From assembly GCA_002688315.1 (NCBI GenBank), contig NZCN01000010.1, positions 7,756-71,755 of the forward strand: a stretch of DNA of 64,000 nt, read 5' to 3'. The notes beneath the pieces were generated by a model. It was not told the origin of the DNA. It made no database searches and saw only the letters and a program-made list of their open reading frames with translations. Below, in pieces: positions 1 to 64,000 of this stretch. A program made the translations under genes and the position numbers. Origin of the DNA: Candidatus Woesearchaeota archaeon (GTDB taxonomy: Archaea > Nanobdellota > Nanobdellia > Woesearchaeales > UBA10216). Every line of letters starts with the position of its first letter. The stretch's first letter is position 1.

Positions 1-1116
1 TATTACTATAGTAGCCAGGTTTTGTTTTGTTTTTATCCGCTTAAGTATGTTTGACCAGCCAATCCCAGCCATTACAGCCATTGCCAAAGAAAACGGAGCT
101 AAAGCATGATATATTTGCCTTGTTTTTTCATAGCCAGGCAACTGGTATACCAGCTTAGTTAAGGGAGTCTCAAGCTCTATTAACAAAGACATTGCTGCTA
201 TAGTTGCAAGCGCTAAAACATATTTTCTTCTCCAAGACAACAGAGATGCCATTGCCAGCAAGAAAATAATCCCACCAGTTCTAATAGGAGACATTTGTGT
301 TCCAAAAATTTCAGAAGACCTTGAAAAAGTTATATGAGTGTGCCGCCATATGAATTCATCATATTCTACGCTTTCAGCACGGTTAGAAAGTTTGTTGAAC
401 TCTAAAGCAGGAAGAAGCTTAACAGCAGAAAAACCCAAAGTGAAAACAACAAGAATAATTCCAATTAAAGCTATTTTAAACAATTCATTCTTTTTAAATT
501 GCAAGAGAGAAAACAAAAAGTATGCTCCCAAGAAAAGACCAACACCAAGGAAACACCAAAGAAAATAAATTGTTCCGCCGGAAATTAACTGGTAAGCAAA
601 CAAAGCAGCAGATATCAAAGCGTTTCTTATTGTATTTTTCTGAGTAGCCTTATATGCAAACAAAAGTATTAGCGGGAAAAACGCCAGTGGGTAAAGATGA
701 GGCAAAATAGCCTGAAAAACAGCGTAAGCAAAGCTTCCTATGAACATGTACGCAATGCCAGATATTATTGCAGCTCTTTTATCCCTGACAAATTCATAAG
801 TAAGCAATGACGTACCAATACCTGCAATAAGCAAATGAGCAAGGATTGAAAAATTAAATGCAAGGATAGTGTTTGGTATTAACAGCATTAGCAAATTAAG
901 GATTCCAAAAAGAGGGACTTCTGGCTGGGAGTAAAGAGGATGGCCTCCGGAAAGCTGCGTTGACCAAAAAGGAATAGCGCTTTCTTTCCAGACAAAACCA
1001 TAACTGATAAAACTTCCATTAATTTCACCATATAACCTATCGTGAACAAAGAACAAGTAAAAGACAAAAGCTGCAATAACCACTAATGTCAGATATTTAT
1101 GCTTCTGAAAGTTCAT
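1..1116 (-). CDS. Polytopic integral membrane protein, C-terminus cut by the window edge; possible GT-C/YfhO-like glycosyltransferase
   Basis: Absent from the ORF track because it runs off the window. My reverse-complement translation from the ATG at 1116 reads MNFQKHKYLTLVVIAAFVFYLFFVHDRLYGEINGSF..TQLSGGHPLYSQPEVPLFGILNLLMLLIPNT... It stays open in every block I hand-checked, down to about 480. It is very hydrophobic and lies divergent to a GT2 gene. Confidence 0.55.
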   Translation of the reverse strand, partial: MNFQKHKYLTLVVIAAFVFYLFFVHDRLYGEINGSFISYGFVWKESAIPFWSTQLSGGHPLYSQPEVPLFGILNLLMLLIPNTILAFNFSILAHLLIAGIGTSLLTYEFVRDKRAAIISGIAYMFIGSFAYAVFQAILPHLYPLAFFPLILLFAYKATQKNTIRNALISAALFAYQLISGGTIYFLWCFLGVGLFLGAYFLFSLLQFKKNELFKIALIGIILVVFTLGFSAVKLLPALEFNKLSNRAESVEYDEFIWRHTHITFSRSSEIFGTQMSPIRTGGIIFLLAMASLLSWRRKYVLALATIAAMSLLIELETPLTKLVYQLPGYEKTRQIYHALAPFSLAMAVMAGIGWSNILKRIKTKQNLATIVI

Positions 1117-1198
1117 TTAATTTGCGGAACAACACGTAAGATATAAAGATTGTCATATATCACAATTTTTATATATCCCCTCTCAGTTGCAAAATGTT

Positions 1199-1921
1199 AT
1201 GGCAGAGAAAATAGTCATAGTAATGCCAGCTTACAACGCAGGCAAAACAATTGAGAGTGTTTTTTCCAGAATACCTAAGCAATTTCTTAAGAAAATTTCA
1301 GAGTTTATTGTTGTTAATGATGGAAGCACGGATGATACTGTTGAGAAAATCAAATTACTCAGCAAACACCATAAAATAAAAATGTTAACCCACGACCCTA
1401 ATCGGGGATATGGCGCAGCGCAAAAAACAGGCTTTATACAGGCAATCAAATCAAACGCTGATATTGCTGTACTGCTTCATTCAGACGGGCAATACCCTCC
1501 TGAAATGCTTCCAACAATAATCAGCCCCATATTATCAGGAAACGCAGATATGGTTTTAGGCTCAAGAATACTCGGAGGAACAGCATTGAAAGGAGGCATG
1601 CCTCTGCACCGTTATATTGGAAACAGGGCTTTAACAATGCTGGAAAACCTTGCTTATGGCCTTAACATATCAGAATACCACACAGGATACATAGCTTACT
1701 CTAAGAAAGCCTTAACATCAATTCCATTACTAAAACTAAGCAACACATTTCATTTTGACGGTGAAATGATTCTGATGGCAAGCAAGCGCAAACTGCGCAT
1801 AAAAGAAATAGGCATACCAACGCACTACGGAAGCGAAGAAACGTATCTGAACGCGTTCACATACGGAATAGATGTTCTCAAAATAATCTTCAAGAATTTA
1901 ATCGGGAAATACAACTTTTAA
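1199..1921 (+). CDS. Family 2 glycosyltransferase (dolichyl-phosphate sugar synthase-like)
   Basis: IVMPAYNAG..VVNDGSTDDT..NRGYGAAQKTG..HSDGQYPP is a typical GT2/DPM1-like pattern. The in-frame ATG at 1199 is preferred over the TTG at 1187. Confidence 0.85.
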   Translation: MAEKIVIVMPAYNAGKTIESVFSRIPKQFLKKISEFIVVNDGSTDDTVEKIKLLSKHHKIKMLTHDPNRGYGAAQKTGFIQAIKSNADIAVLLHSDGQYPPEMLPTIISPILSGNADMVLGSRILGGTALKGGMPLHRYIGNRALTMLENLAYGLNISEYHTGYIAYSKKALTSIPLLKLSNTFHFDGEMILMASKRKLRIKEIGIPTHYGSEETYLNAFTYGIDVLKIIFKNLIGKYNF

Positions 1922-2955
1922 AATATATCCTTGTTTTCTTTCGCCCAGTCAACAAGTTTCTGAACACCTTCTTCAGGCTTTATTTTTGGGGCCCAGCCAA
2001 GTTCGTGGCCTGCTTTGCTAATGTCTGCTATAAACACTTTCTGGTCAGAAGGCCTCCAGTCAGAAAACGACAGGCTGCTTTCCTTGCCAGTAAGCTTTTT
2101 CAAAATCTCAAGAAGCTCAAGAAGAGACATTGTATTTTCTTTGCCGCCGCCAGTATTGTAAACACCATGCTTAACATTGCTGTTTATGAACTTATCATAA
2201 AGCTCAATCAAATCAGAAACATAAAGAACATCCCTAACCTGCTTTCCGTCTCCGTAAATCGTTATGGGTTTTCCAAGAATTGTGGCAATAGAAAACCATG
2301 AAACCCAGCCTTGGTCCTCAACACCAAACTGCCTTGTTCCGTAAATGCAGGACATCCTGAAAACTCCTGTCTTGATTCCGTAAACATGCGAGTAATCCTG
2401 AGCGTATAAGTCACCAGTAAGCTTGGAAGTGCCGTAAGGAGTATGCTCACACAAGTCAATAGAAAATGTTTCAGGCAGCCCTTTTTCAAATCCTTTTCCA
2501 AAATTATAACGCTTTTCTCCCTCTGTAACTTCAATAGAATCTGTGTTGTTTCCGAAAACTTTGTTAGTAGAGCAGTAAACAACAGTTTTCACGTCATTTT
2601 TCCTGGCTGCTTCCATAACATTAAATGAGCCTATGGCATTTGTCTTAAAATCTGCAACAGGATCTTTAACCGAAGCTGTAACAGCTGTTTGAGCTGCTGC
2701 GTGGAATATTACATCAGCGCCTTTAGCAGCTGCATCAAGCTCTTCAAAATCAACAATGTCTTTCTGGACTAGTTTAATTTTAGGAAAATTTTTCTGCAGG
2801 AATTTTGCGTTAAAGTCAGCATTTTTTGTTTCACTGTTAAGAAGCTTTGATCTTGAAAGATTATCAAATACAGTTATATCCCAATCCTTTTTTGCATAAT
2901 ACTCTGCTATGTGACTTCCAACAAAGCCTGCTCCACCTGTAATAAGTGCTCTCAT
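1918..2955 (-). CDS. NAD-dependent sugar-nucleotide epimerase/dehydratase (extended SDR)
   Basis: N-terminal Rossmann motif ITGGAGFVGSH and a YGTSK catalytic Y-x3-K motif. 345 aa. Confidence 0.85.
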   Translation of the reverse strand: MRALITGGAGFVGSHIAEYYAKKDWDITVFDNLSRSKLLNSETKNADFNAKFLQKNFPKIKLVQKDIVDFEELDAAAKGADVIFHAAAQTAVTASVKDPVADFKTNAIGSFNVMEAARKNDVKTVVYCSTNKVFGNNTDSIEVTEGEKRYNFGKGFEKGLPETFSIDLCEHTPYGTSKLTGDLYAQDYSHVYGIKTGVFRMSCIYGTRQFGVEDQGWVSWFSIATILGKPITIYGDGKQVRDVLYVSDLIELYDKFINSNVKHGVYNTGGGKENTMSLLELLEILKKLTGKESSLSFSDWRPSDQKVFIADISKAGHELGWAPKIKPEEGVQKLVDWAKENKDIF

Positions 2956-3018
2956 CTTTGTTTGGAAAATTCCAAGTTACTTAAATAGTTTATGTCATTA
3001 TGATATCAAGCCTTGTTT

Positions 3019-3122
3019 AAAATCTCGTTTTCGCTTTCTTCCTCTTTTACCTCTCCTAATCTAAGTTAAGGGGAGGTAAAAAGGAAAAGGAGCAAAGAAC
3101 AGAAGCATGCATAAGAGATTTT
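3019..3122. repeat. Long imperfect palindrome with a 13-bp pyrimidine/purine core hairpin, in a divergent promoter region
   Basis: Core arms are cttttacctctcc (3044-3056) and ggggaggtaaaa(a)g (3070-3083), separated by a 13-nt loop. Outer arms are aaaatctc (3019-3026) and gagatttt (3115-3122). Confidence 0.4.
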
Positions 3123-3262
3123 CATCAAACACATCAGAAAAGTTTAAATACTAAAAAAAGACCCCTAATTACAATACGGTCTAAAGAAGGTCAGACATTC
3201 AGTTAAAGAAGATGCGCTTTCTGCAGATTGTAAATAAAATAAATAGATGGAGGGTAAATAAA

Positions 3263-3634
3263 ATGTATGAAGACAGAGGCGGATTTGAAAGTAGAGATGC
3301 GGTTCCCGTAAATGTGGGAGACGAATTTGAAGTGACGATAGAGGCTGTTGGAGCCAAAGGAGACGGCATTGCCAAGAAAGAAGGTTTTGTTCTTTTTGTT
3401 CCTGGCGTACAGAAAGGGGACAATGTGAAGATAAAAATCACAAAAGTTCTTCGAAAAGTAGGATTTGCTGAAGTAGTTGGCTCATCTGAAGGCGGAAGCG
3501 AAGAGCAGCCAGCTGAAGAAGCGCCTGCAGACGAAGCTTCTGAGGAAGCTCCACAGGAAGAAGCAACACAAGACGCTGCTCCTGAAGAAGCACCTCAAGA
3601 CTCCGAAGACTTCGGCGAAGACGAAAAGAAATAA
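3263..3634 (+). CDS. TRAM-domain protein with an acidic low-complexity C-terminal tail
   Basis: VPVNVGDEFEVTIEAVGAKGDGIAKKEGFVLFVPGVQKGDNVKIKITKV is a classic archaeal TRAM domain. A GGAGGG-like motif lies before the ATG at 3263. The tail is rich in E, A, P and Q. Confidence 0.8.
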   Translation: MYEDRGGFESRDAVPVNVGDEFEVTIEAVGAKGDGIAKKEGFVLFVPGVQKGDNVKIKITKVLRKVGFAEVVGSSEGGSEEQPAEEAPADEASEEAPQEEATQDAAPEEAPQDSEDFGEDEKK

Positions 3635-3697
3635 TCTTTTCTGTTTTTTATTTTTTTAATTATTATTTTAAATAACAATAGCTACAGCATTTACAAC

Positions 3698-4228
3698 ATG
3701 AGATGCTTCATATCAATAGAATTGCCAGAAGAAGTTAAAAAGGAATTACAAAAGCTGCAAGAAGACATCAGAAGCAGCAATATTAAAGCTTCCTTTAGCA
3801 AAGGCTTTCACCTTACTCTTAAGTATCTTGGAGATTTAACGCCTGAAAAAGTCGAACATGTGAAAAAAAGACTTAGCAGTTGTAAATTCAAGAAATTTGA
3901 AGTAACTCTTGACGATTTTGGTGTTTTTCCCAATGAAAAACACATAAAAGTTATTTGGGTTGGTATAAAGCCAGAAGAAGACGTTGTAAAGCTTCAGAAA
4001 GAGATTGATGAAGCAATGCAAAAAGACTTCAAGAAAGAAAAACAGTTCAAAGCACACTTAACATTAGCAAGAATAAAGCATGTCAAGGATAAAGAGAATT
4101 TTCTGCAGTTTCTAAAAAATATTGAAATTAAGAAGATAAACTTTAGCGTTAATGAATTCAAACTAATGCGAAGCACGCTAACCGCAGAAGGGCCTGTTTA
4201 TGATGAGTTGTTTGTTTACAAGCAGTAA
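3698..4228 (+). CDS. thpR: RNA 2',3'-cyclic phosphodiesterase / 2'-5' RNA ligase family (2H phosphoesterase)
   Basis: Two H-x-T-x motifs are present: HLTLKYLG and HLTLARIK. Confidence 0.85.
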   Translation: MRCFISIELPEEVKKELQKLQEDIRSSNIKASFSKGFHLTLKYLGDLTPEKVEHVKKRLSSCKFKKFEVTLDDFGVFPNEKHIKVIWVGIKPEEDVVKLQKEIDEAMQKDFKKEKQFKAHLTLARIKHVKDKENFLQFLKNIEIKKINFSVNEFKLMRSTLTAEGPVYDELFVYKQ

Positions 4229-4342
4229 CATTTATAAACCACTCTCGAATCCTTCAATGTATTGCCCAAGCATCTGATTTGGATGCTGTCGCAACAGGCG
4301 ATAATAAGTTGCGGTTCAAGAATTCTTGAATCGGTGATATTT

Positions 4343-4942
4343 ATGGAAGAAGAACAATTATTAGTACCGCAGGACCAGTATCTTAAGGCAGGCATACATA
4401 TTGGGACAAAATTCAGAACAAAATACATGGAACGCTTTATTTACAAGACAAGGCCTGATGGGCTTAGCGTTCTGAACCTGCAGAGAATAGATGAGCGAAT
4501 AAAAGTTGCAGTTAAACTTCTTGCTAACTATGAACCAAAAGATATTTTGATTGTAAGCAGACGAGAGAATGGCTGGAAAGCGCTCAAAGCTATGAGCAAG
4601 CTTACAGGCATTAAAGTATTTGCAGGAAGATACTTGCCTGGAATACTCACAAATCCTGCTCTTGATAAATATGAAGAAGCAAAAGTTTTATTGGCAACAG
4701 ATGCATGGCCTGACAGAAACGCCATATCAGATTCTGTAAGAATGGGCATACCGGTTATTGCTTTGTGCGATACAAACAATCAGACAAATAATATTGATTT
4801 AGTCATACCTTGCAACAATAAAGGAAAGAAAAGCTTAGGATTATTGTTTTGGGTTATAACAAGAGAATATCTTAAAGCAAAAGGTTTGATAAAAAAAGAT
4901 TCTGAATTCAAGGGAAAATTAGAAGATTTCACAGAGGAATAA
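4343..4942 (+). CDS. rps2: 30S ribosomal protein uS2
   Basis: YLKAGIHIGT..., RFIYKTRPDGLSVLNL and VIALCDTNN. The internal ATG at 4343 is preferred, because the track's 27-aa N-terminal extension looks non-coding. Confidence 0.9.
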   Translation: MEEEQLLVPQDQYLKAGIHIGTKFRTKYMERFIYKTRPDGLSVLNLQRIDERIKVAVKLLANYEPKDILIVSRRENGWKALKAMSKLTGIKVFAGRYLPGILTNPALDKYEEAKVLLATDAWPDRNAISDSVRMGIPVIALCDTNNQTNNIDLVIPCNNKGKKSLGLLFWVITREYLKAKGLIKKDSEFKGKLEDFTEE

Positions 4943-5050
4943 TTACTCTTCTTCGTAACCTCTCATAAAGCCTTCTTCTGCAGCTGATATCTCGTCGTCG
5001 TCAAGCAGATCTGCAATCTTATCAATTTCCCATTTTTCTTCCATTTGCAT
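4943..5050 (-). CDS. Small acidic hypothetical protein (35 aa)
   Basis: Hand translation: MQMEEKWEIDKIADLLDDDEISAAEEGFMRGYEEE. It fills the gap between rps2 and the next gene. There is no other support. Confidence 0.3.
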   Translation of the reverse strand: MQMEEKWEIDKIADLLDDDEISAAEEGFMRGYEEE

Positions 5051-5141
5051 CACCTTAAGAAATAATCAGAATAACCTTTATATATGTGTTAGCGATATAC
5101 TCTATATACTATATAATTACGTGTTAAGTATAGGGGGAACT

Positions 5142-6077
5142 ATGGAATTCAGAAAACTAATGGCTTTTGGGAACTCTTCTTATATAATCTCTGTTCCAAA
5201 AGCATGGATTGAAAAGAATAGGCTGAAGAAAGGAGATGTGCTTCTTGTAGAACAAAAACCTAACGAGTTAATAATCAGCTCGAAAGATGCAAGTGAAAGA
5301 AGAAAAATAAATGAAATCACAATCAATCCTGAAGGAAAAACATTTGAAGAGTTCAAAACAGAAATTATTTCCCTGTACGTGAATAATTACGATGTGATAA
5401 CTGTTGTTAATGTGAAGAATTCTGATACTGTTAAAGATATATTCAGGAGCTTAGTCGGGATGGAGGTTGTTGAAGAAACTGCAACAAAGATAGTTGCAAA
5501 AGATTTGCTTAACATACAAGAAGTTTCTCTGGATAATGTTATAAGAAGAATGGACATAATAATAAGATCCATGCTTTCAGACTCTATAGAACTTGATGTG
5601 GCAAATGCTGACAGCGTAGTAGGCAGGGATAAAGAAGTTAACAGACTTAGCTTGCTTGGCTTCAGAACCGCAAAAGCTGCAACTGACAATCCACGACTGC
5701 TTAAGCTATTTAACACAACTTACTGGAACGTATTAATTGCAAAGCAAGTAATTACCTATCTTGAAAGGTTTGCAGACCAGATAAAACGCATAATAAGAAC
5801 TGCAAAAGATGAAAAAATTGACAAGAAAGAACGAAATGACTTATTGAAGCTTATTAAGTCTGTAAATGATAATTATATTATGGTAATGAAAATTTTCTAT
5901 GAAAAGAAAAAGCAGGAAGCGTTTAAAGCAGAAACAACAACACGCGCACTCCTCAAAGACTGCGATACAATTCTAAGAAAATATCCAAAAGTATCTATTG
6001 TCAGGTTTATCGAGTATTTCCAGCACACAATAGGATCAATGAAAGGAATCCTAAGAACTGTAATGGAGTACGAGTAA
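5142..6077 (+). CDS. AbrB/SpoVT-domain plus PhoU-like domain protein (archaeal phosphate-uptake-regulator family)
   Basis: The N-terminus FGNSSYIISVPKAWIEKNRLKKGDVL is an AbrB-type looped hinge. The rest is a helical PhoU-like region. An AGGGGG motif lies 5 nt before the ATG at 5142. Confidence 0.75.
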   Translation: MEFRKLMAFGNSSYIISVPKAWIEKNRLKKGDVLLVEQKPNELIISSKDASERRKINEITINPEGKTFEEFKTEIISLYVNNYDVITVVNVKNSDTVKDIFRSLVGMEVVEETATKIVAKDLLNIQEVSLDNVIRRMDIIIRSMLSDSIELDVANADSVVGRDKEVNRLSLLGFRTAKAATDNPRLLKLFNTTYWNVLIAKQVITYLERFADQIKRIIRTAKDEKIDKKERNDLLKLIKSVNDNYIMVMKIFYEKKKQEAFKAETTTRALLKDCDTILRKYPKVSIVRFIEYFQHTIGSMKGILRTVMEYE

Positions 6078-6078
6078 G

Positions 6079-6759
6079 TTAAACAATACCTTCTTCCTTA
6101 ATTTCAAACTCAATCTCTTTTTCAGGAAGGCTTCTGTGTTTCTTCAGCAATGCTTTTCTCTTGTTGCGGTTAAGAGCCTGAAGCTCGATAAGGCATTTGC
6201 TGTTGTAATGAATTATATCCCCTCCAACCATCTTCACTTTTGTTTTGTCATCAAAGTCAGCATAAACCTGATTTGTAAGAATTATCGGAATTGAGTTTTT
6301 CCTGGAAATTTCCAATAGTTTGCCAAGCTGCTTTCCAAGCTCTGCGTTAAGGCCTTGATTGTCATCACCGCGCTCAAGCCTATACAAAGCAGAGATAGTA
6401 TCGCAAACAATTAAGCCAACACCTTTTGGAAACTTTTTATGCAGCGAATCAATGCAATGCTTTTGCTCAAGAAAAGTTGTTGGCTTCATAATAAAAACAC
6501 GGTCAAGAACTTCTTTGTAATCAGGAGTTAGCTGTTTTAATCGTTCTGTAGAAAAACCTCCTTCAGTATCTATGAATATTACCTTGCTGTCATTTGTTGC
6601 TGATAACGCAGAAAGCAGGCAAGCTGTTGTTTTGCCTGTTCCAGAAGGTCCAAATATAGTCGTAATTACAGACTTTTCATAACCTCCACCAAGGAATTTA
6701 TCAACAGTTTCAGAGCCTGTTTTAAGACGATCTTCCATAATAAAAGACATCTTAGACAA
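6079..6759 (-). CDS. radB: RadB-like RecA-family ATPase (RadA paralog)
   Basis: LGGGYEKSVITTIFGPSGTGKTT (Walker A), VIFIDTEGGFS and LIVCDT (Walker B-like). At 226 aa it lacks the N-terminal HhH domain. Confidence 0.8.
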   Translation of the reverse strand: MSKMSFIMEDRLKTGSETVDKFLGGGYEKSVITTIFGPSGTGKTTACLLSALSATNDSKVIFIDTEGGFSTERLKQLTPDYKEVLDRVFIMKPTTFLEQKHCIDSLHKKFPKGVGLIVCDTISALYRLERGDDNQGLNAELGKQLGKLLEISRKNSIPIILTNQVYADFDDKTKVKMVGGDIIHYNSKCLIELQALNRNKRKALLKKHRSLPEKEIEFEIKEEGIV

Positions 6760-6880
6760 GATTATAAAGGTTTTTGTGGTAGCTGCAAACTAGTAAGAAA
6801 CATATATCCCACAGTATCCAAACATTTAAATATAACATCATACACAGTATGATAAAGTATGATGAAAAGAGGTGATTGAG

Positions 6881-6991
6881 ATGTATGCTGCTGAAAAAGC
6901 AATGGATGATGTGACTGAATTTATGACAAAAAAGAAAAACAAACACGAGCAGCAAGCATTCTTAGAACAAGTATTATTTGGGCTGAGTTAA
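6881..6991 (+). CDS. Small hypothetical protein (36 aa)
   Basis: MYAAEKAMDDVTEFMTKKKNKHEQQAFLEQVLFGLS. A strong GAGGTGA motif lies 6 nt upstream. The stop abuts the gap start codon. Confidence 0.3.
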   Translation: MYAAEKAMDDVTEFMTKKKNKHEQQAFLEQVLFGLS

Positions 6992-8005
6992 TTGGGAAAA
7001 GTAAAGGTAGTAATTAACGGCTACGGTGTAATAGGAAGACGGGTTGCTGACGCTATTCTAAAACAAGATGATATGGAACTTATTGGAGTTACTAAAACAA
7101 AGCCAGACTTCAGGTTATTAGAAGCAAAAGAAAAAAGAATAAAGATTTTTACTGTTTCTGACAAAAACGCTTTTGAAGAAAAAAACTATCAAGTAGAAGG
7201 TGATTTGAAAGATGCTCTGAAAGAAACTGATGTTGTAATTGATTGCTCTCCTAAAAACAAAGGTGTTGAAAACCTGGAAGTTTACAAACAATTTCCTAAC
7301 TTAAAAGTAATTTTTCAAGGAGGCGAGTCTCACAATCTTACTAATTTTTCTTTTAACAGTCAGTGTAATTACGATGAAGCTAAAGAGAAAAAATATGCAA
7401 GAGTAGTTTCATGCAACACCACTGCATTATGCAGGATAATCTCTCAGCTTAATAAATTCTATAAAATTAAGAAAGCAAGAGTTGCTGTAGTCAGAAGAAG
7501 TGCAGACCCAGGAAACAGCAAGAAGAGCATTATCAATTCTTGGGAACCTAAATTAGAATACCCCAGCCACCATTCTCCTGATGTAACTACAGTCATTCCA
7601 GATATAAAAATATCTTCTCTAGCAGGGATTGCGCCAATGACAGCAATGCACGGCCACATGCTTTTTATTGAATTTTATAATCAGCCAAATACACCAGAAG
7701 AAGTGATAAAAAACTTAGAATGCAATCCAAGAATCAAAATAATCAGCTCTGAAGAAGGATTTTCAACAACAGCTCAAATAAAAGACTTTTCTGTGTCTAA
7801 CGGAAGGAAAGGAAACATGTACGAAGTTTGCATTTGGAAAGAAGGAATCGGACTGGACGAAGACAGCGAGTTAGGGATGCACATTGCAATAGACCAGCAA
7901 GCCATTGTTGTTCCTGAAACCATTGATGCGATTCGCGCAATGTTTGGACTTATGGAGAAGGATGAATCCATAAACAAGACAAATGCCAATCTTAACATTT
8001 CTTAA
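6992..8005 (+). CDS. gap: Type II (archaeal) glyceraldehyde-3-phosphate dehydrogenase
   Basis: VVINGYGVIGRRVA and the SCNTTALCR active-site Cys context. Length is 337 aa. TTG start. Confidence 0.9.
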   Translation: MGKVKVVINGYGVIGRRVADAILKQDDMELIGVTKTKPDFRLLEAKEKRIKIFTVSDKNAFEEKNYQVEGDLKDALKETDVVIDCSPKNKGVENLEVYKQFPNLKVIFQGGESHNLTNFSFNSQCNYDEAKEKKYARVVSCNTTALCRIISQLNKFYKIKKARVAVVRRSADPGNSKKSIINSWEPKLEYPSHHSPDVTTVIPDIKISSLAGIAPMTAMHGHMLFIEFYNQPNTPEEVIKNLECNPRIKIISSEEGFSTTAQIKDFSVSNGRKGNMYEVCIWKEGIGLDEDSELGMHIAIDQQAIVVPETIDAIRAMFGLMEKDESINKTNANLNIS

Positions 8006-8051
8006 GGAAATTCTAAACCTTTTTATATAAGTTCACAATAGTGAATTTCTT

Positions 8052-8423
8052 ATGAAAACACAGCTAATAATGCCTCAGGAAGTTGAAGTTTTCTACGTAA
8101 TACCCGCCCTGAGAAGAGAAATGGCTGTAGCTATGAAAGCTTCTGGGAAAAAGCAGAAAGACATAGCAAAGTTGCTGTGTGTTGAGGAATCTACTATAAG
8201 CCAATACCTTAATAACAAGCGTGCAGCCAAAATGAATCTGAACGATAAAATAAAGCGTGATGTTGCTGATTCTGTGAAAAAGATTCAAAATAAAGTGGAC
8301 CTTATTGTTGAGACTCAAAAGCTTTTGGCATTAGCAAAAAACGAGAATGCATTGTGTGAAATCCACAGAGCAATAGTTAAACTTCCGGAAAGCTGCGATG
8401 ACTGCATTGTCAAGTTAAAATGA
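8052..8423 (+). CDS. Small HTH transcriptional regulator with a Cys-rich C-terminus, translationally coupled to sufB
   Basis: HTH-like KQKDIAKLLCVEESTISQYLNNKR. C-terminal CEIH..ESCDDC. The stop overlaps the sufB ATG (ATGA at 8420). Confidence 0.65.
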   Translation: MKTQLIMPQEVEVFYVIPALRREMAVAMKASGKKQKDIAKLLCVEESTISQYLNNKRAAKMNLNDKIKRDVADSVKKIQNKVDLIVETQKLLALAKNENALCEIHRAIVKLPESCDDCIVKLK

Positions 8424-9826
8424 AACAGGTACAGATTCAAAAAATCAAGAAAGCAATGGATACTGCTGTTGAAAGCAAAGATTCTTTTGTAGCAGAACCA
8501 GGAAAGCTTGATGAGGAACTTGTAAGATTTATTTCAAAAGATAAAAATGAGCCTGATTGGATGCTGAAGAAACGGCTTAAAGCTTTGGAATTGTTTAAGA
8601 AAACTCCAATGCCGAAATGGGGGCCAAGCTTAAAGAAACTAGAAATGGACAAAATTATATTCTACAGAACACCAGATATGGAGCAAACAACAGATTGGGA
8701 GGAAGTTCCTTCGGAAATAAAGAAAACTTTTGATGCTTTAGGAATTCCAGAAGCAGAACGCAAAGCATTAGGAGGAACTGGAGCGCAGTTTGAATCAAAC
8801 GTTATCTACCATAAACTAAAAAAAGAATTCGATAAGCAAGGAGTGATTTTTGAAGACATGAATGTTGCAGTAAAAAAATATCCTGAATTGGTAAAGAAAT
8901 ATTTCATGACAAACTGCATTCCAATAAGTGATCACAAGTTCATAATGCTGCATGCTGCAGTCTGGAGTGGAGGTACGTTCATTTATGTTCCAAAAAATGT
9001 GAAAGTTACGCTGCCATTGCAGGCATACTTCCGAATGAATGCAAAACTTGGCGGCCAGTTTGAGCATACGCTGATAGTAGTAGAAGCTGGGGGCGAGGTA
9101 AATTATATTGAAGGCTGTTCAGCTCCGCAGTTTGGAGAAGCAAAAGCACTGCATGCAGGCGGTGTGGAAATTTATGTTGGAGAAGGCGCTAGAGTTAGAT
9201 ACAGCAGTGTTGAAAACTGGAGCACAAGCACATTTAACCTTAACACAAAGCGAGCCATTATTGAGAAGAATGGCATCATTGAATGGGTAGGAGGCAATAT
9301 GGGCAGTTGCACCACCATGCTTTACCCGTGCAGCATACTAAAAGGAGAAGGAGCCAGAGCAGACCATCTTGGAATTGCTTATGCAGGACGTAATCAAAAC
9401 CAAGACACAGGAGCAAAAGTGTATCATATTGCTCCAAACACCAGCTCAAATATCAGAATGAAAAGTATAAGCAAAGACGGAGGAGTTTGCACTTACCGTG
9501 GCTTAGTAAAAGTCGCTAAGAGTTCTAAAAATTCCAAAGTAGCTGCAATATGCGATGCTTTAATTTTAGACAAAAAATCCATATCAAATACAATTCCAGA
9601 CATGGACATAGGAGAGGAAACAGTCCAGATATCACACGAAGCAAGTGTTGGAAAGCTAAGCACAGAGAAAATTTTCTACTTAATGAGCCGAGGGTTAAAG
9701 GAAGAAGAAGCTATTCAGATGATTGTTACTGGATTTATGGAACCAATCATGAAAGAGCTTCCATTAGAATATGCTGTTGAACTCAACAAGTTGATACAGC
9801 TTGAAATGGTTGGAGCAGTAGGATAA
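8420..9826 (+). CDS. sufB: Fe-S cluster assembly protein SufB
   Basis: 468 aa with SufB/D family signatures, including ...YLMSRGL.EEEA...V.GF at the C-terminus. Confidence 0.95.
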   Translation: MKQVQIQKIKKAMDTAVESKDSFVAEPGKLDEELVRFISKDKNEPDWMLKKRLKALELFKKTPMPKWGPSLKKLEMDKIIFYRTPDMEQTTDWEEVPSEIKKTFDALGIPEAERKALGGTGAQFESNVIYHKLKKEFDKQGVIFEDMNVAVKKYPELVKKYFMTNCIPISDHKFIMLHAAVWSGGTFIYVPKNVKVTLPLQAYFRMNAKLGGQFEHTLIVVEAGGEVNYIEGCSAPQFGEAKALHAGGVEIYVGEGARVRYSSVENWSTSTFNLNTKRAIIEKNGIIEWVGGNMGSCTTMLYPCSILKGEGARADHLGIAYAGRNQNQDTGAKVYHIAPNTSSNIRMKSISKDGGVCTYRGLVKVAKSSKNSKVAAICDALILDKKSISNTIPDMDIGEETVQISHEASVGKLSTEKIFYLMSRGLKEEEAIQMIVTGFMEPIMKELPLEYAVELNKLIQLEMVGAVG

Positions 9827-9849
9827 AATTTCTGAAGTTTTGCAAGAAA

Positions 9850-10662
9850 ATGAAAAAAACAATACGAATCCCAAAAAATGCTGAGAACAGAACAATCAAG
9901 CTCAAAGGAAAAAGCGGATTTTCACAGATTAGTATTGTGGCAGAAGAAGGAAGCAAAACAACGATCATAGAAGATATTTCAGATAATGCTAACAGAAAAG
10001 AAGTTATTGAAATAATTGCAAAACCAAACTCAGAAATAAGATTTGGGGCAGTGCAGAAACTACCTGACTGCGAAAATATTGTATCAAGAAAAGCAGTTAT
10101 TCATAAAAACGCGAATGTTGAATGGCTTGAAATCATTACAGGCAGCTCAATAACAAAATCAGAGACTTGTTCTGAACTTGTTGGCGAAGGAGCTAAAAGC
10201 AGTATTTTTACAGTTTTTTTCGGAAACAAAAAACAGCAATTTGAATTTGTAAACAAATGCGTTCATATTGGAAAAAACACAGAGTCAGACATGCACACAA
10301 GCGGAGCTTTAAAAGACAAAGCAAAAGCATTGCAGCAAGGGTTTGCCAAAATAGAAAAAAAAGCTTATAACGCTTCTGCACATCAAAAATCCAAGATTTT
10401 ATTGTTGAGTGAAGATGCAAGAGCACTGCCAACTCCAAAATTAGAGATAGACAATAACGAAGTTGTTGCAACTCATCAGGCTTCAGTAGGGCAAATTGAA
10501 AGTGAGAAAATTTTCTATTTAATGAGCCGCGGTATTGATGAAAGAGAAGCAAAGAAACTCTTTGTTGAAGGATTTTTTGAGCAATACATGAGCAGAATTC
10601 CTGTTTCCGAGCTAAGAGAAGATGTAGAAACAATTGTTGCAGAGAGGATGGAAGATGATTGA
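9850..10662 (+). CDS. sufD: Fe-S cluster assembly protein SufD (short form)
   Basis: The C-terminal FYLMSRGIDEREAKKLFVEGF is paralogous to SufB. 270 aa. Confidence 0.85.
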   Translation: MKKTIRIPKNAENRTIKLKGKSGFSQISIVAEEGSKTTIIEDISDNANRKEVIEIIAKPNSEIRFGAVQKLPDCENIVSRKAVIHKNANVEWLEIITGSSITKSETCSELVGEGAKSSIFTVFFGNKKQQFEFVNKCVHIGKNTESDMHTSGALKDKAKALQQGFAKIEKKAYNASAHQKSKILLLSEDARALPTPKLEIDNNEVVATHQASVGQIESEKIFYLMSRGIDEREAKKLFVEGFFEQYMSRIPVSELREDVETIVAERMEDD

Positions 10663-11857
10663 CGCAAGAAAAGATTTCCCCATACTTTCAAGGAAAGTGC
10701 ATGGAAAAAAGCTTGTTTACTTAGATAATGCTGCAACAGCACAAAAGCCAAAACAAGTTATTGAAGCAATTAAGAATTATTATGAAAATTACAATTCAAA
10801 CGTTCATAGAGCTGTGCATCAGCTAAGCGCAGAAGCAACAGATGCGTACGATGAAGCGCATGAGAAAACAGCAAATTTCATTAATGCTGAGGAAGAAGAG
10901 GTAATATTTACAAAAAACACTACTGAATCCATTAACATTATCGCTAACCATTTTGCTAGGACTCTAAGAAAGAATGATGAGATTGTTTTGACACAAATGG
11001 AACACCACAGCAACATAGTTCCATGGCTTAATACTGCCAAGATTACAGGAGCTAAGATTAAGTATGCTGAGATAAATAAAGATGGCGAGCTGGACCTTGA
11101 GCAAATTAAGAAACTTATCACTAACAAAACAAAAATAGTTGCATTAGCTCATGTTTCCAATGTTTTGGGAACAATTAACCCTGTAAAAGAAATTGCAAAG
11201 GTTGCGCATGATAAAGGAGCATTAGTGTTAATAGACGGAGCGCAGTCAGTTCCACACATGCCTGTGGATGTTAAGGAGTTGGACTGCGATTTTCTTGCGT
11301 TCTCAGCCCATAAAATGCTTGGGCCAACAGGAATAGGAGTTTTGTATGGGAAAAAAGAACTGCTTGAGAACATAGAACCATTTAATTTTGGAGGAGACAT
11401 GATAAAAGAAGTTACATTTGAAAATGCGTCATGGAATGATTTGCCATGGAAATTTGAAGCAGGAACGCCAAACATGGCAGGAGCTGTTGGATTATCAGCA
11501 GCAATTGATTACCTAAAAAAAATAGGGATGGAGAAAATAAGAGAGCATGAATTAGAGCTAACAAAATATGCTATTAAAAAACTCAGCAGTATAGAAGGAG
11601 TTGAGATTTACGGGCCAAAGCAGCGAGTAGGTGTTATTTCATTCAATCTTAAAAATGTTCATCCGCATGATGTTTCATCAATACTTGACAGCGAAGGAGT
11701 TGCGGTTAGAGGCGGCCATCATTGTGCTATGCCGCTTATGAAACTGCTTGGAATACAAGGAAGCGTAAGAGCAAGCTTCTACTTTTACAACACAAAAGAA
11801 GAAATTGATGTTTTTGTGAAAGCGCTTGCTAAAGTTAAAAAAATAATGGGAGCTTAA
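10655..11857 (+). CDS. sufS: Cysteine desulfurase SufS (class V aminotransferase, group II)
   Basis: LDNAATAQKP, SAHKMLGPTGIG (PLP Lys) and RGGHHCAMP (catalytic Cys loop). The ATG at 10655 overlaps the sufD end. Confidence 0.9.
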   Translation: MIDARKDFPILSRKVHGKKLVYLDNAATAQKPKQVIEAIKNYYENYNSNVHRAVHQLSAEATDAYDEAHEKTANFINAEEEEVIFTKNTTESINIIANHFARTLRKNDEIVLTQMEHHSNIVPWLNTAKITGAKIKYAEINKDGELDLEQIKKLITNKTKIVALAHVSNVLGTINPVKEIAKVAHDKGALVLIDGAQSVPHMPVDVKELDCDFLAFSAHKMLGPTGIGVLYGKKELLENIEPFNFGGDMIKEVTFENASWNDLPWKFEAGTPNMAGAVGLSAAIDYLKKIGMEKIREHELELTKYAIKKLSSIEGVEIYGPKQRVGVISFNLKNVHPHDVSSILDSEGVAVRGGHHCAMPLMKLLGIQGSVRASFYFYNTKEEIDVFVKALAKVKKIMGA

Positions 11858-11858
11858 A

Positions 11859-12251
11859 ATGGATTTGGCAGAAGACATGTACAAAGAAGAACTGCTTGAA
11901 CACTATAGAGAGCCACAAAACTATGGAGAAATTAAAGATACAGATGTTAAATACAAAGATTTCAATCCAGTATGCGGAGACGAAATTGAGATTTATGCTG
12001 ATATCAAAAAAGGTGTGATTGAAAATGTTAAGTTTACAGGAAAAGGATGCGCAATAAGCCAAGCTGCTGCATCTATTTTAACTGAACACATTAAAAGCAA
12101 AAAGATTGAAGATGTTAAAAAAATGAGCAATGAGGAAGTGCTAGAGCTGCTTCCAATCAAAGTAAGCAATCTGCGCATAAAATGCGGTTTGCTTGCGCTT
12201 AAAGCAATACAAAAAGGATTGTTGATTTATGAGAGGAAAAAACATGAATGA
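11859..12251 (+). CDS. sufU: SufU/IscU-type sulfur-transfer scaffold protein
   Basis: NPVCGDEIEIY and GKGCAISQAAAS, plus a third Cys (RIKCG), in the NifU-N fold pattern. Confidence 0.85.
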   Translation: MDLAEDMYKEELLEHYREPQNYGEIKDTDVKYKDFNPVCGDEIEIYADIKKGVIENVKFTGKGCAISQAAASILTEHIKSKKIEDVKKMSNEEVLELLPIKVSNLRIKCGLLALKAIQKGLLIYERKKHE

Positions 12252-12984
12252 TTTAGAAATAAAAAACCTGCATGTTACTGTTGAAGGAACAGAAATACTC
12301 AAAGGAGTTAATCTTACAGTAAGCAAAGGAGAAGTTGTAGCGTTGATGGGGCCTAACGGCTCTGGGAAAAGCACATTGGCGTATACAATAGCAGGGCATC
12401 CAAGCTATGTTGTTACAAAAGGCAAAATTATCTTCAAAGGAAAAGACATGACTAAGCTGAGCCCTGACAAGCGCGCAAAAGAAGGCTTGTTTTTATCATT
12501 CCAGTATCCGCAGGAAATAAGCGGAGTTAGCATTGCTAATTTTCTAAGAACAGCAGTAAACGCAAAACTCTCTTCAAAGATGCCAGTTAAAGAATTTATG
12601 AAACTTCTTAAGGAGAAAATGCAGTTGCTCAAAATGGATGAAAGCTTTGTAAAGCGTTACGTGAATGAAGGCTTTTCAGGAGGCGAAAAGAAACGAGCTG
12701 AAATACTGCAGCTTGCAATGCTAAAGCCGGAAATGGCAATGCTTGATGAGACAGATTCTGGGTTAGACATTACTTCTATGAAAACAGTTGCTGAAGGAAT
12801 AAAGAAAGTGATGAGCAAAGACATGGGTGTTTTGCTAATAACTCACTACCAAAGATTTCTCAACTACATAAAGCCGGATAGAGTGATTGTAATGATTAAC
12901 GGAAAAATCGTAAAAGAAGGCGGTCATAAACTAGTTGAAGAACTGGAAGCTAAAGGCTATGAAGAATTGCTAGCCGAAACTTAA
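12244..12984 (+). CDS. sufC: Fe-S cluster assembly ATPase SufC
   Basis: GPNGSGKSTL Walker A, the ABC signature FSGGEKKR, and LDETDSGLD. Confidence 0.95.
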   Translation: MNDLEIKNLHVTVEGTEILKGVNLTVSKGEVVALMGPNGSGKSTLAYTIAGHPSYVVTKGKIIFKGKDMTKLSPDKRAKEGLFLSFQYPQEISGVSIANFLRTAVNAKLSSKMPVKEFMKLLKEKMQLLKMDESFVKRYVNEGFSGGEKKRAEILQLAMLKPEMAMLDETDSGLDITSMKTVAEGIKKVMSKDMGVLLITHYQRFLNYIKPDRVIVMINGKIVKEGGHKLVEELEAKGYEELLAET

Positions 12985-12985
12985 A

Positions 12986-13120
12986 TTATTTCAATTTTGT
13001 AGCTTTCTTTTTCTTAATCAGATTACTCAATTTTATCTTGAGCTTATTTTCGAACGCTTTCCACGCTTTTGGATCTGTGAACAAAACTTCAATACGTTTC
13101 TCATTTTTTGCCTTTTTCAT
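12986..13120 (-). CDS. Small basic hypothetical protein (44 aa)
   Basis: MKKAKNEKRIEVLFTDPKAWKAFENKLKIKLSNLIKKKKATKLK. It starts 1 nt after the stop of the upstream 205-aa ORF, so the spacing looks operon-like. Confidence 0.3.
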   Translation of the reverse strand: MKKAKNEKRIEVLFTDPKAWKAFENKLKIKLSNLIKKKKATKLK

Positions 13121-13121
13121 A

Positions 13122-13739
13122 TTAACCGCCCAATTGCTTCATAGCAATTTTAAGATCTTTAGTTTGAATCTGCGCCTGCTTATAATATTTCGAATTTTGC
13201 TTCATTCCTAATGACGAACCTATAGCGTAAAGCTTTTGCACTGTTTGATAAAAATTTACAGCTTTGTCCCAGTAAGAAATTACTTCGTAAGGCTTGCAAC
13301 CGCTCACAAGATTAGCATTTCCTTGACGATGATTTAATGTGCCTGCATTCCACAAAAGAGGAATCCCTTTAGTAAAAATTTTAATTTTTCTAACTTCAAA
13401 ATCATTACGATGCATTTGATTTTGGAAGGATAGCAAAGCCAGAGCTGCAGATAAGTACGCTTTCAGAGCTTTATTGGAATTTCCAGCTTGAGTCCAGTGA
13501 ATGTGCTCTTGTAATCCGAGATCAACTATTTCTGCGTTTAGAAGCTTAATCACTTTAGTAAACTTGTTTTTCTCAGCCATGTTTTTTGCTGTTAAAGCTG
13601 TTTTTTTCGAATCTTCAAATTCGTTTAGACGAGCTTCAGTTTTTTGAAGAAAAATCTTAATAGCAAGTAGATTTTCTGAAAAAGATTTTACCCGATAACT
13701 TTTTTTAGTTTTAGTAACAGCTTCCATAATAAAAACCAA
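13122..13739 (-). CDS. Hypothetical protein (205 aa)
   Basis: Long ORF with a coding-like composition. I recognise no motif. Confidence 0.5.
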   Translation of the reverse strand: MVFIMEAVTKTKKSYRVKSFSENLLAIKIFLQKTEARLNEFEDSKKTALTAKNMAEKNKFTKVIKLLNAEIVDLGLQEHIHWTQAGNSNKALKAYLSAALALLSFQNQMHRNDFEVRKIKIFTKGIPLLWNAGTLNHRQGNANLVSGCKPYEVISYWDKAVNFYQTVQKLYAIGSSLGMKQNSKYYKQAQIQTKDLKIAMKQLGG

Positions 13740-13896
13740 TCTTTATAATTTACATAAATTATATAATTTTTAATTCAAGCTTCTCATCTTTAAGCTTTAT
13801 TGTTCTGTAAACTATATATCCCTCTATGAAATAGCTTTTTTTAAGTCGATATGAAGAACAGGAAGGTTTATAAATGAATAATTATATAATTTATAA

Positions 13897-14448
13897 ATGT
13901 CTAAGAAAATATTTGATTATAGGTATTTTGTAACGGGTGTTATTGTTATAGCGCTGTTAGGAGCACCAATCTTGGTTAAACCAGTCATATCCGCTTACAC
14001 AGCATATAACGTAGAACCGGACACTCAAATTAATAAGACGGATTTGTTAAACTTGCAGCTTTCAATAATTAATTCTAGTTTAGTTCTGTGCAGCGATACT
14101 AACGACAAATTACTAGCAGAATTAGAGGATAACCATGAACAACTGGTAACTTGCGTAGGTGAAAGAAGTTCTTATGAAACAAATTTGAGTATGCAGGTTT
14201 CTGAATATGAAAAAGAAATAAATGCTTTATCGAGCGTTGTAACAAACATGGAAGGAGAGATTGTGGATTTAGAAGTTAAAGATGAAGAACTTAATGACTT
14301 AAAAGTGCGCTATGCAATGGTTGTAGAAAACTCCGCACATAACATATGCTGTAAACAAAGGATAGATAAACCTTCTATATCGTCTTATGATGTGCAGGAT
14401 AACAAGATTGTATGCCTGGAAGAAGGAACGTTAAAATTGGTGTGCTGA
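13897..14448 (+). CDS. Hypothetical membrane-anchored coiled-coil protein
   Basis: N-terminal TM segment (YFVTGVIVIALLGAPILV), heptad-like E/L-rich middle region, and C-terminal Cys residues. Confidence 0.5.
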   Translation: MSKKIFDYRYFVTGVIVIALLGAPILVKPVISAYTAYNVEPDTQINKTDLLNLQLSIINSSLVLCSDTNDKLLAELEDNHEQLVTCVGERSSYETNLSMQVSEYEKEINALSSVVTNMEGEIVDLEVKDEELNDLKVRYAMVVENSAHNICCKQRIDKPSISSYDVQDNKIVCLEEGTLKLVC

Positions 14449-14449
14449 T

Positions 14450-14584
14450 TCAATCATTCCTAACAAGAGGTTCTCCTTTTTTAGGGCAGCCGTCTGTTCC
14501 GCAAACGTTTTTTCCAGAGTTAAACTCTTCCTCGCTCACAGAACCACCGCAAGTTCCTTCGCAAACATATCTTGCTTCAGTCAT
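14450..14584 (-). CDS. Cys-rich mini-protein (44 aa), putative metal-binding
   Basis: MTEARYVCEGTCGGSVSEEEFNSGKNVCGTDGCPKKGEPLVRND. It has five Cys in paired spacing. I prefer it over the overlapping plus-strand ORF 14412..14612, which is low-complexity. Confidence 0.45.
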   Translation of the reverse strand: MTEARYVCEGTCGGSVSEEEFNSGKNVCGTDGCPKKGEPLVRND

Positions 14585-14623
14585 AAAACATTACTGCTGT
14601 TGGAGTCTATAAAAAAGTATTGT

Positions 14624-15730
14624 TTAGTTATCTTTTAGAAATTCGTTTACTTTATCCACCACATACCTTATTTGCTCTTCTGAAAGTTCAGGATACATTG
14701 GAAGAGATACAATTTCTTTAGCAGCTTGCTCTGATGCTGGAAAAGAACCTTCTTTTAAACCCATAAAAGAGTAAGCTTTCAGAAGATGAACAGGAATTGG
14801 ATAATGAATTCCAGAGGCAACGCCATTTTTTTCAAGATACTCTCTTAACTTATCCCTGTTTTTTGCCCTGATGCAGTACACGTGATAAACATGCTTTGCG
14901 TAAGGTGCTTCAAAAGGCAAAGTAAGTTCAGTGTTTTCCAATAATTCATTGTAAAGCTGCGCATTTTTTCTTCTTTGTTCAGTCCAAGACTCCAAATGTT
15001 TTAGTTTTACTCCTAAAACAGCTGCCTGAATTGCTGCTATCCTGCAGTTATCTCCTATTATTTCATGATTGTATTTTTCTAACTCACCATGCTGCCTTAG
15101 CAAGACAATTTTTCTTGCCAGTTCTTCAGAATTTGTGCATACAGCTCCGGCTTCTCCATAAGCACCAAGATTTTTCCCAGGATAAAAAGAAAAACAGTTA
15201 ACATCTCCTATAGAGCCAGCTTTTTTGTCTTTGTAAGTCGCGTTGTGAGCCTGCGCAGCGTCTTCCACTACCTTAAGACCATGCTTACGGGCAATCTCCA
15301 TAATAGGATCCATATCACAAGGCTGGCCATAAAGATGAACAGGAATTATTGCTTTTGTTTTTTCTGTTATTTTCTCCTCAATTTTATTAGGGTCTATTGT
15401 AAACGTTTTTTCATCTATATCAACAAAAACAGGAGTAGCTCCTACATGAGATATTGCCTCTGCTGTAGCTATGAACGTGGAAGGAGTTGTTATTACTTCA
15501 TCTCCAGGCTTAATATCCAAAGCAAGCAATGCTAGCCGTAACGCAGAGGTTCCATTATTCACTCCAACGCAAAATTTTGCATCGCATAACTTTGCAAAGT
15601 TTTCTTCAAAAGCCTCAACTTTTTTTCCAAGTATGAAAGCAGTGTTATCTAACACATCCTGTATCTCAGAATCAATTTCTTCCTTTATGTTCAGGTACTG
15701 AGTTTTTAAGTCAACAAAAGGTATTTGCAT
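14624..15730 (-). CDS. DegT/DnrJ/EryC1/StrS-family sugar aminotransferase (WbpE-like)
   Basis: 368 aa. [10 protein letters not shown].., [10 protein letters not shown], and [16 protein letters not shown] (PLP Lys region). Confidence 0.9.
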
Positions 15731-15731
15731 T

Positions 15732-16205
15732 TTACTTCTCTAGTTTTTTTAATATTTTAGCTGGGTTTCCAACAACAATAACATTAGCTGGAACATCTTT
15801 AGTAACAACAGAGCCTGCTCCTACAACTGAGTTTTCTCCAACTGTAATTCCTCCAAGAATAGTTGCGTTAGCGCCTATAGATGCTCCTTTTTTAACAATA
15901 GTAGTTAACGGTTTCCAATCTTCTCCTTTCTCTCTTAACCTTCCATTTGTTGTAGCCCTTGGAATCTTATCATTTACAAAACAAGCATGAGGGCCGATAA
16001 AAACTTCATCTTCAAGAATAATTCCTTGCGGCAGAAACGCGAAAGCCTGTATTTTACAGTTCTTTCCTATCTTTACAGTTTCTCTTATTTCAACAAAGCT
16101 GCCAATTTTAGTATTATCACCTATCTCACACCCATATATGTTTACAAAATTAAATATTTGAACGTCTTTTCCAAGCTTAACATCTTTTATAATCTGATTT
16201 TCCAT
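15732..16205 (-). CDS. Hexapeptide-repeat sugar N-acetyltransferase (WbpD/WlbB-like)
   Basis: Left-handed beta-helix repeats ([13 protein letters not shown].., [25 protein letters not shown]). 157 aa. Confidence 0.85.
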
Positions 16206-16211
16206 TTTAAA

Positions 16212-17240
16212 TTATAAAAAAACCTCTTTGCCTTGATTTTTGAGTGATTCCTGAATAGCTTCTATAACTTTAACAACTCTTAACCCAGACGTTCCATCGC
16301 TAACAGGCTTTTCTTCTTTGTTTATGCAATCGACAAAATGAGTGCACATAATATTCAATGGTTCTTTATCATCAAGTTCAGGCGCATTTGAATCTCCGCT
16401 CTTGTATACAATATTAAATTCTTCCCAAGTTCCATAATACTTGTCTTTAGGAAGACTATTTTTTTCTAAAGTAACACCTTTGTCGTAAACTCTTACTTTC
16501 TCTGTTTTCTCAGTATCATCATACACCAACATTTTTTTATTTCCAACTATTGTTGTTTTTCTAATCTTTAATGGGTCAAGCCAGCTCACATGCATGTGCA
16601 CTCTTACATTGCCATCGAATTTCAAAGTTATCTGAGCATCATCTTCAATGTCTTCTAAAACATAAGCCATTCCTTCAGCTTTAACACTTGAAGGCATTTT
16701 TCCAATTAAAAAAAGCAGAATAGAAATATCATGAGGAGCAAGATCCCATACAACATTAATATCCTTTTGAAATAATCCGAGATTAACCCGAACCATATCA
16801 ATCGTGAATATTTTTCCCAATTCATTGTTGTCCAAAATTTCTTTTATCTTATTTACTGCAGGAGTATACTCAAAAGTATGGTCAACCATCAAAACTAACT
16901 TATTTGTTTCTGCTAGTTTAATCAGCTCTTCAGCATTTTCTGAGATAGATGTAATTGGTTTTTCTATCAAAACATGCTTATTATTTTCCAAAGCTTTTTT
17001 CGCAAGCTCAAAATGCGTAGAAACAGGAGTTGCAATAACAATCGCATTTACTTCAGGATCATTGATTAAATCCATGTAATTCTTTGTTGTTTTTATCTCA
17101 GGATAAAGATTTTTTACATACTCAAGGCGTTCATCACTCAAGTCAGCGCACCATAAAACTTTTGACTGCCCTGTCTGGCTGAAATTCCTAATTAAATTAG
17201 GCCCCCAATAACCCGCACCTATTACCCCAACATTAACCAA
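16212..17240 (-). CDS. Gfo/Idh/MocA-family sugar-nucleotide oxidoreductase (WbpB-like)
   Basis: N-terminal VGVIGAGYWGPN Rossmann motif and the EKP motif (VLIEKPIT). TTG start. Confidence 0.85.
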   Translation of the reverse strand: MVNVGVIGAGYWGPNLIRNFSQTGQSKVLWCADLSDERLEYVKNLYPEIKTTKNYMDLINDPEVNAIVIATPVSTHFELAKKALENNKHVLIEKPITSISENAEELIKLAETNKLVLMVDHTFEYTPAVNKIKEILDNNELGKIFTIDMVRVNLGLFQKDINVVWDLAPHDISILLFLIGKMPSSVKAEGMAYVLEDIEDDAQITLKFDGNVRVHMHVSWLDPLKIRKTTIVGNKKMLVYDDTEKTEKVRVYDKGVTLEKNSLPKDKYYGTWEEFNIVYKSGDSNAPELDDKEPLNIMCTHFVDCINKEEKPVSDGTSGLRVVKVIEAIQESLKNQGKEVFL

Positions 17241-17279
17241 GTTGAATCATTGTTAAGAATTTGACAATAGCTTAAAAAT

Positions 17280-18380
17280 TTATTGTTTTAGCTCTCTTAT
17301 CGCCTTATCTAACCTTGATGCGATGTTCTTCCAGTCAAATTTCATTGCTGTTTTTCTTGAGTTAACTTTCTTTAACTTAAGAGCGTACCTGATTTTTTCC
17401 TTCAAATCTTCAATATTTCCTGCTTTTGCTATCATTTTTTTATCGTCTATATGCCTGTACATCTCACCAGCATCTGTTATCACAAGCGGCTTATCACAAG
17501 CCATAAATTCCATAATCTTGTATGGAGAGAACATAACTTCTGTAAATTTGTTTTTTGGATAAGGAATAACCATTAAATCAGAAGCATTAATAGCAAAAGA
17601 AACGTTTTTTTGCGATAAAGAGCCTAAATAAATAAGTCCTTTTTTGTCAAAATCAAAACTTTCTTTAGAAGCAGTTCCTATATTGCCTACAAGAAGCAAG
17701 TTAAGGTTTTTTATTTCATCTCTTAAGTCCTCATAAGCTTTGATTAAGATATCAACTCCTTGTATCTTTTGCAAAGAGCCAATATAGGAAATTATTTTTT
17801 TATCTGAAGGCAATTTTAATTTCTTTCTTGAACTTATTTTATCCAAAGGCCTGAATAGTTTTGTGTCAACACCATTTGGAATTGTTATTGTCTTCTTTTT
17901 CCTAATCTTCATTGCGTTTTGCGTCAAAATATTGCCTGCGCACATCACCAAATCAGAATTTTTTACAACATGCCTTTCAAACAAGCCAAAAAAAGGAAGC
18001 TTGTAGCTCTTGTAAACCAAATAATTATCCTGTATGTCGTATACAAACGGTATCTTATATTTCTTAGACATAAAATAACCAATAACCCCCCATAAAGGAT
18101 CAGAAGTTGCTATAAGCAAATCATAATTATCGTTTTTTATGACTTTTCTTAAATCTGACAATAAATTAAAAAATTTCAAATGCTTAAATGGCCTTATAAA
18201 AATTCTCATCTTATGCAAATACAAATTTTTATTTTCCATTTTCTTGTAATCAACACAAAAGAAATCTATTTCATGCCCAAGGTCTCTTAATCGCTCAAAC
18301 AGCCTCACCTGCCTTCCGAAATCCTCGTTTATTATGTCCCTTGTTGCAGTATACCTGCTTGTAAAAACCAGTATTTTCAT
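17280..18380 (-). CDS. GT4-family glycosyltransferase
   Basis: The GT-B C-terminal domain pattern starts at the internal ATG (MKILVFTS..). That start removes the overlap with the divergent glpX promoter. Confidence 0.8.
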   Translation of the reverse strand: MKILVFTSRYTATRDIINEDFGRQVRLFERLRDLGHEIDFFCVDYKKMENKNLYLHKMRIFIRPFKHLKFFNLLSDLRKVIKNDNYDLLIATSDPLWGVIGYFMSKKYKIPFVYDIQDNYLVYKSYKLPFFGLFERHVVKNSDLVMCAGNILTQNAMKIRKKKTITIPNGVDTKLFRPLDKISSRKKLKLPSDKKIISYIGSLQKIQGVDILIKAYEDLRDEIKNLNLLLVGNIGTASKESFDFDKKGLIYLGSLSQKNVSFAINASDLMVIPYPKNKFTEVMFSPYKIMEFMACDKPLVITDAGEMYRHIDDKKMIAKAGNIEDLKEKIRYALKLKKVNSRKTAMKFDWKNIASRLDKAIRELKQ

Positions 18381-18454
18381 ATTCAGAAAGCAAACGCCAG
18401 ATATTTTTAAGGGTTGTGGAAAAGAATTAAAAAGAAGCAAAAAATCCATGATTT

Positions 18455-19396
18455 ATGGATAGAAATCTAGCTCTTGAATTTGTTCGAGTTACAGAGGCAG
18501 CTGCTATTGAAGCCAATGCATGGGTTGGAAAAGGAGATAAGAAAGCTGCTGACAAAGCTGCAACTGAAGCAATGAGGTCTCGCTTTAACTCTGTTGACAT
18601 CAACGGAACAGTTGTTATTGGAGAGGGCGAGCGAGATGAAGCGCCAATGCTATACATTGGAGAGAAAGTAGGCTCAGGCAAAGGAATGGAAATTGACATT
18701 GCTGTAGATCCTATAGAAGGAACTAACAGTGTTGCTTTTGGCTATCCAAATTCTATTGCTGTGTTTGCCGCAGGGCCTCGCGGCACATTATTACACGCTC
18801 CAGATATGTACATGAACAAAATAGCAGTAGGGCCGAAAGCTGCAAATGCTGGAATTCACTTGGATAAAAGTGTTAAGGAAAATGTGGAAGCTGTTGCCAA
18901 CGCTTTAGGAAAGCCAGCAAGTGAAGTTACTGTTATTGTTCTTGACAGGCCACGACACGAACAAATAATAAAAGAAATAAGAGAAGCAGGAGCAAAAGTA
19001 CGGCTGATAAGTGATGGGGATGTGGCTGGAGCTATTGCACCTTGCCTTCATGATTCTGGAGTGGACATGCTAATGGGGATAGGCGCTGCTCCGGAAGGAG
19101 TTATCGCAACAACTGCTGTAAAATGCTTTGGCGGCTTTTTCCAGGGAAGACTAGCTCCAAAAGACGATGCTGAAAGAGAAAGAGCAAAATCAATGGGCGT
19201 AGACCCTGATAAACTGCTTGAAATGGAAGATTTAGCAAAAGGAGACAGCCTGCAATTTGCAGCAACAGGAATAGTTGAAGGCCCAATTCTAAAAGGAGTT
19301 ACAGAAAGCGCGCACGGCGTTCAAACACACTCATTAGTCATGCGCTCAAAAACGAAAACTATAAGATTCATAGAAACGCATCATCATGTGAAGTAA
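18455..19396 (+). CDS. glpX: Class II fructose-1,6-bisphosphatase (GlpX type)
   Basis: LALEFVRVTEAAAIEANAWVGKGDKKAADKAATEAMR, IGEGERDEAPML and DPIEGTN are GlpX hallmarks. Confidence 0.9.
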   Translation: MDRNLALEFVRVTEAAAIEANAWVGKGDKKAADKAATEAMRSRFNSVDINGTVVIGEGERDEAPMLYIGEKVGSGKGMEIDIAVDPIEGTNSVAFGYPNSIAVFAAGPRGTLLHAPDMYMNKIAVGPKAANAGIHLDKSVKENVEAVANALGKPASEVTVIVLDRPRHEQIIKEIREAGAKVRLISDGDVAGAIAPCLHDSGVDMLMGIGAAPEGVIATTAVKCFGGFFQGRLAPKDDAERERAKSMGVDPDKLLEMEDLAKGDSLQFAATGIVEGPILKGVTESAHGVQTHSLVMRSKTKTIRFIETHHHVK

Positions 19397-20287
19397 TTAT
19401 TCTGCTTTAACCTTCTGCCAGACGCTTACAAAGAAAGAGTAGTTTTCTGAAATCTTATCACGGGCTTGTTCTCTTGTCATAGTGCCAGCTGCATATTCAC
19501 TAAGCGCATCCTTGAATACAGTTCTTCCAACAGCAAAACCAACAGCATTATCCACTTTTGCGCCCATTCTCAGCCAATGCTCTGCTTTTTCTGCTGATTC
19601 TCCTCTTCCGAGTATTATTATGCCTGCTTCAGCATTTCCAGCTTTTACCTGGTCTCCAACTTTCTGCATCTTTTCAGTTGAATCAAGGCCTTCAAGCTTC
19701 CAAACATGAGGGTCAACTCCAGCATCCTGAATTTCCTTGATAGCTCTAACCATTAAATCAGGCCTTAGTTCCTGCTCATACTTATCCTTGTCATTGCCTG
19801 CCTGCTCCATCTGCCCGTCAGTAGCAGGAACAAGAAGCTCAAACAAGTATTTTTTCCCAATAGTCTTAAGATGATTACCTAGTTCAACAAGCCTTGCAGC
19901 CTGCCTTGCATTCATTTCTTTATCTTCTTCAGGATTATACCTAACAAGAACTTTAACATATGTAGGGTCTATTTCTTCTATTTGCTTTTTCCAGTCTTCC
20001 CTGTCAAAATCAAACTCATCCTGCCCGGATTTTTCAAGAGGAGTGCAAGTTATCAATCCTTTAGATTTAGCGTCTGTAAGAATTTCCTTTCCAAGCCATT
20101 CATCAACTAAAATGCCTGCTTTATCTTTTGGAACACCGCCTTCAATGGATTTTTGCAGTGCTTCATAAATTATTTTTTTATACTCTTTAGCTTTAGCAAC
20201 ATCCTCTTCAGTAGGAGGACTTGCAGCTGCAATTATCTTCATAAAACTGCCGCGATGGTCAAAAGGAAGAATGTAGAGTTCTGTCAT
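19397..20287 (-). CDS. DUF2090-like TIM-barrel protein, putative class I aldolase
   Basis: ILPFDHRGSF at the N-terminus and HVWKLEG (candidate Schiff-base Lys). From memory it resembles the IolC-associated DUF2090 / LacD-like aldolase fold. Confidence 0.55.
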   Translation of the reverse strand: MTELYILPFDHRGSFMKIIAAASPPTEEDVAKAKEYKKIIYEALQKSIEGGVPKDKAGILVDEWLGKEILTDAKSKGLITCTPLEKSGQDEFDFDREDWKKQIEEIDPTYVKVLVRYNPEEDKEMNARQAARLVELGNHLKTIGKKYLFELLVPATDGQMEQAGNDKDKYEQELRPDLMVRAIKEIQDAGVDPHVWKLEGLDSTEKMQKVGDQVKAGNAEAGIIILGRGESAEKAEHWLRMGAKVDNAVGFAVGRTVFKDALSEYAAGTMTREQARDKISENYSFFVSVWQKVKAE

Positions 20288-20409
20288 AAATAAGCAGAAA
20301 AATTTGAAATTTAAAAAGTTTGTTGTTGGGAAGAATATTACAAAATATTTTTTAATAATGATAAAAAATCATAATAGTGTTTATAAACAAAAGCATATAC
20401 GTGGTTTAT

Positions 20410-20667
20410 ATGTCAAAGAAGTTTTTGCTTGAACATGACAGGGCTGAGTGCATTGGATGTGGAGCTTGCGCTGCTGTCTGCCCTTTGTTTTGGGAAATGA
20501 ATGACGACGGAAAGTCAGACATTAAAGGCGGGAAAAACAGAGATGATGGATGGCAGGAACTTGAAATAGATGAAAAAGATTTTGAAGCAAATAAGCAGGC
20601 TGCTGAAAGCTGCCCTGTTAATGTAATACATCTTAAGAAAAAAGACAGCAATGAAAAGATTATTTAG
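20410..20667 (+). CDS. Small 4Fe-4S ferredoxin
   Basis: CIGCGACAAVCP plus the distal SCPVNVI, the spacing of a single-cluster archaeal Fd. The ATG at 20410 is preferred. Confidence 0.75.
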   Translation: MSKKFLLEHDRAECIGCGACAAVCPLFWEMNDDGKSDIKGGKNRDDGWQELEIDEKDFEANKQAAESCPVNVIHLKKKDSNEKII

Positions 20668-20670
20668 AAA

Positions 20671-21486
20671 ATGTTACGTTTTGGAACAGCGGGAATACCG
20701 CACAGTGCTAAAGGCCTTGGGACAGTAGAAGGAATTTCTGAAGTGCGCAAACTTGGCTTGGAAGCGTTTGAATTAGAATTTGTTCACAGTGTTAACATTT
20801 CAGAAGAAGGAACAGTTAAAGTAAGTGAAGTTGCTAAAAAGAATGATGTGGTTTTAACCTGCCATGGACAGTACTACATAAACCTTAATGCAGCTGAAGA
20901 AAAAAAGTATGAAGCAAGCAAGCAAAGAGTGCTAAGAGCTGCACACATAGCAAATTTATGCGGAGCAGTTAGTGTTACTTTCCATCCGGGGTTTTACCTA
21001 AAATCAAGCAAGGAATATGCTTACAGAAAAGTAAAAGAAGCGCTAAAAGAAATTGTTGATAAGCTTAAGCAAGAAAACAACAAGATATGGGTAAGACCAG
21101 AAACAACTGGAAAACACTCCCAGTTTGGAAACTTGAAAGAAATTCTGCAGCTTTCACAAGAACTTGAACAAGTACAACCGTGCATTGATTATGCGCATAT
21201 GAGAGCGCGTGAAGGTAAGAACAGCAAACAAGAATTTGCATCTATAATTGAAGAGATTGAGAAAGCGCTTGGAAGAAAAGCACTTGACAACATGCACATA
21301 CAATTTGCAGGGGTTAACTTCAGCGAGAAAGGCGAGCTAAACCACCTTACGTTGAAAGATTCGGACTTGAAATATGAAGAAATGGTTGAAACATGGAAAG
21401 ATTTCAACATAAAAGGAGTTGCTATAAGTGAAAGCCCTAACATAGAGGAAGATGCGTTATTTCTAAAGGAGATTTATGAAAAATGA
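20671..21486 (+). CDS. Xylose-isomerase-like TIM barrel / endonuclease IV (Nfo)-like protein
   Basis: FGTAGIP.., FHPGFY, RPETTGK and IDYAHM fit the metal-binding pattern of AP endonuclease family 2. Confidence 0.65.
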   Translation: MLRFGTAGIPHSAKGLGTVEGISEVRKLGLEAFELEFVHSVNISEEGTVKVSEVAKKNDVVLTCHGQYYINLNAAEEKKYEASKQRVLRAAHIANLCGAVSVTFHPGFYLKSSKEYAYRKVKEALKEIVDKLKQENNKIWVRPETTGKHSQFGNLKEILQLSQELEQVQPCIDYAHMRAREGKNSKQEFASIIEEIEKALGRKALDNMHIQFAGVNFSEKGELNHLTLKDSDLKYEEMVETWKDFNIKGVAISESPNIEEDALFLKEIYEK

Positions 21487-23699
21487 AATATGTAAAACCG
21501 ATTACAAGTCTATACGAGCACATAGTTAGCCTTGCTCAGAACAATCCTGAATCCATTGCATTGATAGGATGCGATGAGGAAGGCAAAGCAGAGCAACAAA
21601 TTAATTACGAGCAATTAAAGGAAAAGATTGGGCAAGCAGGCTCATGGCTAATTAAGCTTGGCTTAAAAGAAGGGGATGTGTTAGGACTGGCTATGTCTAA
21701 CTCTGTTGAACTTCTTATTGTCAGTTGGGCAGCGTGGAGCTTAGGAATAATAACAACTCCACTTGATTTGAAAAGAGATACTTTAGAACAGCACCAGTAC
21801 AAGCTGGAAATTTCAAAGGCAAAGTTACTTGCTGCTGGAAAAGGCATTGACAAAGAAAGCTTTAAAGTAAAAGTGGTTGAATTTGAACCTGAAGAATCTG
21901 GAAGTGTTGAGTGGAAAAAAGACATCTCTCATCAAGCACTTATACTTTTTACATCAGGAACTACTTCTAAACCAAAAGGAGCGCAGTTAAGCCTGGAAAA
22001 TTTAATTGCGAATGCTGACTGCATAAAGGACTGGTTTAAAATAACAGGTTCTGACAGGTTTTTGGTTAACCTTCCTTTGCATCACATAAACTCAACAAGT
22101 TTTTGCCTCGCTACATTGCTTGCAGAAGCCAGTATTGCAATACCGCCAAAATATTCCAATTCAAAATTTTGGCAACAGCTTGCAATGACTGAAGCTACAT
22201 TTACTTCAATAGTTCCCACTATTTGTTTCGACCAGCTTGATCGAGAAAAAGAATTTGAAAAGTTCAAGGATAAGCTTAATCTAAACAGAATTCAGGTAGG
22301 ATCAGCGCCTGTAGTGGTTAGTGATGTCAAAAAATTCATGCAGAAGTTTGGAATTCCTCTTTATCAGGGTTATGGGCAGACAGAAACTGCTTTGAGAGTG
22401 ACAGGAGTTCCTTTGGATTTAGACAAGAAAACATATGAGGAATTGGTTGACAGTAATTGTATTGGAAAAGCAATGAAATTTGCAGAAATTGAAATAATGG
22501 GTAATGATGGTAAAAGTTTAGATGAAGGTGAGGAAGGAGAACTGGTTATCAAAGGGCCTATAGTGATGAAAGGGTATCTGGGAAATATTGAAGCTTTTAG
22601 AAACGATTATTTTCTCACTGGAGACATTGGATATTATAAGATGATTAACGACGAGAAATATTATTTCCTTAAAGGCCGCTCTAAAGAAATAATAATCAAA
22701 GGCGGCATTAACATTTCACCAGTTGCTGTTGAGGATAAAGTGAAACAGCTTAACAAGAATATTCAGCAAGTATTTGTTGTTGGTGTTCCAGAAAGAAGGT
22801 ATGGAGAGGAGGTTGCGGCGGTAGTATGCCTGAAGGAAGGTGGAACTTTGACTGCGATAAAAAATGATATTATTCACACTAAAACGTTGTCAGAATATGA
22901 AAAGCCCAGGTATATTGTGGCAATGGACGCAGATAAAATCCCACTAACTTCAACAGGTAAAGTGCAACGATCAGTGCTTAAGAAAATGGATTTGCGCTAC
23001 GAGCCTATATATTGGCTTGGCTCAAGTAAAGAACATGTATTTATCATATTATCTAGCTACCAAACATACTTTGTTAAACAAGCGCTGGATCTATACAACT
23101 ACTGCTGGGATCCTTTAGTAATAAGTATGCCACTCTTCAGAAAGCATGTAGATAACGGTGTTGTAATAGCGGCCGTAGACAGAACCGATAAAGTTTGCGG
23201 TTTGATAACGTTCTTAAGAACACATCTAACTGAAGAACAGCTTTCGGAGGTTACTTATGATGATTTAACTGGAAAGCAGACATTAGAAACGAACGATAGT
23301 GAAGGAAAAGTGATTGTTTGTACGTCCATCTGCAGCGATAATTACAAATCAGAACCTGTTCCTGAAGCTGGTAATGCTGAAATAGATAAAGCGAAAGAAT
23401 ATCTTGAACAAGATCCTGTTTACAAATTCCACGAAAAAGCAAAAGGTGGAATGAAGGAAGGAGCTAAGCTAATTAAACTGCTACCTGGTGCCAGACCAGA
23501 AGATAAAAGAGCTGCTGGCTACAACATGCTAATGAAATATCCTGAAATAAAAGATGATGTGAAGGTAAATTTTAGCGGCAGTAGTAGTGTTGCTACTCAA
23601 TTGATAGAAGCTGTTATGATGTTTTCTCAGCAATTGAGTATAAAAGATGTTTATGTTTTCTCAAGGCCTATCGAAATGGCAAAACATTTCAGTAAATAA
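21483..23699 (+). CDS. AMP-forming adenylating enzyme (ANL superfamily) fused to an uncharacterised C-terminal region of about 230 aa
   Basis: FTSGTTSKPKGAQLS (A3), GYGQTET (A5), GDIGY (A7), KGRSKEIIIKGGINISP (A8) and GKVQRSVLKK (A10). Residues from about 510 to 738 carry no motif I recognise. Confidence 0.8.
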   Translation: MKYVKPITSLYEHIVSLAQNNPESIALIGCDEEGKAEQQINYEQLKEKIGQAGSWLIKLGLKEGDVLGLAMSNSVELLIVSWAAWSLGIITTPLDLKRDTLEQHQYKLEISKAKLLAAGKGIDKESFKVKVVEFEPEESGSVEWKKDISHQALILFTSGTTSKPKGAQLSLENLIANADCIKDWFKITGSDRFLVNLPLHHINSTSFCLATLLAEASIAIPPKYSNSKFWQQLAMTEATFTSIVPTICFDQLDREKEFEKFKDKLNLNRIQVGSAPVVVSDVKKFMQKFGIPLYQGYGQTETALRVTGVPLDLDKKTYEELVDSNCIGKAMKFAEIEIMGNDGKSLDEGEEGELVIKGPIVMKGYLGNIEAFRNDYFLTGDIGYYKMINDEKYYFLKGRSKEIIIKGGINISPVAVEDKVKQLNKNIQQVFVVGVPERRYGEEVAAVVCLKEGGTLTAIKNDIIHTKTLSEYEKPRYIVAMDADKIPLTSTGKVQRSVLKKMDLRYEPIYWLGSSKEHVFIILSSYQTYFVKQALDLYNYCWDPLVISMPLFRKHVDNGVVIAAVDRTDKVCGLITFLRTHLTEEQLSEVTYDDLTGKQTLETNDSEGKVIVCTSICSDNYKSEPVPEAGNAEIDKAKEYLEQDPVYKFHEKAKGGMKEGAKLIKLLPGARPEDKRAAGYNMLMKYPEIKDDVKVNFSGSSSVATQLIEAVMMFSQQLSIKDVYVFSRPIEMAKHFSK

Positions 23700-23762
23700 T
23701 CAAAAGTTTTATTGACAATTAGGAAAGAATCTATGAATCCTATATTTTTCACAAGCAAAATG

Positions 23763-23770
23763 TTTAAATA
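23763..23770 (+). promoter_or_regulatory. Archaeal TATA box candidate for the nrdJ operon
   Basis: A TTTAAATA octamer in an AT-rich spacer. The TSS would be expected about 26 nt downstream, near 23793. Confidence 0.5.
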
Positions 23771-23787
23771 CTTGATAGTCCAATGAA

Positions 23788-23835
23788 ACACAAGATATTG
23801 GGTTCTAGAGGGAGAGAAGCCACAACCGGTTGTAT
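23788..23835 (+). promoter_or_regulatory. Two NrdR-box-like palindromes (23788-23803 and 23820-23835)
   Basis: Box 1 is ACACAAGATATTGGGT, 14/16 matches to the NrdR-box consensus as I remember it (acaCwAtATaTwGtgt). Box 2 is CCACAACCGGTTGTAT and contains the perfect 12-bp palindrome ACAACCGGTTGT. The centres are 32 bp apart. Confidence 0.55.
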
Positions 23836-23845
23836 TGACTCAAAG

Positions 23846-26713
23846 GTGAAGAAAATAGTAGGTAAACAGAAAAATGAAGTGAGAAAGATAATAAAAAGAG
23901 ATGGTTCTATAGTTGATTTTTATCATGAAAAGATAACAAATGCTATCTTCAAAGCAGCTGCCTTTGTCGGAGGAGATGACAGAAAAACTGCTGAAAAACT
24001 TTCTAAAAAGGTCGTAGACATAATCGACAAGCGTTTCACTGAGAAAATTCCTAGTGTTGAAGATGTTCAGAACGTAGTTGAAGAGGTTTTAATAAAGGAT
24101 GGGCATGCTAAAACTGCAAAAGCATTCATTCTACACAGGGCAAAGCGCGCTGAGTTAAGAGCTGCAGCAGCAGAATCAGCCAAAAGCAAGGACGATGAGA
24201 AGACAGCGCTTCTTCACATGTTCGCACACAAGAGCAAGCTTGCTTCATTGATAGGCTATGACCGCCTTGAGGCATATAAAAAACTGCTTTTCCATATTAA
24301 AACGCTTCAGAAGTCAGGAAAGCTTCCTGTGAACAAAAACTATCTTAACAGCAATGAGCTGGCACTAAATATTTACGAAAAAAAGTATTATCTAAAAGAC
24401 TTAAATAATGACAGAATTGAAAAGAAGCCTGAAGATGTTTTTGCCAGGCTTGCAAGTTTTATAGCCGCTGTAGAAACAGACGAAGAAAAACAAAGAGAGT
24501 GGGCTGAAAAATACTATTTAAGCTTATACAACGGGCAATTTTTGCCTGGCGGAAGAGTAATAGCTGGCGGCGGTGATTTGTACAGGCTAAAAACAATGGC
24601 TAATTGCTTTGTTTCAAGAATAGATGAAGATAACATAGAATCTATTTACAAATCTGCTTATGAATGCGCAAGAACATACTCTTACGGAGGAGGAATAGGA
24701 GTTGATATTTCTGTTTTGAGACCAAAAGATTCAATCGTCCACAATGCTGCAGATGCTTCAACAGGCTCGGTTTCTTTTATGGAGATATTTTCCCTTACAA
24801 CAGGATTAATAGGCCAGTCAGGAAGAAGGGGAGCATTAATGCTAACAATTGACATAAAACATCCTGATAGCCCGCTGTTTATCAATGTCAAAAATATTCC
24901 AAACTGGGTTACAAACCAAATTGTGGAGCAATGCAAATGGACAGGCGACTTTACAGAAGACCAACTTAAAGTAATCCAGCAGCAAGTTCGGGAAAACACA
25001 CAGGTTAGATTTGCAAACATAAGCATCAAAGTTTCAGATGAATTCATGCAGGCTGTTGAAGAGCAGAATAATCACCAGGGTAAAATTTTGGTTTACAGAA
25101 AAGACCGAGAAGTTTCTGGTTTAGGAATTGCCCAAGCAGGCTCTATCCATTATTCATACGGAATACCTTCAAAGCCAATTGAACGCTATCAATTACTTGA
25201 AAAGTTTGACAATATTGATAAGCTTAACTCTTTCCTTGAGAAGAATGATGCTGGAAAAATAACCGAAGAGGAGCTTTCTGACGCTAATTCAAGAGATATG
25301 TTTGGAGACTTGATTGTAAAGAGCCAAGTTAGCGAGTATGATTTTGCAATAAAGAAAGCTGGGGATTTTATGCTGTACTTTAATTCTCCTCAAACTGCAG
25401 AAATAAAGAGGCTTGTGAAGGCAAGAGAAATTTGGAATTCGTTTGTTGAAGGCAATTACAAAACAGCTGAGCCTGGATTGATCTTCTGGAGCACAATGAC
25501 AAAATATTCGCCATCGAATTATGTTGGCATGCCTATTCTGAGCACTAACCCGTGCGGAGAAGTGCCTCTTGAGGATGGCGGAGCATGTAATTTAGCATCA
25601 CTAAACCTCTCGAGATTTGTTGTAGACGGCTACACTAAGGAAGCTAAGATTGACTGGATTGCGTTAAGAGAAGCTACGACATCAGTTATAAGATTCTTAG
25701 ATAATGTTGTCATATGGAATGAGCTTCTCAATCCACTGGAAAAGCAAAGAAAAGCTGCAATGGAAAGCAGACGTCTTGGCTTAGGTGTTATGGGAATAGC
25801 AGATATGCTAAACCAGCTTGGATTAGGTTATGACAGTGATAAAGGTATTGAAATCCTTGAAGAAGTTGGAAGAGTAATTGCTAACACGGCTTACATGGCT
25901 TCTGCTGGGATTGCTGAGGAAAAAGGCCCGTCAACCATATTTGATTATGAAGCATACAGCAAAGGAGCTTTCTTTATGGAAGCTTTAGATGCAGATACTA
26001 GATCAACAATAAGAAGTAAGGGACTAAGAAACATAGCAATACTTTCAATAGCTCCGACAGGAACAATTTCCAGCATTGTTTTAGGCTATAACATAGGAGA
26101 AAAGAATTTCATTGGAGTAAGCGGCGGTATAGAACCAATATTTGCGCTTTATTATACAAGACGCTCTGAATCATTTGGAAATAAACTGTTTAGAATTTTC
26201 CATTCAACTGTTAATGCGTACTTACAACAAACAGGCCTCGCAGAAAAAGCACAAAAATGCAAAACAACTGAAGAGCTTGAAGCAGTTCTTCCAAAACATT
26301 TCTTTAGAACAGCCCACGTAATAGATCATGAAAAACGAGTTAAGATACAAGGGTTATGGCAAAAATACATCGACCACAGCATTTCCTCAACAATAAACCT
26401 TCCAGAAGACGTACAGCCTGAAGTAATATCAAATGTGTATTTGGATGCATGGAAGAATGGAGTTAAGGGCGTAACAATCTACCGCGCTGGTTCCCGCTAT
26501 CCAATCCTAAGCTCTGAAACTGAAAAAACAGAATTCCAAAGATACAAAGATAAGACATTTGAAACAACCATTGATGATAAAAAAGTCCAGGTTAAAGGCG
26601 GGGATGTTATTACACTCCCTGACGGAAAGCTTACAACAGTCTATCACGCAATGAAAGAAAAAAAGATAGTTGTGAAAAGAGAACTAGAAAAAACAATTGA
26701 AAAACAGAGGTGA
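23846..26713 (+). CDS. nrdJ: Class II (adenosylcobalamin-dependent) ribonucleotide reductase NrdJ with N-terminal ATP-cone
   Basis: ATP-cone (IIKRDGSIVDFYHEKI). The RNR core includes NCFV, GGGIGVDIS.LRP, LSTNPCGEVPL, and TINLP..GVKGVTIYR. The start is uncertain. The track ATG at 23783 lies upstream of the predicted TSS, so the in-frame GTG at 23846 or 23879 is more likely. Confidence 0.9.
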   Translation: MKKIVGKQKNEVRKIIKRDGSIVDFYHEKITNAIFKAAAFVGGDDRKTAEKLSKKVVDIIDKRFTEKIPSVEDVQNVVEEVLIKDGHAKTAKAFILHRAKRAELRAAAAESAKSKDDEKTALLHMFAHKSKLASLIGYDRLEAYKKLLFHIKTLQKSGKLPVNKNYLNSNELALNIYEKKYYLKDLNNDRIEKKPEDVFARLASFIAAVETDEEKQREWAEKYYLSLYNGQFLPGGRVIAGGGDLYRLKTMANCFVSRIDEDNIESIYKSAYECARTYSYGGGIGVDISVLRPKDSIVHNAADASTGSVSFMEIFSLTTGLIGQSGRRGALMLTIDIKHPDSPLFINVKNIPNWVTNQIVEQCKWTGDFTEDQLKVIQQQVRENTQVRFANISIKVSDEFMQAVEEQNNHQGKILVYRKDREVSGLGIAQAGSIHYSYGIPSKPIERYQLLEKFDNIDKLNSFLEKNDAGKITEEELSDANSRDMFGDLIVKSQVSEYDFAIKKAGDFMLYFNSPQTAEIKRLVKAREIWNSFVEGNYKTAEPGLIFWSTMTKYSPSNYVGMPILSTNPCGEVPLEDGGACNLASLNLSRFVVDGYTKEAKIDWIALREATTSVIRFLDNVVIWNELLNPLEKQRKAAMESRRLGLGVMGIADMLNQLGLGYDSDKGIEILEEVGRVIANTAYMASAGIAEEKGPSTIFDYEAYSKGAFFMEALDADTRSTIRSKGLRNIAILSIAPTGTISSIVLGYNIGEKNFIGVSGGIEPIFALYYTRRSESFGNKLFRIFHSTVNAYLQQTGLAEKAQKCKTTEELEAVLPKHFFRTAHVIDHEKRVKIQGLWQKYIDHSISSTINLPEDVQPEVISNVYLDAWKNGVKGVTIYRAGSRYPILSSETEKTEFQRYKDKTFETTIDDKKVQVKGGDVITLPDGKLTTVYHAMKEKKIVVKRELEKTIEKQR

Positions 26714-26717
26714 GTAG

Positions 26718-26852
26718 ATGACTGAAGATATTATGGCAGAAAATATGCAGTTAGTGCAGTGCCCTTCATGCAGCCAGAACACACTTAAGATGGATAACGG
26801 ATGCCATTCCTGCTTAAATGAAGAATGCGGATTTAGTAAATGTGATGTATAA
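26718..26852 (+). CDS. Cys-rich zinc-finger mini-protein (44 aa) resembling the C-terminal tail of class II RNRs
   Basis: MTEDIMAENMQLVQCPSCSQNTLKMDNGCHSCLNEECGFSKCDV. It begins 5 nt after the nrdJ stop in the +1 frame. Its stop overlaps the next ATG (taATG). Confidence 0.5.
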   Translation: MTEDIMAENMQLVQCPSCSQNTLKMDNGCHSCLNEECGFSKCDV

Positions 26853-27385
26853 TGAGATGCTATACAAGAATAGGGGATAAAAGAAAAACACACCTTTTCG
26901 GGTGTAAATTATACAAGTACAGTGAGCGAGTTGAAGCTATAGGAACAATTGACGAGCTAAATGCTTTCCTTGGAGCAGCTGCCTCATTTTCACCACACAA
27001 AATTTCCAAAAAAATAATCCATGAGATAGAAAATAATCTTTTCAGCATAGGAGCAGAACTTGCCATACCAAAATCAGTTAAGATAAAAGCAAAACATGTA
27101 GAACGGCTGGAAGTGCTTGTTGAAAAAATTGATGAGAAGCTTCCTCAACAAACCAAATTTGTAATACCCGCAGGAACTCAGGCTGCCATGATGCTGAATG
27201 TTGCAAGAACTGTAGCAAGACGCGCTGAACGTGCAATGGTCAAGCTCAGCAGCACAAGCAAAGTAAATCCTGAAATGCTGAAATATATGAATCGGTTATC
27301 TTCATTGCTTTACGTTTTATTGAGATTTGAAAATTATAAGAATAACATTGTAGAAAAAAATCCAGTTTACAACCAGATAAGATGA
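26852..27385 (+). CDS. pduO: ATP:cob(I)alamin adenosyltransferase, PduO/MMAB type
   Basis: YTRIGDKRKTHLFG....RVEAIGTIDELNAFLG, followed by the ...FVIPAG... pattern. Confidence 0.85.
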   Translation: MRCYTRIGDKRKTHLFGCKLYKYSERVEAIGTIDELNAFLGAAASFSPHKISKKIIHEIENNLFSIGAELAIPKSVKIKAKHVERLEVLVEKIDEKLPQQTKFVIPAGTQAAMMLNVARTVARRAERAMVKLSSTSKVNPEMLKYMNRLSSLLYVLLRFENYKNNIVEKNPVYNQIR

Positions 27386-27834
27386 AATGCGCCTATTGCG
27401 AGTCAAGAGAAACAAAAGTAATGGATAAGCGAGAGCCTCAAGATGCTTCTGTGACAAGACGCAGGCGCGAGTGCCTACGCTGCAAGAAACGATTTACTAC
27501 ATATGAAAGAGTTGAAGAGTTTGAGCTAACTATTGTGAAAAAAAATGAAGCTCGCGAACAATTTAACCGGGAAAAGCTGAAAAGCGGTGTTGTGAAAGCC
27601 TGTGAAAAACTTCCTATTTCTGTTGAAGAAGTCGATACAGTAATTGATTCAATTGAAGCCGAATTACGCAGACTTAATGAAAAAGAAGTTTCCAGCAAGC
27701 AAATTGGCTCTTTAGTAATGAAAAAACTGAAAAAACTCAATAAGATTGCGTACATAAGATTCGCAGCAGTCTACCACGAGTTTGAAGACATAGAAAGCTT
27801 TGAAAAAGAGATAAAAAAGCTGGTGAAGAGGTAA
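27382..27834 (+). CDS. nrdR: Transcriptional repressor NrdR (zinc ribbon plus ATP-cone)
   Basis: MKCAYCES..TKVMDKRE......RRRRECLRCKKRFTTYERVE is a near-canonical NrdR N-terminus. An ATP-cone follows. ATGA overlap with pduO. Confidence 0.92.
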   Translation: MKCAYCESRETKVMDKREPQDASVTRRRRECLRCKKRFTTYERVEEFELTIVKKNEAREQFNREKLKSGVVKACEKLPISVEEVDTVIDSIEAELRRLNEKEVSSKQIGSLVMKKLKKLNKIAYIRFAAVYHEFEDIESFEKEIKKLVKR

Positions 27835-27837
27835 ATA

Positions 27838-27975
27838 GTGAAGCTAAGTAAAAAAATCATGATAGGCGCAATCATGATAGGCGCAATTATTATTATTTTT
27901 CTTGCAATAGTAGTATGGCTGGCAGTTACTGGTTCTTGGCCTGTGCCTAAAGCCAATTACCCACCGATACGTTAA
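27838..27975 (+). CDS. Tiny single-TM hypothetical protein (38-45 aa)
   Basis: (V)KLSKKIMIGAIMIGAIIIIFLAIVVWLAVTGSWPVPKANYPPIR. GTG at 27838 or ATG at 27859. It contains a 15-bp in-frame tandem duplication. Confidence 0.35.
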   Translation: MKLSKKIMIGAIMIGAIIIIFLAIVVWLAVTGSWPVPKANYPPIR

Positions 27976-28039
27976 ACTCATTTTAATAGAAGTTATAACC
28001 GCAACAAACTTTAAAAACTCCTCCAAAATTCTTTCTTTT

Positions 28040-28465
28040 ATGAAAGTAAAGATAAAAAGACTTGACAAAAGCATCCCCCTGCCTATTTACCAAACAAAAG
28101 GTAGTGTTGGGTTTGACATTTCTGCAAGGGAAGATACCATAGTACCGCCAAAAAGCGTTGGAATTATTCCAGGCAACATAATTGTTGAGACGCCTCCTGG
28201 ATACATGCTTCTGCTTGCTCTTCGCAGCTCTACTCCAAGAAAAAAAGGGCTGCACAAACCGCACGGCATAGGTGTTATTGACAATGATTACCGTGGAGAA
28301 AAAGATGAAATAGGAATACAGGTTTTTAACAGCACAGACAGCGAAGTGAAAGTAGAAAAAGGAGAAAGAATCGGCCAAGGGATATTTGTTAAGGTAGATA
28401 AGTTTGAATGGGATGAAGTAGAGCAAATGGGAGAAAGCAGAGGCGGGTTTGGAAGCACTGGTTAA
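28040..28465 (+). CDS. dut: dUTP diphosphatase (dUTPase)
   Basis: GSVGFDISA, GVIDNDYRGE and a C-terminal RGGFGSTG. Confidence 0.9.
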   Translation: MKVKIKRLDKSIPLPIYQTKGSVGFDISAREDTIVPPKSVGIIPGNIIVETPPGYMLLLALRSSTPRKKGLHKPHGIGVIDNDYRGEKDEIGIQVFNSTDSEVKVEKGERIGQGIFVKVDKFEWDEVEQMGESRGGFGSTG

Positions 28466-28839
28466 GGCTCGATGCGTTTTATTTCTAAGTTGTTAAAATC
28501 TTTGTCGTAAGAAACGAATTCTGAACAATTGTTAATGATTGCTGCTACGTAATGAATTAAATCAAAAGTGTTAAGACTTTTTTTGATGGGTGCTTTAAAA
28601 CTCATGTAAAGTAAGTTTTGATCAAGTTGAACAATGGAACTGTTCAACTTAAACAAAGATTTGATACAGTTAGAGGCATGTTCCTGGTTTTTATTTATTC
28701 TAGAAATAGCTTCATGCGCTTCCACTAAGCATAAAGTATCTGTTGTAAATTCATCGTACAGTAAAGATCTGCACTTATCTTTATCTTCATTGTCAATGAA
28801 TGCCTTTATAATGACGTTCGCGTCAACAAAAACACTCAT
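28462..28839 (-). CDS. vapC: PIN-domain ribonuclease toxin (VapC-like)
   Basis: The N-terminal VFVDANVIIKAF carries the PIN acidic residue. 125 aa. It overlaps the upstream small gene by 4 nt. Confidence 0.8.
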   Translation of the reverse strand: MSVFVDANVIIKAFIDNEDKDKCRSLLYDEFTTDTLCLVEAHEAISRINKNQEHASNCIKSLFKLNSSIVQLDQNLLYMSFKAPIKKSLNTFDLIHYVAAIINNCSEFVSYDKDFNNLEIKRIEP

Positions 28840-29072
28840 CTTTTACCTCTCAGAGAATGACTAAGTTTTATAACTTCATTAGTAGTATACTTTCTTTTTT
28901 GAGGCATCTTATCACAAATTCTAAACATTTCTTCCATAGAAGGCCCGTCCTCATATTCGATCAGTCTCTTGACAACAGACTCATAGCTCTCTCTAGAGTT
29001 TAGCTTCCTATTTTCCAAGGCTCTCTTTGTGTCCTCGTGCATTTGAATGCTTGTAAGTTTCATTTTTTTCAT
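28836..29072 (-). CDS. Putative antitoxin (VapB-like)
   Basis: 78 aa, translationally coupled to the PIN gene. SIQMHEDTKRALENRK looks like an RHH-type DNA-binding N-terminus. Confidence 0.6.
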   Translation of the reverse strand: MKKMKLTSIQMHEDTKRALENRKLNSRESYESVVKRLIEYEDGPSMEEMFRICDKMPQKRKYTTNEVIKLSHSLRGKR

Positions 29073-29076
29073 GTTG

Positions 29077-29094
29077 TCTATAGATATCTATAGA
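29077..29094. promoter_or_regulatory. Perfect 18-bp palindrome just upstream of the antitoxin start; candidate operator
   Basis: TCTATAGATATCTATAGA equals its own reverse complement. It lies 5-22 nt upstream of the antitoxin ATG at 29072. Confidence 0.5.
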
Positions 29095-29110
29095 TATATA
29101 AAGTTATTGA

Positions 29111-29578
29111 TTAAGTCAACACCAAATCGAGCGTACTTGGATCACTCATAAACGCTTCTCTTTTTATGTCGTCTATTATGAAATATGTTTCTTGTTTTTT
29201 TATCTTGAATTTAGTCTGCAAAGTTTCTAGAAAGTTTTCTAAGTCCACCATATTTTTGAAAACACCTTCAATAAGATAGTCATATCCATTATTTATCTTA
29301 AAGATAGAATTAATGTTTTGATGCTTTAGCAAAAAATCTGTCAAATCTTTTTTGTGACTAATATTTGCTTGTATTGCAATTTTTGCACGAGTGTTAAAGC
29401 CAAGCTTTGTGAAATCGACTAAGCAAGTATGTTTTCGGATAAGTCTATCTTCATTACGCTTTATTTTTTCATAAATAGTAGAAATCGGAATACGACTTTT
29501 TTTTGCCATATCTGTTAAAGTCTCACGGCAATTCTTTCGTAAATGAGTTATTATCACCAAATCTTTTTTGCTTATCAT
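29111..29578 (-). CDS. Lrp/AsnC-family transcriptional regulator
   Basis: An N-terminal HTH (LRKNCRETLTDMAKKSRIPISTIYEKIKR) plus a C-terminal RAM-like domain. 155 aa. Confidence 0.85.
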   Translation of the reverse strand: MISKKDLVIITHLRKNCRETLTDMAKKSRIPISTIYEKIKRNEDRLIRKHTCLVDFTKLGFNTRAKIAIQANISHKKDLTDFLLKHQNINSIFKINNGYDYLIEGVFKNMVDLENFLETLQTKFKIKKQETYFIIDDIKREAFMSDPSTLDLVLT

Positions 29579-29723
29579 TTATAACACCTCTCCGATATTC
29601 TTATACTTTTTCTGAAGAATATACAGAACCATAAGATATATAATTTATCCTTAAGACTTATATATTACCTTATAATTATATATTATCGAAATATTTATAT
29701 ATTCTCAACAATTAGCTGTCCAT

Positions 29724-30641
29724 ATGAAGCGAAAAGTAATACAGCTCGCCCACAAAACATTGGTTGTATCGTTGCCAAGCAAATGGGCAAAGACTTATGA
29801 AGTTAAGAAAGGCGCAGAACTGGAAGTAGAAGAAAGAGGGCAGCAAATAATATTCTCTACTAGCAAACATTCAGCATCTGAACGCATACAATTGGACATA
29901 ACAGAGTTAGATATAGATATCTTAAGAAGAAGGTTGCTTTCAAGCTTATATAAGACAGGGTATGATGAAGTTGAATTAATGTATAAAGACACTAAAGTGC
30001 TAAGTGCTATTCAGGAAAATATTAATGACATGCTTATTGGATTTGTTGTAGTTGAACAGGGAAAAAACAGGTGTGTTTTAAGAGTTGTTGCAGAAGAACA
30101 GGAAAAAGAATTTGAAAACATGCTTAGAAGGGCTTTTCTTGTAACAAAAAATCTAGGAGAAAGCTTATACACATATATTAAAGAAGGAAAACTTAACCAA
30201 CTTCACGACTTATTATCTCTTGAAAAAACCAACAATCAATTAATTAATTTCTGTGAAAGGGTTTTAAACAAAAGAGGTTTTAAAGACGACAATAAAAGGT
30301 GTTTTGTTTATGTTGTTGCATGGAATCTTGAAAAAATAGCTGATGATTTCAGAGATTTGTGCAAAATATTAGCTTCAGAGCCAAAATCAAAAGTTAGTAA
30401 GCAGTCTTTAGAGCTGCTTAAAGAAACTACTAATTATTTCACCAAGTATTACGAGATATATTATACATTTGATATCAATAAAGCATCTGAACTGAATAAA
30501 GGAGGGAAGGAATTAGAGAGAAGAATTGTGAATTTATTGAAAATAAGCAAAGGAACAGATACATTACTTTTAACCACACTTAAAGATGTTGTAACTAAAA
30601 CTTCAGATTTTACTGCTTCTTTTATAGCTTTGAATATGTAG
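29724..30641 (+). CDS. AbrB/SpoVT-domain plus PhoU-like domain protein (paralog of 5142..6077)
   Basis: The N-terminus KTLVVSLPSKWAKTYEVKKGAELEV is AbrB-like. The helical C-terminal region has the same architecture as 5142..6077. Confidence 0.7.
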   Translation: MKRKVIQLAHKTLVVSLPSKWAKTYEVKKGAELEVEERGQQIIFSTSKHSASERIQLDITELDIDILRRRLLSSLYKTGYDEVELMYKDTKVLSAIQENINDMLIGFVVVEQGKNRCVLRVVAEEQEKEFENMLRRAFLVTKNLGESLYTYIKEGKLNQLHDLLSLEKTNNQLINFCERVLNKRGFKDDNKRCFVYVVAWNLEKIADDFRDLCKILASEPKSKVSKQSLELLKETTNYFTKYYEIYYTFDINKASELNKGGKELERRIVNLLKISKGTDTLLLTTLKDVVTKTSDFTASFIALNM

Positions 30642-30643
30642 AA

Positions 30644-30841
30644 CTAGAATTTTTTGAATTCAGAAGCTGTTTCCAGCAAGTCAACATGGCCGAGGAAGAT
30701 TGCTCTGCAGCAATATCGCTCTAAGCCTAGCTCATCTAACACTTTTTTGCGCTCTTCGCCTTTTTCCATGCGTTCTTTATAGCTTTCAAATAAGTGTGAT
30801 ATAGGCTTCGAACAGCTCCAGCATCTCATTGGAATTATCAT
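30644..30841 (-). CDS. rpoN: DNA-directed RNA polymerase subunit N (Rpo10)
   Basis: MIIPMRCWSCSKPI...LGLERYCCR..L.HVDL is canonical Rpo10. Confidence 0.9.
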   Translation of the reverse strand: MIIPMRCWSCSKPISHLFESYKERMEKGEERKKVLDELGLERYCCRAIFLGHVDLLETASEFKKF

Positions 30842-30874
30842 TTTTTATCAAGTGTTTTAGTTGATTATTTAAGT

Positions 30875-31276
30875 TTAACGGTAGCTTTTTTGCCTTGTTG
30901 CCCTGGCTTTTCCATGATGGTTTGGCTTCCTTACTTCCCTTCTTCTAACATCTGCGACAAGTAAGTGCCTGTCATATTCTAAAAAAGTCTTTTCAAGCTT
31001 CTTATCCTTAGTAAATTCTGTCAATGCTTTGGCAATCGCAAGCCTTGCTGCCTCTGCCTGGCTCATTACTCCGCCTCCATAAACTTTCACTGTTATGTTA
31101 ACCTTATTAGCATGATTTTCTGCAAGTATTAATGGTTCTTGTAATTTAAGCTTTGCAATATCAGGCTGATAAAACTCAAGCAATTTGTTATTAATTTTGA
31201 CAATTCCTGTGCCTGGCTTAATTACAGCTCTTGCTACAGCCCGCTTTCTTTTTCCAGATGTAATAAAGTTTTTCAT
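30875..31276 (-). CDS. rps9: 30S ribosomal protein uS9
   Basis: SGKRKRAVARA.. and a C-terminal ARATRQKSYR. The ATG at 31276 has a GGAGG motif 5 nt upstream and an ATGA overlap with rpl13. Confidence 0.9.
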   Translation of the reverse strand: MKNFITSGKRKRAVARAVIKPGTGIVKINNKLLEFYQPDIAKLKLQEPLILAENHANKVNITVKVYGGGVMSQAEAARLAIAKALTEFTKDKKLEKTFLEYDRHLLVADVRRREVRKPNHHGKARATRQKSYR

Positions 31277-31686
31277 TTTCCTCCAAGATGCATGCAAAGC
31301 TCGCCTACAGTAATGTAACGCTTTGTGATTTTTTGAAGCTGCGCTTTTTTTAAACTCTCTGCTTTTTCTAAATTATCCGGAACACCAATGTAGCACTTAA
31401 TTCTGGAAAATGCCTGCCTGCCTTTATATTGCTTGCGAGGAAGCATTCCTCTGATAGTTCTTCTTACAAACAAATCAGGTCTTCTTTGAATAAAAGGACC
31501 TTGCTGCGGTTGACCAAGTTCAAGCCTGCTTAAATAGTGCTTAAGGATGCTTTGCTTATCCCCAGTTATTATCGCTTTCTCAGCATTAACTATCTTAACA
31601 TCTTCCCCAAGCAAAGCCTGCCTTGCAGCAATAACTGCCATTCTTCCTAAAACCAGCTTTTCTGCGTTAATTATCATGTTAACCAA
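31273..31686 (-). CDS. rpl13: 50S ribosomal protein uL13
   Basis: IINAEKLVLGRMA..AR and RTIRGMLP are archaeal uL13 patterns. Confidence 0.9.
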   Translation of the reverse strand: MVNMIINAEKLVLGRMAVIAARQALLGEDVKIVNAEKAIITGDKQSILKHYLSRLELGQPQQGPFIQRRPDLFVRRTIRGMLPRKQYKGRQAFSRIKCYIGVPDNLEKAESLKKAQLQKITKRYITVGELCMHLGGK

Positions 31687-32038
31687 AAATCCTCACGCGT
31701 TTTCCTTTGATATCGTCATTAATAAGCTCTGATATCTGCAATGCCTTTGACTTTGACTTTTCAATCTTATCAATAGCCTGTTCGGAAAATTGCCAGGCTG
31801 CAATTGTAACAACATGGTCAAGTTCGCCAGTAGCCAATACTTTTCCTGGAACGACAATAGTTTCACCGTCTTTAGTGTATCTGTTTATTTTGGAAAGGTT
31901 AACAACTCGGCGCTGCCTTGTAGGCTTTCTTAAATCATTAGCTAATCTTAATAGGAGTTTGGAGCTATCTTTATGCCCCTTATTTTTTAAGTCTTCAGTA
32001 AGACTTTTCAATTGTTCATTTATTGGTCCAGTTCTCAT
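31679..32038 (-). CDS. rpl18e: 50S ribosomal protein eL18 (L18e)
   Basis: VNLSKINRYTKDGETIVVPGKVLATGELDH.VTIAAWQFSEQA. Confidence 0.85.
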   Translation of the reverse strand: MRTGPINEQLKSLTEDLKNKGHKDSSKLLLRLANDLRKPTRQRRVVNLSKINRYTKDGETIVVPGKVLATGELDHVVTIAAWQFSEQAIDKIEKSKSKALQISELINDDIKGKRVRIFG

Positions 32039-32053
32039 TTTTTATGTAAACTA

Positions 32054-32139
32054 TGCGGGGGACGTGATTCGAACACGCGCATCCACTAAGGAACTACCCC
32101 CTCAAGGTAGCGCATTTGACCAGGCTCTGCCACCCCCGC
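32054..32139 (-). tRNA. tRNA-Leu (anticodon GAG), class II with a long variable arm
   Basis: Reverse complement: GCGGGGGTGGCAGAGCCTGGTCAAATGCGCTACCTTGAGGGGGTAGTTCCTTAGTGGATGCGCGTGTTCGAATCACGTCCCCCGCA. The acceptor stem is 7 bp (GCGGGGG/CCCCCGC). The anticodon stem is CTACC/GGTAG with loop TTGAGGG. The T-arm is GCGTG-TTCGAAT-CACGT. No CCA is encoded. Confidence 0.85.
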
Positions 32140-32168
32140 ATGAATGAACATGAAGTAGGTCGCCTAGC

Positions 32169-32954
32169 TTACTTGATTAGTTTCTGAAATTCTATGAGTT
32201 GTGATTCGAATGTTTCCGTTGCTTTTTCCAGTGTTTCACGACAGCTTAGTTGACCGAATGATTCAAGGTAAAATATGAAGTCATCTGTTTCCTCAATTTT
32301 TGCTTCGCCGTTTGAGGCTTCTTCAATAGTTCCTGCCAAATCATATTTCATCAGGAGTGCTTGATTAGCAACAAGTTTTCCGTTCTTAACTTCGAAAACT
32401 CCAGGCGGGCATGCTTGCGCAACTTTCTCCGGGTTTTTAACATTGCCTGCGTTTAATACAGGCTTGTTTTTGTAGTAAATATGACCTGGAGCCCATTTAG
32501 AATGCTGCTTTCCAGTTCCAAGAACAGCAGTTGCTTCAATCTCAAGTTTTTGTCCTTTCAAAAGCTTAGTTATTTGCATTCCAGGGAAGACTGGCTTTAT
32601 TTTTGGGTCTTTTGATTTAAAATCAGAAGCATAAACAGTAGCAGGGCCTTCCACTTTAAGCGTTAGTTTTACCTGGCAACTTGCACAGCCTTCTCCTTTA
32701 CATTTGCAGTCTTCAGAAATGTTATAACCTTTAAGATCTGTTGTTAAAGGAATCAACCCGATACGGTGTGCAATCATTTCATCATAAAGTATTGAATTAT
32801 TTTTCCTTATTTCCAAATCTTCAATCGCCATTGTTGGAACATCCCGAAGAACAGATCTTCTAAGTGAATTGGCAAATGCTGAGTCTGCTCCCTTTAGTAC
32901 AAAAGAAAGCTTATTATTTTTTACATCAGATTCCAAAATTTCGATAGTCATCAT
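32169..32954 (-). CDS. rpoD: DNA-directed RNA polymerase subunit D (Rpo3)
   Basis: ANSLRR..L..VPTMAI, Cys clusters [11 protein letters not shown] and ACPPGVF, and its position after S11. Confidence 0.9.
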
Positions 32955-33349
32955 ACTCTTCTACCCCGCTTTCCGCCTTTTTTTCTGCAGCTATCATGAG
33001 GAATTGGAGTTACGTCTTCTATTATACCAATGCGCAATCCCATCCTTGATAAAGCACGAACAGCTGCCTGCGCCCCAGGACCTGGATTACTTGGGCCATT
33101 ATGCCCGCCTGGAGCTCTAATCTTAACGTGTATCCCTCTTATGTTTTTTTCCATAGCGCCTTCTGCAGCTTTTTTTGCTGCAGCCATAGCAGCAGTTGGA
33201 GAAGACTCCATTCTATCAGACTTAACAACCATCCCGCCGCTAGCTTTTGCGATTGTTTCCCTGCCTGTAATATCTGTAATATGAATTATTGTATTGTTAT
33301 AAGAAGAGTATATGTGTGCAACGCCCCATCTAACATCATTACTCGGCAT
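32951..33349 (-). CDS. rps11: 30S ribosomal protein uS11
   Basis: [18 protein letters not shown] and [11 protein letters not shown]...[12 protein letters not shown]. Confidence 0.92.
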
Positions 33350-33881
33350 CTGGAACCTCTGTTACTTCTTTTATAACTCTTTCCGGATGATCTGGTTTTG
33401 AAAGAGCAGAATTTTCTACAAATGTAACTTGTTCTTCCAAAACTAAAGGAACTAAATAAGAAGGTGAAGTGATTATTTTATCACCAATCTTAATGTGCCT
33501 ATGAGAAATAAATTGCCTTGATTGACTAATTGAATGGGAAAATTTTTTCTTAAACACAACAGTTTGAAGACGTCTAACAAGAAAATCTTTAACAGTAAGC
33601 CCTAAAACTTCATCAAGTGAAGCTTCCTTTGTTATTACACCAAGTGAGACTAGTTTGTCTAGAAGTTGCTTTTTTTCTATTTCTGCCTGTTCTCCTCTTA
33701 GAGCGATAAGGCGTTTTGCCTGAGCTGTGAATTTTCTAAGTAAAGAAGTGGTTCTCCAATACTCCTGTTTGTTCTTGAGACCAAACTCTTTCATAAACGG
33801 ACTTTCTTCATCAAGCCTTTCTTTATTCCAGAGTTTAAGCGGTCTTGAATACTTCTTTTTTGGAAATCTTGGACTACCCAT
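33339..33881 (-). CDS. rps4: 30S ribosomal protein uS4
   Basis: [13 protein letters not shown]...W, an S4 RNA-binding domain (RRLQTVVFK..) and HI.I. Confidence 0.9.
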
Positions 33882-33886
33882 TTACA

Positions 33887-34441
33887 TCACTTTTTCTTAT
33901 CATCCTGTGGTTTTTTCGGTACTGCCTTAGATTTTGCAACGCCAAGCACTTTTCCTTTATTCTTTCTGAAATTTGATCTTGTGCGCTGGCCACGAACAGG
34001 ACTGTTTGACATATGTCTAACGCCACGATAGCTTTTGATTTTCTGCATCTGTCTTACGTCGTTTTCCTGAGCGTAAGAAAGGTCAGTGGTTACTAAATGA
34101 ACTGAAGAGTTATCTTCAATATTTTTTCGTCTATTAAGAAGCCATTGAGGAAATTTTGAATGAGCTGTTTTTATCACTTCTTCAACTTTCTTTATGTCTG
34201 AATCAGACATATCGCCTAAACGCTTTGTTTTTTCAAGCTGAGAAGCATCGCAAACCGCATTTGCAAAAGTAAAACTTATTCCTTTGATTTTTCTCAGGCT
34301 ATCTATTAACTTTTTATTCCCATCCAAGTCAGCGTTACTAATTCTGACTATGTGCTTGAAATCTTCGCCAGGTTTTTCTGTTGGTTTTTCCATATTAAAC
34401 GGACCCGAAAACATAGCTAGAATACTTTCTAACCCTAACAA
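33887..34441 (-). CDS. rps13: 30S ribosomal protein uS13
   Basis: FKHIVRISNADLDGNKKL..SL..IKGI and YRG.RH..N.PVRGQRTR. The true start may be the internal MEKPTEK. Confidence 0.9.
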   Translation of the reverse strand: MLGLESILAMFSGPFNMEKPTEKPGEDFKHIVRISNADLDGNKKLIDSLRKIKGISFTFANAVCDASQLEKTKRLGDMSDSDIKKVEEVIKTAHSKFPQWLLNRRKNIEDNSSVHLVTTDLSYAQENDVRQMQKIKSYRGVRHMSNSPVRGQRTRSNFRKNKGKVLGVAKSKAVPKKPQDDKKK

Positions 34442-34508
34442 CGCCGTTAGACTCGGGCTTATATAGACGAGGATTTCAAGGTTGTTTATAAATGTTGCTT
34501 TTTAAGCC

Positions 34509-35537
34509 CTAATTTGCAGCAATCCGCGAACTTGCAACTTCCTTCGAATCTACTGCCTGTTCGCCACTTTTTTCGTTTTTTATGCTTTGAGAGATTTTTT
34601 TAAGGTGTGTCAATGGGCATCTCTGGCATCTGTTACCGATAGTACCAACATAATCCTTGTTATTAAAAATAAAGGTAATCTCACACATGTTACTACAGCC
34701 ATCTCCAATGATAGTTTTGGTCTGTAATTCAGCTTCTGCCAGTTCAAAGCCTTTAAAATTAGACTTTTTCGGCTTGTTTTCTTGAACTAAGAGTGCAGCA
34801 CCATAAGCGCCCATAAAACTGCACATTTCAGGAACAAAAACTTTCTCGTCCAGTTCTTTCTCAAAAGCAACAACTAATGCTTTATTCTGAGCAGTAGCTC
34901 CCTGAAAAACAAAAGGCGGCTTTAAATCTTTGCCTTTGCCAAGCATTGTTAAAAAATTTCCAATCAAACCTTTACAAACACCAGCTAAAATATCCTCCCT
35001 CGACATGCCTTTATTAAGCTTACTAACCACCGCGCTCTGCGCAAAAATTCCACATTTGGAAGGAACACTAACTTCATTTTTGCTTTTTAAAGCTAAATCT
35101 CCAACATCTTCAATAGCAATGCCCATACGATTAGCAATGGCTTCAATCATACTACCAGTACCTCCACCACAAGCCTGATTCATCATAAAATTTTCAATCT
35201 CGCCATTTTTCACAATAATAAGCTTACTATCCTCACCGCCAATATCAAAAATAGTTCTAACATCACGAAACTGCTTAATAGAAGCAACAGCATGGCTCAT
35301 TATTTCACTTTCCAAAACATCCCCTCCAACAAGCAAGTTAACAAATTCCTTGCCGCTGCCAGTAATACCAACACCATCAATCACTCCGTCAAATTTTAGA
35401 TTCTTCATGACTTCTTTAACAGTCGATATCACGCCTTTGTTCTTGGTATAATAAGACTTAACAATCGCGCCTTTGTCGTCTATAATCACTGCTTTAAAGC
35501 TAACACTGCCAATATCCATACCTATAAAAAAAGTCAT
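34509..35537 (-). CDS. BadF/BadG/BcrA/BcrD-type ATPase (2-hydroxyacyl-CoA dehydratase activator-like)
   Basis: FIGMDIGSVSFKAVIID, an ASKHA-fold phosphate-1 motif. GGEDSK.., ACGGGTGS and C-terminal Cys residues. Confidence 0.8.
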   Translation of the reverse strand: MTFFIGMDIGSVSFKAVIIDDKGAIVKSYYTKNKGVISTVKEVMKNLKFDGVIDGVGITGSGKEFVNLLVGGDVLESEIMSHAVASIKQFRDVRTIFDIGGEDSKLIIVKNGEIENFMMNQACGGGTGSMIEAIANRMGIAIEDVGDLALKSKNEVSVPSKCGIFAQSAVVSKLNKGMSREDILAGVCKGLIGNFLTMLGKGKDLKPPFVFQGATAQNKALVVAFEKELDEKVFVPEMCSFMGAYGAALLVQENKPKKSNFKGFELAEAELQTKTIIGDGCSNMCEITFIFNNKDYVGTIGNRCQRCPLTHLKKISQSIKNEKSGEQAVDSKEVASSRIAAN

Positions 35538-36454
35538 GACACACGCCTCTTTTTTCGTCTTTTTAATAAACTTACAAAAGTTTCAATTCTAGTATCAAAC
35601 CCAACCTCAAACTGGTTTTCATCTATCGGAAAACTATATAATGGCACGTCATACTTTCTACAAACACGATCAATAAGCATTTCAATTAAGCACTCAGGCG
35701 CACAGCTTAAAGGAAGTAAATGAATCACTCCGTCGTAACCCTGCTTACAATGATCTATAGTATCCCATAACGTATGCTTACCGTGACCTGCAATGTCAGA
35801 ACTTAAATACTCCTTCGCTTCTTTTTTAAAAGGCGTATATTCATCCTTGCTGAAAGGAATAATATGTTTTATAAAATCTGAAAGCAGCAAAGATACTTTA
35901 ACGCCAACACCCATTTTTTCAAGTTTTTTAATTATATCATAATTGATTTTGTTTTCGTGAATAGTAAAGATTTCTCCAACAAGAACCACTTTTATTTCTG
36001 CTTTTTCAGGGTTTCCATAATGAATTCTTTCAACTTCTTTTATTTTTTTCCAATGCTTACGAGCTATCATTAACGCTTTAAGCCGATTACATCCTGTGCT
36101 TTTTAAAAAGGGAAAAATAGTTTTTGCCGATATCACATGCATCTTAAATTTGTATCCTAAATCTTCCAGTATTTGCTTTTGAGTGAAATGATAGTTAGTA
36201 TAACGGCAGGTACCTGCACTATCAAACATTAACAAATCAGTAGCACCAGCTTCCAAAGCTTCGATATGACTGCCTAAAGTAACTTTGAAAGGAAAACAAA
36301 TCATATCGCTACTATGCCTAACGCCAAGCTTAATGGTCTTTTGCGTTATAGGCGGAGGCAAGACATAATTTATTCCTAATTCTGTAAAGAAGTCTTTAAC
36401 TAAATCGGTATATATCCCCATTCTTGGTGAAGAAAAAATGCGTTTATTTGTCAT
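35534..36454 (-). CDS. Activase-associated protein (DUF2229-like, CoA-enzyme-activase partner domain)
   Basis: It overlaps the downstream activase gene by 4 nt. From memory its size and the CFPFK motif fit the DUF2229 family. Confidence 0.55.
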   Translation of the reverse strand: MTNKRIFSSPRMGIYTDLVKDFFTELGINYVLPPPITQKTIKLGVRHSSDMICFPFKVTLGSHIEALEAGATDLLMFDSAGTCRYTNYHFTQKQILEDLGYKFKMHVISAKTIFPFLKSTGCNRLKALMIARKHWKKIKEVERIHYGNPEKAEIKVVLVGEIFTIHENKINYDIIKKLEKMGVGVKVSLLLSDFIKHIIPFSKDEYTPFKKEAKEYLSSDIAGHGKHTLWDTIDHCKQGYDGVIHLLPLSCAPECLIEMLIDRVCRKYDVPLYSFPIDENQFEVGFDTRIETFVSLLKRRKKRRVS

Positions 36455-36539
36455 ATTGCATCAGCTTTCAATTATGTTTTCAATTCTATTTAAACCAATA
36501 GCTAGTTGGATTCGTCACTTATTTTTTAAAGCTTATTAT

Positions 36540-36884
36540 TTATAAACCAGAACTATTTTTCAACTGCATAATAGCAGCAGCCAAGTCTCCATTAGCAGCT
36601 TCTAAAGCTTCTTTTGCTTTTTCCTCAGAAACACTTGCTTGCTCAGAAACAGTTTTTACATCATCTTCAGAAATTTCAACAGCAGCAGAACGCTCTTCTA
36701 CATTGCCGGTTATCTGAAAGCTGTCATTGCCCATCATGTTAACCTTAACAACTTTAGGATTAGTGATTACAATGTCTTTTCCTTCACTCTTTATAATAAC
36801 TTCAGAAGCAGCGATATCTTCCTGCTTAATGCCCATCTTCTTCATGGCCTGCTCTACTGCTTTAGGATTCATTCCAGGAATCAT
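36540..36884 (-). CDS. nac: Nascent polypeptide-associated complex protein (archaeal NAC alpha)
   Basis: A NAC domain (MMKKMGI..EDI.A.EVIIK...K.IVI.NP.V) plus a C-terminal UBA domain (EEKAKEALEAANGDLAAAIMQL). Confidence 0.85.
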   Translation of the reverse strand: MIPGMNPKAVEQAMKKMGIKQEDIAASEVIIKSEGKDIVITNPKVVKVNMMGNDSFQITGNVEERSAAVEISEDDVKTVSEQASVSEEKAKEALEAANGDLAAAIMQLKNSSGL

Positions 36885-36886
36885 TT

Positions 36887-37045
36887 TTATCCAAAATTGT
36901 GCAAGAATACTTCGATAGCTATGATTGCAACAGCTAATACTATGACGTGGCTAGGCTTAATCTGAATCCTGCTCTTGTATTCATCATAATACCTTACTAA
37001 GCCTCCTTGCGAAGAAGGAAGCATCATCTTTTGATCTTGTGGCAT
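36887..37045 (-). CDS. secG: Preprotein translocase subunit Sec61-beta (archaeal SecG), 52 aa; below the ORF-track size cutoff
   Basis: Hand translation: MPQDQKMMLPSSQGGLVRYYDEYKSRIQIKPSHVIVLAVAIIAIEVFLHNFG. It has the conserved GL(V/I)RY(Y/F)DE motif followed by a single C-terminal TM. Confidence 0.7.
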   Translation of the reverse strand: MPQDQKMMLPSSQGGLVRYYDEYKSRIQIKPSHVIVLAVAIIAIEVFLHNFG

Positions 37046-37138
37046 ATTGAATGATAGAAAGAAAGCAGTATATTAAAAGGTTTGGGTTGAGGTAGTGGTA
37101 GCAATCTTTAAATACCATTCAAGGTTCTTTTGACAGTT

Positions 37139-39832
37139 ATGGAAGAAGTTGACTTCAATAAGATAGCAGCAAAGTGGCAGAAGAAGTGGGAAGAGAAGAA
37201 AATCTTCAAAGTTAAGGTTGACTCTAAGAAAAAGAAGTATTACTGCCTTGAGATGTACCCGTATCCGAGTGGACAGGGCTTACATATGGGCCATGTAAGA
37301 AACTACGCTATGGGGGATTCTTATGCACGCTATAAACGAATGCGTGGTTTTAACGTTTTATATCCAATGGGGTATGATGCTTTTGGAATGCCTGCAGAAA
37401 ACGCTGCTATAAAAAACAAAATTAATCCCAGAAAGTGGACAGAAGATAACATGGCTTTGATGAAGTCGCAGCAAAAGCTTCTTGGATTAAGCTATGATTG
37501 GGACAGAGAGCTAGCATCATGCAATCCTGAATATTACAAATGGAATCAATGGATATTTCTTAAGCTGCTTGAAAGAGGATTAGCTTATAAGAAAAAATCG
37601 CCTGTTAACTGGTGTGAGGATTGCGGAACTGTTCTTGCAAATGAACAGGTTGAAGACGGAGCTTGCTGGAGATGCAAGAATCCTGTAAGCGAGAAAGAAC
37701 TAGAGCAATGGTTCTTTAAGATAACAAATTATGCAGATGAGTTATTGAAAGGGCTTGATGATGTAAAAGATTGGGCTGAACGCGTTAAAACAATGCAGAG
37801 AAACTGGATTGGAAAGAGTGAGGGAACTGAAATATTTTTTCCAATAGAGAAATCCAAAGAAGCTATTCCTGCATTCACCACAAGGCCGGATACTGTTTTT
37901 TCAGTTACTTTTATCGCACTTGCTCCTGAACATCCGCTTGTTGAAAAAGTGACAAAAGGAACAAAATATGAAAAAGAAGCTAAGAAATTTGTTGAAAAAG
38001 TGAAAAGAGAATCTGTAATTGACAGAATAAACGAAGAAAAGGAAAAAGAAGGATTCTTTACAGGAAAATATGCTATTAATCCTGCCTCTGGAGAGCGAAT
38101 ACAAATCTGGATAGCAAACTTTGCAGTTATGGACTACGGAACAGGAGCTGTAATGTGTGATGCGCATGACAAACGAGATTTTAGGTTTGCAAAAAAATAT
38201 GACATACCGCTAAAAGTAGTGATTAAGCCAGCAAATGTTAAGAAATTCAGAGTGGAAGATTTGAAAGAAGCCCATACAGATGATGGGATAATGATTAATT
38301 CTGATCAGTTTAATGGGATGCATAATAGAAAAGCTTTGCCGAAAATATCTGCTTGGCTAGTGAAAAATAACAAAGGCAAGAAAGTTGTCAATTTCAAACT
38401 CCGCGACTGGCTGATTTCCAGACAGCGTTACTGGGGAACGCCAATACCGGTTATCAACTGCAAGAAGTGCGGAATTGTTGGAATTCCTGAAAAAGACTTG
38501 CCTGTTAAGCTTCCTCCTCCTGAAAAGGTTAAGTTTACTGGCGAAGGAAATCCGCTTGAAAGCTCTGAAGAATTTGTTAATGTTAAATGCCCAAAATGCA
38601 AGAGCGCTGCAACGCGTGAAACTGATACAATGGACACTTTTGTTGACAGCAGCTGGTATTTCTTCAGGTATTGCAGTCCTAAAGAAGACAAAAAGCCGTT
38701 TGATGATGAAGTTGAGTATTGGATGCCTGTTGACCAGTACATTGGAGGAATAGAGCATGCAATTCTTCATCTGTTGTATGCAAGATTTTTCACAAAAGCT
38801 TTGAGAGATATTGGATTAACAACAGTGGATGAGCCTTTCAGCAATTTGCTAAATCAAGGAATGGTTTTGAAAGATGGAATGGTTATGAGCAAAAGCAAAG
38901 GAAATATTGTTGACCCTCGTGAAATAATTGACAAGTATGGTGCTGATACTGCAAGACTGTTTATTTTATTTGTTGCACTGCCTGAGAAAGAGTTTGAGTG
39001 GAGCGATAAAGGAGCTGAAGGAAGCTATAGGCTTCTAAAAAGAGTTTATTATTTAGCAACTGAAAAACCAAAGTACAAAAAAACTGTTGACAATAAAGAC
39101 AAACACATCTTAAGCAAGACACATCAAACAATAAAGCAAGTTACTGAATCTTATGAAGAATTAAAACCAAGCGTTGCTATTGGAAAAATTATTGAACTGG
39201 TAAATCACATTTACAAGTACCGGGAAGCTTCTGTTAACAAAAAAGTGTATGAAGAAGCGGTAAAGAATTTGACTTTGCTAATTGCGCCTTTTGCACCGCA
39301 TTTAGCTGAAGAAGTTTGGGAAAAACTTGGAAACAAAAAGATGGTTAGCTTGGAAAGCTGGCCTGAATACGATCAAAGCAGGATAGACAAAGAAGCTGAA
39401 TTTGCTGACGAGCTTGTTCATAATGTTTTGAGTGATGTTGAAAAAATCATTGAACTTGCAGGAATAAAAGAACCTAAGAAAATAACATTGATAATTGCAG
39501 CAGACTGGAAATATACTTTGCTAAAAACATTGGTAACTGCTATGAAAGACACAAGAGATACAAAAGCAGTTATTGGAACTTGCATGGATGAGAGAAAAGT
39601 AAAAGCATATGCAAAATATGCTGTAAAAATAATACAAGCTCTTCTAAAAGACAACTCCAAAATCCCAAAGATTCTTCTAGAAGAGAAAAAAGAGTTGGAA
39701 TCTTACAAAGCAGCTATTGAAACCATAGAAAAAGAGTATGGAACCAAAGCTGAAATAATATCTGAAAAAGAAACAGAAAACGCAAAGGCAAAACAGGCGC
39801 TGCCTGGAAAGCCAGCAATAGTTGTAGAGTGA
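37139..39832 (+). CDS. leuS: Leucyl-tRNA synthetase, bacterial type
   Basis: [23 protein letters not shown] (HIGH), [27 protein letters not shown] and VMSKSKGN (KMSKS). The N-terminal ~230 aa align closely by eye with E. coli LeuS. Confidence 0.95.
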
Positions 39833-40320
39833 ATCTCATGCACGAAATGAGTTGGAAAGATGTTTATTTGTTTACTTCTGATGATTCAACACTAGCTAAA
39901 TTCTTATTTCCAAAACTTTTTCAAGCAACGTCTATACAAGAAATGAAGAATTACTGTTCCATTAGAAACAGAAGAGAATTGTTTATGCTGGATGTAACAG
40001 TTGCTGGAAATGGCGATAATATTACACTTGTTGACAAAACAAGCGATATAGAAGCTTATGTTAATCGTAGAGATACGATTGACGAAAAGACATTTGAAGC
40101 TGCAAAAGAATTAAGTATAGGAAGAAATTTAACTGTGATAGGGATGTATGGTTCAGGAGAAAAGGCATTATATTTGCCGATTCGTATTAATGGGGCACTT
40201 GCAGCATTACCATTTAATAGAGTAGTAGCAGAGAGAGGCAAACTTAATATATTATATGTTCTACCTGAGGAAATAAAAGAAACAACAGGAGAAAGTTTAC
40301 CATTCCCTGTAATGATTTGA
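39829..40320 (+). CDS. Hypothetical protein (163 aa) translationally coupled between leuS and nadK
   Basis: The GTG start overlaps the leuS stop, and the stop overlaps the nadK start region. I recognise no motif. Confidence 0.5.
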
Positions 40321-40322
40321 AA

Positions 40323-41102
40323 ATGAAACTTTCAATAAAAAAAGTTTTGCTAGTGTACTACGTGCATAATTACAAAACTCTTGAACTGGTTGAGAAATGC
40401 TTGAAATCACATAAAATATCTTATACTGCAACAAGACGAGTGCATCTAACAAACACATTATGCAAAAACAAAGATTTAGTTATAGTTGTGGGAGGAGATG
40501 GCACTTTTCTTAGAGCAGCACATCACACAAACAATACACCGATTTTTGCAGTCAGCTCTGACACTAGATATAATGAAGCATTTTATGGGCAAGCAACGCC
40601 GAAAGATTTTGTAAAGAAGTTTAAGCGTTTGATGAAAGGCAAATTTCGAATAAGGAAACTGCCAAGATTAGAGGCAAAGATAAATGGAGTTAAACTGCCG
40701 TATCTTGCAGTGAATGAAATCTTTGTTGGAAGCAGACATCCGTATCATACTTCAAGATATGTTTTGAATGTACGCGGTAAAAGTGAGTTCCAAAAAAGCA
40801 GCGGAGTTCTTATTACAACAAAAACAGGCAGTACTGGCTGGGCAAAAAGCGCTGCAAAAGGAAAATTGAAAATACCAGAGAACGGGTTTGGATATGTTGT
40901 AAGAGAACCATACATTGGAAGACTTACAAAATCAAAGCTGCTGAAAGGCAGCTTGTCTGCTAAAGATAAAGTAAAAATCAATTCTCAAATGCATGCAGGA
41001 ATTGTTGTTGTTGATTCATCTGAAAAAGCGCATAAATTTGTCGACGGAGATAAATTGGAAGTTACAGTTTCCAAGAATTCTTTGAATTATGTTGAGTTTT
41101 GA
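40323..41102 (+). CDS. nadK: NAD(+) kinase
   Basis: VVGGDGTFLRAAH (the GGDGT motif), NEIFVG, and the TGSTGWAKSA NAD-kinase motif. Confidence 0.85.
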   Translation: MKLSIKKVLLVYYVHNYKTLELVEKCLKSHKISYTATRRVHLTNTLCKNKDLVIVVGGDGTFLRAAHHTNNTPIFAVSSDTRYNEAFYGQATPKDFVKKFKRLMKGKFRIRKLPRLEAKINGVKLPYLAVNEIFVGSRHPYHTSRYVLNVRGKSEFQKSSGVLITTKTGSTGWAKSAAKGKLKIPENGFGYVVREPYIGRLTKSKLLKGSLSAKDKVKINSQMHAGIVVVDSSEKAHKFVDGDKLEVTVSKNSLNYVEF

Positions 41103-41149
41103 TTTATAAATAGAAAAAATTCTTAAAGAAATTAGCAAGCATAACTTAA

Positions 41150-41992
41150 ATGGGCTGGTTTCATAGAGACTTGCAAGAAGAAATAGACAGAATAATTCAA
41201 ACACTAGATAGAGATAACATTGAATTGCCACGAGATTGGCAATGGGTAAAAAAGAAACAACCCAAACTTTCTGAGATAGATGCTCTAGACGTTGAGTTGA
41301 TGAAAAAAATAGTAGAATTACACAAAAGAGGATTAGATATTCCTGAATTAGCCAAAGAACTTTTTGAGAAAACAAGACTTCTGCACCATTATCTTAACAC
41401 ATTGAAGCACAACTCTAATGTAAATGCAACAACCATAGACGAGTTAATAAATGAAATTAAGAAACTATACCAACAAGAAGCAAATACTGAAGCAAGTTAC
41501 GAAAGGTTAATTGTGTCGACTCCATATGCGTATAGGCTTTCGCATAGAACAAACAAAGGAAGTGCTGAAATGATAATGAAAAGAGGGTTTGGTAGTTTTG
41601 ACTTCTATCAGAGACAAGGGCCATTGGTTACACTCACAGGAACAGCGGATTTACTTTCGGAACATACTGAACAAGCCATCCACCAAATAGGACAACGGCA
41701 TAGAGGGAACGACGTTGTAGTTATAATAGAAATTCCAAAAGCTATAATGCAAAAAGCGCAAGAAAGAATTAAGGAAAGATTGGCAAGCGAAAAAGCATCT
41801 GGCGGAATACCGTTATTGGGATTAGCAGGAACTGACAGATGGAACATAGAAGATCCCTTGTTAGTTTATTATCCAGATGGCACAAAAAATAGCCAATCAC
41901 TAAAACCAGAATATATTCTCGGTTACGCAGAATTGGCGATGAAACGAATACACATGAATCCAAAATACAAAAACGGGTTGCATTACGGTTAA
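41150..41992 (+). CDS. Hypothetical protein (280 aa)
   Basis: Long ORF with no motif recognised. Its end abuts the SRP RNA gene. Confidence 0.5.
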   Translation: MGWFHRDLQEEIDRIIQTLDRDNIELPRDWQWVKKKQPKLSEIDALDVELMKKIVELHKRGLDIPELAKELFEKTRLLHHYLNTLKHNSNVNATTIDELINEIKKLYQQEANTEASYERLIVSTPYAYRLSHRTNKGSAEMIMKRGFGSFDFYQRQGPLVTLTGTADLLSEHTEQAIHQIGQRHRGNDVVVIIEIPKAIMQKAQERIKERLASEKASGGIPLLGLAGTDRWNIEDPLLVYYPDGTKNSQSLKPEYILGYAELAMKRIHMNPKYKNGLHYG

Positions 41993-41999
41993 TAAAAGT

Positions 42000-42273
42000 A
42001 GGCAGGCGCACTAGCAATTGAATCAAACTTTTGCCAAAAGATTAACCTTGACTTTTCCTCGCTTCCGCGACCCTTCAAGCGCCATCGCATATGATTAACG
42101 CTGCTCTGTTCCCAGCCTGACGTGGTTTTCAAAAGCAACAACCCTGAAGGACAGAAGGTCAACGTACGAGCCAAGACCTTCGGCTACAGTCTGAACCGCT
42201 CACCAGCTTCACTCCACCGTAAAGCCCGTTTGTGGTAACAAAAGAGGGCTAACCTCCCAGTATAGCCTGCCTG
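42000..42273 (-). ncRNA. ffs: Signal recognition particle RNA (7S/SRP RNA)
   Basis: This segment is GC-enriched and non-coding. The minus strand contains GTCAGGCTGGGAACAGAGCAGCG, which is the helix-8 motif with a GGAA (GNAR) tetraloop on a CTG/CAG stem and a flanking AGCA loop. The termini pair (GGCAGGC...GCCTGCC). Length is about 270 nt. The ends are approximate. Confidence 0.8.
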
Positions 42274-42297
42274 TAAAAAGCGAAGATTTAGGGGTTT

Positions 42298-42609
42298 TTA
42301 AATCTGTCTAAATTCGCCAAAGATAGAAGATGTTTCTTCTGCCCGTACTCTAGCAGAAGCGCCGTCAATTTCTGCGGTGTCATAAATATCATTAACTGTC
42401 ATTAACCTATCACGAAATACGCTAAGAGAATAGTCATCATCCCGAGGGATATCTTGATGTAAGCAACTTAACATTCTAAATAATTGCTCCATAACAATTA
42501 CTGTTTCTGCGTGTTCAGGACAACCCTTAAGATCTCTTAGTTTATCATCTAATTTATCTAGGTCAATTTCGCCGTCTACGAAGGCTTCTGGAAGAGTTTC
42601 AAATTCCAT
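42298..42609 (-). CDS. Hypothetical acidic protein (103 aa)
   Basis: ORF only; rich in D and E. Confidence 0.45.
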   Translation of the reverse strand: MEFETLPEAFVDGEIDLDKLDDKLRDLKGCPEHAETVIVMEQLFRMLSCLHQDIPRDDDYSLSVFRDRLMTVNDIYDTAEIDGASARVRAEETSSIFGEFRQI

Positions 42610-42645
42610 AGAAAAAAGTTAACTGGGAAGGGTTTTTAAAAGTAA

Positions 42646-43167
42646 CTATTCGTAAGAATCTAGTTCATGTAGGATGCTTTTAACAGCGGATTGATGAAAT
42701 TCATAATTGTTTAGAACAGGGTCTTGCCTATTCTGTCTAATTGAATTAAGCCCAGATCCAACATAACCTAAAGCTCCTATTCCAATAGTTGTTGCAAGAG
42801 TAATTCCTGCTAACATCCAACTTGATGTTATTTTTGGTGCTATAAAAGCTATATCAACTAATAACGTAGCGCCTGCGCCTATTGTTAAAGCTCCCCAATT
42901 TCTAAAATTTTGCCAAGAAAACAAATCATCAATGTAAGTTAAATCTTCTTCTAAACTTTTTGATCCTTTGATTATCCCTGTAGTTGGAGAACGTGATGAT
43001 CCTCTTCTTGCTACAGCAACATAAGAATCATTGTTAGAATAAAGCGTAAATCTTCCATGCGTTCCATATTGCTCATAGCCAAGCTCATCTTCCAGTAAAG
43101 AACACACATCATCAGGGTTAAAATTCGCATTTTTTTCAACCTGTTGGATTAGTGTTTCTACGGACAT
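42646..43167 (-). CDS. Hypothetical membrane protein (173 aa)
   Basis: A soluble N-terminal half is followed by two predicted TM segments (WGALTIGAGATLLVDIAFI and MLAGITLATTIGIGALGYV). Confidence 0.5.
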   Translation of the reverse strand: MSVETLIQQVEKNANFNPDDVCSLLEDELGYEQYGTHGRFTLYSNNDSYVAVARRGSSRSPTTGIIKGSKSLEEDLTYIDDLFSWQNFRNWGALTIGAGATLLVDIAFIAPKITSSWMLAGITLATTIGIGALGYVGSGLNSIRQNRQDPVLNNYEFHQSAVKSILHELDSYE

Positions 43168-43202
43168 TAAATAGTTAGATATTTTAATCTACTTTATAAT
43201 TT

Positions 43203-44093
43203 TTATGATATTAGCAGAATAATACCATACCCGACAAAGCATCCTGCACTGACAAAAGGCATTGCTGGGTAGAATTTTCCTTTCTTGCTGAGGGCAAACA
43301 GAATTGCTAATCCTAAGGTTGCGAAAACAGGTATAACAAATGCTTTCTGGAAGCCGAATTGAGCCATTATAGTTCCTGCAAACAGCAATGGAAAGGCAAT
43401 ATCTCCTCCGCCAAGTATTGCTACACTCGCTTCCTTGGATGTTTTTTTACTGCTTGTTTTTTTAGTTTTAGAAATGGTTATTTTAGTAATTGAAGACAAA
43501 GATTTAGGAATAGTTAAGCCTGCAAACATATTTGAAGAAGTCTGGAATTTTGCCATAGCAACCATGTGCTTGCTTTTCCATACTGCATACATGTCATAAG
43601 CTGAAATAAGAAGTAAAAGAATAATTGCTGAAAAAATATTCAGTATGGGAACAAATATAGCTGCCAGCCCGCTGTAAATAAACAGTTCAGTAAAGTTATG
43701 AACAATAAAGTTTGGCTTGAAAAGCTTAAGAAGTGAAGCAATCAAAGCAGTAATCCATGCTATTGCCTGAGGGATAAAAACTGTCCAAGCAACTGCCAGT
43801 GAGAGTGTAACAGCAAGAAAATACCATGCTTTCCAAATCTTGAATTTTTTGAATTTTATCAGTATTAGAAGAATCGAAGTTCCAAGAATAACTGCAAATG
43901 TGATAAACAAGAACGCGTAATTAGGCTCTACATCCGGCCTTTCAATACCGCCAGGAAGAGCTTTGTAAGAAACAATGCCTGTTTTCTCAGTAAGCTCCTG
44001 GTCAACGTAATTATCAAGAACAAACAAGCCTATGAATTGGGCTACAAAGAATAACCCAAGCAAAGCAAAAACAATGGGAAAGGAATGCTTCAT
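43203..44093 (-). CDS. Presenilin/signal-peptide-peptidase-family intramembrane aspartyl protease (A22)
   Basis: Polytopic, with a YD motif (SAYDMYAVW), a GxGD motif (LGGGDIAFP) and a PAL-like motif (YPAMPFV). Confidence 0.8.
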   Translation of the reverse strand: MKHSFPIVFALLGLFFVAQFIGLFVLDNYVDQELTEKTGIVSYKALPGGIERPDVEPNYAFLFITFAVILGTSILLILIKFKKFKIWKAWYFLAVTLSLAVAWTVFIPQAIAWITALIASLLKLFKPNFIVHNFTELFIYSGLAAIFVPILNIFSAIILLLLISAYDMYAVWKSKHMVAMAKFQTSSNMFAGLTIPKSLSSITKITISKTKKTSSKKTSKEASVAILGGGDIAFPLLFAGTIMAQFGFQKAFVIPVFATLGLAILFALSKKGKFYPAMPFVSAGCFVGYGIILLIS

Positions 44094-44097
44094 ATGT

Positions 44098-44592
44098 ATG
44101 AATTTTAGAGTTAACTATATAAATATTATTAACATTCCAAACACAGTGAAAATAGCTAATAATGTTAACGTAAGGGTTTTCTGCAAGGAAGATGAAGATA
44201 AAAAACTGGTAATTGAAAAGCTTAAGTTTTTGCTTCCGTTTGATTTAGAGAAAGAAAAAGTAAAGATAGAAGAAAAAAAAGCAGAAGGGTTTGATGACAA
44301 GAAAATAAATGTGATTAAAGTATTTCTAACCAAAGACAGACACATAAATACGTTTATTGAAAATTTGATTATTAAGCTTGGTGAAGAGAAAAAAACATTG
44401 TTAGAGCAAATTGGCTCTAGATTAGATGATGACTTGAATTTCTTTATCAGGCTGGATAAGAATATGCTATTGAAAGACAAATTTGTTTTAACAGATGCTG
44501 GTGATTGCTATCACATAAGAATTAACATTGCTGCCTTTCCCAAAAAGAAAGAAAAAGCAGTTGTTGTGTTGAAAGAGTTGTTTAAGTGTTAA
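44098..44592 (+). CDS. RNA-binding protein of the predicted exosome-subunit family (COG1931-like)
   Basis: VNVRVFCKEDEDKKLVIEKLKFLLPFDLE...NFFIRLDKNMLL matches my memory of this archaeal family. The ATG at 44098 avoids the overlap with the presenilin gene. Confidence 0.65.
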   Translation: MNFRVNYINIINIPNTVKIANNVNVRVFCKEDEDKKLVIEKLKFLLPFDLEKEKVKIEEKKAEGFDDKKINVIKVFLTKDRHINTFIENLIIKLGEEKKTLLEQIGSRLDDDLNFFIRLDKNMLLKDKFVLTDAGDCYHIRINIAAFPKKKEKAVVVLKELFKC

Positions 44593-44625
44593 GTCGAGTT
44601 GTTAAGTACGCATCTTTTCTCTACA

Positions 44626-44720
44626 CTGGCTCTGCCCAAGTAAGCATGCGTGCTTGGGTTAACTTCTCCCTCCCTTAAAGGTATGGGAGGGGGAAGTTGA
44701 GTTCGAAGAACCAGAGCTAG
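44626..44720 (+). ncRNA. Candidate structured RNA: a GC-rich four-way junction (cloverleaf-like, but not a canonical tRNA); strand uncertain
   Basis: Closing stem CTGGCTCTG/CAGAGCTAG is 9 bp with one G-U. Hairpin 1 is CCCAAG(12 nt)CTTGGG. Hairpin 2 is AACTTCTCCCTCCC(10 nt)GGGAGGGGGAAGTT, 14 bp. Hairpin 3 is GTTC(GAA)GAAC. It sits in a 158-nt intergenic gap. Confidence 0.3.
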
Positions 44721-44750
44721 CGAGGGGTTAATTAGAATGTTGACTTTACA

Positions 44751-45233
44751 TTAAGGCAGTATTTTTATGTTAAAATATTTTTTAAAATACCCTTTATTCC
44801 TTGTCAGAAGAAGCTCTGCATTATTTTGAGCGTGAGCACCTATAAGAAAATCTGTTAGAATGTGGTTTCTCCACGTAACTTGTGATTTACATTTATTGCA
44901 GTTGAATTTATTCACTGCGCCACATTTAGGGCACTGAATTTGTTTAAATTTTGAGAATTTATGCCATCTCTCAGCAGAAAGATTGAAATCTTCCATAGCA
45001 AAATCATATATTTGCACATCTAAATCTCTTAAAAAGAGATGCAGTTCAGAAATTGCTTCGTTCTTCCTGTATTTTCGCAAAAAAGCTGTAAGGATCTCAG
45101 AATACACAATTGGCGAAATCATCAAGCTGCCCATATTGCTGTATTTCTCAAGTAAAGCGCTACTCTGCCCTAAATATGTTAAATCGTTACCAAGAATATC
45201 AAGTAATATGTTAGTGTCAACCGCAGTTATCAT
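44751..45233 (-). CDS. vapC: PIN-domain toxin (VapC-like) with an inserted CxxC...CxxC zinc ribbon
   Basis: N-terminal ITAVDTNILLDIL. The insert is CPKCGAVNKFNCNKCK. A C-terminal DFLIGAHA follows. Confidence 0.8.
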   Translation of the reverse strand: MITAVDTNILLDILGNDLTYLGQSSALLEKYSNMGSLMISPIVYSEILTAFLRKYRKNEAISELHLFLRDLDVQIYDFAMEDFNLSAERWHKFSKFKQIQCPKCGAVNKFNCNKCKSQVTWRNHILTDFLIGAHAQNNAELLLTRNKGYFKKYFNIKILP

Positions 45234-45436
45234 CTCAACTCCTTCATAATGTCATCAGTTTTAAATCTGCCAAGGCGCCCCTTCCACTTATCAAAAGGTA
45301 GTTTTTTTGGTTTCTTTAGCAAAACAACTTTACCGTGTTCCATTTCAAAGTCTACCTCATCGCCTGGCTTCACACCTAAAGCTGTCCTAAACTGCTTTGG
45401 AATTGTTACCTGAGATTTTTGAGTTAAAGTAGTCAT
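45230..45436 (-). CDS. vapB: AbrB/SpoVT-family antitoxin (VapB-like)
   Basis: KSQVTIPKQFRTALGVKPGDEVDFE is an AbrB swapped-hairpin motif. It overlaps the PIN gene by 4 nt. Confidence 0.8.
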   Translation of the reverse strand: MTTLTQKSQVTIPKQFRTALGVKPGDEVDFEMEHGKVVLLKKPKKLPFDKWKGRLGRFKTDDIMKELR

Positions 45437-45538
45437 AGTAATACTTTTAAAGTAATACGTATTACTATTTAAATCTTACTATTTAGAACTTTTCACCAAT
45501 CAAAAAATATTTAAAACTACATTTTGTTTTGTCATATA

Positions 45539-46210
45539 ATGAATGATGTAAAAGTTAAACTTTCTGAAAATCTAAAAAAAGATTATCCAAACATAAAAGT
45601 TGCGATGTTAGAAGTTAGGAACGTTGTAAACAAAAAATCTGATTCTAAACTTGAAAATGAAAAAAGAAAACTTGAAGCATTTATAAGGAAGGAAGGTAAA
45701 AACTTGGAGAATAGCGATGTCATAAAGAACTACGATCGCTTTTTCAAGAAGTTTGGGAAGAGTTATCCCATTCAGTTTCAGATAAAATCAATACTTAACG
45801 GGCAGAGTTTTCCAGCGGTATCCACGGTTGTTGAAGCCATGTTTATGGCAGAACTGAAAAGTATGTTTCTAACTGCAGGGCATGATTTGGACTCATTAAA
45901 GGGAGAGTTACATACGAAAATGACAGGTGGAAGGGAGAGATATGAAAGAATAAATGGAAAGGAGCAGCAGTTGAAGGCAGGAGATATAATTACTTCGGAT
46001 GAGGAAAGCATAATATCAAGTGTTTTGTACGGTCCTGACCGTAGAACCAGTATCAATATGAATACGAAAAATTGCCTTTTTTTCTCATATTTTCCATACG
46101 GAGAAGATGACGCAAATATTAGACTGCACTTTAATAACATACTAAGCTATATAAAGCTCAGTTCTGATGGCGAACCAGAATTCTCAGAAGTCACTATATT
46201 TCAAATATAG
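45539..46210 (+). CDS. B3/B4 (PheRS-beta-like) tRNA-binding-domain protein
   Basis: From memory its size and the pattern ...VVEAMFMAELKSMFLTAGHDLD...GE.. fit stand-alone B3_4 domain proteins. Confidence 0.6.
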   Translation: MNDVKVKLSENLKKDYPNIKVAMLEVRNVVNKKSDSKLENEKRKLEAFIRKEGKNLENSDVIKNYDRFFKKFGKSYPIQFQIKSILNGQSFPAVSTVVEAMFMAELKSMFLTAGHDLDSLKGELHTKMTGGRERYERINGKEQQLKAGDIITSDEESIISSVLYGPDRRTSINMNTKNCLFFSYFPYGEDDANIRLHFNNILSYIKLSSDGEPEFSEVTIFQI

Positions 46211-46320
46211 TATATTTGCACCTATACAAAGGTATATAAAGAAGTTATAACTTTCAATATATTGATTAAAATGACTAATGCAAACCGCGATGGTTGCCTT
46301 TGGGCAGCGTCAGGAACTGA

Positions 46321-46539
46321 CTGGTTGCCTTTGGGCGTAAGAGTTGTAGATTAGTTCTCGGAGTTCTAAGTAGTTGTAAATCTGGCATTTCTCAGAAAGA
46401 AATTGTAGATAAGACTGGGCTTTCTTTGAGGAGTGTTAAGGGTTCTCTAAAGATTCTCGAGTCTATGGAATTAATATTTTCTATATTGCAATTAAATGAT
46501 GTGAGAAGGAAGTTGTATTTTTCTGAGGTTGAGAAATGA
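46321..46539 (+). pseudogene. Winged-helix (MarR/TrmB-like) reading frame lacking a standard start codon; possibly a degraded gene
   Basis: The open frame reads ..LVLGVLSSCKSGISQKEIVDKTGLSLRSVKGSLKILESMELI.. and ends in an ATGA overlap with the racemase gene. There is no ATG, GTG or TTG near its 5' end. An upstream ATG (46271) is in another frame and terminates at 46351. Confidence 0.3.
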
Positions 46540-47243
46540 AATCTGTTGGAATTGTCGGCGGGCTTGGTTCAAAAACAACCGCTAGATTCTATCTGAAAAT
46601 ATCAGATTGTTTTAGAGAGAACAGGAAGGTTAGTCCTAAGATAACAATAGATAACTGTGCATTTCCTTTAGAACTTGAAGAAGAAATAATATTAAAGTCA
46701 AAAAATGAAGCTAAGCTTCTTCCATTTCTGAAAGAAAGCATTGCAAGATTGAATAAAGCAGGAGTGGATTTGATAGTTATTCCCTGCAATACTGCTCATT
46801 TGTTTATAGACGAATTACGAAAACATTCCAAAGCTAAAATATTGAGTATTCTGGAAGAAATGGTTAAAGAAGTTAAGAGAAAAAATATCTCAACAGTTGG
46901 TATTCTTGCAACTTCAAAAATTGTTGAAAGTGGCTTATACCAAAAGATACTGGAAAAGGAAGGGATTAGCTACGTACTACCTAATAAAAAATCACGAAAA
47001 GTTTTATCTAAATGTATTTTGGAAATTCTGGAAAATAAAAGTAACCAAAAGACAAGAAACAAAATCAAAAAAGTATTCCAGCACTTGCTTAAGGAAGGAG
47101 CAGAAACAGTATTTCTTGCATGCACAGACTTAAAATTAGTTTTGGGTAAAAACATTGTGAAACATATTGATTCTTTCGATATTTTATTTGAAGCTACGAT
47201 TAAAGAAATGGAAGGAGGAAAAAATGGAACTAGGACAACTTGA
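46536..47243 (+). CDS. Aspartate/glutamate racemase-family protein
   Basis: VGIVGGLGSKTT and two catalytic Cys contexts, VIPCNTAH and FLACTDL. Confidence 0.85.
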   Translation: MKSVGIVGGLGSKTTARFYLKISDCFRENRKVSPKITIDNCAFPLELEEEIILKSKNEAKLLPFLKESIARLNKAGVDLIVIPCNTAHLFIDELRKHSKAKILSILEEMVKEVKRKNISTVGILATSKIVESGLYQKILEKEGISYVLPNKKSRKVLSKCILEILENKSNQKTRNKIKKVFQHLLKEGAETVFLACTDLKLVLGKNIVKHIDSFDILFEATIKEMEGGKNGTRTT

Positions 47244-47772
47244 AGAAGAGATAGTAAGAATTCTGCTTGATAATGATGGAACAAGAAAAGAGGATGTCGT
47301 TGATATCACAGAAGAAAATGGCACAATTTATGTAATGGTTAATAGACGCATAGGAACTAAAAGAGAAGGTGTGGTTACTTATGAAAGAGTTGAACAAAGA
47401 CGTCTTAGAATAATGACTGCATCGGAGCAAGTAGAATTTCAAAATTTGCTAAAACATCCAATGACTGTTGCCCATACATATAATGGCGCGAATTTAATTA
47501 AGCTAAAAAAACAAAAAAATGGGCTAGGAAGGTTATTAAGTAATCTACAAGGAAACGGATATAGTTTAATTTCTGTAGCAACATACCATATGGTGAGCCC
47601 TTTTGATTTATTAGTACCTATAACGGCCACAAAAAGAGATGAAAGAGGAAGTAAGAAAAATGTTAGTAGATTGTTTACACATGCAGATAACCAAACTTCT
47701 AATGGACATTTTATCAGTCATCATCGTTACTGTTTAGACACCACACCACAATATATAATAAATAATTCATAA
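47224..47772 (+). CDS. Hypothetical protein (182 aa)
   Basis: The ORF overlaps the racemase end. I recognise no motif. Confidence 0.45.
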   Translation: MELGQLEEEIVRILLDNDGTRKEDVVDITEENGTIYVMVNRRIGTKREGVVTYERVEQRRLRIMTASEQVEFQNLLKHPMTVAHTYNGANLIKLKKQKNGLGRLLSNLQGNGYSLISVATYHMVSPFDLLVPITATKRDERGSKKNVSRLFTHADNQTSNGHFISHHRYCLDTTPQYIINNS

Positions 47773-47804
47773 GATTTAAATAAAGAATAGGAGCAAGTTG
47801 GAAC

Positions 47805-48896
47805 ATGGCAAAGAAAAGACTAATTGACCCTTACGGAAGCGAACTAGTGGAAGATTATACTAAATTGATCGCTGACTTTCATCTTGAAAAGTTTGATGCT
47901 TCGTTATTTCCAAAACCTAACAGGCTTATGAGAAGAGGGGTAGTTTATGCAGGATTAGGGCAGAAAATTATTTCTGATGCTATCAAACAAAAAAAACCGT
48001 TTTACGTTCTTAGCGGCATAATGCCAACTGGAGATAAGATTCATTTTGGAACTAAAATGGTTGTAGAGAACATAGCTTACTTCCAAAAAGTGGGTGCTGA
48101 GGCTTATATTCTAGTAGCTGATTTAGAGGCAGAAGCAACAAGAGGAGTTTCTTTGGAACAAGCTAGAAAAAGAGCCTTTGATTTTCACATACCTGCGTAT
48201 ATCGCACTTGGTTTAGACCCAAAAAAGACTACTTTCTACTTTCAATCAGAGAATGTAGAAGTAATGAGAGCTACTGCACTGTTTTCTAAAAAAGTAACAC
48301 TAAACCAGTTTTTAGCAATGTATGGAAATGCAGATCCTGGAAGAATAATAGGAGCAATAACGCAAGTCGCTGATATTCTTTATCCTCAGTTTAAGAGACG
48401 GATGCCAGGAGTGATTCCTGTTGGCTCTGATCAATTACCACACATATTGCTCACAAGAGATATTGTAGGAAGGATGAAAACACAAAAGTTTGTACCTCCA
48501 AGCACGGTTTTAAACAAGTATGCTCCTTCTCTTGATGGCTCCATGAAGATGTCTAAGTCACAGCCAGAATCATGTATCGAACTGCCTGAGGACCCTAAAA
48601 TTGTCTGTAAGAAGATAAAGCGCGCTTTAAGTGGTGGCAGAGATACTTTAGAAGAGCACAAGCGCCTAGGAGCTGATGTTGAAAAGGATATGGCTTTTGA
48701 ATTGCTTAAACAACATTTAATAGAAGACGATAAAGAGTTAGAGAATATTTACAAAAAATACAAATCAGGAAAAATGACTTCTGGGGAAATAAAAGAAATA
48801 GCATGCGAAAAAATGACAGAATTCATGAATACATTTGAAAAAAAGCTGGAAGAAGTGAAAAAACAAGTTTCTAAATTGAAGTTTGTGAAGGCATAG
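47805..48896 (+). CDS. trpS: Tryptophanyl-tRNA synthetase (archaeal/eukaryotic-like C-terminal region)
   Basis: HIGH-like IHFG, and KMSKS (MKMSKSQPES). The tail, SGGRDTLEEHKRLGADVEKD...EDDKELENIYKKYKSGKMTSGEIKE, aligns by eye with archaeal TrpRS. Confidence 0.8.
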   Translation: MAKKRLIDPYGSELVEDYTKLIADFHLEKFDASLFPKPNRLMRRGVVYAGLGQKIISDAIKQKKPFYVLSGIMPTGDKIHFGTKMVVENIAYFQKVGAEAYILVADLEAEATRGVSLEQARKRAFDFHIPAYIALGLDPKKTTFYFQSENVEVMRATALFSKKVTLNQFLAMYGNADPGRIIGAITQVADILYPQFKRRMPGVIPVGSDQLPHILLTRDIVGRMKTQKFVPPSTVLNKYAPSLDGSMKMSKSQPESCIELPEDPKIVCKKIKRALSGGRDTLEEHKRLGADVEKDMAFELLKQHLIEDDKELENIYKKYKSGKMTSGEIKEIACEKMTEFMNTFEKKLEEVKKQVSKLKFVKA

Positions 48897-48946
48897 AACC
48901 TTTTTTCCAAAGGTTTTTTAAATCCTAGCGGAGTTCTTCAATTTTT

Positions 48947-48982
48947 ATGACTGAATTAATCATAACTGAAAAACCGAAATCT
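48947..48982 (+). pseudogene. Orphaned 5' fragment of topA (first 12 codons), left behind by the insertion
   Basis: It reads MTELIITEKPKS and then diverges to a stop after 11 more codons. 48956-48982 matches 50333-50359 at 24/27 nt. A TTTTAAAT element lies about 27 nt upstream. Confidence 0.6.
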
Positions 48983-49014
48983 TTATATAATAGGACAATT
49001 GTCCCATTTATTCT

Positions 49015-49230
49015 ATGAGGAAACGTGGACCGGATGTAAAAAAGATTGAAACAATAAAACGAGTATTAAAAAGTTATCCTAACGGTTTGTGGATAAGAGA
49101 AATCTCTAGAAAATCAAAGATAAGTAAGTCTACCGTGCATAGATACATAAGAGAATATATGAAGAATGATGTAGAGTGTGTACTAAAAATATCAAATTTG
49201 ATGGAGGTTTATAAGCTTAAGAGGAAATGA
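49015..49230 (+). CDS. Small winged-helix/HTH protein (71 aa)
   Basis: IKRVLKSYPNGLWIREISRKSKISKSTVHRYIREY is HTH-like. Its stop overlaps the endonuclease start (ATGA). Confidence 0.55.
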   Translation: MRKRGPDVKKIETIKRVLKSYPNGLWIREISRKSKISKSTVHRYIREYMKNDVECVLKISNLMEVYKLKRK

Positions 49231-50324
49231 TAACAATAGAAGACTTTAAACCAAGTGAGACTTACTTATTTTTAGAATCTAGCTATAAAAGAGATTTGTT
49301 AGAGGTTGCGATAGCAAAAGCAGGATCGCAAAGAAAACTTGGTACTATTTTAAAGTTGGATAAAGGGTGTGCTTATCAAACCAAAATTTCTACTTGGCTA
49401 CGGCAAAATAATCTCAGATTAGATTTGATACATGCTTTGCACAAATATTTAAGAAAGAAGTTAATAGTCGAAAAGATAAAAGGGCTAAAATCAGAAACAA
49501 CGGGAGGATTAATCACAAATATTAAATTCCCAGTAAGATTATCGCCGGAGTTAGCTAACATTCTTGCTAAATTATACTGTGATGGTTCTGTCACTAAGAG
49601 AAATAAATACACAACAATATATTATAATACGTGTCCGCAGCTTATATCTGAATATAAAGAAAAAATTGGTCATTGTTTTGGAAATTTAAAGTTCAGTGAG
49701 AGTAAGGGGCATGTGTATGCTGTTAGAGTGCCGAATATTATTGGGAAAGTACTATATAAGAAATTTAGGCTAGGTATGAATAGAATTCCTTCTCAAATTA
49801 TGTTAGCTGATAAAGAAATTAAAGCTGCTTACTTAAGGGCTGTTTTTGATGATGAAGGTAATGTCAATAAGATACACGGTCAAATAAGATTGAAAATGAA
49901 ATTTAAAACATTTCTTCAGGATGTAAAGCAATTGTTAGAGGAATTTAGTATAGAGACCTCACCGTTGGGGAAAGACTTTAGTGGTGCTGGACATTTGGCA
50001 TGGTATTTTGTTATTAGCGGTCAATATAACCTCAGAAAATTTTATAAAAGGATTGGGATTTCCCACCCAGACAAAAAGAAGAAACTTAGAAAGCGTCTCA
50101 GAAGCTACAAGCAAAATACATATGGTTATAAAGCAAGATTTGTTATACTTGATATATTAAGAAAAGGGGGAAGTAAAAGTGTGGAAGATTTGGCAAATAT
50201 TGCGGGAAGAGATAGAAGGACAATACAACATCATTTAAACAATCTAATTGAGTCAAAACTTGTTAAATTTACAAAAGTGAAAACTAAGTATTCTTTTAAA
50301 AATTGTTGGGCAAGCGTAAAATGA
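49227..50324 (+). CDS. Double-motif LAGLIDADG homing endonuclease with flanking HTH/wHTH regions
   Basis: Motif 1 is LAKLYCDGSV and motif 2 is LRAVFDDEGNV, about 100 aa apart. The C-terminus is wHTH-like (VEDLANIAGRDRRTIQHHLNNLIESKLV). Confidence 0.85.
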   Translation: MITIEDFKPSETYLFLESSYKRDLLEVAIAKAGSQRKLGTILKLDKGCAYQTKISTWLRQNNLRLDLIHALHKYLRKKLIVEKIKGLKSETTGGLITNIKFPVRLSPELANILAKLYCDGSVTKRNKYTTIYYNTCPQLISEYKEKIGHCFGNLKFSESKGHVYAVRVPNIIGKVLYKKFRLGMNRIPSQIMLADKEIKAAYLRAVFDDEGNVNKIHGQIRLKMKFKTFLQDVKQLLEEFSIETSPLGKDFSGAGHLAWYFVISGQYNLRKFYKRIGISHPDKKKKLRKRLRSYKQNTYGYKARFVILDILRKGGSKSVEDLANIAGRDRRTIQHHLNNLIESKLVKFTKVKTKYSFKNCWASVK

Positions 50325-52504
50325 GTTATACTTTAATAATAACCGAGAAACCGAAATCTGCACAAAAAATTGCAGAAGCTTTGGCAGATGGAAAGCCAAT
50401 AAAAAAAGGTGCAAAGGGAGTTTATTATTACGAGATAACTCATGGAGATAAAGATATAATAGTTGGATCTTCGGTAGGTCATTTATTTGGAATTGCAGAG
50501 AAAACTAAAAAGGGTATGAAATACCCTGTATTTGATGTTGAATGGCAGCCACTATACGAGATAAATAAAGGCGCTGCGTTTTCTAAGAAGTATTATGATA
50601 TGTTAAAAAAGCTAAGCAAGAATGCAGATGTGTTCGTAATCTCGACAGACTTTGATGTCGAGGGGAGCGTCATTGGAATGAACATAATTCGTTTCATCTG
50701 CAAACAGAAAGATGCTTATCGCATGAAATTCTCTACTTTGACCAAGCCTGAGCTCATCAACGCTTTTGAAAATGCGTCGCCCAACCTCGATTGGGGCCAA
50801 GCTGTAGCAGGAGAGACACGGCATCAATTAGATTTTATATATGGTGTGAATCTCAGCCGAGCATTAACTTCCTCAATAAAAAAAGCAGGGCTTTTTAAGA
50901 TACTCAGCATTGGAAGAGTGCAAGGCCCAACATTGAAGATTGTGGTTGAGAAAGAAAAAGAAATCTCTGCATTTAAACCTGTGCCTTTCTGGCAACTGGA
51001 AATAACAGGAAACGTAAAGAACGGAGTCATAACTGCACTGCATAAAACAGACAAGTTCTGGAAGAAAGATGAAGCAGGGAAGATTTACAAAAAAGTAAAA
51101 GGAAAAAACGGAGAAGTAAGCGAAGTAAAAAAACAGGAATTCCAGCAAAAAGCTCCTACCCCTTTTGATTTAACAACACTTCAAACAGAAGCTTACAGAT
51201 GCTTTGGAATAAGTCCGAAGATTACTCTTTCGGTTGCGCAAGACTTGTACACTTCTGGATTGATTTCTTACCCAAGAACATCTTCACAACAATTGCCTCC
51301 AGCAATAGAATATGAGAAGATTCTGAAACAATTGCAAAAGAACAGCGATTACAAAGATTTATGCAGCGAATTGTTAAAGAAAAAACTGCAGCCTAATAAC
51401 GGAAAGAAAACAGATCCTGCGCATCCTGCAATCTATCCGACAGGAGTTTCTGGGAAAGCACTCAAAGAGTTGAATCAAAAAATATACGACATTATAGCCA
51501 GAAGGTTTATGGCAACGTTTGCTGAAGCGGCGATAAGAGAAACAATGACAATAACTATTGAAGTGGAAGAAGAAAACTTTGTTTCAGCAGGAACAAGAAC
51601 AAAATATGAAGGCTGGCACAAATACTATGGGCCGTATGTAAAGCTGAAAGAGGAAGAATTGCCTGAAGTTAAGAAAGGAGAAAGCTTCAAGCAGAAAAAA
51701 CTGGACCTGCAGGAGAAAGAAACAAAACCGCCTGCAAGGTACACGCCTGCTTCTATTATAAAAGAGCTTGAGAAAAGAAATTTGGGAACAAAAGCAACAA
51801 GGGCTGAAGTGATAGACACTCTTTACAGGAGAGATTATGTTGTTGATAAAGCATTAACAGCAACTGATTTAGGAATAAAAACAGTGGAAACACTTGAAAA
51901 ATACGTTCCAAGAGTTGTTGATGAAGAATTAACAAAGCACTTTGAAGAAGAGATGGAGGAAATAAGACAGAAGAAAAAAGAAGAAGAAGTTGTGTTAAAA
52001 GAAGCTGAAAATCTTCTAACAGAAATACTTGGTAAATTCAAGAAAAAAGAAATGGATATTGGAAAGAATTTATTTGAAGCAACAAAAGCAAGTGAAGAAA
52101 AACTAAATACCATTGGAAAATGCATGAGCTGCGAAGGAATTTTAATGATGAAGCGCGGCAAGTTTGGAAAGTTTATTGCTTGCAGTAAATATCCGGATTG
52201 CAAAGTCACCTTTAAGCTTCCAAGCAACGGACTAATAAAAAATACAGAGGAAATATGTGATGACTGCAAGCATCCGAAAATAATGGTGATAAAAAAGAGA
52301 AAAAAACCGCAGATAGTTTGCATTAACCTTGACTGTCCTACAAAAGTAATTGAAAGTGATAAGGAAAACACAAAATGCGAGAAATGCAAGGAAGGAACAA
52401 TCGTCATACGAAAGAGTGTTTACGGACAGTTCTTAGCGTGCGATAATTTCCCAAAGTGCAGGAACATACTCAAAACAGAGAAAAAAGACGACGATAAATC
52501 ATAA
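50321..52504 (+). CDS. topA: Type IA DNA topoisomerase (TopA / Topo III-like) with C-terminal zinc ribbons
   Basis: Toprim N-terminus LIITEKPKSAQKIA and DFDVEGS (DxD). ISYPRTSS carries the catalytic Tyr. There are several CxxC...CxxC ribbons at the C-terminus. The ATG at 50321 overlaps the endonuclease stop. Confidence 0.9.
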   Translation: MSYTLIITEKPKSAQKIAEALADGKPIKKGAKGVYYYEITHGDKDIIVGSSVGHLFGIAEKTKKGMKYPVFDVEWQPLYEINKGAAFSKKYYDMLKKLSKNADVFVISTDFDVEGSVIGMNIIRFICKQKDAYRMKFSTLTKPELINAFENASPNLDWGQAVAGETRHQLDFIYGVNLSRALTSSIKKAGLFKILSIGRVQGPTLKIVVEKEKEISAFKPVPFWQLEITGNVKNGVITALHKTDKFWKKDEAGKIYKKVKGKNGEVSEVKKQEFQQKAPTPFDLTTLQTEAYRCFGISPKITLSVAQDLYTSGLISYPRTSSQQLPPAIEYEKILKQLQKNSDYKDLCSELLKKKLQPNNGKKTDPAHPAIYPTGVSGKALKELNQKIYDIIARRFMATFAEAAIRETMTITIEVEEENFVSAGTRTKYEGWHKYYGPYVKLKEEELPEVKKGESFKQKKLDLQEKETKPPARYTPASIIKELEKRNLGTKATRAEVIDTLYRRDYVVDKALTATDLGIKTVETLEKYVPRVVDEELTKHFEEEMEEIRQKKKEEEVVLKEAENLLTEILGKFKKKEMDIGKNLFEATKASEEKLNTIGKCMSCEGILMMKRGKFGKFIACSKYPDCKVTFKLPSNGLIKNTEEICDDCKHPKIMVIKKRKKPQIVCINLDCPTKVIESDKENTKCEKCKEGTIVIRKSVYGQFLACDNFPKCRNILKTEKKDDDKS

Positions 52505-53806
52505 CTCAATTGATTTTTCTTCTTTCAGCAACGTCGGGCTTGAGCCGCCATGCCATGTAATTCTTGGGCGGACTCTTATTGGGTAAAGTCTTTCGTTGGT
52601 ATCATCAAATAGTATTGCTGCGCCTTTAACATCAGGCAAATCCTGCAGTGTCTTGTCCAAGCCAGTTTTCATGTAAGTTTGCATCAAGTTACCAAGAGCA
52701 TCAACATCAATCTTTGCAGTAATATGGTGAGCTATTACAATGTCAGACTGAGTCATTACATCAGTGTGGATTTGTCCTGGTTGTTGGGAAGCAAGAACTA
52801 ACGATATTCCTGGCTGTCTGCCTTCTCTTAGAAGAGTTTGCAATGCGTCTGAAGCAGGAGTTGTTCCTTTTCTAGGAAGGAATTCATGAGCTTCATCAAC
52901 CATTATCCAAATTAACGGAACTTCTTTTGTTTCAGGCTCTTCACTCTGAACAAATCTTGTGAATGTCTTAACATCTCTATATTCTTCTGCTTTTCTTGCT
53001 TCCATTCTTTCTGAAAAAAGTTTCTTGCTAATTAAGCCAATAACCAAAGCGCGAACACTTGCTCTGTTAACAGCAGAAGCATAGCCGCTAACATCTATAA
53101 CTGTTATTTGCCCAGCAACAGCCAACTCAGAAAATGAAATTCCGTCTTTGCTAAATAACCCCCAGGATTTAGCTGTTATGAAAAGATTTTCAGCAGAAGC
53201 CTGCGTATAGTGGTCAGTTCTATCATCTGACTGAATAGCTGCAATGATGTCATCAATGTCAAAATCTTCTTTTAAGTTTGAGATTACTCTTCCAATTAAA
53301 GCACCGATAGGGCTTGTTAATTCAACATTAAAGGTAGAGCACCAGTCAGTTATAGACAGTTCAGAGGGTTTTATTGAAAAAGCTGCATCGACTGGAATGC
53401 CTTTCTCTTTAGCACTTTCAAAATGACCTAAAGGAACGTAAATTTTATTGTTGATATCAGAATGTTTAAAGCCCCATTCCCTTAGAAGGCTTTCATCTTT
53501 TTTATTTTCATATTTCATTGTCCAATAAATGCCCATAGTGTCAAACATTACAACTGAAAGTTTTGAAGTAACTTCTTCAGGCAAAGTCATCATGCCTTCT
53601 GCCATTGACATCATTGAATAACTTTTGCCACTACCACGCTTGCCAGTAACAAAAACAACGTGACTTCTAGCAACATCCATGAAAACATTGTTTGAAAGCG
53701 AGCTAGTTTGCCCCATTTTTACATAATGCTTTCCAAGCAAGAACATAGCTCTGGTTCCGAATTTTCTTTTATCCTCAGCATCCCTGCCAACTATTATCTC
53801 ATACAT
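52499..53806 (-). CDS. HerA/FtsK-like P-loop ATPase (DUF87-type)
   Basis: HVVFVTGKRGSGKSYS (Walker A) and LIWIMVDEAHEF (Walker B). 435 aa. Confidence 0.7.
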   Translation of the reverse strand: MYEIIVGRDAEDKRKFGTRAMFLLGKHYVKMGQTSSLSNNVFMDVARSHVVFVTGKRGSGKSYSMMSMAEGMMTLPEEVTSKLSVVMFDTMGIYWTMKYENKKDESLLREWGFKHSDINNKIYVPLGHFESAKEKGIPVDAAFSIKPSELSITDWCSTFNVELTSPIGALIGRVISNLKEDFDIDDIIAAIQSDDRTDHYTQASAENLFITAKSWGLFSKDGISFSELAVAGQITVIDVSGYASAVNRASVRALVIGLISKKLFSERMEARKAEEYRDVKTFTRFVQSEEPETKEVPLIWIMVDEAHEFLPRKGTTPASDALQTLLREGRQPGISLVLASQQPGQIHTDVMTQSDIVIAHHITAKIDVDALGNLMQTYMKTGLDKTLQDLPDVKGAAILFDDTNERLYPIRVRPRITWHGGSSPTLLKEEKSIEL

Positions 53807-53890
53807 TAAAGCAAAAGTTAATTGTTAGGTATAAATAGTTGTCGGTGAATACAAAAAAATATTTAAATAAGAGAAACAAGATTCTAAGTA

Positions 53891-54583
53891 ATGGAAAGCA
53901 AACTCGTGATATTTTTATTATTGAGTTCTATTATTTTATACGGTTGTAGTTCTAGTGGTTTATCTCAAAAAGAGGCAGAAGAGTTAGCCTTACAAGAATA
54001 TAAGAATGTCTTAGATGATGTATACGCTTCCACACTGGCTGATTCTGTAATTGCTGAAGCCAAAGATTCCTTAATTGTAGGAAGAGCTGATAAAAAAGAT
54101 GATGTATGGCATATTTATATTACTTCGCCAAGAGAAGGCTTTGAATCTAGTTTAGAAGTTGTAGTTTATTCTAGAGAAGATGTTCGAATTCCTGCGATTG
54201 AAAAAGCATCTGAGGAAATAAAAAAAATCATAGATGAAAGCCCTGAAGCATTTCTTCCTGAAAAATGTACTTTTTCTGTAGGGTTTAGTTGCATGGATTT
54301 TAGAGTTACTACGAGTACAGTAGATTTAGTAATCCAGCCTGGAATAGGCAAGGACATAACTATTTCTAAGGTAAGTTTTACAGGAGATGCTATTAGCGGG
54401 AAATGCCAAACAAGCCCTAATATAAAACTTAAAAATGGAGAAAGAGGAGTGATTAGCACAACTAACTGCAACATCAAGAAAGTTGATACTAAAGCTAAAA
54501 TTAATGTCGCTTTGGAGTACTACATTGATTCTCCTGAAAATACTAAAATAGTACAAGGGGAAATTCTCTCAAGAGTCGAGTAG
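53891..54583 (+). CDS. Hypothetical secreted protein or lipoprotein
   Basis: The signal peptide has a lipobox-like LYGC|SSS. Confidence 0.5.
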   Translation: MESKLVIFLLLSSIILYGCSSSGLSQKEAEELALQEYKNVLDDVYASTLADSVIAEAKDSLIVGRADKKDDVWHIYITSPREGFESSLEVVVYSREDVRIPAIEKASEEIKKIIDESPEAFLPEKCTFSVGFSCMDFRVTTSTVDLVIQPGIGKDITISKVSFTGDAISGKCQTSPNIKLKNGERGVISTTNCNIKKVDTKAKINVALEYYIDSPENTKIVQGEILSRVE

Positions 54584-54621
54584 CAAAAATATATAAAACA
54601 AGAATACTAAGCTTTTTCTTA

Positions 54622-54846
54622 ATGAATCAGGAAAAAATAAAGAAAGAAGCAAAAGCCTTAATGGATGAGTTTATGACTGCCATGAACACTGTTAAGGAGA
54701 AGGATGAAGAAGTAGGTATTGAAAGGGAAGATTCTACCAGAGAAGCAGAAAAGTGCGAGCTTACAGAAGGTTTTCCTGAAAGAATGATTAAAAATGCGCC
54801 TGCAAAGAAAGGCAGGCAAATAGTTGCTGAAAAGAAAAAATGGTAA
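54622..54846 (+). CDS. Small conserved archaeal protein, GatC-related family (tentative)
   Basis: The C-terminal ..NAPAKKGRQIVAEKKKW resembles the ..NAP....G.I.AEKG.W ending that I recall for archaeal GatC-like proteins. Confidence 0.4.
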   Translation: MNQEKIKKEAKALMDEFMTAMNTVKEKDEEVGIEREDSTREAEKCELTEGFPERMIKNAPAKKGRQIVAEKKKW

Positions 54847-55394
54847 TGAAGCTTGTTCTGATAAGCAGCAATAAACGCAAAATAGAGGAATTGAGTTTAC
54901 TCTTAAAGCCTGAGATTGAGGTTGAAATCATGGAGTTTGAGTATCCTGAGCTTAAGCTTGATGACCCGTGCGATATTTCGAAAGCTGCTGCTAAAATGCT
55001 TGCTGAAAAATTAAAGAAAAATGTATTGGTTGAAGATTCTGGATTTCATATAGATGCTTTGAAAGGTTTTCCAGGAATAATGACTAAGTTCACTCACAAC
55101 AGAATTGGAAATGAAGGGCTGCTTAAGTTGATGAAAGGAAAAAAGAACAGAAAAGGGTATTACAAATCTGCAATTGGGATATGCCGCCCTGGAAAACAAC
55201 CGTTATGTTTTCTTGGAATTGAAGAAGGAAGAGTTGCTAATAAAATGCGAGGCAATAAAGGCTGGGGGCAAGACCCTATTTTCATACCAAAAGGAAAAAA
55301 GAAAACTTACGGAGAGCTTGGTTATCCTGACGGTTTTCATCCTTTCAGAGCTAATGCTGTGAAACTTCTTAAAAAATATTTTCTAACCACCTGA
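54840..55394 (+). CDS. Non-canonical purine NTP pyrophosphatase (HAM1/RdgB/ITPase)
   Basis: SSNKRKIEE, EDSGFHIDALKGFPG and GWGQDPIFIP. Confidence 0.85.
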   Translation: MVMKLVLISSNKRKIEELSLLLKPEIEVEIMEFEYPELKLDDPCDISKAAAKMLAEKLKKNVLVEDSGFHIDALKGFPGIMTKFTHNRIGNEGLLKLMKGKKNRKGYYKSAIGICRPGKQPLCFLGIEEGRVANKMRGNKGWGQDPIFIPKGKKKTYGELGYPDGFHPFRANAVKLLKKYFLTT

Positions 55395-55577
55395 AATTAC
55401 AGAAAGTAGTTTAATTTCATCTTTATCTTTAAGATTTTCTTCTTCAGAAACAAGTTCGTTATTTTTTGCAATTATTACTGTCTCTGAGTTTACATTTAAT
55501 TTTTTTAGTAATTGCGATGCTGTTCCACTAAATTTTATTTTTCTTTTTTTATTATCTGCTTCTATGAAAACTTCCAT
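55383..55577 (-). CDS. ThiS/MoaD/SAMP-like ubiquitin-fold protein ending in Gly-Gly
   Basis: 64 aa with a C-terminal ...LLSVISGG, and a beta-grasp-like length. Confidence 0.65.
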   Translation of the reverse strand: MEVFIEADNKKRKIKFSGTASQLLKKLNVNSETVIIAKNNELVSEEENLKDKDEIKLLSVISGG

Positions 55578-55578
55578 T

Positions 55579-55959
55579 TTACAACTCCACCTTAGTCATA
55601 TCTGTATAAGAACTTACTTCAGTATGAAATTCAAGAAAAACAGTGTCTTCTAACATCTCCATCTTATGGGCAATCATTGGATTAATCTTAACTTCAGTAT
55701 TTTCTGTTAGAATATGCTCTTCTTTTTCATTAGTATCAAGATTTTTCACAGTTAACTTAATTTTCCCAGTAACAAAGTATTGAATTTCAGGATTTCTTGT
55801 AGGATCTGCTCCAGTATGATAATGATTGCCAGAAACTGAACCTTTCTTTCTTTTAAGCATTAGAATTTCCTTCATTTTTTCATCTGCAACGTAAACAGAC
55901 ACAAAACCACGGGCATCCTCATGCTTAGGATTGTGTTTTATGATTTCAACGCCTTTCAT
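55579..55959 (-). CDS. Cupin-domain protein
   Basis: EDARGFV.., G.SGNHYH and the cupin motif-2-like H.ME. The internal ATG at 55959 is preferred, because the upstream extension is low-complexity. Confidence 0.65.
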   Translation of the reverse strand: MKGVEIIKHNPKHEDARGFVSVYVADEKMKEILMLKRKKGSVSGNHYHTGADPTRNPEIQYFVTGKIKLTVKNLDTNEKEEHILTENTEVKINPMIAHKMEMLEDTVFLEFHTEVSSYTDMTKVEL

Positions 55960-56280
55960 AAGAAAAAAGAAGGTTTGATATTTTAAAAAAGTTCCCACTG
56001 GACACGAGAAATTGCTAATTTCTGGGCCCAATAACATACCATTAGACATTGGACATACACGGATAGAGTTTATAAAGAAGCGTTACTTTTATCATTTATA
56101 TACAAAAAAGTATGTTGAAAGTGATTAATGTAGTTAAAAATAGCGAAAAATTGAGGTTTCAAGGCTTGAAACCGCAATTCTCCACAGGAAACAAAGGGGT
56201 CATGATAACAAGGAAATACGCATTTAAAAACCGGTTTATTTATAAATGAACTAAAGATACCCTTTATAAAGGTGATTTAT

Positions 56281-56826
56281 ATGAAACACGATATAAGAGT
56301 TGTTAACATTGTTGTTAGTACTTCTTTGCAGCACGATATTCCTTTGGAAAAAATGGCTGCTACGCTATCTAACACAGAGTACAATCCAGAGCAGTTTCCT
56401 GGGCTTGTTATCAGGATAAAAGAGCCAAAGACTTCTGCACTAATTTTCAGTTCTGGAAAAGTAGTGTGCACAGGCGCTCGTTCCATGGACAAGGTCAATG
56501 AGAGCATAAAGAAAATAATAAAGAGCCTTGAAAAAATTGGAATAAAAATCAAGATAAAGCCAGAAGTTAAAATCCAAAACATAGTTGCTTCGGGGACTGT
56601 GGGCATGGACTTGAATCTGAATACTTTGGCAATGAAGCTTCGCAACACAGAGTACGAACCAGAACAATTTCCAGGACTAGTGTACAAACTTGTTGATGGT
56701 GCAACAAAAGCAACATTCCTGTTGTTTAGCAACGGCAAAGTGGTTTGCACAGGAACAAAGAGCGAAAAAGAAGTGCACTCTGCCCTAGCAAAACTTATAG
56801 CAAATCTAAAGACAGTTAAGAAGTGA
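56281..56826 (+). CDS. tbp: TATA-box-binding protein
   Basis: The internal repeat is duplicated: NTEYNPEQFPGLVIRIKEPK.SALIFSSGKVVCTGA and NTEYEPEQFPGLVYKL.....TFLLFSNGKVVCTG. Confidence 0.92.
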   Translation: MKHDIRVVNIVVSTSLQHDIPLEKMAATLSNTEYNPEQFPGLVIRIKEPKTSALIFSSGKVVCTGARSMDKVNESIKKIIKSLEKIGIKIKIKPEVKIQNIVASGTVGMDLNLNTLAMKLRNTEYEPEQFPGLVYKLVDGATKATFLLFSNGKVVCTGTKSEKEVHSALAKLIANLKTVKK

Positions 56827-56872
56827 TTTTTTATTGTATTTTAATCGTCTATCTTGACTGTAGTGGCTAAAA

Positions 56873-58891
56873 ATGGATGTTTCCGAGCAAATAAAGAGAT
56901 TTGAAGAGTTCTTTGATCAATTCTATAAGAAACAGCTACTGGTATCAATAGGAAAAGGAAATAATTTCGCTGTTGTAAATTTCAAAGACATTCTTTCTTT
57001 TGACACTAAACTTGCAGAAGAACTTCTTGAGAATCCAGAAGAAATCATTAAAGCAGCTGAAGCTGCTTTAGAGTCGCTTGACCTTCCTTCTGACATAAAA
57101 AATTTCAGAATACGGTTTAAAGACATTACTGAAACACAGAAAATAATGGTAAGCGACATAAGAAGCGCACACATAGGCAAGCTTATCAGTATCAGCGGAA
57201 TTGTAAGGCAAAAATCTGATGTTAGGCCGCAAGTGACATCTTCAAGATTTGAATGTCCGAACTGCGGGAATGTTATTTCTGTATTGCAACTGGAAAATTC
57301 TTTTAGAGAGCCAGACAAATGCGGCTGCGGAAGAAAAGGCAAGTTCAAGCCGATAAGCAAGGAACTAGTTGATGCACAGGCAATGGTTCTTGAAGAATCT
57401 CCTGACGAACTTGAAGGAGGAGAACAACCAAAGCGATTAAATGTTTTCTTAAAAGAAGATTTAGTAAGCCCGATAACAGACAAGCGCACAAATCCTGGAA
57501 GCAGAGTTATTGTAGTGGGAGTTTTAAAAGAAATTCCTGTTTTTGTAAAAGGAACTAAAAGCACAAGATTTGATTTGGTGCTTGAAGCTAATCACTCCGA
57601 AGCATTGGAAGAAGATTTCTATCAAATAGAAATATCAAAGGAAGAAGAAAAAGAAATACTTGAACTTTCTCAAGACCCGGAAGTTTATGAAAAGCTTGTG
57701 AAGTCGATAGTGCCTTCAATTCATGGTTATGACAGAATTAAGGAAGCTCTTCTGCTGCAATTACTTGGCGGAGTTCATAAAAAAAGGAATGATGGTGGAA
57801 TTTCGAGAGGAGACTGCCATATGTTATTGGTTGGAGATCCAGGAGCAGGTAAATCAGCTATTCTCAAAAGAATAACCCAAATAGCTCCAAAAGGCAGATA
57901 TGTTGCAGGAATGAGCTCTTCCAGAGCAGGACTTACTGCAGCTGTTGTAAAAGACGAATTTCTCGGAGGGTGGAGCTTAGAAGCAGGAGCACTTGTCCTA
58001 AGCAATAACGGACTAGTTGCAATAGATGAAATGGATAAAATGGGAGATGAAGACAGGTCGGCAATGCACGAAGCACTTGAGCAGCAAACTATTAGCGTAG
58101 CAAAAGCTAATATTCAAGCAACATTATCTGCAAAAACAACTGTGCTGGCTGCAGCAAACCCGAAATTCGGAAGGTTTGACCCTCATGGAATAATGGCAGA
58201 GCAGATAGACTTGCCTCCAACACTTATCAACAGGTTTGACTTAATATTTCCGATAAAAGATATTCCAGATCCTGATAATGATGAACGGCTTGCAAAACAC
58301 ATACTACAGCTCCAACAAAACCCTGAAAAGCTGGAACAGGAAATATCATCTGAATTATTAAAAAAATACATTGCTTATGCCAGACAAAACGTGTTTCCTG
58401 CACTTACGGAATCTGCATTCAATGAAATAAAAGATTTTTACGTTCAAATGAGGAATCGTGAAAGCACAGATGACAGGGCTGCACGCTCAATACCAATATC
58501 AGCAAGGCAACTGGAAGCCTTGGTAAGACTTGCAGAAGCCCATGCAAGAGTAAGATTCTCAGACAAAGTTACAAAAAAAGACGCAAGAAAAGCAATAGAA
58601 CTTCTTACGTACTGCCTGCTGCAAGTAGGCTTAGACAGGGAAACAGGAAAAATAGACATAGACAGAATAGCAACAGGAATAGGAGCATCCCAACGCGAAA
58701 GAATCTATCTTATAAGAGAAATAATGCAGGAACTTGAAGAACAAGTTGGAAAAACAATCCCGCTCGAAGACATTCAAAAACTAGCGCAAGAAAAAGGAAT
58801 GAGCGCATCTGACGTAGAAGAAAACATAGAAAAACTCAAACGCTCAGGAGACGTATTCGAGCCAAGGTTTGGGTTCTTGTCAAGAGTTTGA
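56873..58891 (+). CDS. mcm: MCM replicative helicase
   Basis: Zn motif CPNCG...CGCG, Walker A GDPGAGKS, Walker B IDEMDKM, and the arginine finger SRFDLIF-like NRFDLIF. Confidence 0.95.
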   Translation: MDVSEQIKRFEEFFDQFYKKQLLVSIGKGNNFAVVNFKDILSFDTKLAEELLENPEEIIKAAEAALESLDLPSDIKNFRIRFKDITETQKIMVSDIRSAHIGKLISISGIVRQKSDVRPQVTSSRFECPNCGNVISVLQLENSFREPDKCGCGRKGKFKPISKELVDAQAMVLEESPDELEGGEQPKRLNVFLKEDLVSPITDKRTNPGSRVIVVGVLKEIPVFVKGTKSTRFDLVLEANHSEALEEDFYQIEISKEEEKEILELSQDPEVYEKLVKSIVPSIHGYDRIKEALLLQLLGGVHKKRNDGGISRGDCHMLLVGDPGAGKSAILKRITQIAPKGRYVAGMSSSRAGLTAAVVKDEFLGGWSLEAGALVLSNNGLVAIDEMDKMGDEDRSAMHEALEQQTISVAKANIQATLSAKTTVLAAANPKFGRFDPHGIMAEQIDLPPTLINRFDLIFPIKDIPDPDNDERLAKHILQLQQNPEKLEQEISSELLKKYIAYARQNVFPALTESAFNEIKDFYVQMRNRESTDDRAARSIPISARQLEALVRLAEAHARVRFSDKVTKKDARKAIELLTYCLLQVGLDRETGKIDIDRIATGIGASQRERIYLIREIMQELEEQVGKTIPLEDIQKLAQEKGMSASDVEENIEKLKRSGDVFEPRFGFLSRV

Positions 58892-58935
58892 TTCAACACC
58901 AAACCTTTAAAAACCCGTTACTGTTTCTTTTTAAT

Positions 58936-59343
58936 ATGAGTTATGAAGAATTACTGAAGCGGGCAAGAAAAGACTTGCCAGAGCTTTCTGAAGAAGTTGC
59001 AAGGTTTGAAGTGCCTAAGGTAAGAGGGCATATTCAAGGCAATAAAACTATCATAAGCAATTTTCACCAGATTGCGCAAGCTGTAGGAAGAGACGTTGAA
59101 CACCTGCTCAAATACGTTCTGAGAGAACTAGCAACTCCAGGCGACTTAACAAGCTCTGCATTGATAGTTGGAACAAAAACTCCTGCTTCAAGAATAAATG
59201 AAAAAATACAGCAATATGTGAAAGATTTTGTTATGTGCTCTGAGTGCAACAGACCAGACACAAAACTTGTAAAAGAAGACAAAATCAATTTCATAAAGTG
59301 TTCTGTTTGTGGTGCAAAGCATCCGGTAAGAGCAAAACTATGA
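58936..59343 (+). CDS. eif2b: Translation initiation factor aIF2 subunit beta
   Basis: YEELLKRA, and a C-terminal zinc ribbon CSECNRPDT....CSVCGA. Confidence 0.9.
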   Translation: MSYEELLKRARKDLPELSEEVARFEVPKVRGHIQGNKTIISNFHQIAQAVGRDVEHLLKYVLRELATPGDLTSSALIVGTKTPASRINEKIQQYVKDFVMCSECNRPDTKLVKEDKINFIKCSVCGAKHPVRAKL

Positions 59344-59636
59344 TTCTAACAAAAGTCCATGTTGTTAACGGCAGAAAATTAGTAGCTATTTGCGATGAAG
59401 AGCTTATAGGCAAAAAATTTGAAGAAAACGACTTGCAGCTTGACTTAACAGGAAGTTTTTACAAAGGGGAGCAAGTTAATGAAGAAGAATTAAAGAAATT
59501 ATTAGAGAATGCTTATGTTGTTAATTTTGCAGGTAAAGAGTCTGTTGAGTTTGGAATAAAAAACAGTTTTATAAAGAAAGAGAATGTACTTACTGTTTCT
59601 GGTGTGCCGCATGCTCAGGCTTTTGTTATGGAGTAA
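59340..59636 (+). CDS. DUF424-family protein (conserved archaeal)
   Basis: VAICDEELIGKKFEEN...L.....FY.GE......L...L....NF.G...V......VSGVPHAQ fits my memory of COG2412/DUF424. ATGA overlap with aIF2-beta. Confidence 0.7.
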   Translation: MILTKVHVVNGRKLVAICDEELIGKKFEENDLQLDLTGSFYKGEQVNEEELKKLLENAYVVNFAGKESVEFGIKNSFIKKENVLTVSGVPHAQAFVME

Positions 59637-62600
59637 TTAACCAAACCACTTGCCTAAGCCTTCCTGCCGGTCTTTTTCTTTTCCGAAGACTTCTGCTATG
59701 CGTTGCTTTGTAAGTTCGAGAACCTGAATTAAGTATGGAGAGACTGTATATTTTTCTGCAAGGCTTACTGCAGGCTCAAGATACTTAGTAACAGTGCCCT
59801 CAGATACTGTAAATATAATTCTATTACCGCAATTATCACAATTTCCTGCTAATAATGGGCGTCTGAATTTTTTATTGCATTTAACGCAGCGGAATTGTTG
59901 GTTAGAGAACTTTCTCAGATTACCGCGAATGTCTCTGAGCAAATGTTTTTCAACAACAAGCTTTGCTACATCCTGAGAATCAACAGCGCGTATTTTCTCT
60001 GCCAGTATCATCTGGCCTTTTAATTTTTCTTCCATTGAAGGAAGAGTTTTGTAAGCACTTAATAAGACGCCAGAGTTTATGTTATCAAGCTCATGAGTAT
60101 AGCCAATCTCTTCGTATTGTTTTTCAGTATCGAGTCTTGTTCCTAAAAGCTCTATTTTCATGTTAAAAGGCATCTTATATTCAGAAGCAGCTTCGTAAAA
60201 CTCTAAAGGATACTTCCAAGCTACGTCAAACCTATGCGCCATGTCATCCACTTCTGCTGGGATAATTCTGGGAATGAGAACAAGAGGGGAATCCATTGTT
60301 TTTGCCCCTCTTGTATCAGGAAGATATTGCCTTGAAAAATTAAGTAACGCGTCCATTGCAAGAATTACACAAGCTTCATCTCCATCAGCATCGCGTCTCA
60401 TTGCAGCATGGAATAATGGATGTGCGAGCATTCCTTGTGTTTTTGAAAAACCAATTATTCTGCCAGCAACACCTGCAGATATGTGCGGGGCTAATCCAAT
60501 TACTAATTGGCCTATCAAATCTTGTTTCTTTTCAACATTATAAAAAGGTTTAAGGCCATAAAGCGTAACAAGAGCTTCGTCGATAAAGTTCGCTATTCGC
60601 AACAAAACAGTATCCGCACTGTCTTCAACAGCTTCCGGACTTGAAGGAAGTATAACATCCTGCGGTTTTATTTCAACAATTTGCTCAGGAGAAACTATTG
60701 GCTTTCCATGGATATCTTTGGTATAGCCAAACTTAACTATTGTTTCGACAGACGCTCCTATTTCACCAGGCTTGAAATGTGTTATAGGAAGTTCACTCAT
60801 ATCATATCTTGTTGTGCCGTCTTTATTTACAGAAATATTGTGTTTAGCCCGCAATATTCCTTTTAACAGATTTTCCGGGATATGATCACGGTTAGAAGTG
60901 CCTCTAACACCTTTGATAAGTTCTGGATATATTCGTTCTTTAAGTTTTTTGCATGCAGAGTTATAATAGTGTTTTATGTCTATGGCTTGTTTAATAAAGG
61001 GAGATGGATTGTGAACGCATTGTTTTATTTTACCGCAGATATCACAGTTGAATATTTGCGTAGTTTTTGCATCGCACCGTTCACAAATCTTATAAATAGT
61101 ATCTTCCTTACAACCATCACAAAAATAAGTGGGGAAATCTGTTACAATTTTTCCTATTTCAAGAGCAGACTGTATTGAACGCAAACGTCCTCCTTGTTCT
61201 CCAACCGGAAAGAGAGTGTGTGGATTTCCAATCATTTTACGCATTTTGGCTTTTTCCGGCCTGCCCATTCTTGCTCCAATAAATGTTCCGCATTTATCTC
61301 TAAGTTTAATAGAAGAGAGTTTTTTGACAACATCGAGTGTAGTTAACTGCAGATTTTCATCAACAACTTTTTTTTGTTGCTCTATGTTTGTAAGGTTTTC
61401 ATTAAGGCCTAAAGAAGCTATAAGAGCCATGCTATCCTCAGCTTCAATCACAACAAATTCTCCAGAAACTTTATGAGGAACTCCAAGAAGCTCTAATGTT
61501 CTTTTTTCTTCAGAAATTGTTAATACAAGTTTTGAGTCAGAAATTTTTGATTTACCGAGATATAAAATAAGAGATGATAGTTTGTCTGGATTAATTCCAT
61601 TCCAATAATATGTGTATCTTGGATGTAAAGGAATTTGAAGCTTTTGAGAAATAAGAATTGATTGTTTTGCAGAAGGGGCAGAAGGAAACTTGAAAGATAT
61701 ATATTCATCATACAGTTTTTTAATATCCGGCTCTTCTTCGGCAAGGTTAACATTTTCCAGTTCGCGTTTATGCCACTCTTCACAGTATCCGGCAGGAACT
61801 AAAACATGATTGCGGTCGTAAAAATCACCATATCCAACCAGTAAATCACCCAAATAAAGTATTTCAGTGACTTCTTTTGCATATTCTTTGGCTTGGACTT
61901 CTGTGTCAAATCTTAAAACACTGCCATCTGCAAGTTTAACAATAGGCCCGTCAATAGATTCGCAAGGAGTAATAGCTGCTGCTTTTCCAGGGCGCTCTAC
62001 CTTAAGTTGAGTGCCTGTTGCAACATATTTGTCTAAAACAGTTAAAGTTGCAGGGTTAATCCCTGCTGCTGAATAACCACTCATTCTTGTGTGGCCATAC
62101 CTTAATCTAAAACCACCAACTTGCAAAGGATATGTTAAAACTGGTCTGCCAGCAACCAAATCAGAAATAAAAGTATAATCTGCAATTATTTTTGAAGTTA
62201 CTTCTTCTGATTTGCTTTTTTTCTTAACTTGCAATTCAATAAATTCTTGAATAAAATCCCAATCAACATTAAACTCATTCTGAATGCGTTTTAGCTCTTT
62301 CCATAGTTTTGGCGCTTTAAGAGCAAGCATAGATACTACTAAACAAACCCCTCCGCGTATCTTATTGGTTTCAATCCTTGGCAAGTCTTTGAACTGGCTC
62401 ACTTCAAGTTTTTCAGTAGGGTTTCCGTCAATTTCAATAGGGCAATTTTTAATGAGGAACTTTATTTCATCGCTGCTTGGCCTGTATTGAAGATTGGTAA
62501 CACGCTCATGATAATCATCAAGCTCTACAGCAGCTCTGTTCTGCTCTTCAATAGTTGCGTCAAAAGCAGCATACCCGTTTTTTAGCCTAACATAATTTGC

Positions 62601-63107
62601 AACAACCAAACAAAAGGTCATTGCTGTCCCTCCAGCGCCTCTGATAGGACCAGAAAACATGGCTGAGAAATATTCCTTGCCGTCTCGTGTTTTTTTGATT
62701 TTAAGTTCTGTAAAGCCTTCTAACGGAGCTGAAACAACCCCAATAGTAAGGTAAGCAAATCCCGCCCTAATCCCTGTTTGCATGGCTTCCCGCTTATTAT
62801 CAAATTTGCAGAATTTGTTATTTGCAACTTCGTCTGCTATAACCATAGCAACTTCTAATGTAAGAGCGCCGTATTTTTTCTCTAGCTCTTCAATACGATT
62901 AGCTAAACCACTTCCAATTATTTCGGGCTTTATCGCGCTTAGTAAACCTTCAACACGCTCTGCCATGTTTTTAGTCAGAGGAATATCAACTTTTTCTTCA
63001 GGATCAAAACCTTTAGAACGGGCTTCATTAGCAACTTCATACAAGTGAGTAAGCTCTGAATCAATTTCAGAAAAATAACGTTCCATTTCAGGAGAAGCTT
63101 CTGGCAT
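59637..63107 (-). CDS. polC: DNA polymerase II (PolD) large subunit DP2
   Basis: 1156 aa. GFAYLT.GVVSAPLEG, IRGAGGTA, multiple Cys4 zinc modules, and GLAPHISAG. Confidence 0.95.
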   Translation of the reverse strand: MPEASPEMERYFSEIDSELTHLYEVANEARSKGFDPEEKVDIPLTKNMAERVEGLLSAIKPEIIGSGLANRIEELEKKYGALTLEVAMVIADEVANNKFCKFDNKREAMQTGIRAGFAYLTIGVVSAPLEGFTELKIKKTRDGKEYFSAMFSGPIRGAGGTAMTFCLVVANYVRLKNGYAAFDATIEEQNRAAVELDDYHERVTNLQYRPSSDEIKFLIKNCPIEIDGNPTEKLEVSQFKDLPRIETNKIRGGVCLVVSMLALKAPKLWKELKRIQNEFNVDWDFIQEFIELQVKKKSKSEEVTSKIIADYTFISDLVAGRPVLTYPLQVGGFRLRYGHTRMSGYSAAGINPATLTVLDKYVATGTQLKVERPGKAAAITPCESIDGPIVKLADGSVLRFDTEVQAKEYAKEVTEILYLGDLLVGYGDFYDRNHVLVPAGYCEEWHKRELENVNLAEEEPDIKKLYDEYISFKFPSAPSAKQSILISQKLQIPLHPRYTYYWNGINPDKLSSLILYLGKSKISDSKLVLTISEEKRTLELLGVPHKVSGEFVVIEAEDSMALIASLGLNENLTNIEQQKKVVDENLQLTTLDVVKKLSSIKLRDKCGTFIGARMGRPEKAKMRKMIGNPHTLFPVGEQGGRLRSIQSALEIGKIVTDFPTYFCDGCKEDTIYKICERCDAKTTQIFNCDICGKIKQCVHNPSPFIKQAIDIKHYYNSACKKLKERIYPELIKGVRGTSNRDHIPENLLKGILRAKHNISVNKDGTTRYDMSELPITHFKPGEIGASVETIVKFGYTKDIHGKPIVSPEQIVEIKPQDVILPSSPEAVEDSADTVLLRIANFIDEALVTLYGLKPFYNVEKKQDLIGQLVIGLAPHISAGVAGRIIGFSKTQGMLAHPLFHAAMRRDADGDEACVILAMDALLNFSRQYLPDTRGAKTMDSPLVLIPRIIPAEVDDMAHRFDVAWKYPLEFYEAASEYKMPFNMKIELLGTRLDTEKQYEEIGYTHELDNINSGVLLSAYKTLPSMEEKLKGQMILAEKIRAVDSQDVAKLVVEKHLLRDIRGNLRKFSNQQFRCVKCNKKFRRPLLAGNCDNCGNRIIFTVSEGTVTKYLEPAVSLAEKYTVSPYLIQVLELTKQRIAEVFGKEKDRQEGLGKWFG

Positions 63108-63146
63108 AAACTAAGAATAAAAGGATTCTTTTTATTGTTTTTGCAC

Positions 63147-64000
63147 TTATTTCCCAAAATTAATGATAGAAGCGTCTCTTGTTTTCAGGTTAATCAAAGG
63201 AAGCCGTGCTGGTTGCGGGTTATGACCAAGGCGTTCCTGGAAAGAAGTCATTGATTGCCAGCAGGAACTGTTGACTAACGTTGTTGCTTTGTAATTGGAA
63301 ACAGAAGTGCGATGGATATGCCCCGCAATAAAAAAATCAGGAACAGGATCTATAAATAAAGCATCATAGTCTAATGTTGGATTAATTAAAGTTGAAGTGT
63401 GGGCAGGAGCTAAATGACGGCGCTTCAGCAAGAAATTCATTATTAAGTCTGCTCTTTCATAACCTCCATTCATTCTTATTGAGTCAACGTTAGCAACATA
63501 ATAATCAAAGCTGTAACCGTGGTAGAGAAGGCAATTAAATCCTGAAAATCCTTCTTTTGCGCCTATTCTTATAGTTGCAGGATTGGAAACAAGCAAAACG
63601 TTCTTTAGCTTTGTTAATTCTTGAGAGAATTGGTTATTAAGAGGTGGTTGAGGCTCTGCCATTCTAACAGCATCGTGATTTCCTGGACTAATAACAATGT
63701 TAATGTGTTTAGGAATTTCAGAAAGAAGTTTTGTGCAAGTTCCATACTGTTTTTTAATATCAAGTGTTGTAAGTTCTGAGTCTTGATTGTTATAAACACC
63801 TATTCCATCAACTATATCTCCTGCAATGAGTATGTATTTTAGCTTCTCTGCAATCTTTTTTTGTTTTTGGTTTCCCGTCTCAAGGTTAACCCAACTTAAA
63901 AAACGGTTAAACTCGTCTGGCATAAATTGTTTTGAGCCAAAATGCAAATCTGACATACATGCAAGATACTCTTCATCTGGAGATTTTTTTATGTCAACAG
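63147..64000 (-). CDS. polB: DNA polymerase II (PolD) small subunit DP1 (Mre11-like phosphoesterase/exonuclease), N-terminus beyond the window
   Basis: SDLHFGSK, GDIVDG, GNHD and GH.H phosphoesterase motifs. The frame stays open upstream of the track's Met (..VDIKKSPDEEYLAC-MSDLH) through to the window edge. Confidence 0.9.
   Translation of the reverse strand, partial: VDIKKSPDEEYLACMSDLHFGSKQFMPDEFNRFLSWVNLETGNQKQKKIAEKLKYILIAGDIVDGIGVYNNQDSELTTLDIKKQYGTCTKLLSEIPKHINIVISPGNHDAVRMAEPQPPLNNQFSQELTKLKNVLLVSNPATIRIGAKEGFSGFNCLLYHGYSFDYYVANVDSIRMNGGYERADLIMNFLLKRRHLAPAHTSTLINPTLDYDALFIDPVPDFFIAGHIHRTSVSNYKATTLVNSSCWQSMTSFQERLGHNPQPARLPLINLKTRDASIINFGK

Follow-up and report, generated by a model that had tools for sequence, protein, structure and literature searches.

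A free-standing LAGLIDADG endonuclease cassette that probably replaces the 5' end of topA in a marine DPANN archaeon

Intronless homing in T4-like phages depends on endonuclease genes of the seg and mob type that are located beside a conserved gene; the encoded enzyme cuts the endonuclease-less allele, into which the endonuclease gene is copied along with its flanks by break repair. The free-standing enzymes of these phages belong to the GIY-YIG or HNH type, and their genes are found either between genes or at positions where they split a gene into two working parts. To our knowledge, the seg and mob enzymes supply no replacement gene end, and their hosts are phages and not cellular chromosomes. 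Inteins are recognized by in-frame insertion, Hint blocks, an N-terminal Cys or Ser and a C-terminal His-Asn followed by a nucleophile. Phage nuclease genes have also been located at exchange boundaries (PMC10448857). The replacement of a gene end was described for the fungal mitochondrial 'mobile ORF' (mORF), by which the 3' end of atp6, atp9, cox2 or nad3 is replaced, as in atp6 of Allomyces macrogynus and in atp6, atp9, cox2 and nad3 of Glomus (PMC3630166), and N-terminal duplications were reported from Tremella mitochondria (PMC7315562). The WhiA/DUF199 proteins are devoid of the catalytic residues and universally conserved in their lineages (PMC3384342).

The locus described here belongs to a marine DPANN archaeon, Candidatus Woesearchaeota (GCA_002688315.1, contig NZCN01000010.1), and lies in a window of 64 kb, this being the whole stretch of DNA that was analysed. 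The preliminary description of this DNA reported two starts of the topA gene with a 24/27 match between them and, between the copies, a helix-turn-helix (HTH) ORF and a double-motif LAGLIDADG ORF. Re-reading of the sequence and a repeat search reproduced the two starts, the repeat and all coordinates, and both ORFs were recovered by Pfam matches. The features of the locus are the following:

47805..48896, + strand: trpS, class I Trp/Tyr tRNA synthetase (Pfam tRNA-synt_1b, 1.8e-46)
48914..48923, + strand: putative native topA promoter, TATA-like box TTTTTTAAAT, aligning with its counterpart at the empty sites of the relatives L001 and L012
48947..48982, + strand: native topA 5' stub, codons 1-12, MTELIITEKPKS, matching the L001 and L012 N-termini at 12/12 amino acids
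48947..49018, + strand: residual stub ORF of 23 codons, read directly from the sequence
48956..48982, + strand: left copy of the 27-nt direct repeat (repeat search; shuffle test)
48983..50320, + strand: inserted cassette of 1338 bp (empty-site comparison with relatives; composition)
48983..48990, + strand: cassette TATA box TTATATAA, 25 nt before the HTH ATG
48993..49004, no strand assigned: palindrome GGACAATTGTCC, between the TATA box and the HTH start
49015..49230, + strand: 71-aa HTH protein (Pfam HTH_IclR, 2e-5; HTH_24, 5e-5)
49227..50324, + strand: predicted free-standing LAGLIDADG endonuclease of 365 aa (Pfam LAGLIDADG_3, 8.9e-14; HTH_20)
50321..50342, + strand: cassette-borne replacement topA start ATGAGTTATACTTTAATAATAA (MSYTLII), its ATG overlapping the endonuclease TGA
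50333..50359, + strand: right copy of the 27-nt direct repeat, host-type in the 3' part AAACCGAAATCT (repeat search)
50321..52504, + strand: functional archaeal topoisomerase I, topA (TIGR01057 topA_arch, 5e-227)

The comparison with related genomes yielded eight relatives in which trpS is followed by an uninterrupted topA gene (L001, L012, L002, L003, L005, L006, L009 and L060). The trpS gene of the window shows 84% identity to that of L001 and 79% to that of L012, the nearest relatives, and is a conserved neighbour, located immediately upstream of topA in the empty-site genomes. The topA genes of L001 and L012 start with MTELIITEKPKSAQR and share the promoter and the 12-residue N-terminus with the left stub of the window, which differs from L001 at six nucleotides and from L012 at eight, every difference being synonymous. 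Since close relatives carry an uninterrupted topA gene matching the stub, the insert sits in a once-intact gene. The empty trpS-topA sites that were to be looked for thus exist, and they bear out the earlier reading of an endonuclease cassette that lies 12 codons into topA, has left the native 5' end behind and supplies a start of its own. Empty sites of the Metallophos-to-topA type were detected in L031, L048, L050 and L052, with L088 and L089 as occupied counterparts. After codon 12 the stub reads LYNRTIVPFIL and terminates at positions 49016-49018 with a TGA that overlaps the HTH start codon (49015-17). The exact trpS sequence occurs in 13 assembled contigs; the cassette was present in 3/3 places returned, with nine more listed as similar, and is not an assembly artefact. 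Among these three places returned from the 13 contigs no empty allele of the window's own species was seen.

The direct repeat formed by the two topA starts is 89% identical, has a spacing of 1377 nt and is the longest direct repeat in the 2-kb region. When the trpS-to-HTH spacer was shuffled and compared with the first 60 nt of topA, 0/2000 shuffles reached 24/27 (maximum 20), and such a pair arose in 0/40 shuffles of the 2-kb region. The full ORF continues from the right-hand copy only, which begins with the ATG at position 50321, reads MSYTLIITEKPKSAQK and encodes 727 aa with Toprim and Topoisom_bac domains and Zn ribbons; this hybrid gene is the putative expressed copy. Its identity to the topA genes of L001 and L012 is even over the whole length (71-75%), no long co-conversion tract is visible in this comparison, and the gene is native to the lineage of the window except for the first ~8 codons. 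Moreover, codon 12 specifies Ser in both copies of the window and Ala in both copies of the relative L072, each corresponding to its own host clade. The MSYT start is foreign to the clades of the window and of L072 and native in topA of Aenigmatarchaeota, and the same 22 nt (ATGAGTTAYACKTTAATAATAA) are present in the independent L072 cassette. The occupied allele carries three substitutions within the 27-nt repeat and a start that is one codon longer (MSYT for MTE).

The cassette has a GC content of 31.7%, compared with ~37% in the flanking genes. Its ORFs are chained by the previously noticed ATGA overlaps at 49227 and 50321, to which the overlap of the stub TGA with the HTH ATG adds a third that had been missed. 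The left cassette end with the TATA box followed by the palindrome is kept in L072, L074, L083, L087, L093 and L095, and the TATA box may serve as the cassette's own promoter. The palindrome GGACAATTGTCC has a single occurrence in the 64-kb window, and the pattern RGACAANTGTCY recurs at this position in all cassettes equipped with the small HTH gene. The palindrome is a putative operator that would be bound by the HTH protein, homologues of which are encoded in the same position in L072 (75% identity), L074, L083 and L087, and which is a putative autoregulator of the cassette. The preliminary description had assumed that the old promoter, i.e. the TTTTTTAAAT box located ~27 nt before the stub ATG and possibly of the leaderless type, would read into the element. 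The box itself is conserved in the relatives, but read-through is not required, since the cassette has its own TATA box and palindromic operator.

The deduced endonuclease consists of an N-terminal helical, HTH-like domain, two LAGLIDADG domains with the motifs LAKLYCDG (catalytic D119) and AVFDDEG (catalytic E210), and a C-terminal ArsR-like winged helix. In addition to the expected LAGLIDADG_3 assignment, a profile match to PI-PfuI was obtained (1.4e-9), and a Foldseek search with the AF2 model (pLDDT 89) identified the endonuclease of the TliVMA intein (7e-10) along with PI-PfuI, PI-SceI and I-DmoI (target TM ~0.72); WhiA structures were also listed (3hyi at 2e-6, and 8dy9). No family match to a Hint splicing domain was obtained in the endonuclease, and models of intein-containing proteins matched in their endonuclease part only. 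In an alignment of 23 members of the family, D119 is present in 22 sequences, and E210 and K223 are invariant. K223 is located 13 residues past E210, the same spacing as that between E117 and K130 of I-DmoI (PMC3384342). The dN/dS ratios of the endonuclease range from 0.12 to 0.20, demonstrating purifying selection; the ratio is 0.13 in the pair L072/L095, whose copies are truncated and devoid of the C-terminal winged helix. The loss of the winged helix in this pair and an Asp-to-Asn exchange in motif 1 of L072 are signs of a homing-endonuclease life cycle. The product of positions 49227-50324 has the fold and the catalytic acids of a LAGLIDADG homing endonuclease and is predicted to be capable of cleavage.

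The endonuclease family is rare, comprising 27 database clusters, and all members with enough flanking DNA are located at the 5' end of topA. The genes are arranged either in tandem, with a stop/start overlap (window, L072/73, L074/75, L086-89, L093 and L095/96), or divergently (L076-78, L080 and L085), and a stop/start or ORF overlap with topA occurs in all tandem loci. A tblastn search of 71 species-representative topA loci yielded no match to the family. A different, LAGLIDADG-like ORF was observed at the topA locus of L016. In the topA tree, occupied loci appear at no fewer than four places, with empty alleles nested among occupied ones, and the endonuclease tree is broadly congruent with it. 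The cassette of the window is one member of a recurrent family always attached to the topA 5' end. Native stubs were recognized in at least two lineages besides the window. The L072 stub (MAELIITEKPKA, followed by a stop) is identical in its residues to the N-terminus that L003, L005, L006 and L060, relatives of its own clade, carry natively, with synonymous nucleotide differences only, L083 retains the native promoter and ~4 codons, and the stub of L095/96 is partly deleted and has begun to decay. Stubs with clade-specific residues and synonymous changes only must have belonged to a functional gene up to the recent past.

The analysis shows an insertion with empty counterparts in relatives that recurs in further lineages, and an endonuclease of LAGLIDADG fold that keeps its catalytic residues under purifying selection. 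On this basis we consider it likely that the cassette is a free-standing homing-endonuclease element that is specialised for the 5' end of archaeal topA, replaces that end and is co-expressed with topA; cleavage, homing, target site, repair route, HTH regulation and coupling are inferred as follows. The mobile unit of ~1.36 kb would comprise a promoter with a palindromic operator, the HTH regulator, an intein-type double-domain LAGLIDADG endonuclease with additional domains for DNA binding and, at the 3' end of the unit, a substitute topA start of ATG plus ~7 codons, the ATG overlapping the endonuclease stop. The enzyme would cut cassette-free topA somewhere in its first 12 codons, at the E-K-P stretch of Toprim, the candidate uninterrupted site being the promoter region plus ATGACTGAATTAATCATAACTGAAAAACCGAAATCTGCACAAAAAATTGC, and the break would be repaired with the cassette-bearing allele as the source. 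On the right side, homology inside topA would resolve the repair and fuse the recipient gene seamlessly to the cassette start; to the left of the cassette, codons 1-12 would stay behind with the native promoter as a dead stub. The new 5' end, with one extra codon and several substitutions relative to the native one, presumably destroys the target site. In the functional copy, the 12 nt preceding the breakpoint and all of the sequence beyond it are unchanged, and since a site centred on the breakpoint would persist there, immunity would have to rest on the changes 13-25 nt upstream. As topA has neither a spacer nor an obvious promoter of its own, it is most likely co-transcribed and translationally coupled with the endonuclease.

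Homing is disfavoured by the absence of a visible long co-conversion tract in topA and of an empty allele among the three places seen in the window's own species. The congruence of the endonuclease and topA trees also fits a long vertical association with losses, and a regulator would likewise be compatible with the divergent gene order and the additional HTH domains. The LAGLIDADG/winged-helix protein might, together with the small HTH protein, be a domesticated topA partner, namely a WhiA-like DNA-binding factor that controls topA expression, is inherited vertically, has been lost in many lineages and is no longer a mobile nuclease. Its LAGLIDADG core with a C-terminal HTH resembles WhiA, itself among the Foldseek matches, the linkage to the topA 5' end is strict, with the divergent loci looking regulator-like, and selection is purifying even in the truncated L072/L095 pair. 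Such a factor is nevertheless unlikely, since D119 and E210 are conserved and the gene is absent from the closest relatives, which carry empty alleles; the family is rare and patchy, and the insertion inside a coding sequence, the dead stubs and the foreign start region would be left unexplained. Equally improbable, in our view, is a single ancient and now immobile insertion, the patchiness of which would result from repeated precise excision between the direct repeats and not from repeated homing. Recombination between 48956-48982 and 50333-50359 would, by sequence logic, exactly restore a native-type gene, so that precise loss would recreate an 'empty' site, and ~3 losses would account for the super-clade of the window and L072, which share the breakpoint after codon 12 and a similar left-junction sequence. 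The stub residues, however, are clade-specific (Thr2/Ser12 in the window clade versus Ala2/Ala12 in the L072 clade), and purely synonymous differences are unexpected for a pseudogene as old as two cassettes that are only 58% identical, all the more as the L095 stub attests that stubs decay. Moreover, L083 differs in breakpoint and cassette content, and the catalytic residues are still under selection.

It is very improbable that the insert is taken out of the transcript as an intron (of group I, group II or the archaeal bulge-helix-bulge type) or out of the protein as an intein, so that the half-genes are joined and the second ATG is irrelevant. Deletion of the 1377 nt between the repeats would stay in frame, and group I introns with homing endonucleases are known from rRNA genes of Woesearchaeota (PMC6125680), which favours an intron. 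Against it, the stub ORF ends 11 codons past the breakpoint, the window and L072 share the cassette ATG and the MSYT codons, and the topA overlap is general in tandem loci. No Rfam intron family matched in 48500-50800 even at E<=10, and a scripted search for bulge-helix-bulge structures returned only weak AU-rich pairings, none with an in-frame distance and flanking helices. An intein was rejected, as the endonuclease is read in a different frame, from an ATG to a stop of its own, and gave no Hint family match; the earlier view that the element is neither an intein nor an obvious intron therefore stands. An insertion sequence or transposon was rejected as well: the cassette contains no transposase family above threshold (only weak HTH-level PHROG matches), the repeat search found no terminal inverted repeats at its ends, and the 'duplication' is imperfect, the right copy beginning with foreign sequence, unlike a target-site duplication.

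The replacement of the topA 5' end by a homing-endonuclease element, as preferred here, has its closest counterpart in the mORFs, which qualify the earlier remark that no described case of this architecture was known for a free-standing LAGLIDADG gene in an archaeal housekeeping gene, although they replace 3' ends. In both cases a free-standing endonuclease ORF (LAGLIDADG or GIY-YIG in mORFs) brings along, adjacent to it, a foreign version of one gene end that becomes joined to the host gene. The displaced native end is retained close by as a duplicate, unexpressed in mORFs and presumably so here, that is closest to the relatives and differs from them by synonymous changes only. The mORFs are elements of organelle genomes that act on the 3' (C-terminal) gene end and often form an in-frame fusion with the gene, whereas the topA cassette replaces the 5' end and the start codon of a chromosomal housekeeping gene of an archaeon, leaves the native promoter behind, brings its own putative promoter, operator and regulator, and puts an essential gene behind the endonuclease, the stop of which overlaps the start of that gene. 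Organellar intron-annotated elements likewise carry a homologue of a part of the host gene, so that a gene fragment is duplicated, and their gain and loss swap gene fragments between lineages; their duplicates, however, are long and exon-sized, splicing was demonstrated for one of six only, and neither start-codon replacement nor operon-like coupling is described. By both sequence and structure, the catalytic core is matched best by the archaeal intein endonucleases PI-PfuI, PI-PkoII and that of the TliVMA intein, together with the intron-encoded I-DmoI, with which the cassette enzyme shares two LAGLIDADG domains, the conserved Asp and Glu and, presumably, the targeting of a highly conserved motif in an essential gene. 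It differs from them by the missing Hint domain, the position out of the host frame without a ribozyme or bulge-helix-bulge intron, and the extra N-terminal helical and C-terminal winged-helix domains, and from WhiA by the retained catalytic residues and the sporadic occurrence of its gene. The topA cassette would thus represent the archaeal mirror image of a gene-end replacement so far described in fungal mitochondria, in which a small selfish cassette hits the essential topoisomerase I gene yet supplies a substitute start.

The topA gene of the window is preceded by a second copy of its own 5' end, as had been stated in the preliminary description. The left copy starts with the ATG at 48947 and reads MTELIITEKPKS, after which 11 unrelated codons lead to a TGA stop codon, and the right copy starts with the ATG at 50321, located 1374 nt beyond the left one, reads MSYTLIITEKPKSAQK and continues as an open reading frame of 727 codons. 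The deduced product of the right copy is an archaeal topoisomerase I (TIGR01057 at 5e-227, exceeding the curated cut-off) with Toprim, Topoisom_bac and Zn ribbon domains. The 27-nt repeat shared by the two copies (48956-48982 and 50333-50359, 24 of 27 matches) was recovered as the longest direct repeat detected in the region and is far beyond chance, as none of 2000 shuffles reached 24 matches (maximum 20) and no 24/27 pair arose in 40 shuffles of the 2-kb region. Two open reading frames lie between the copies, specifying a 71-aa HTH protein and a 365-aa protein in which a LAGLIDADG_3 domain (8.9e-14) is combined with an ArsR-type winged helix at the C-terminus. Their proposed chaining by ATGA overlaps is real at 49227 and 50321, and a third overlap at 49015-49018 joins the stub ORF to the HTH ORF. 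The G+C content of the cassette is 31.7%, compared with approximately 37% in the flanking genes. The relevant features are:

47805-48896, plus strand: trpS, the upstream neighbour
48947-48982: stub, native topA codons 1-12
48983-50320: cassette
48983-48990: TATA box TTATATAA at the left end of the cassette, just before the HTH ATG
48993-49004: palindrome GGACAATTGTCC at the left end of the cassette, just before the HTH ATG
49015-49230, plus strand: HTH gene
49227-50324, plus strand: LAGLIDADG endonuclease gene
50321-52504: functional topA

The TATA box and the palindrome probably represent the cassette's own promoter and a putative operator for the HTH protein. The palindrome pattern is found once in the 64-kb window and recurs at the equivalent place in every cassette with a small HTH gene (related loci L072, L074, L083, L087, L093 and L095). 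The sequence TTTTAAAA (50294-50301) within the 3' end of the endonuclease gene was considered as a possible internal topA promoter; its distance to the ATG is 4-5 nt too short relative to the native topA promoter. A 22-nt inverted repeat (50321-50342 and 50422-50443, 82% complementary) might place the new topA start within a hairpin, with a predicted minimum free energy of -31.5 kcal/mol for the first 130 nt. Since this structure is conserved neither in L072 nor in the cassette-free locus L001, sequestration of the start was rejected and the hairpin was treated as probably due to chance. Downstream, topA overlaps by 6 nt (52499-52504) with the 3' end of a convergent gene for a HerA-like ATPase (52499-53806, minus strand; DUF87 at 5e-9), and L001 contains about 1.2 kb more than the window between these two genes. 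Approximately 2.4 kb upstream of trpS lies a PIN-domain/MazE-type antitoxin gene pair (about 44750-45440, minus strand), placed via the gene calls of an identical TARA contig (L090, 1447-2132), which appears to be an ordinary toxin-antitoxin pair.

The LAGLIDADG assignment of the preliminary description was borne out by the profile searches, which additionally matched PI-PfuI at 1.4e-9 and, in NCBIfam, only the intein portions of intein-containing proteins. The predicted structural model of the endonuclease (pLDDT 89.3, pTM 0.80) is composed of four parts, namely an N-terminal helical domain, two LAGLIDADG domains and the C-terminal winged helix. Its top structural matches were the TliVMA intein endonuclease (7e-10), PI-PfuI, PI-PkoII, PI-SceI and I-DmoI (TM about 0.72 on the target), with WhiA lower on the list. 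Of 23 aligned members, 22 retain the motif-1 Asp (D119) and all retain the motif-2 Glu (E210), and a Lys 13 residues past E210 is invariant in this alignment, a spacing equal to that of E117 and K130 in I-DmoI (PMC3384342). The dN/dS ratio was 0.12-0.20 in every close pair. The L072 enzyme carries an Asp to Asn exchange and the copies of L072 and L095 lack the winged helix, changes that would fit a decaying homing-endonuclease gene.

Only 26 detectable relatives of the endonuclease were obtained among 5.8 billion protein clusters; a metagenome scan for the family added only 7 loci, and a scan of viral contigs yielded nothing. The topA start adjoins the endonuclease in every relative with enough flanking DNA. 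In the tandem loci (L072/73, L074/75, L086, L087, L088, L089, L093 and L095/96) the endonuclease stop codon overlaps or passes the topA ATG, and the two reading frames abut or overlap without a spacer throughout, and in the divergent loci (L076/77, L078, L080 and L085) the endonuclease gene is located about 300 bp upstream of topA. The upstream neighbour varies by locus between trpS, a tyrS-like gene and a metallophosphatase gene. Occupied loci are scattered over four or more positions of a rough topA tree, with empty alleles in between, and the endonuclease tree, which separates a divergent-type from a tandem-type clade, broadly follows that of topA.

Divergent-type loci moreover contain two conserved hairpins in the leader of the endonuclease gene, located at:

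L076: 2490-2640
L078: 2030-2180
L080: 440-590
L085: 1595-1755
L079: 110-272
L082: 45-204

The first hairpin comprises about 75 nt (AAGAGAACACGCAAAACTGC...GCAGTTTCGC...TCTCTT), and the second (CTCCAAAG...CTTTGGAGGTG) would sequester a Shine-Dalgarno-like GGAGGTG just before the ATG. Compensatory changes at a few pairs were apparent in the alignment, short tandem repeats such as ACTGGACACTGGACA occur nearby, and a comparison of the hairpins with Rfam gave no match. In locus L016 a different 430-aa ORF (3895-5187, minus strand) with two LAGLIDADG-like motifs (LGLSLGDG and LKGLFAAEG; Pfam LAGLIDADG_3 at only E=1e-3) has a divergent position, with a tyrS-like gene on one side and an intact topA promoter on the other, and a profile comparison revealed no significant relationship to the endonuclease family of the window. 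Endonucleases of more than one lineage may use the region upstream of topA as a hot spot. The 1-kb trpS-topA gap of L037 turned out to hold an ordinary 226-aa gene and not an endonuclease.

A topA protein scan with one genome per species provided 71 loci, mostly from Woesearchaeota and other DPANN archaea, none of which matched the endonuclease in a tblastn search. The empty site that the preliminary description had suggested looking for, trpS followed directly by topA, is present in 8 of the 71, including the closest relatives L001 (trpS 84% identical) and L012 (79%). Both possess the promoter box with the spacing of the window and the topA N-terminus MTELIITEKPKSAQRIAEAL, and the window stub is identical to theirs at 12 of 12 amino acids, the nucleotide differences (6 to L001, 8 to L012) being all synonymous. 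The MSYT start of the right copy is native in the data set only in Aenigmatarchaeota-type topA (L039, L045, L046 and L059). Since the stub matches L001 and L012 and MSYT is native elsewhere, the left copy represents the 5' end of the ancestral gene, and foreign sequence opens the right copy, in agreement with the earlier claim that the cassette brings a replacement topA start. Empty relatives also exist in the metallophosphatase context (L031, L048, L050 and L052). A sliding identity comparison with L001, L012 and L072 detected no long foreign tract inside topA that would indicate co-conversion. A look-up of the exact trpS sequence (13 independent contigs) gave no empty allele of the same species; all three places shown carry the cassette, which rules out an assembly artefact, and nine more were listed as similar.

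Locus L072 repeats the architecture of the window exactly, with the stub MAELIITEKPKA and a stop codon, TATA box and palindrome, HTH gene, endonuclease gene and MSYTLIISEKPKAAQR. Its stub corresponds to the N-terminus native to the L072 clade (L003, L005, L006 and L060), from which it differs at 3-5 positions, synonymously in every case. Codon 2 specifies Thr in the window clade versus Ala in the L072 clade, and codon 12 specifies Ser versus Ala and is of the host type in both copies in both genomes. This places the right junction within the repeat, in keeping with homologous resolution; on the left side, the native gene breaks off cleanly behind codon 12 in both loci. L083 retained the native promoter and only about four codons ahead of a different insert. 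The L095/96 cassette is close to that of L072 (88% amino acid identity, dS 0.47); there the native promoter was kept and the stub partly deleted. In some inserts the cassette promoter is separated from the former neighbour gene by one or two additional small ORFs (83-96 aa):

L074: 4020-4658, minus strand
L083: 948-1199, minus strand
L093: 2494-2784, minus strand

These ORFs matched nothing in Pfam or PHROG, and owing to their presence in some inserts the cassette has no fixed content. Upstream of and adjacent to the topA 5'-end duplication, L072 additionally contains (2472-4662), in this order, a tyrS-like synthetase gene (373 aa), an ORF of unknown function (196 aa) and a 140-aa duplicate of the synthetase C-terminus, which is 90.7% identical to the full copy and slightly closer to the relatives (87% versus 84%). 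This duplication resembles a replacement of the 3' end as in mitochondrial mobile ORFs, located beside the 5'-end replacement of topA.

Because clade-specific stubs changed only synonymously despite cassettes of 58% identity, we favour distinct insertions of fairly recent date, or homing from one related allele to another, over a single ancient event. One old insertion followed by repeated precise excision through the repeats is conceivable but unlikely, being opposed by these stubs and by the second breakpoint in L083. Removal of the element as an intron or intein, already doubted in the preliminary description, is extremely improbable: an Rfam intron scan of 48500-50800 at E<=10 was empty, a scripted bulge-helix-bulge search over both junctions gave only chance-level AU pairings, the endonuclease ORF has no Hint domain and a separate frame, and the cassette-borne ATG is conserved. 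A transposon was rejected because transposase and terminal inverted repeats are absent. The extra HTH domains, the strict topA linkage and the divergent arrangement of some loci would suit a domesticated, WhiA-like regulator of topA, yet the retained catalytic residues, the patchy distribution and the dead stubs make this reading unlikely.

Homing combined with gene-end replacement is the model with the best support. The enzyme would cut a cassette-free topA near the Toprim E-K-P codons, the cassette would be copied by repair from an occupied allele, and the right side would be resolved through homology within topA, leaving the native promoter and the first codons as a stub. On the left side, end-joining at the break would explain the different breakpoint of L083, and the breakpoint common to the window and L072 would be accounted for if recombination took place in a stub that the donor already carried. 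The substitute start alters the first ~25 nt of topA and adds one codon, by which the recognition site is presumably removed. As no spacer separates endonuclease and topA in tandem loci, transcription of topA together with the endonuclease and translational coupling between the two are most likely, topA being the last member of the overlapping chain of stub, HTH, endonuclease and topA ORFs. It is conceivable, although doubtful, that the element has captured the expression of an essential topoisomerase I, with topA cut off from its own promoter and placed behind a cassette promoter equipped with an operator for the putative repressor of the cassette. Silencing or deletion of the selfish gene would then cost the host its topA, a form of addiction through operon capture, and supercoiling homeostasis in these tiny-genome archaea would be controlled in part by a mobile element; put differently, the endonuclease would be halfway towards being domesticated as a regulator of topA.

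Phages and organelles are well-documented hosts of free-standing homing endonucleases. To our knowledge, nearly all LAGLIDADG enzymes described from archaeal chromosomes belong to inteins or rRNA introns. Full-text literature searches for free-standing archaeal LAGLIDADG enzymes with topoisomerase, and for homing endonucleases with topA or DPANN, found neither a description of this family nor of any topA-linked endonuclease, and the only Woesearchaeota homing-endonuclease paper found concerns group I introns in rRNA genes (PMC6125680). A replacement gene end carried by a homing endonuclease would represent a third route into a protein-coding gene, without intron or intein; in topA this route has succeeded at the 5' end of a gene in a cellular chromosome, with the start codon replaced as well, and it was taken repeatedly in DPANN archaea. 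The sequence of fresh stub, decaying stub and no stub across the loci provides a clean natural series for the homing-endonuclease life cycle. The element as such would be unexpected to specialists in archaeal mobile elements. In practical terms the family is a source of a candidate new LAGLIDADG specificity, to which accessory DNA-binding domains are added, and in annotation short N-terminal 'pseudogenes' beside endonuclease genes are a mark of replaced gene ends and of gene fragments exchanged horizontally.

The preliminary description knew of no described case of such an arrangement in an archaeal housekeeping gene; gene-end replacement as such has a precedent at 3' ends, and the nearest described system is the mobile ORF of fungal mitochondria. 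There, a LAGLIDADG or GIY-YIG ORF brings a foreign C-terminal end of atp6, atp9, cox2 or nad3 that is joined to the gene, and the displaced native C-terminus, identical to that of relatives in protein sequence, persists downstream (PMC3630166, where the Allomyces atp6 case is also summarised). N-terminal duplications linked to mobile elements are described from Tremella mitochondria (PMC7315562). In contrast to the fungal mobile ORFs, the topA element is a mirror image that replaces the 5' end and the start codon, resides in an archaeal chromosome, targets an essential topology enzyme, contains its own promoter, putative operator and regulator, and places the host gene downstream of the endonuclease.
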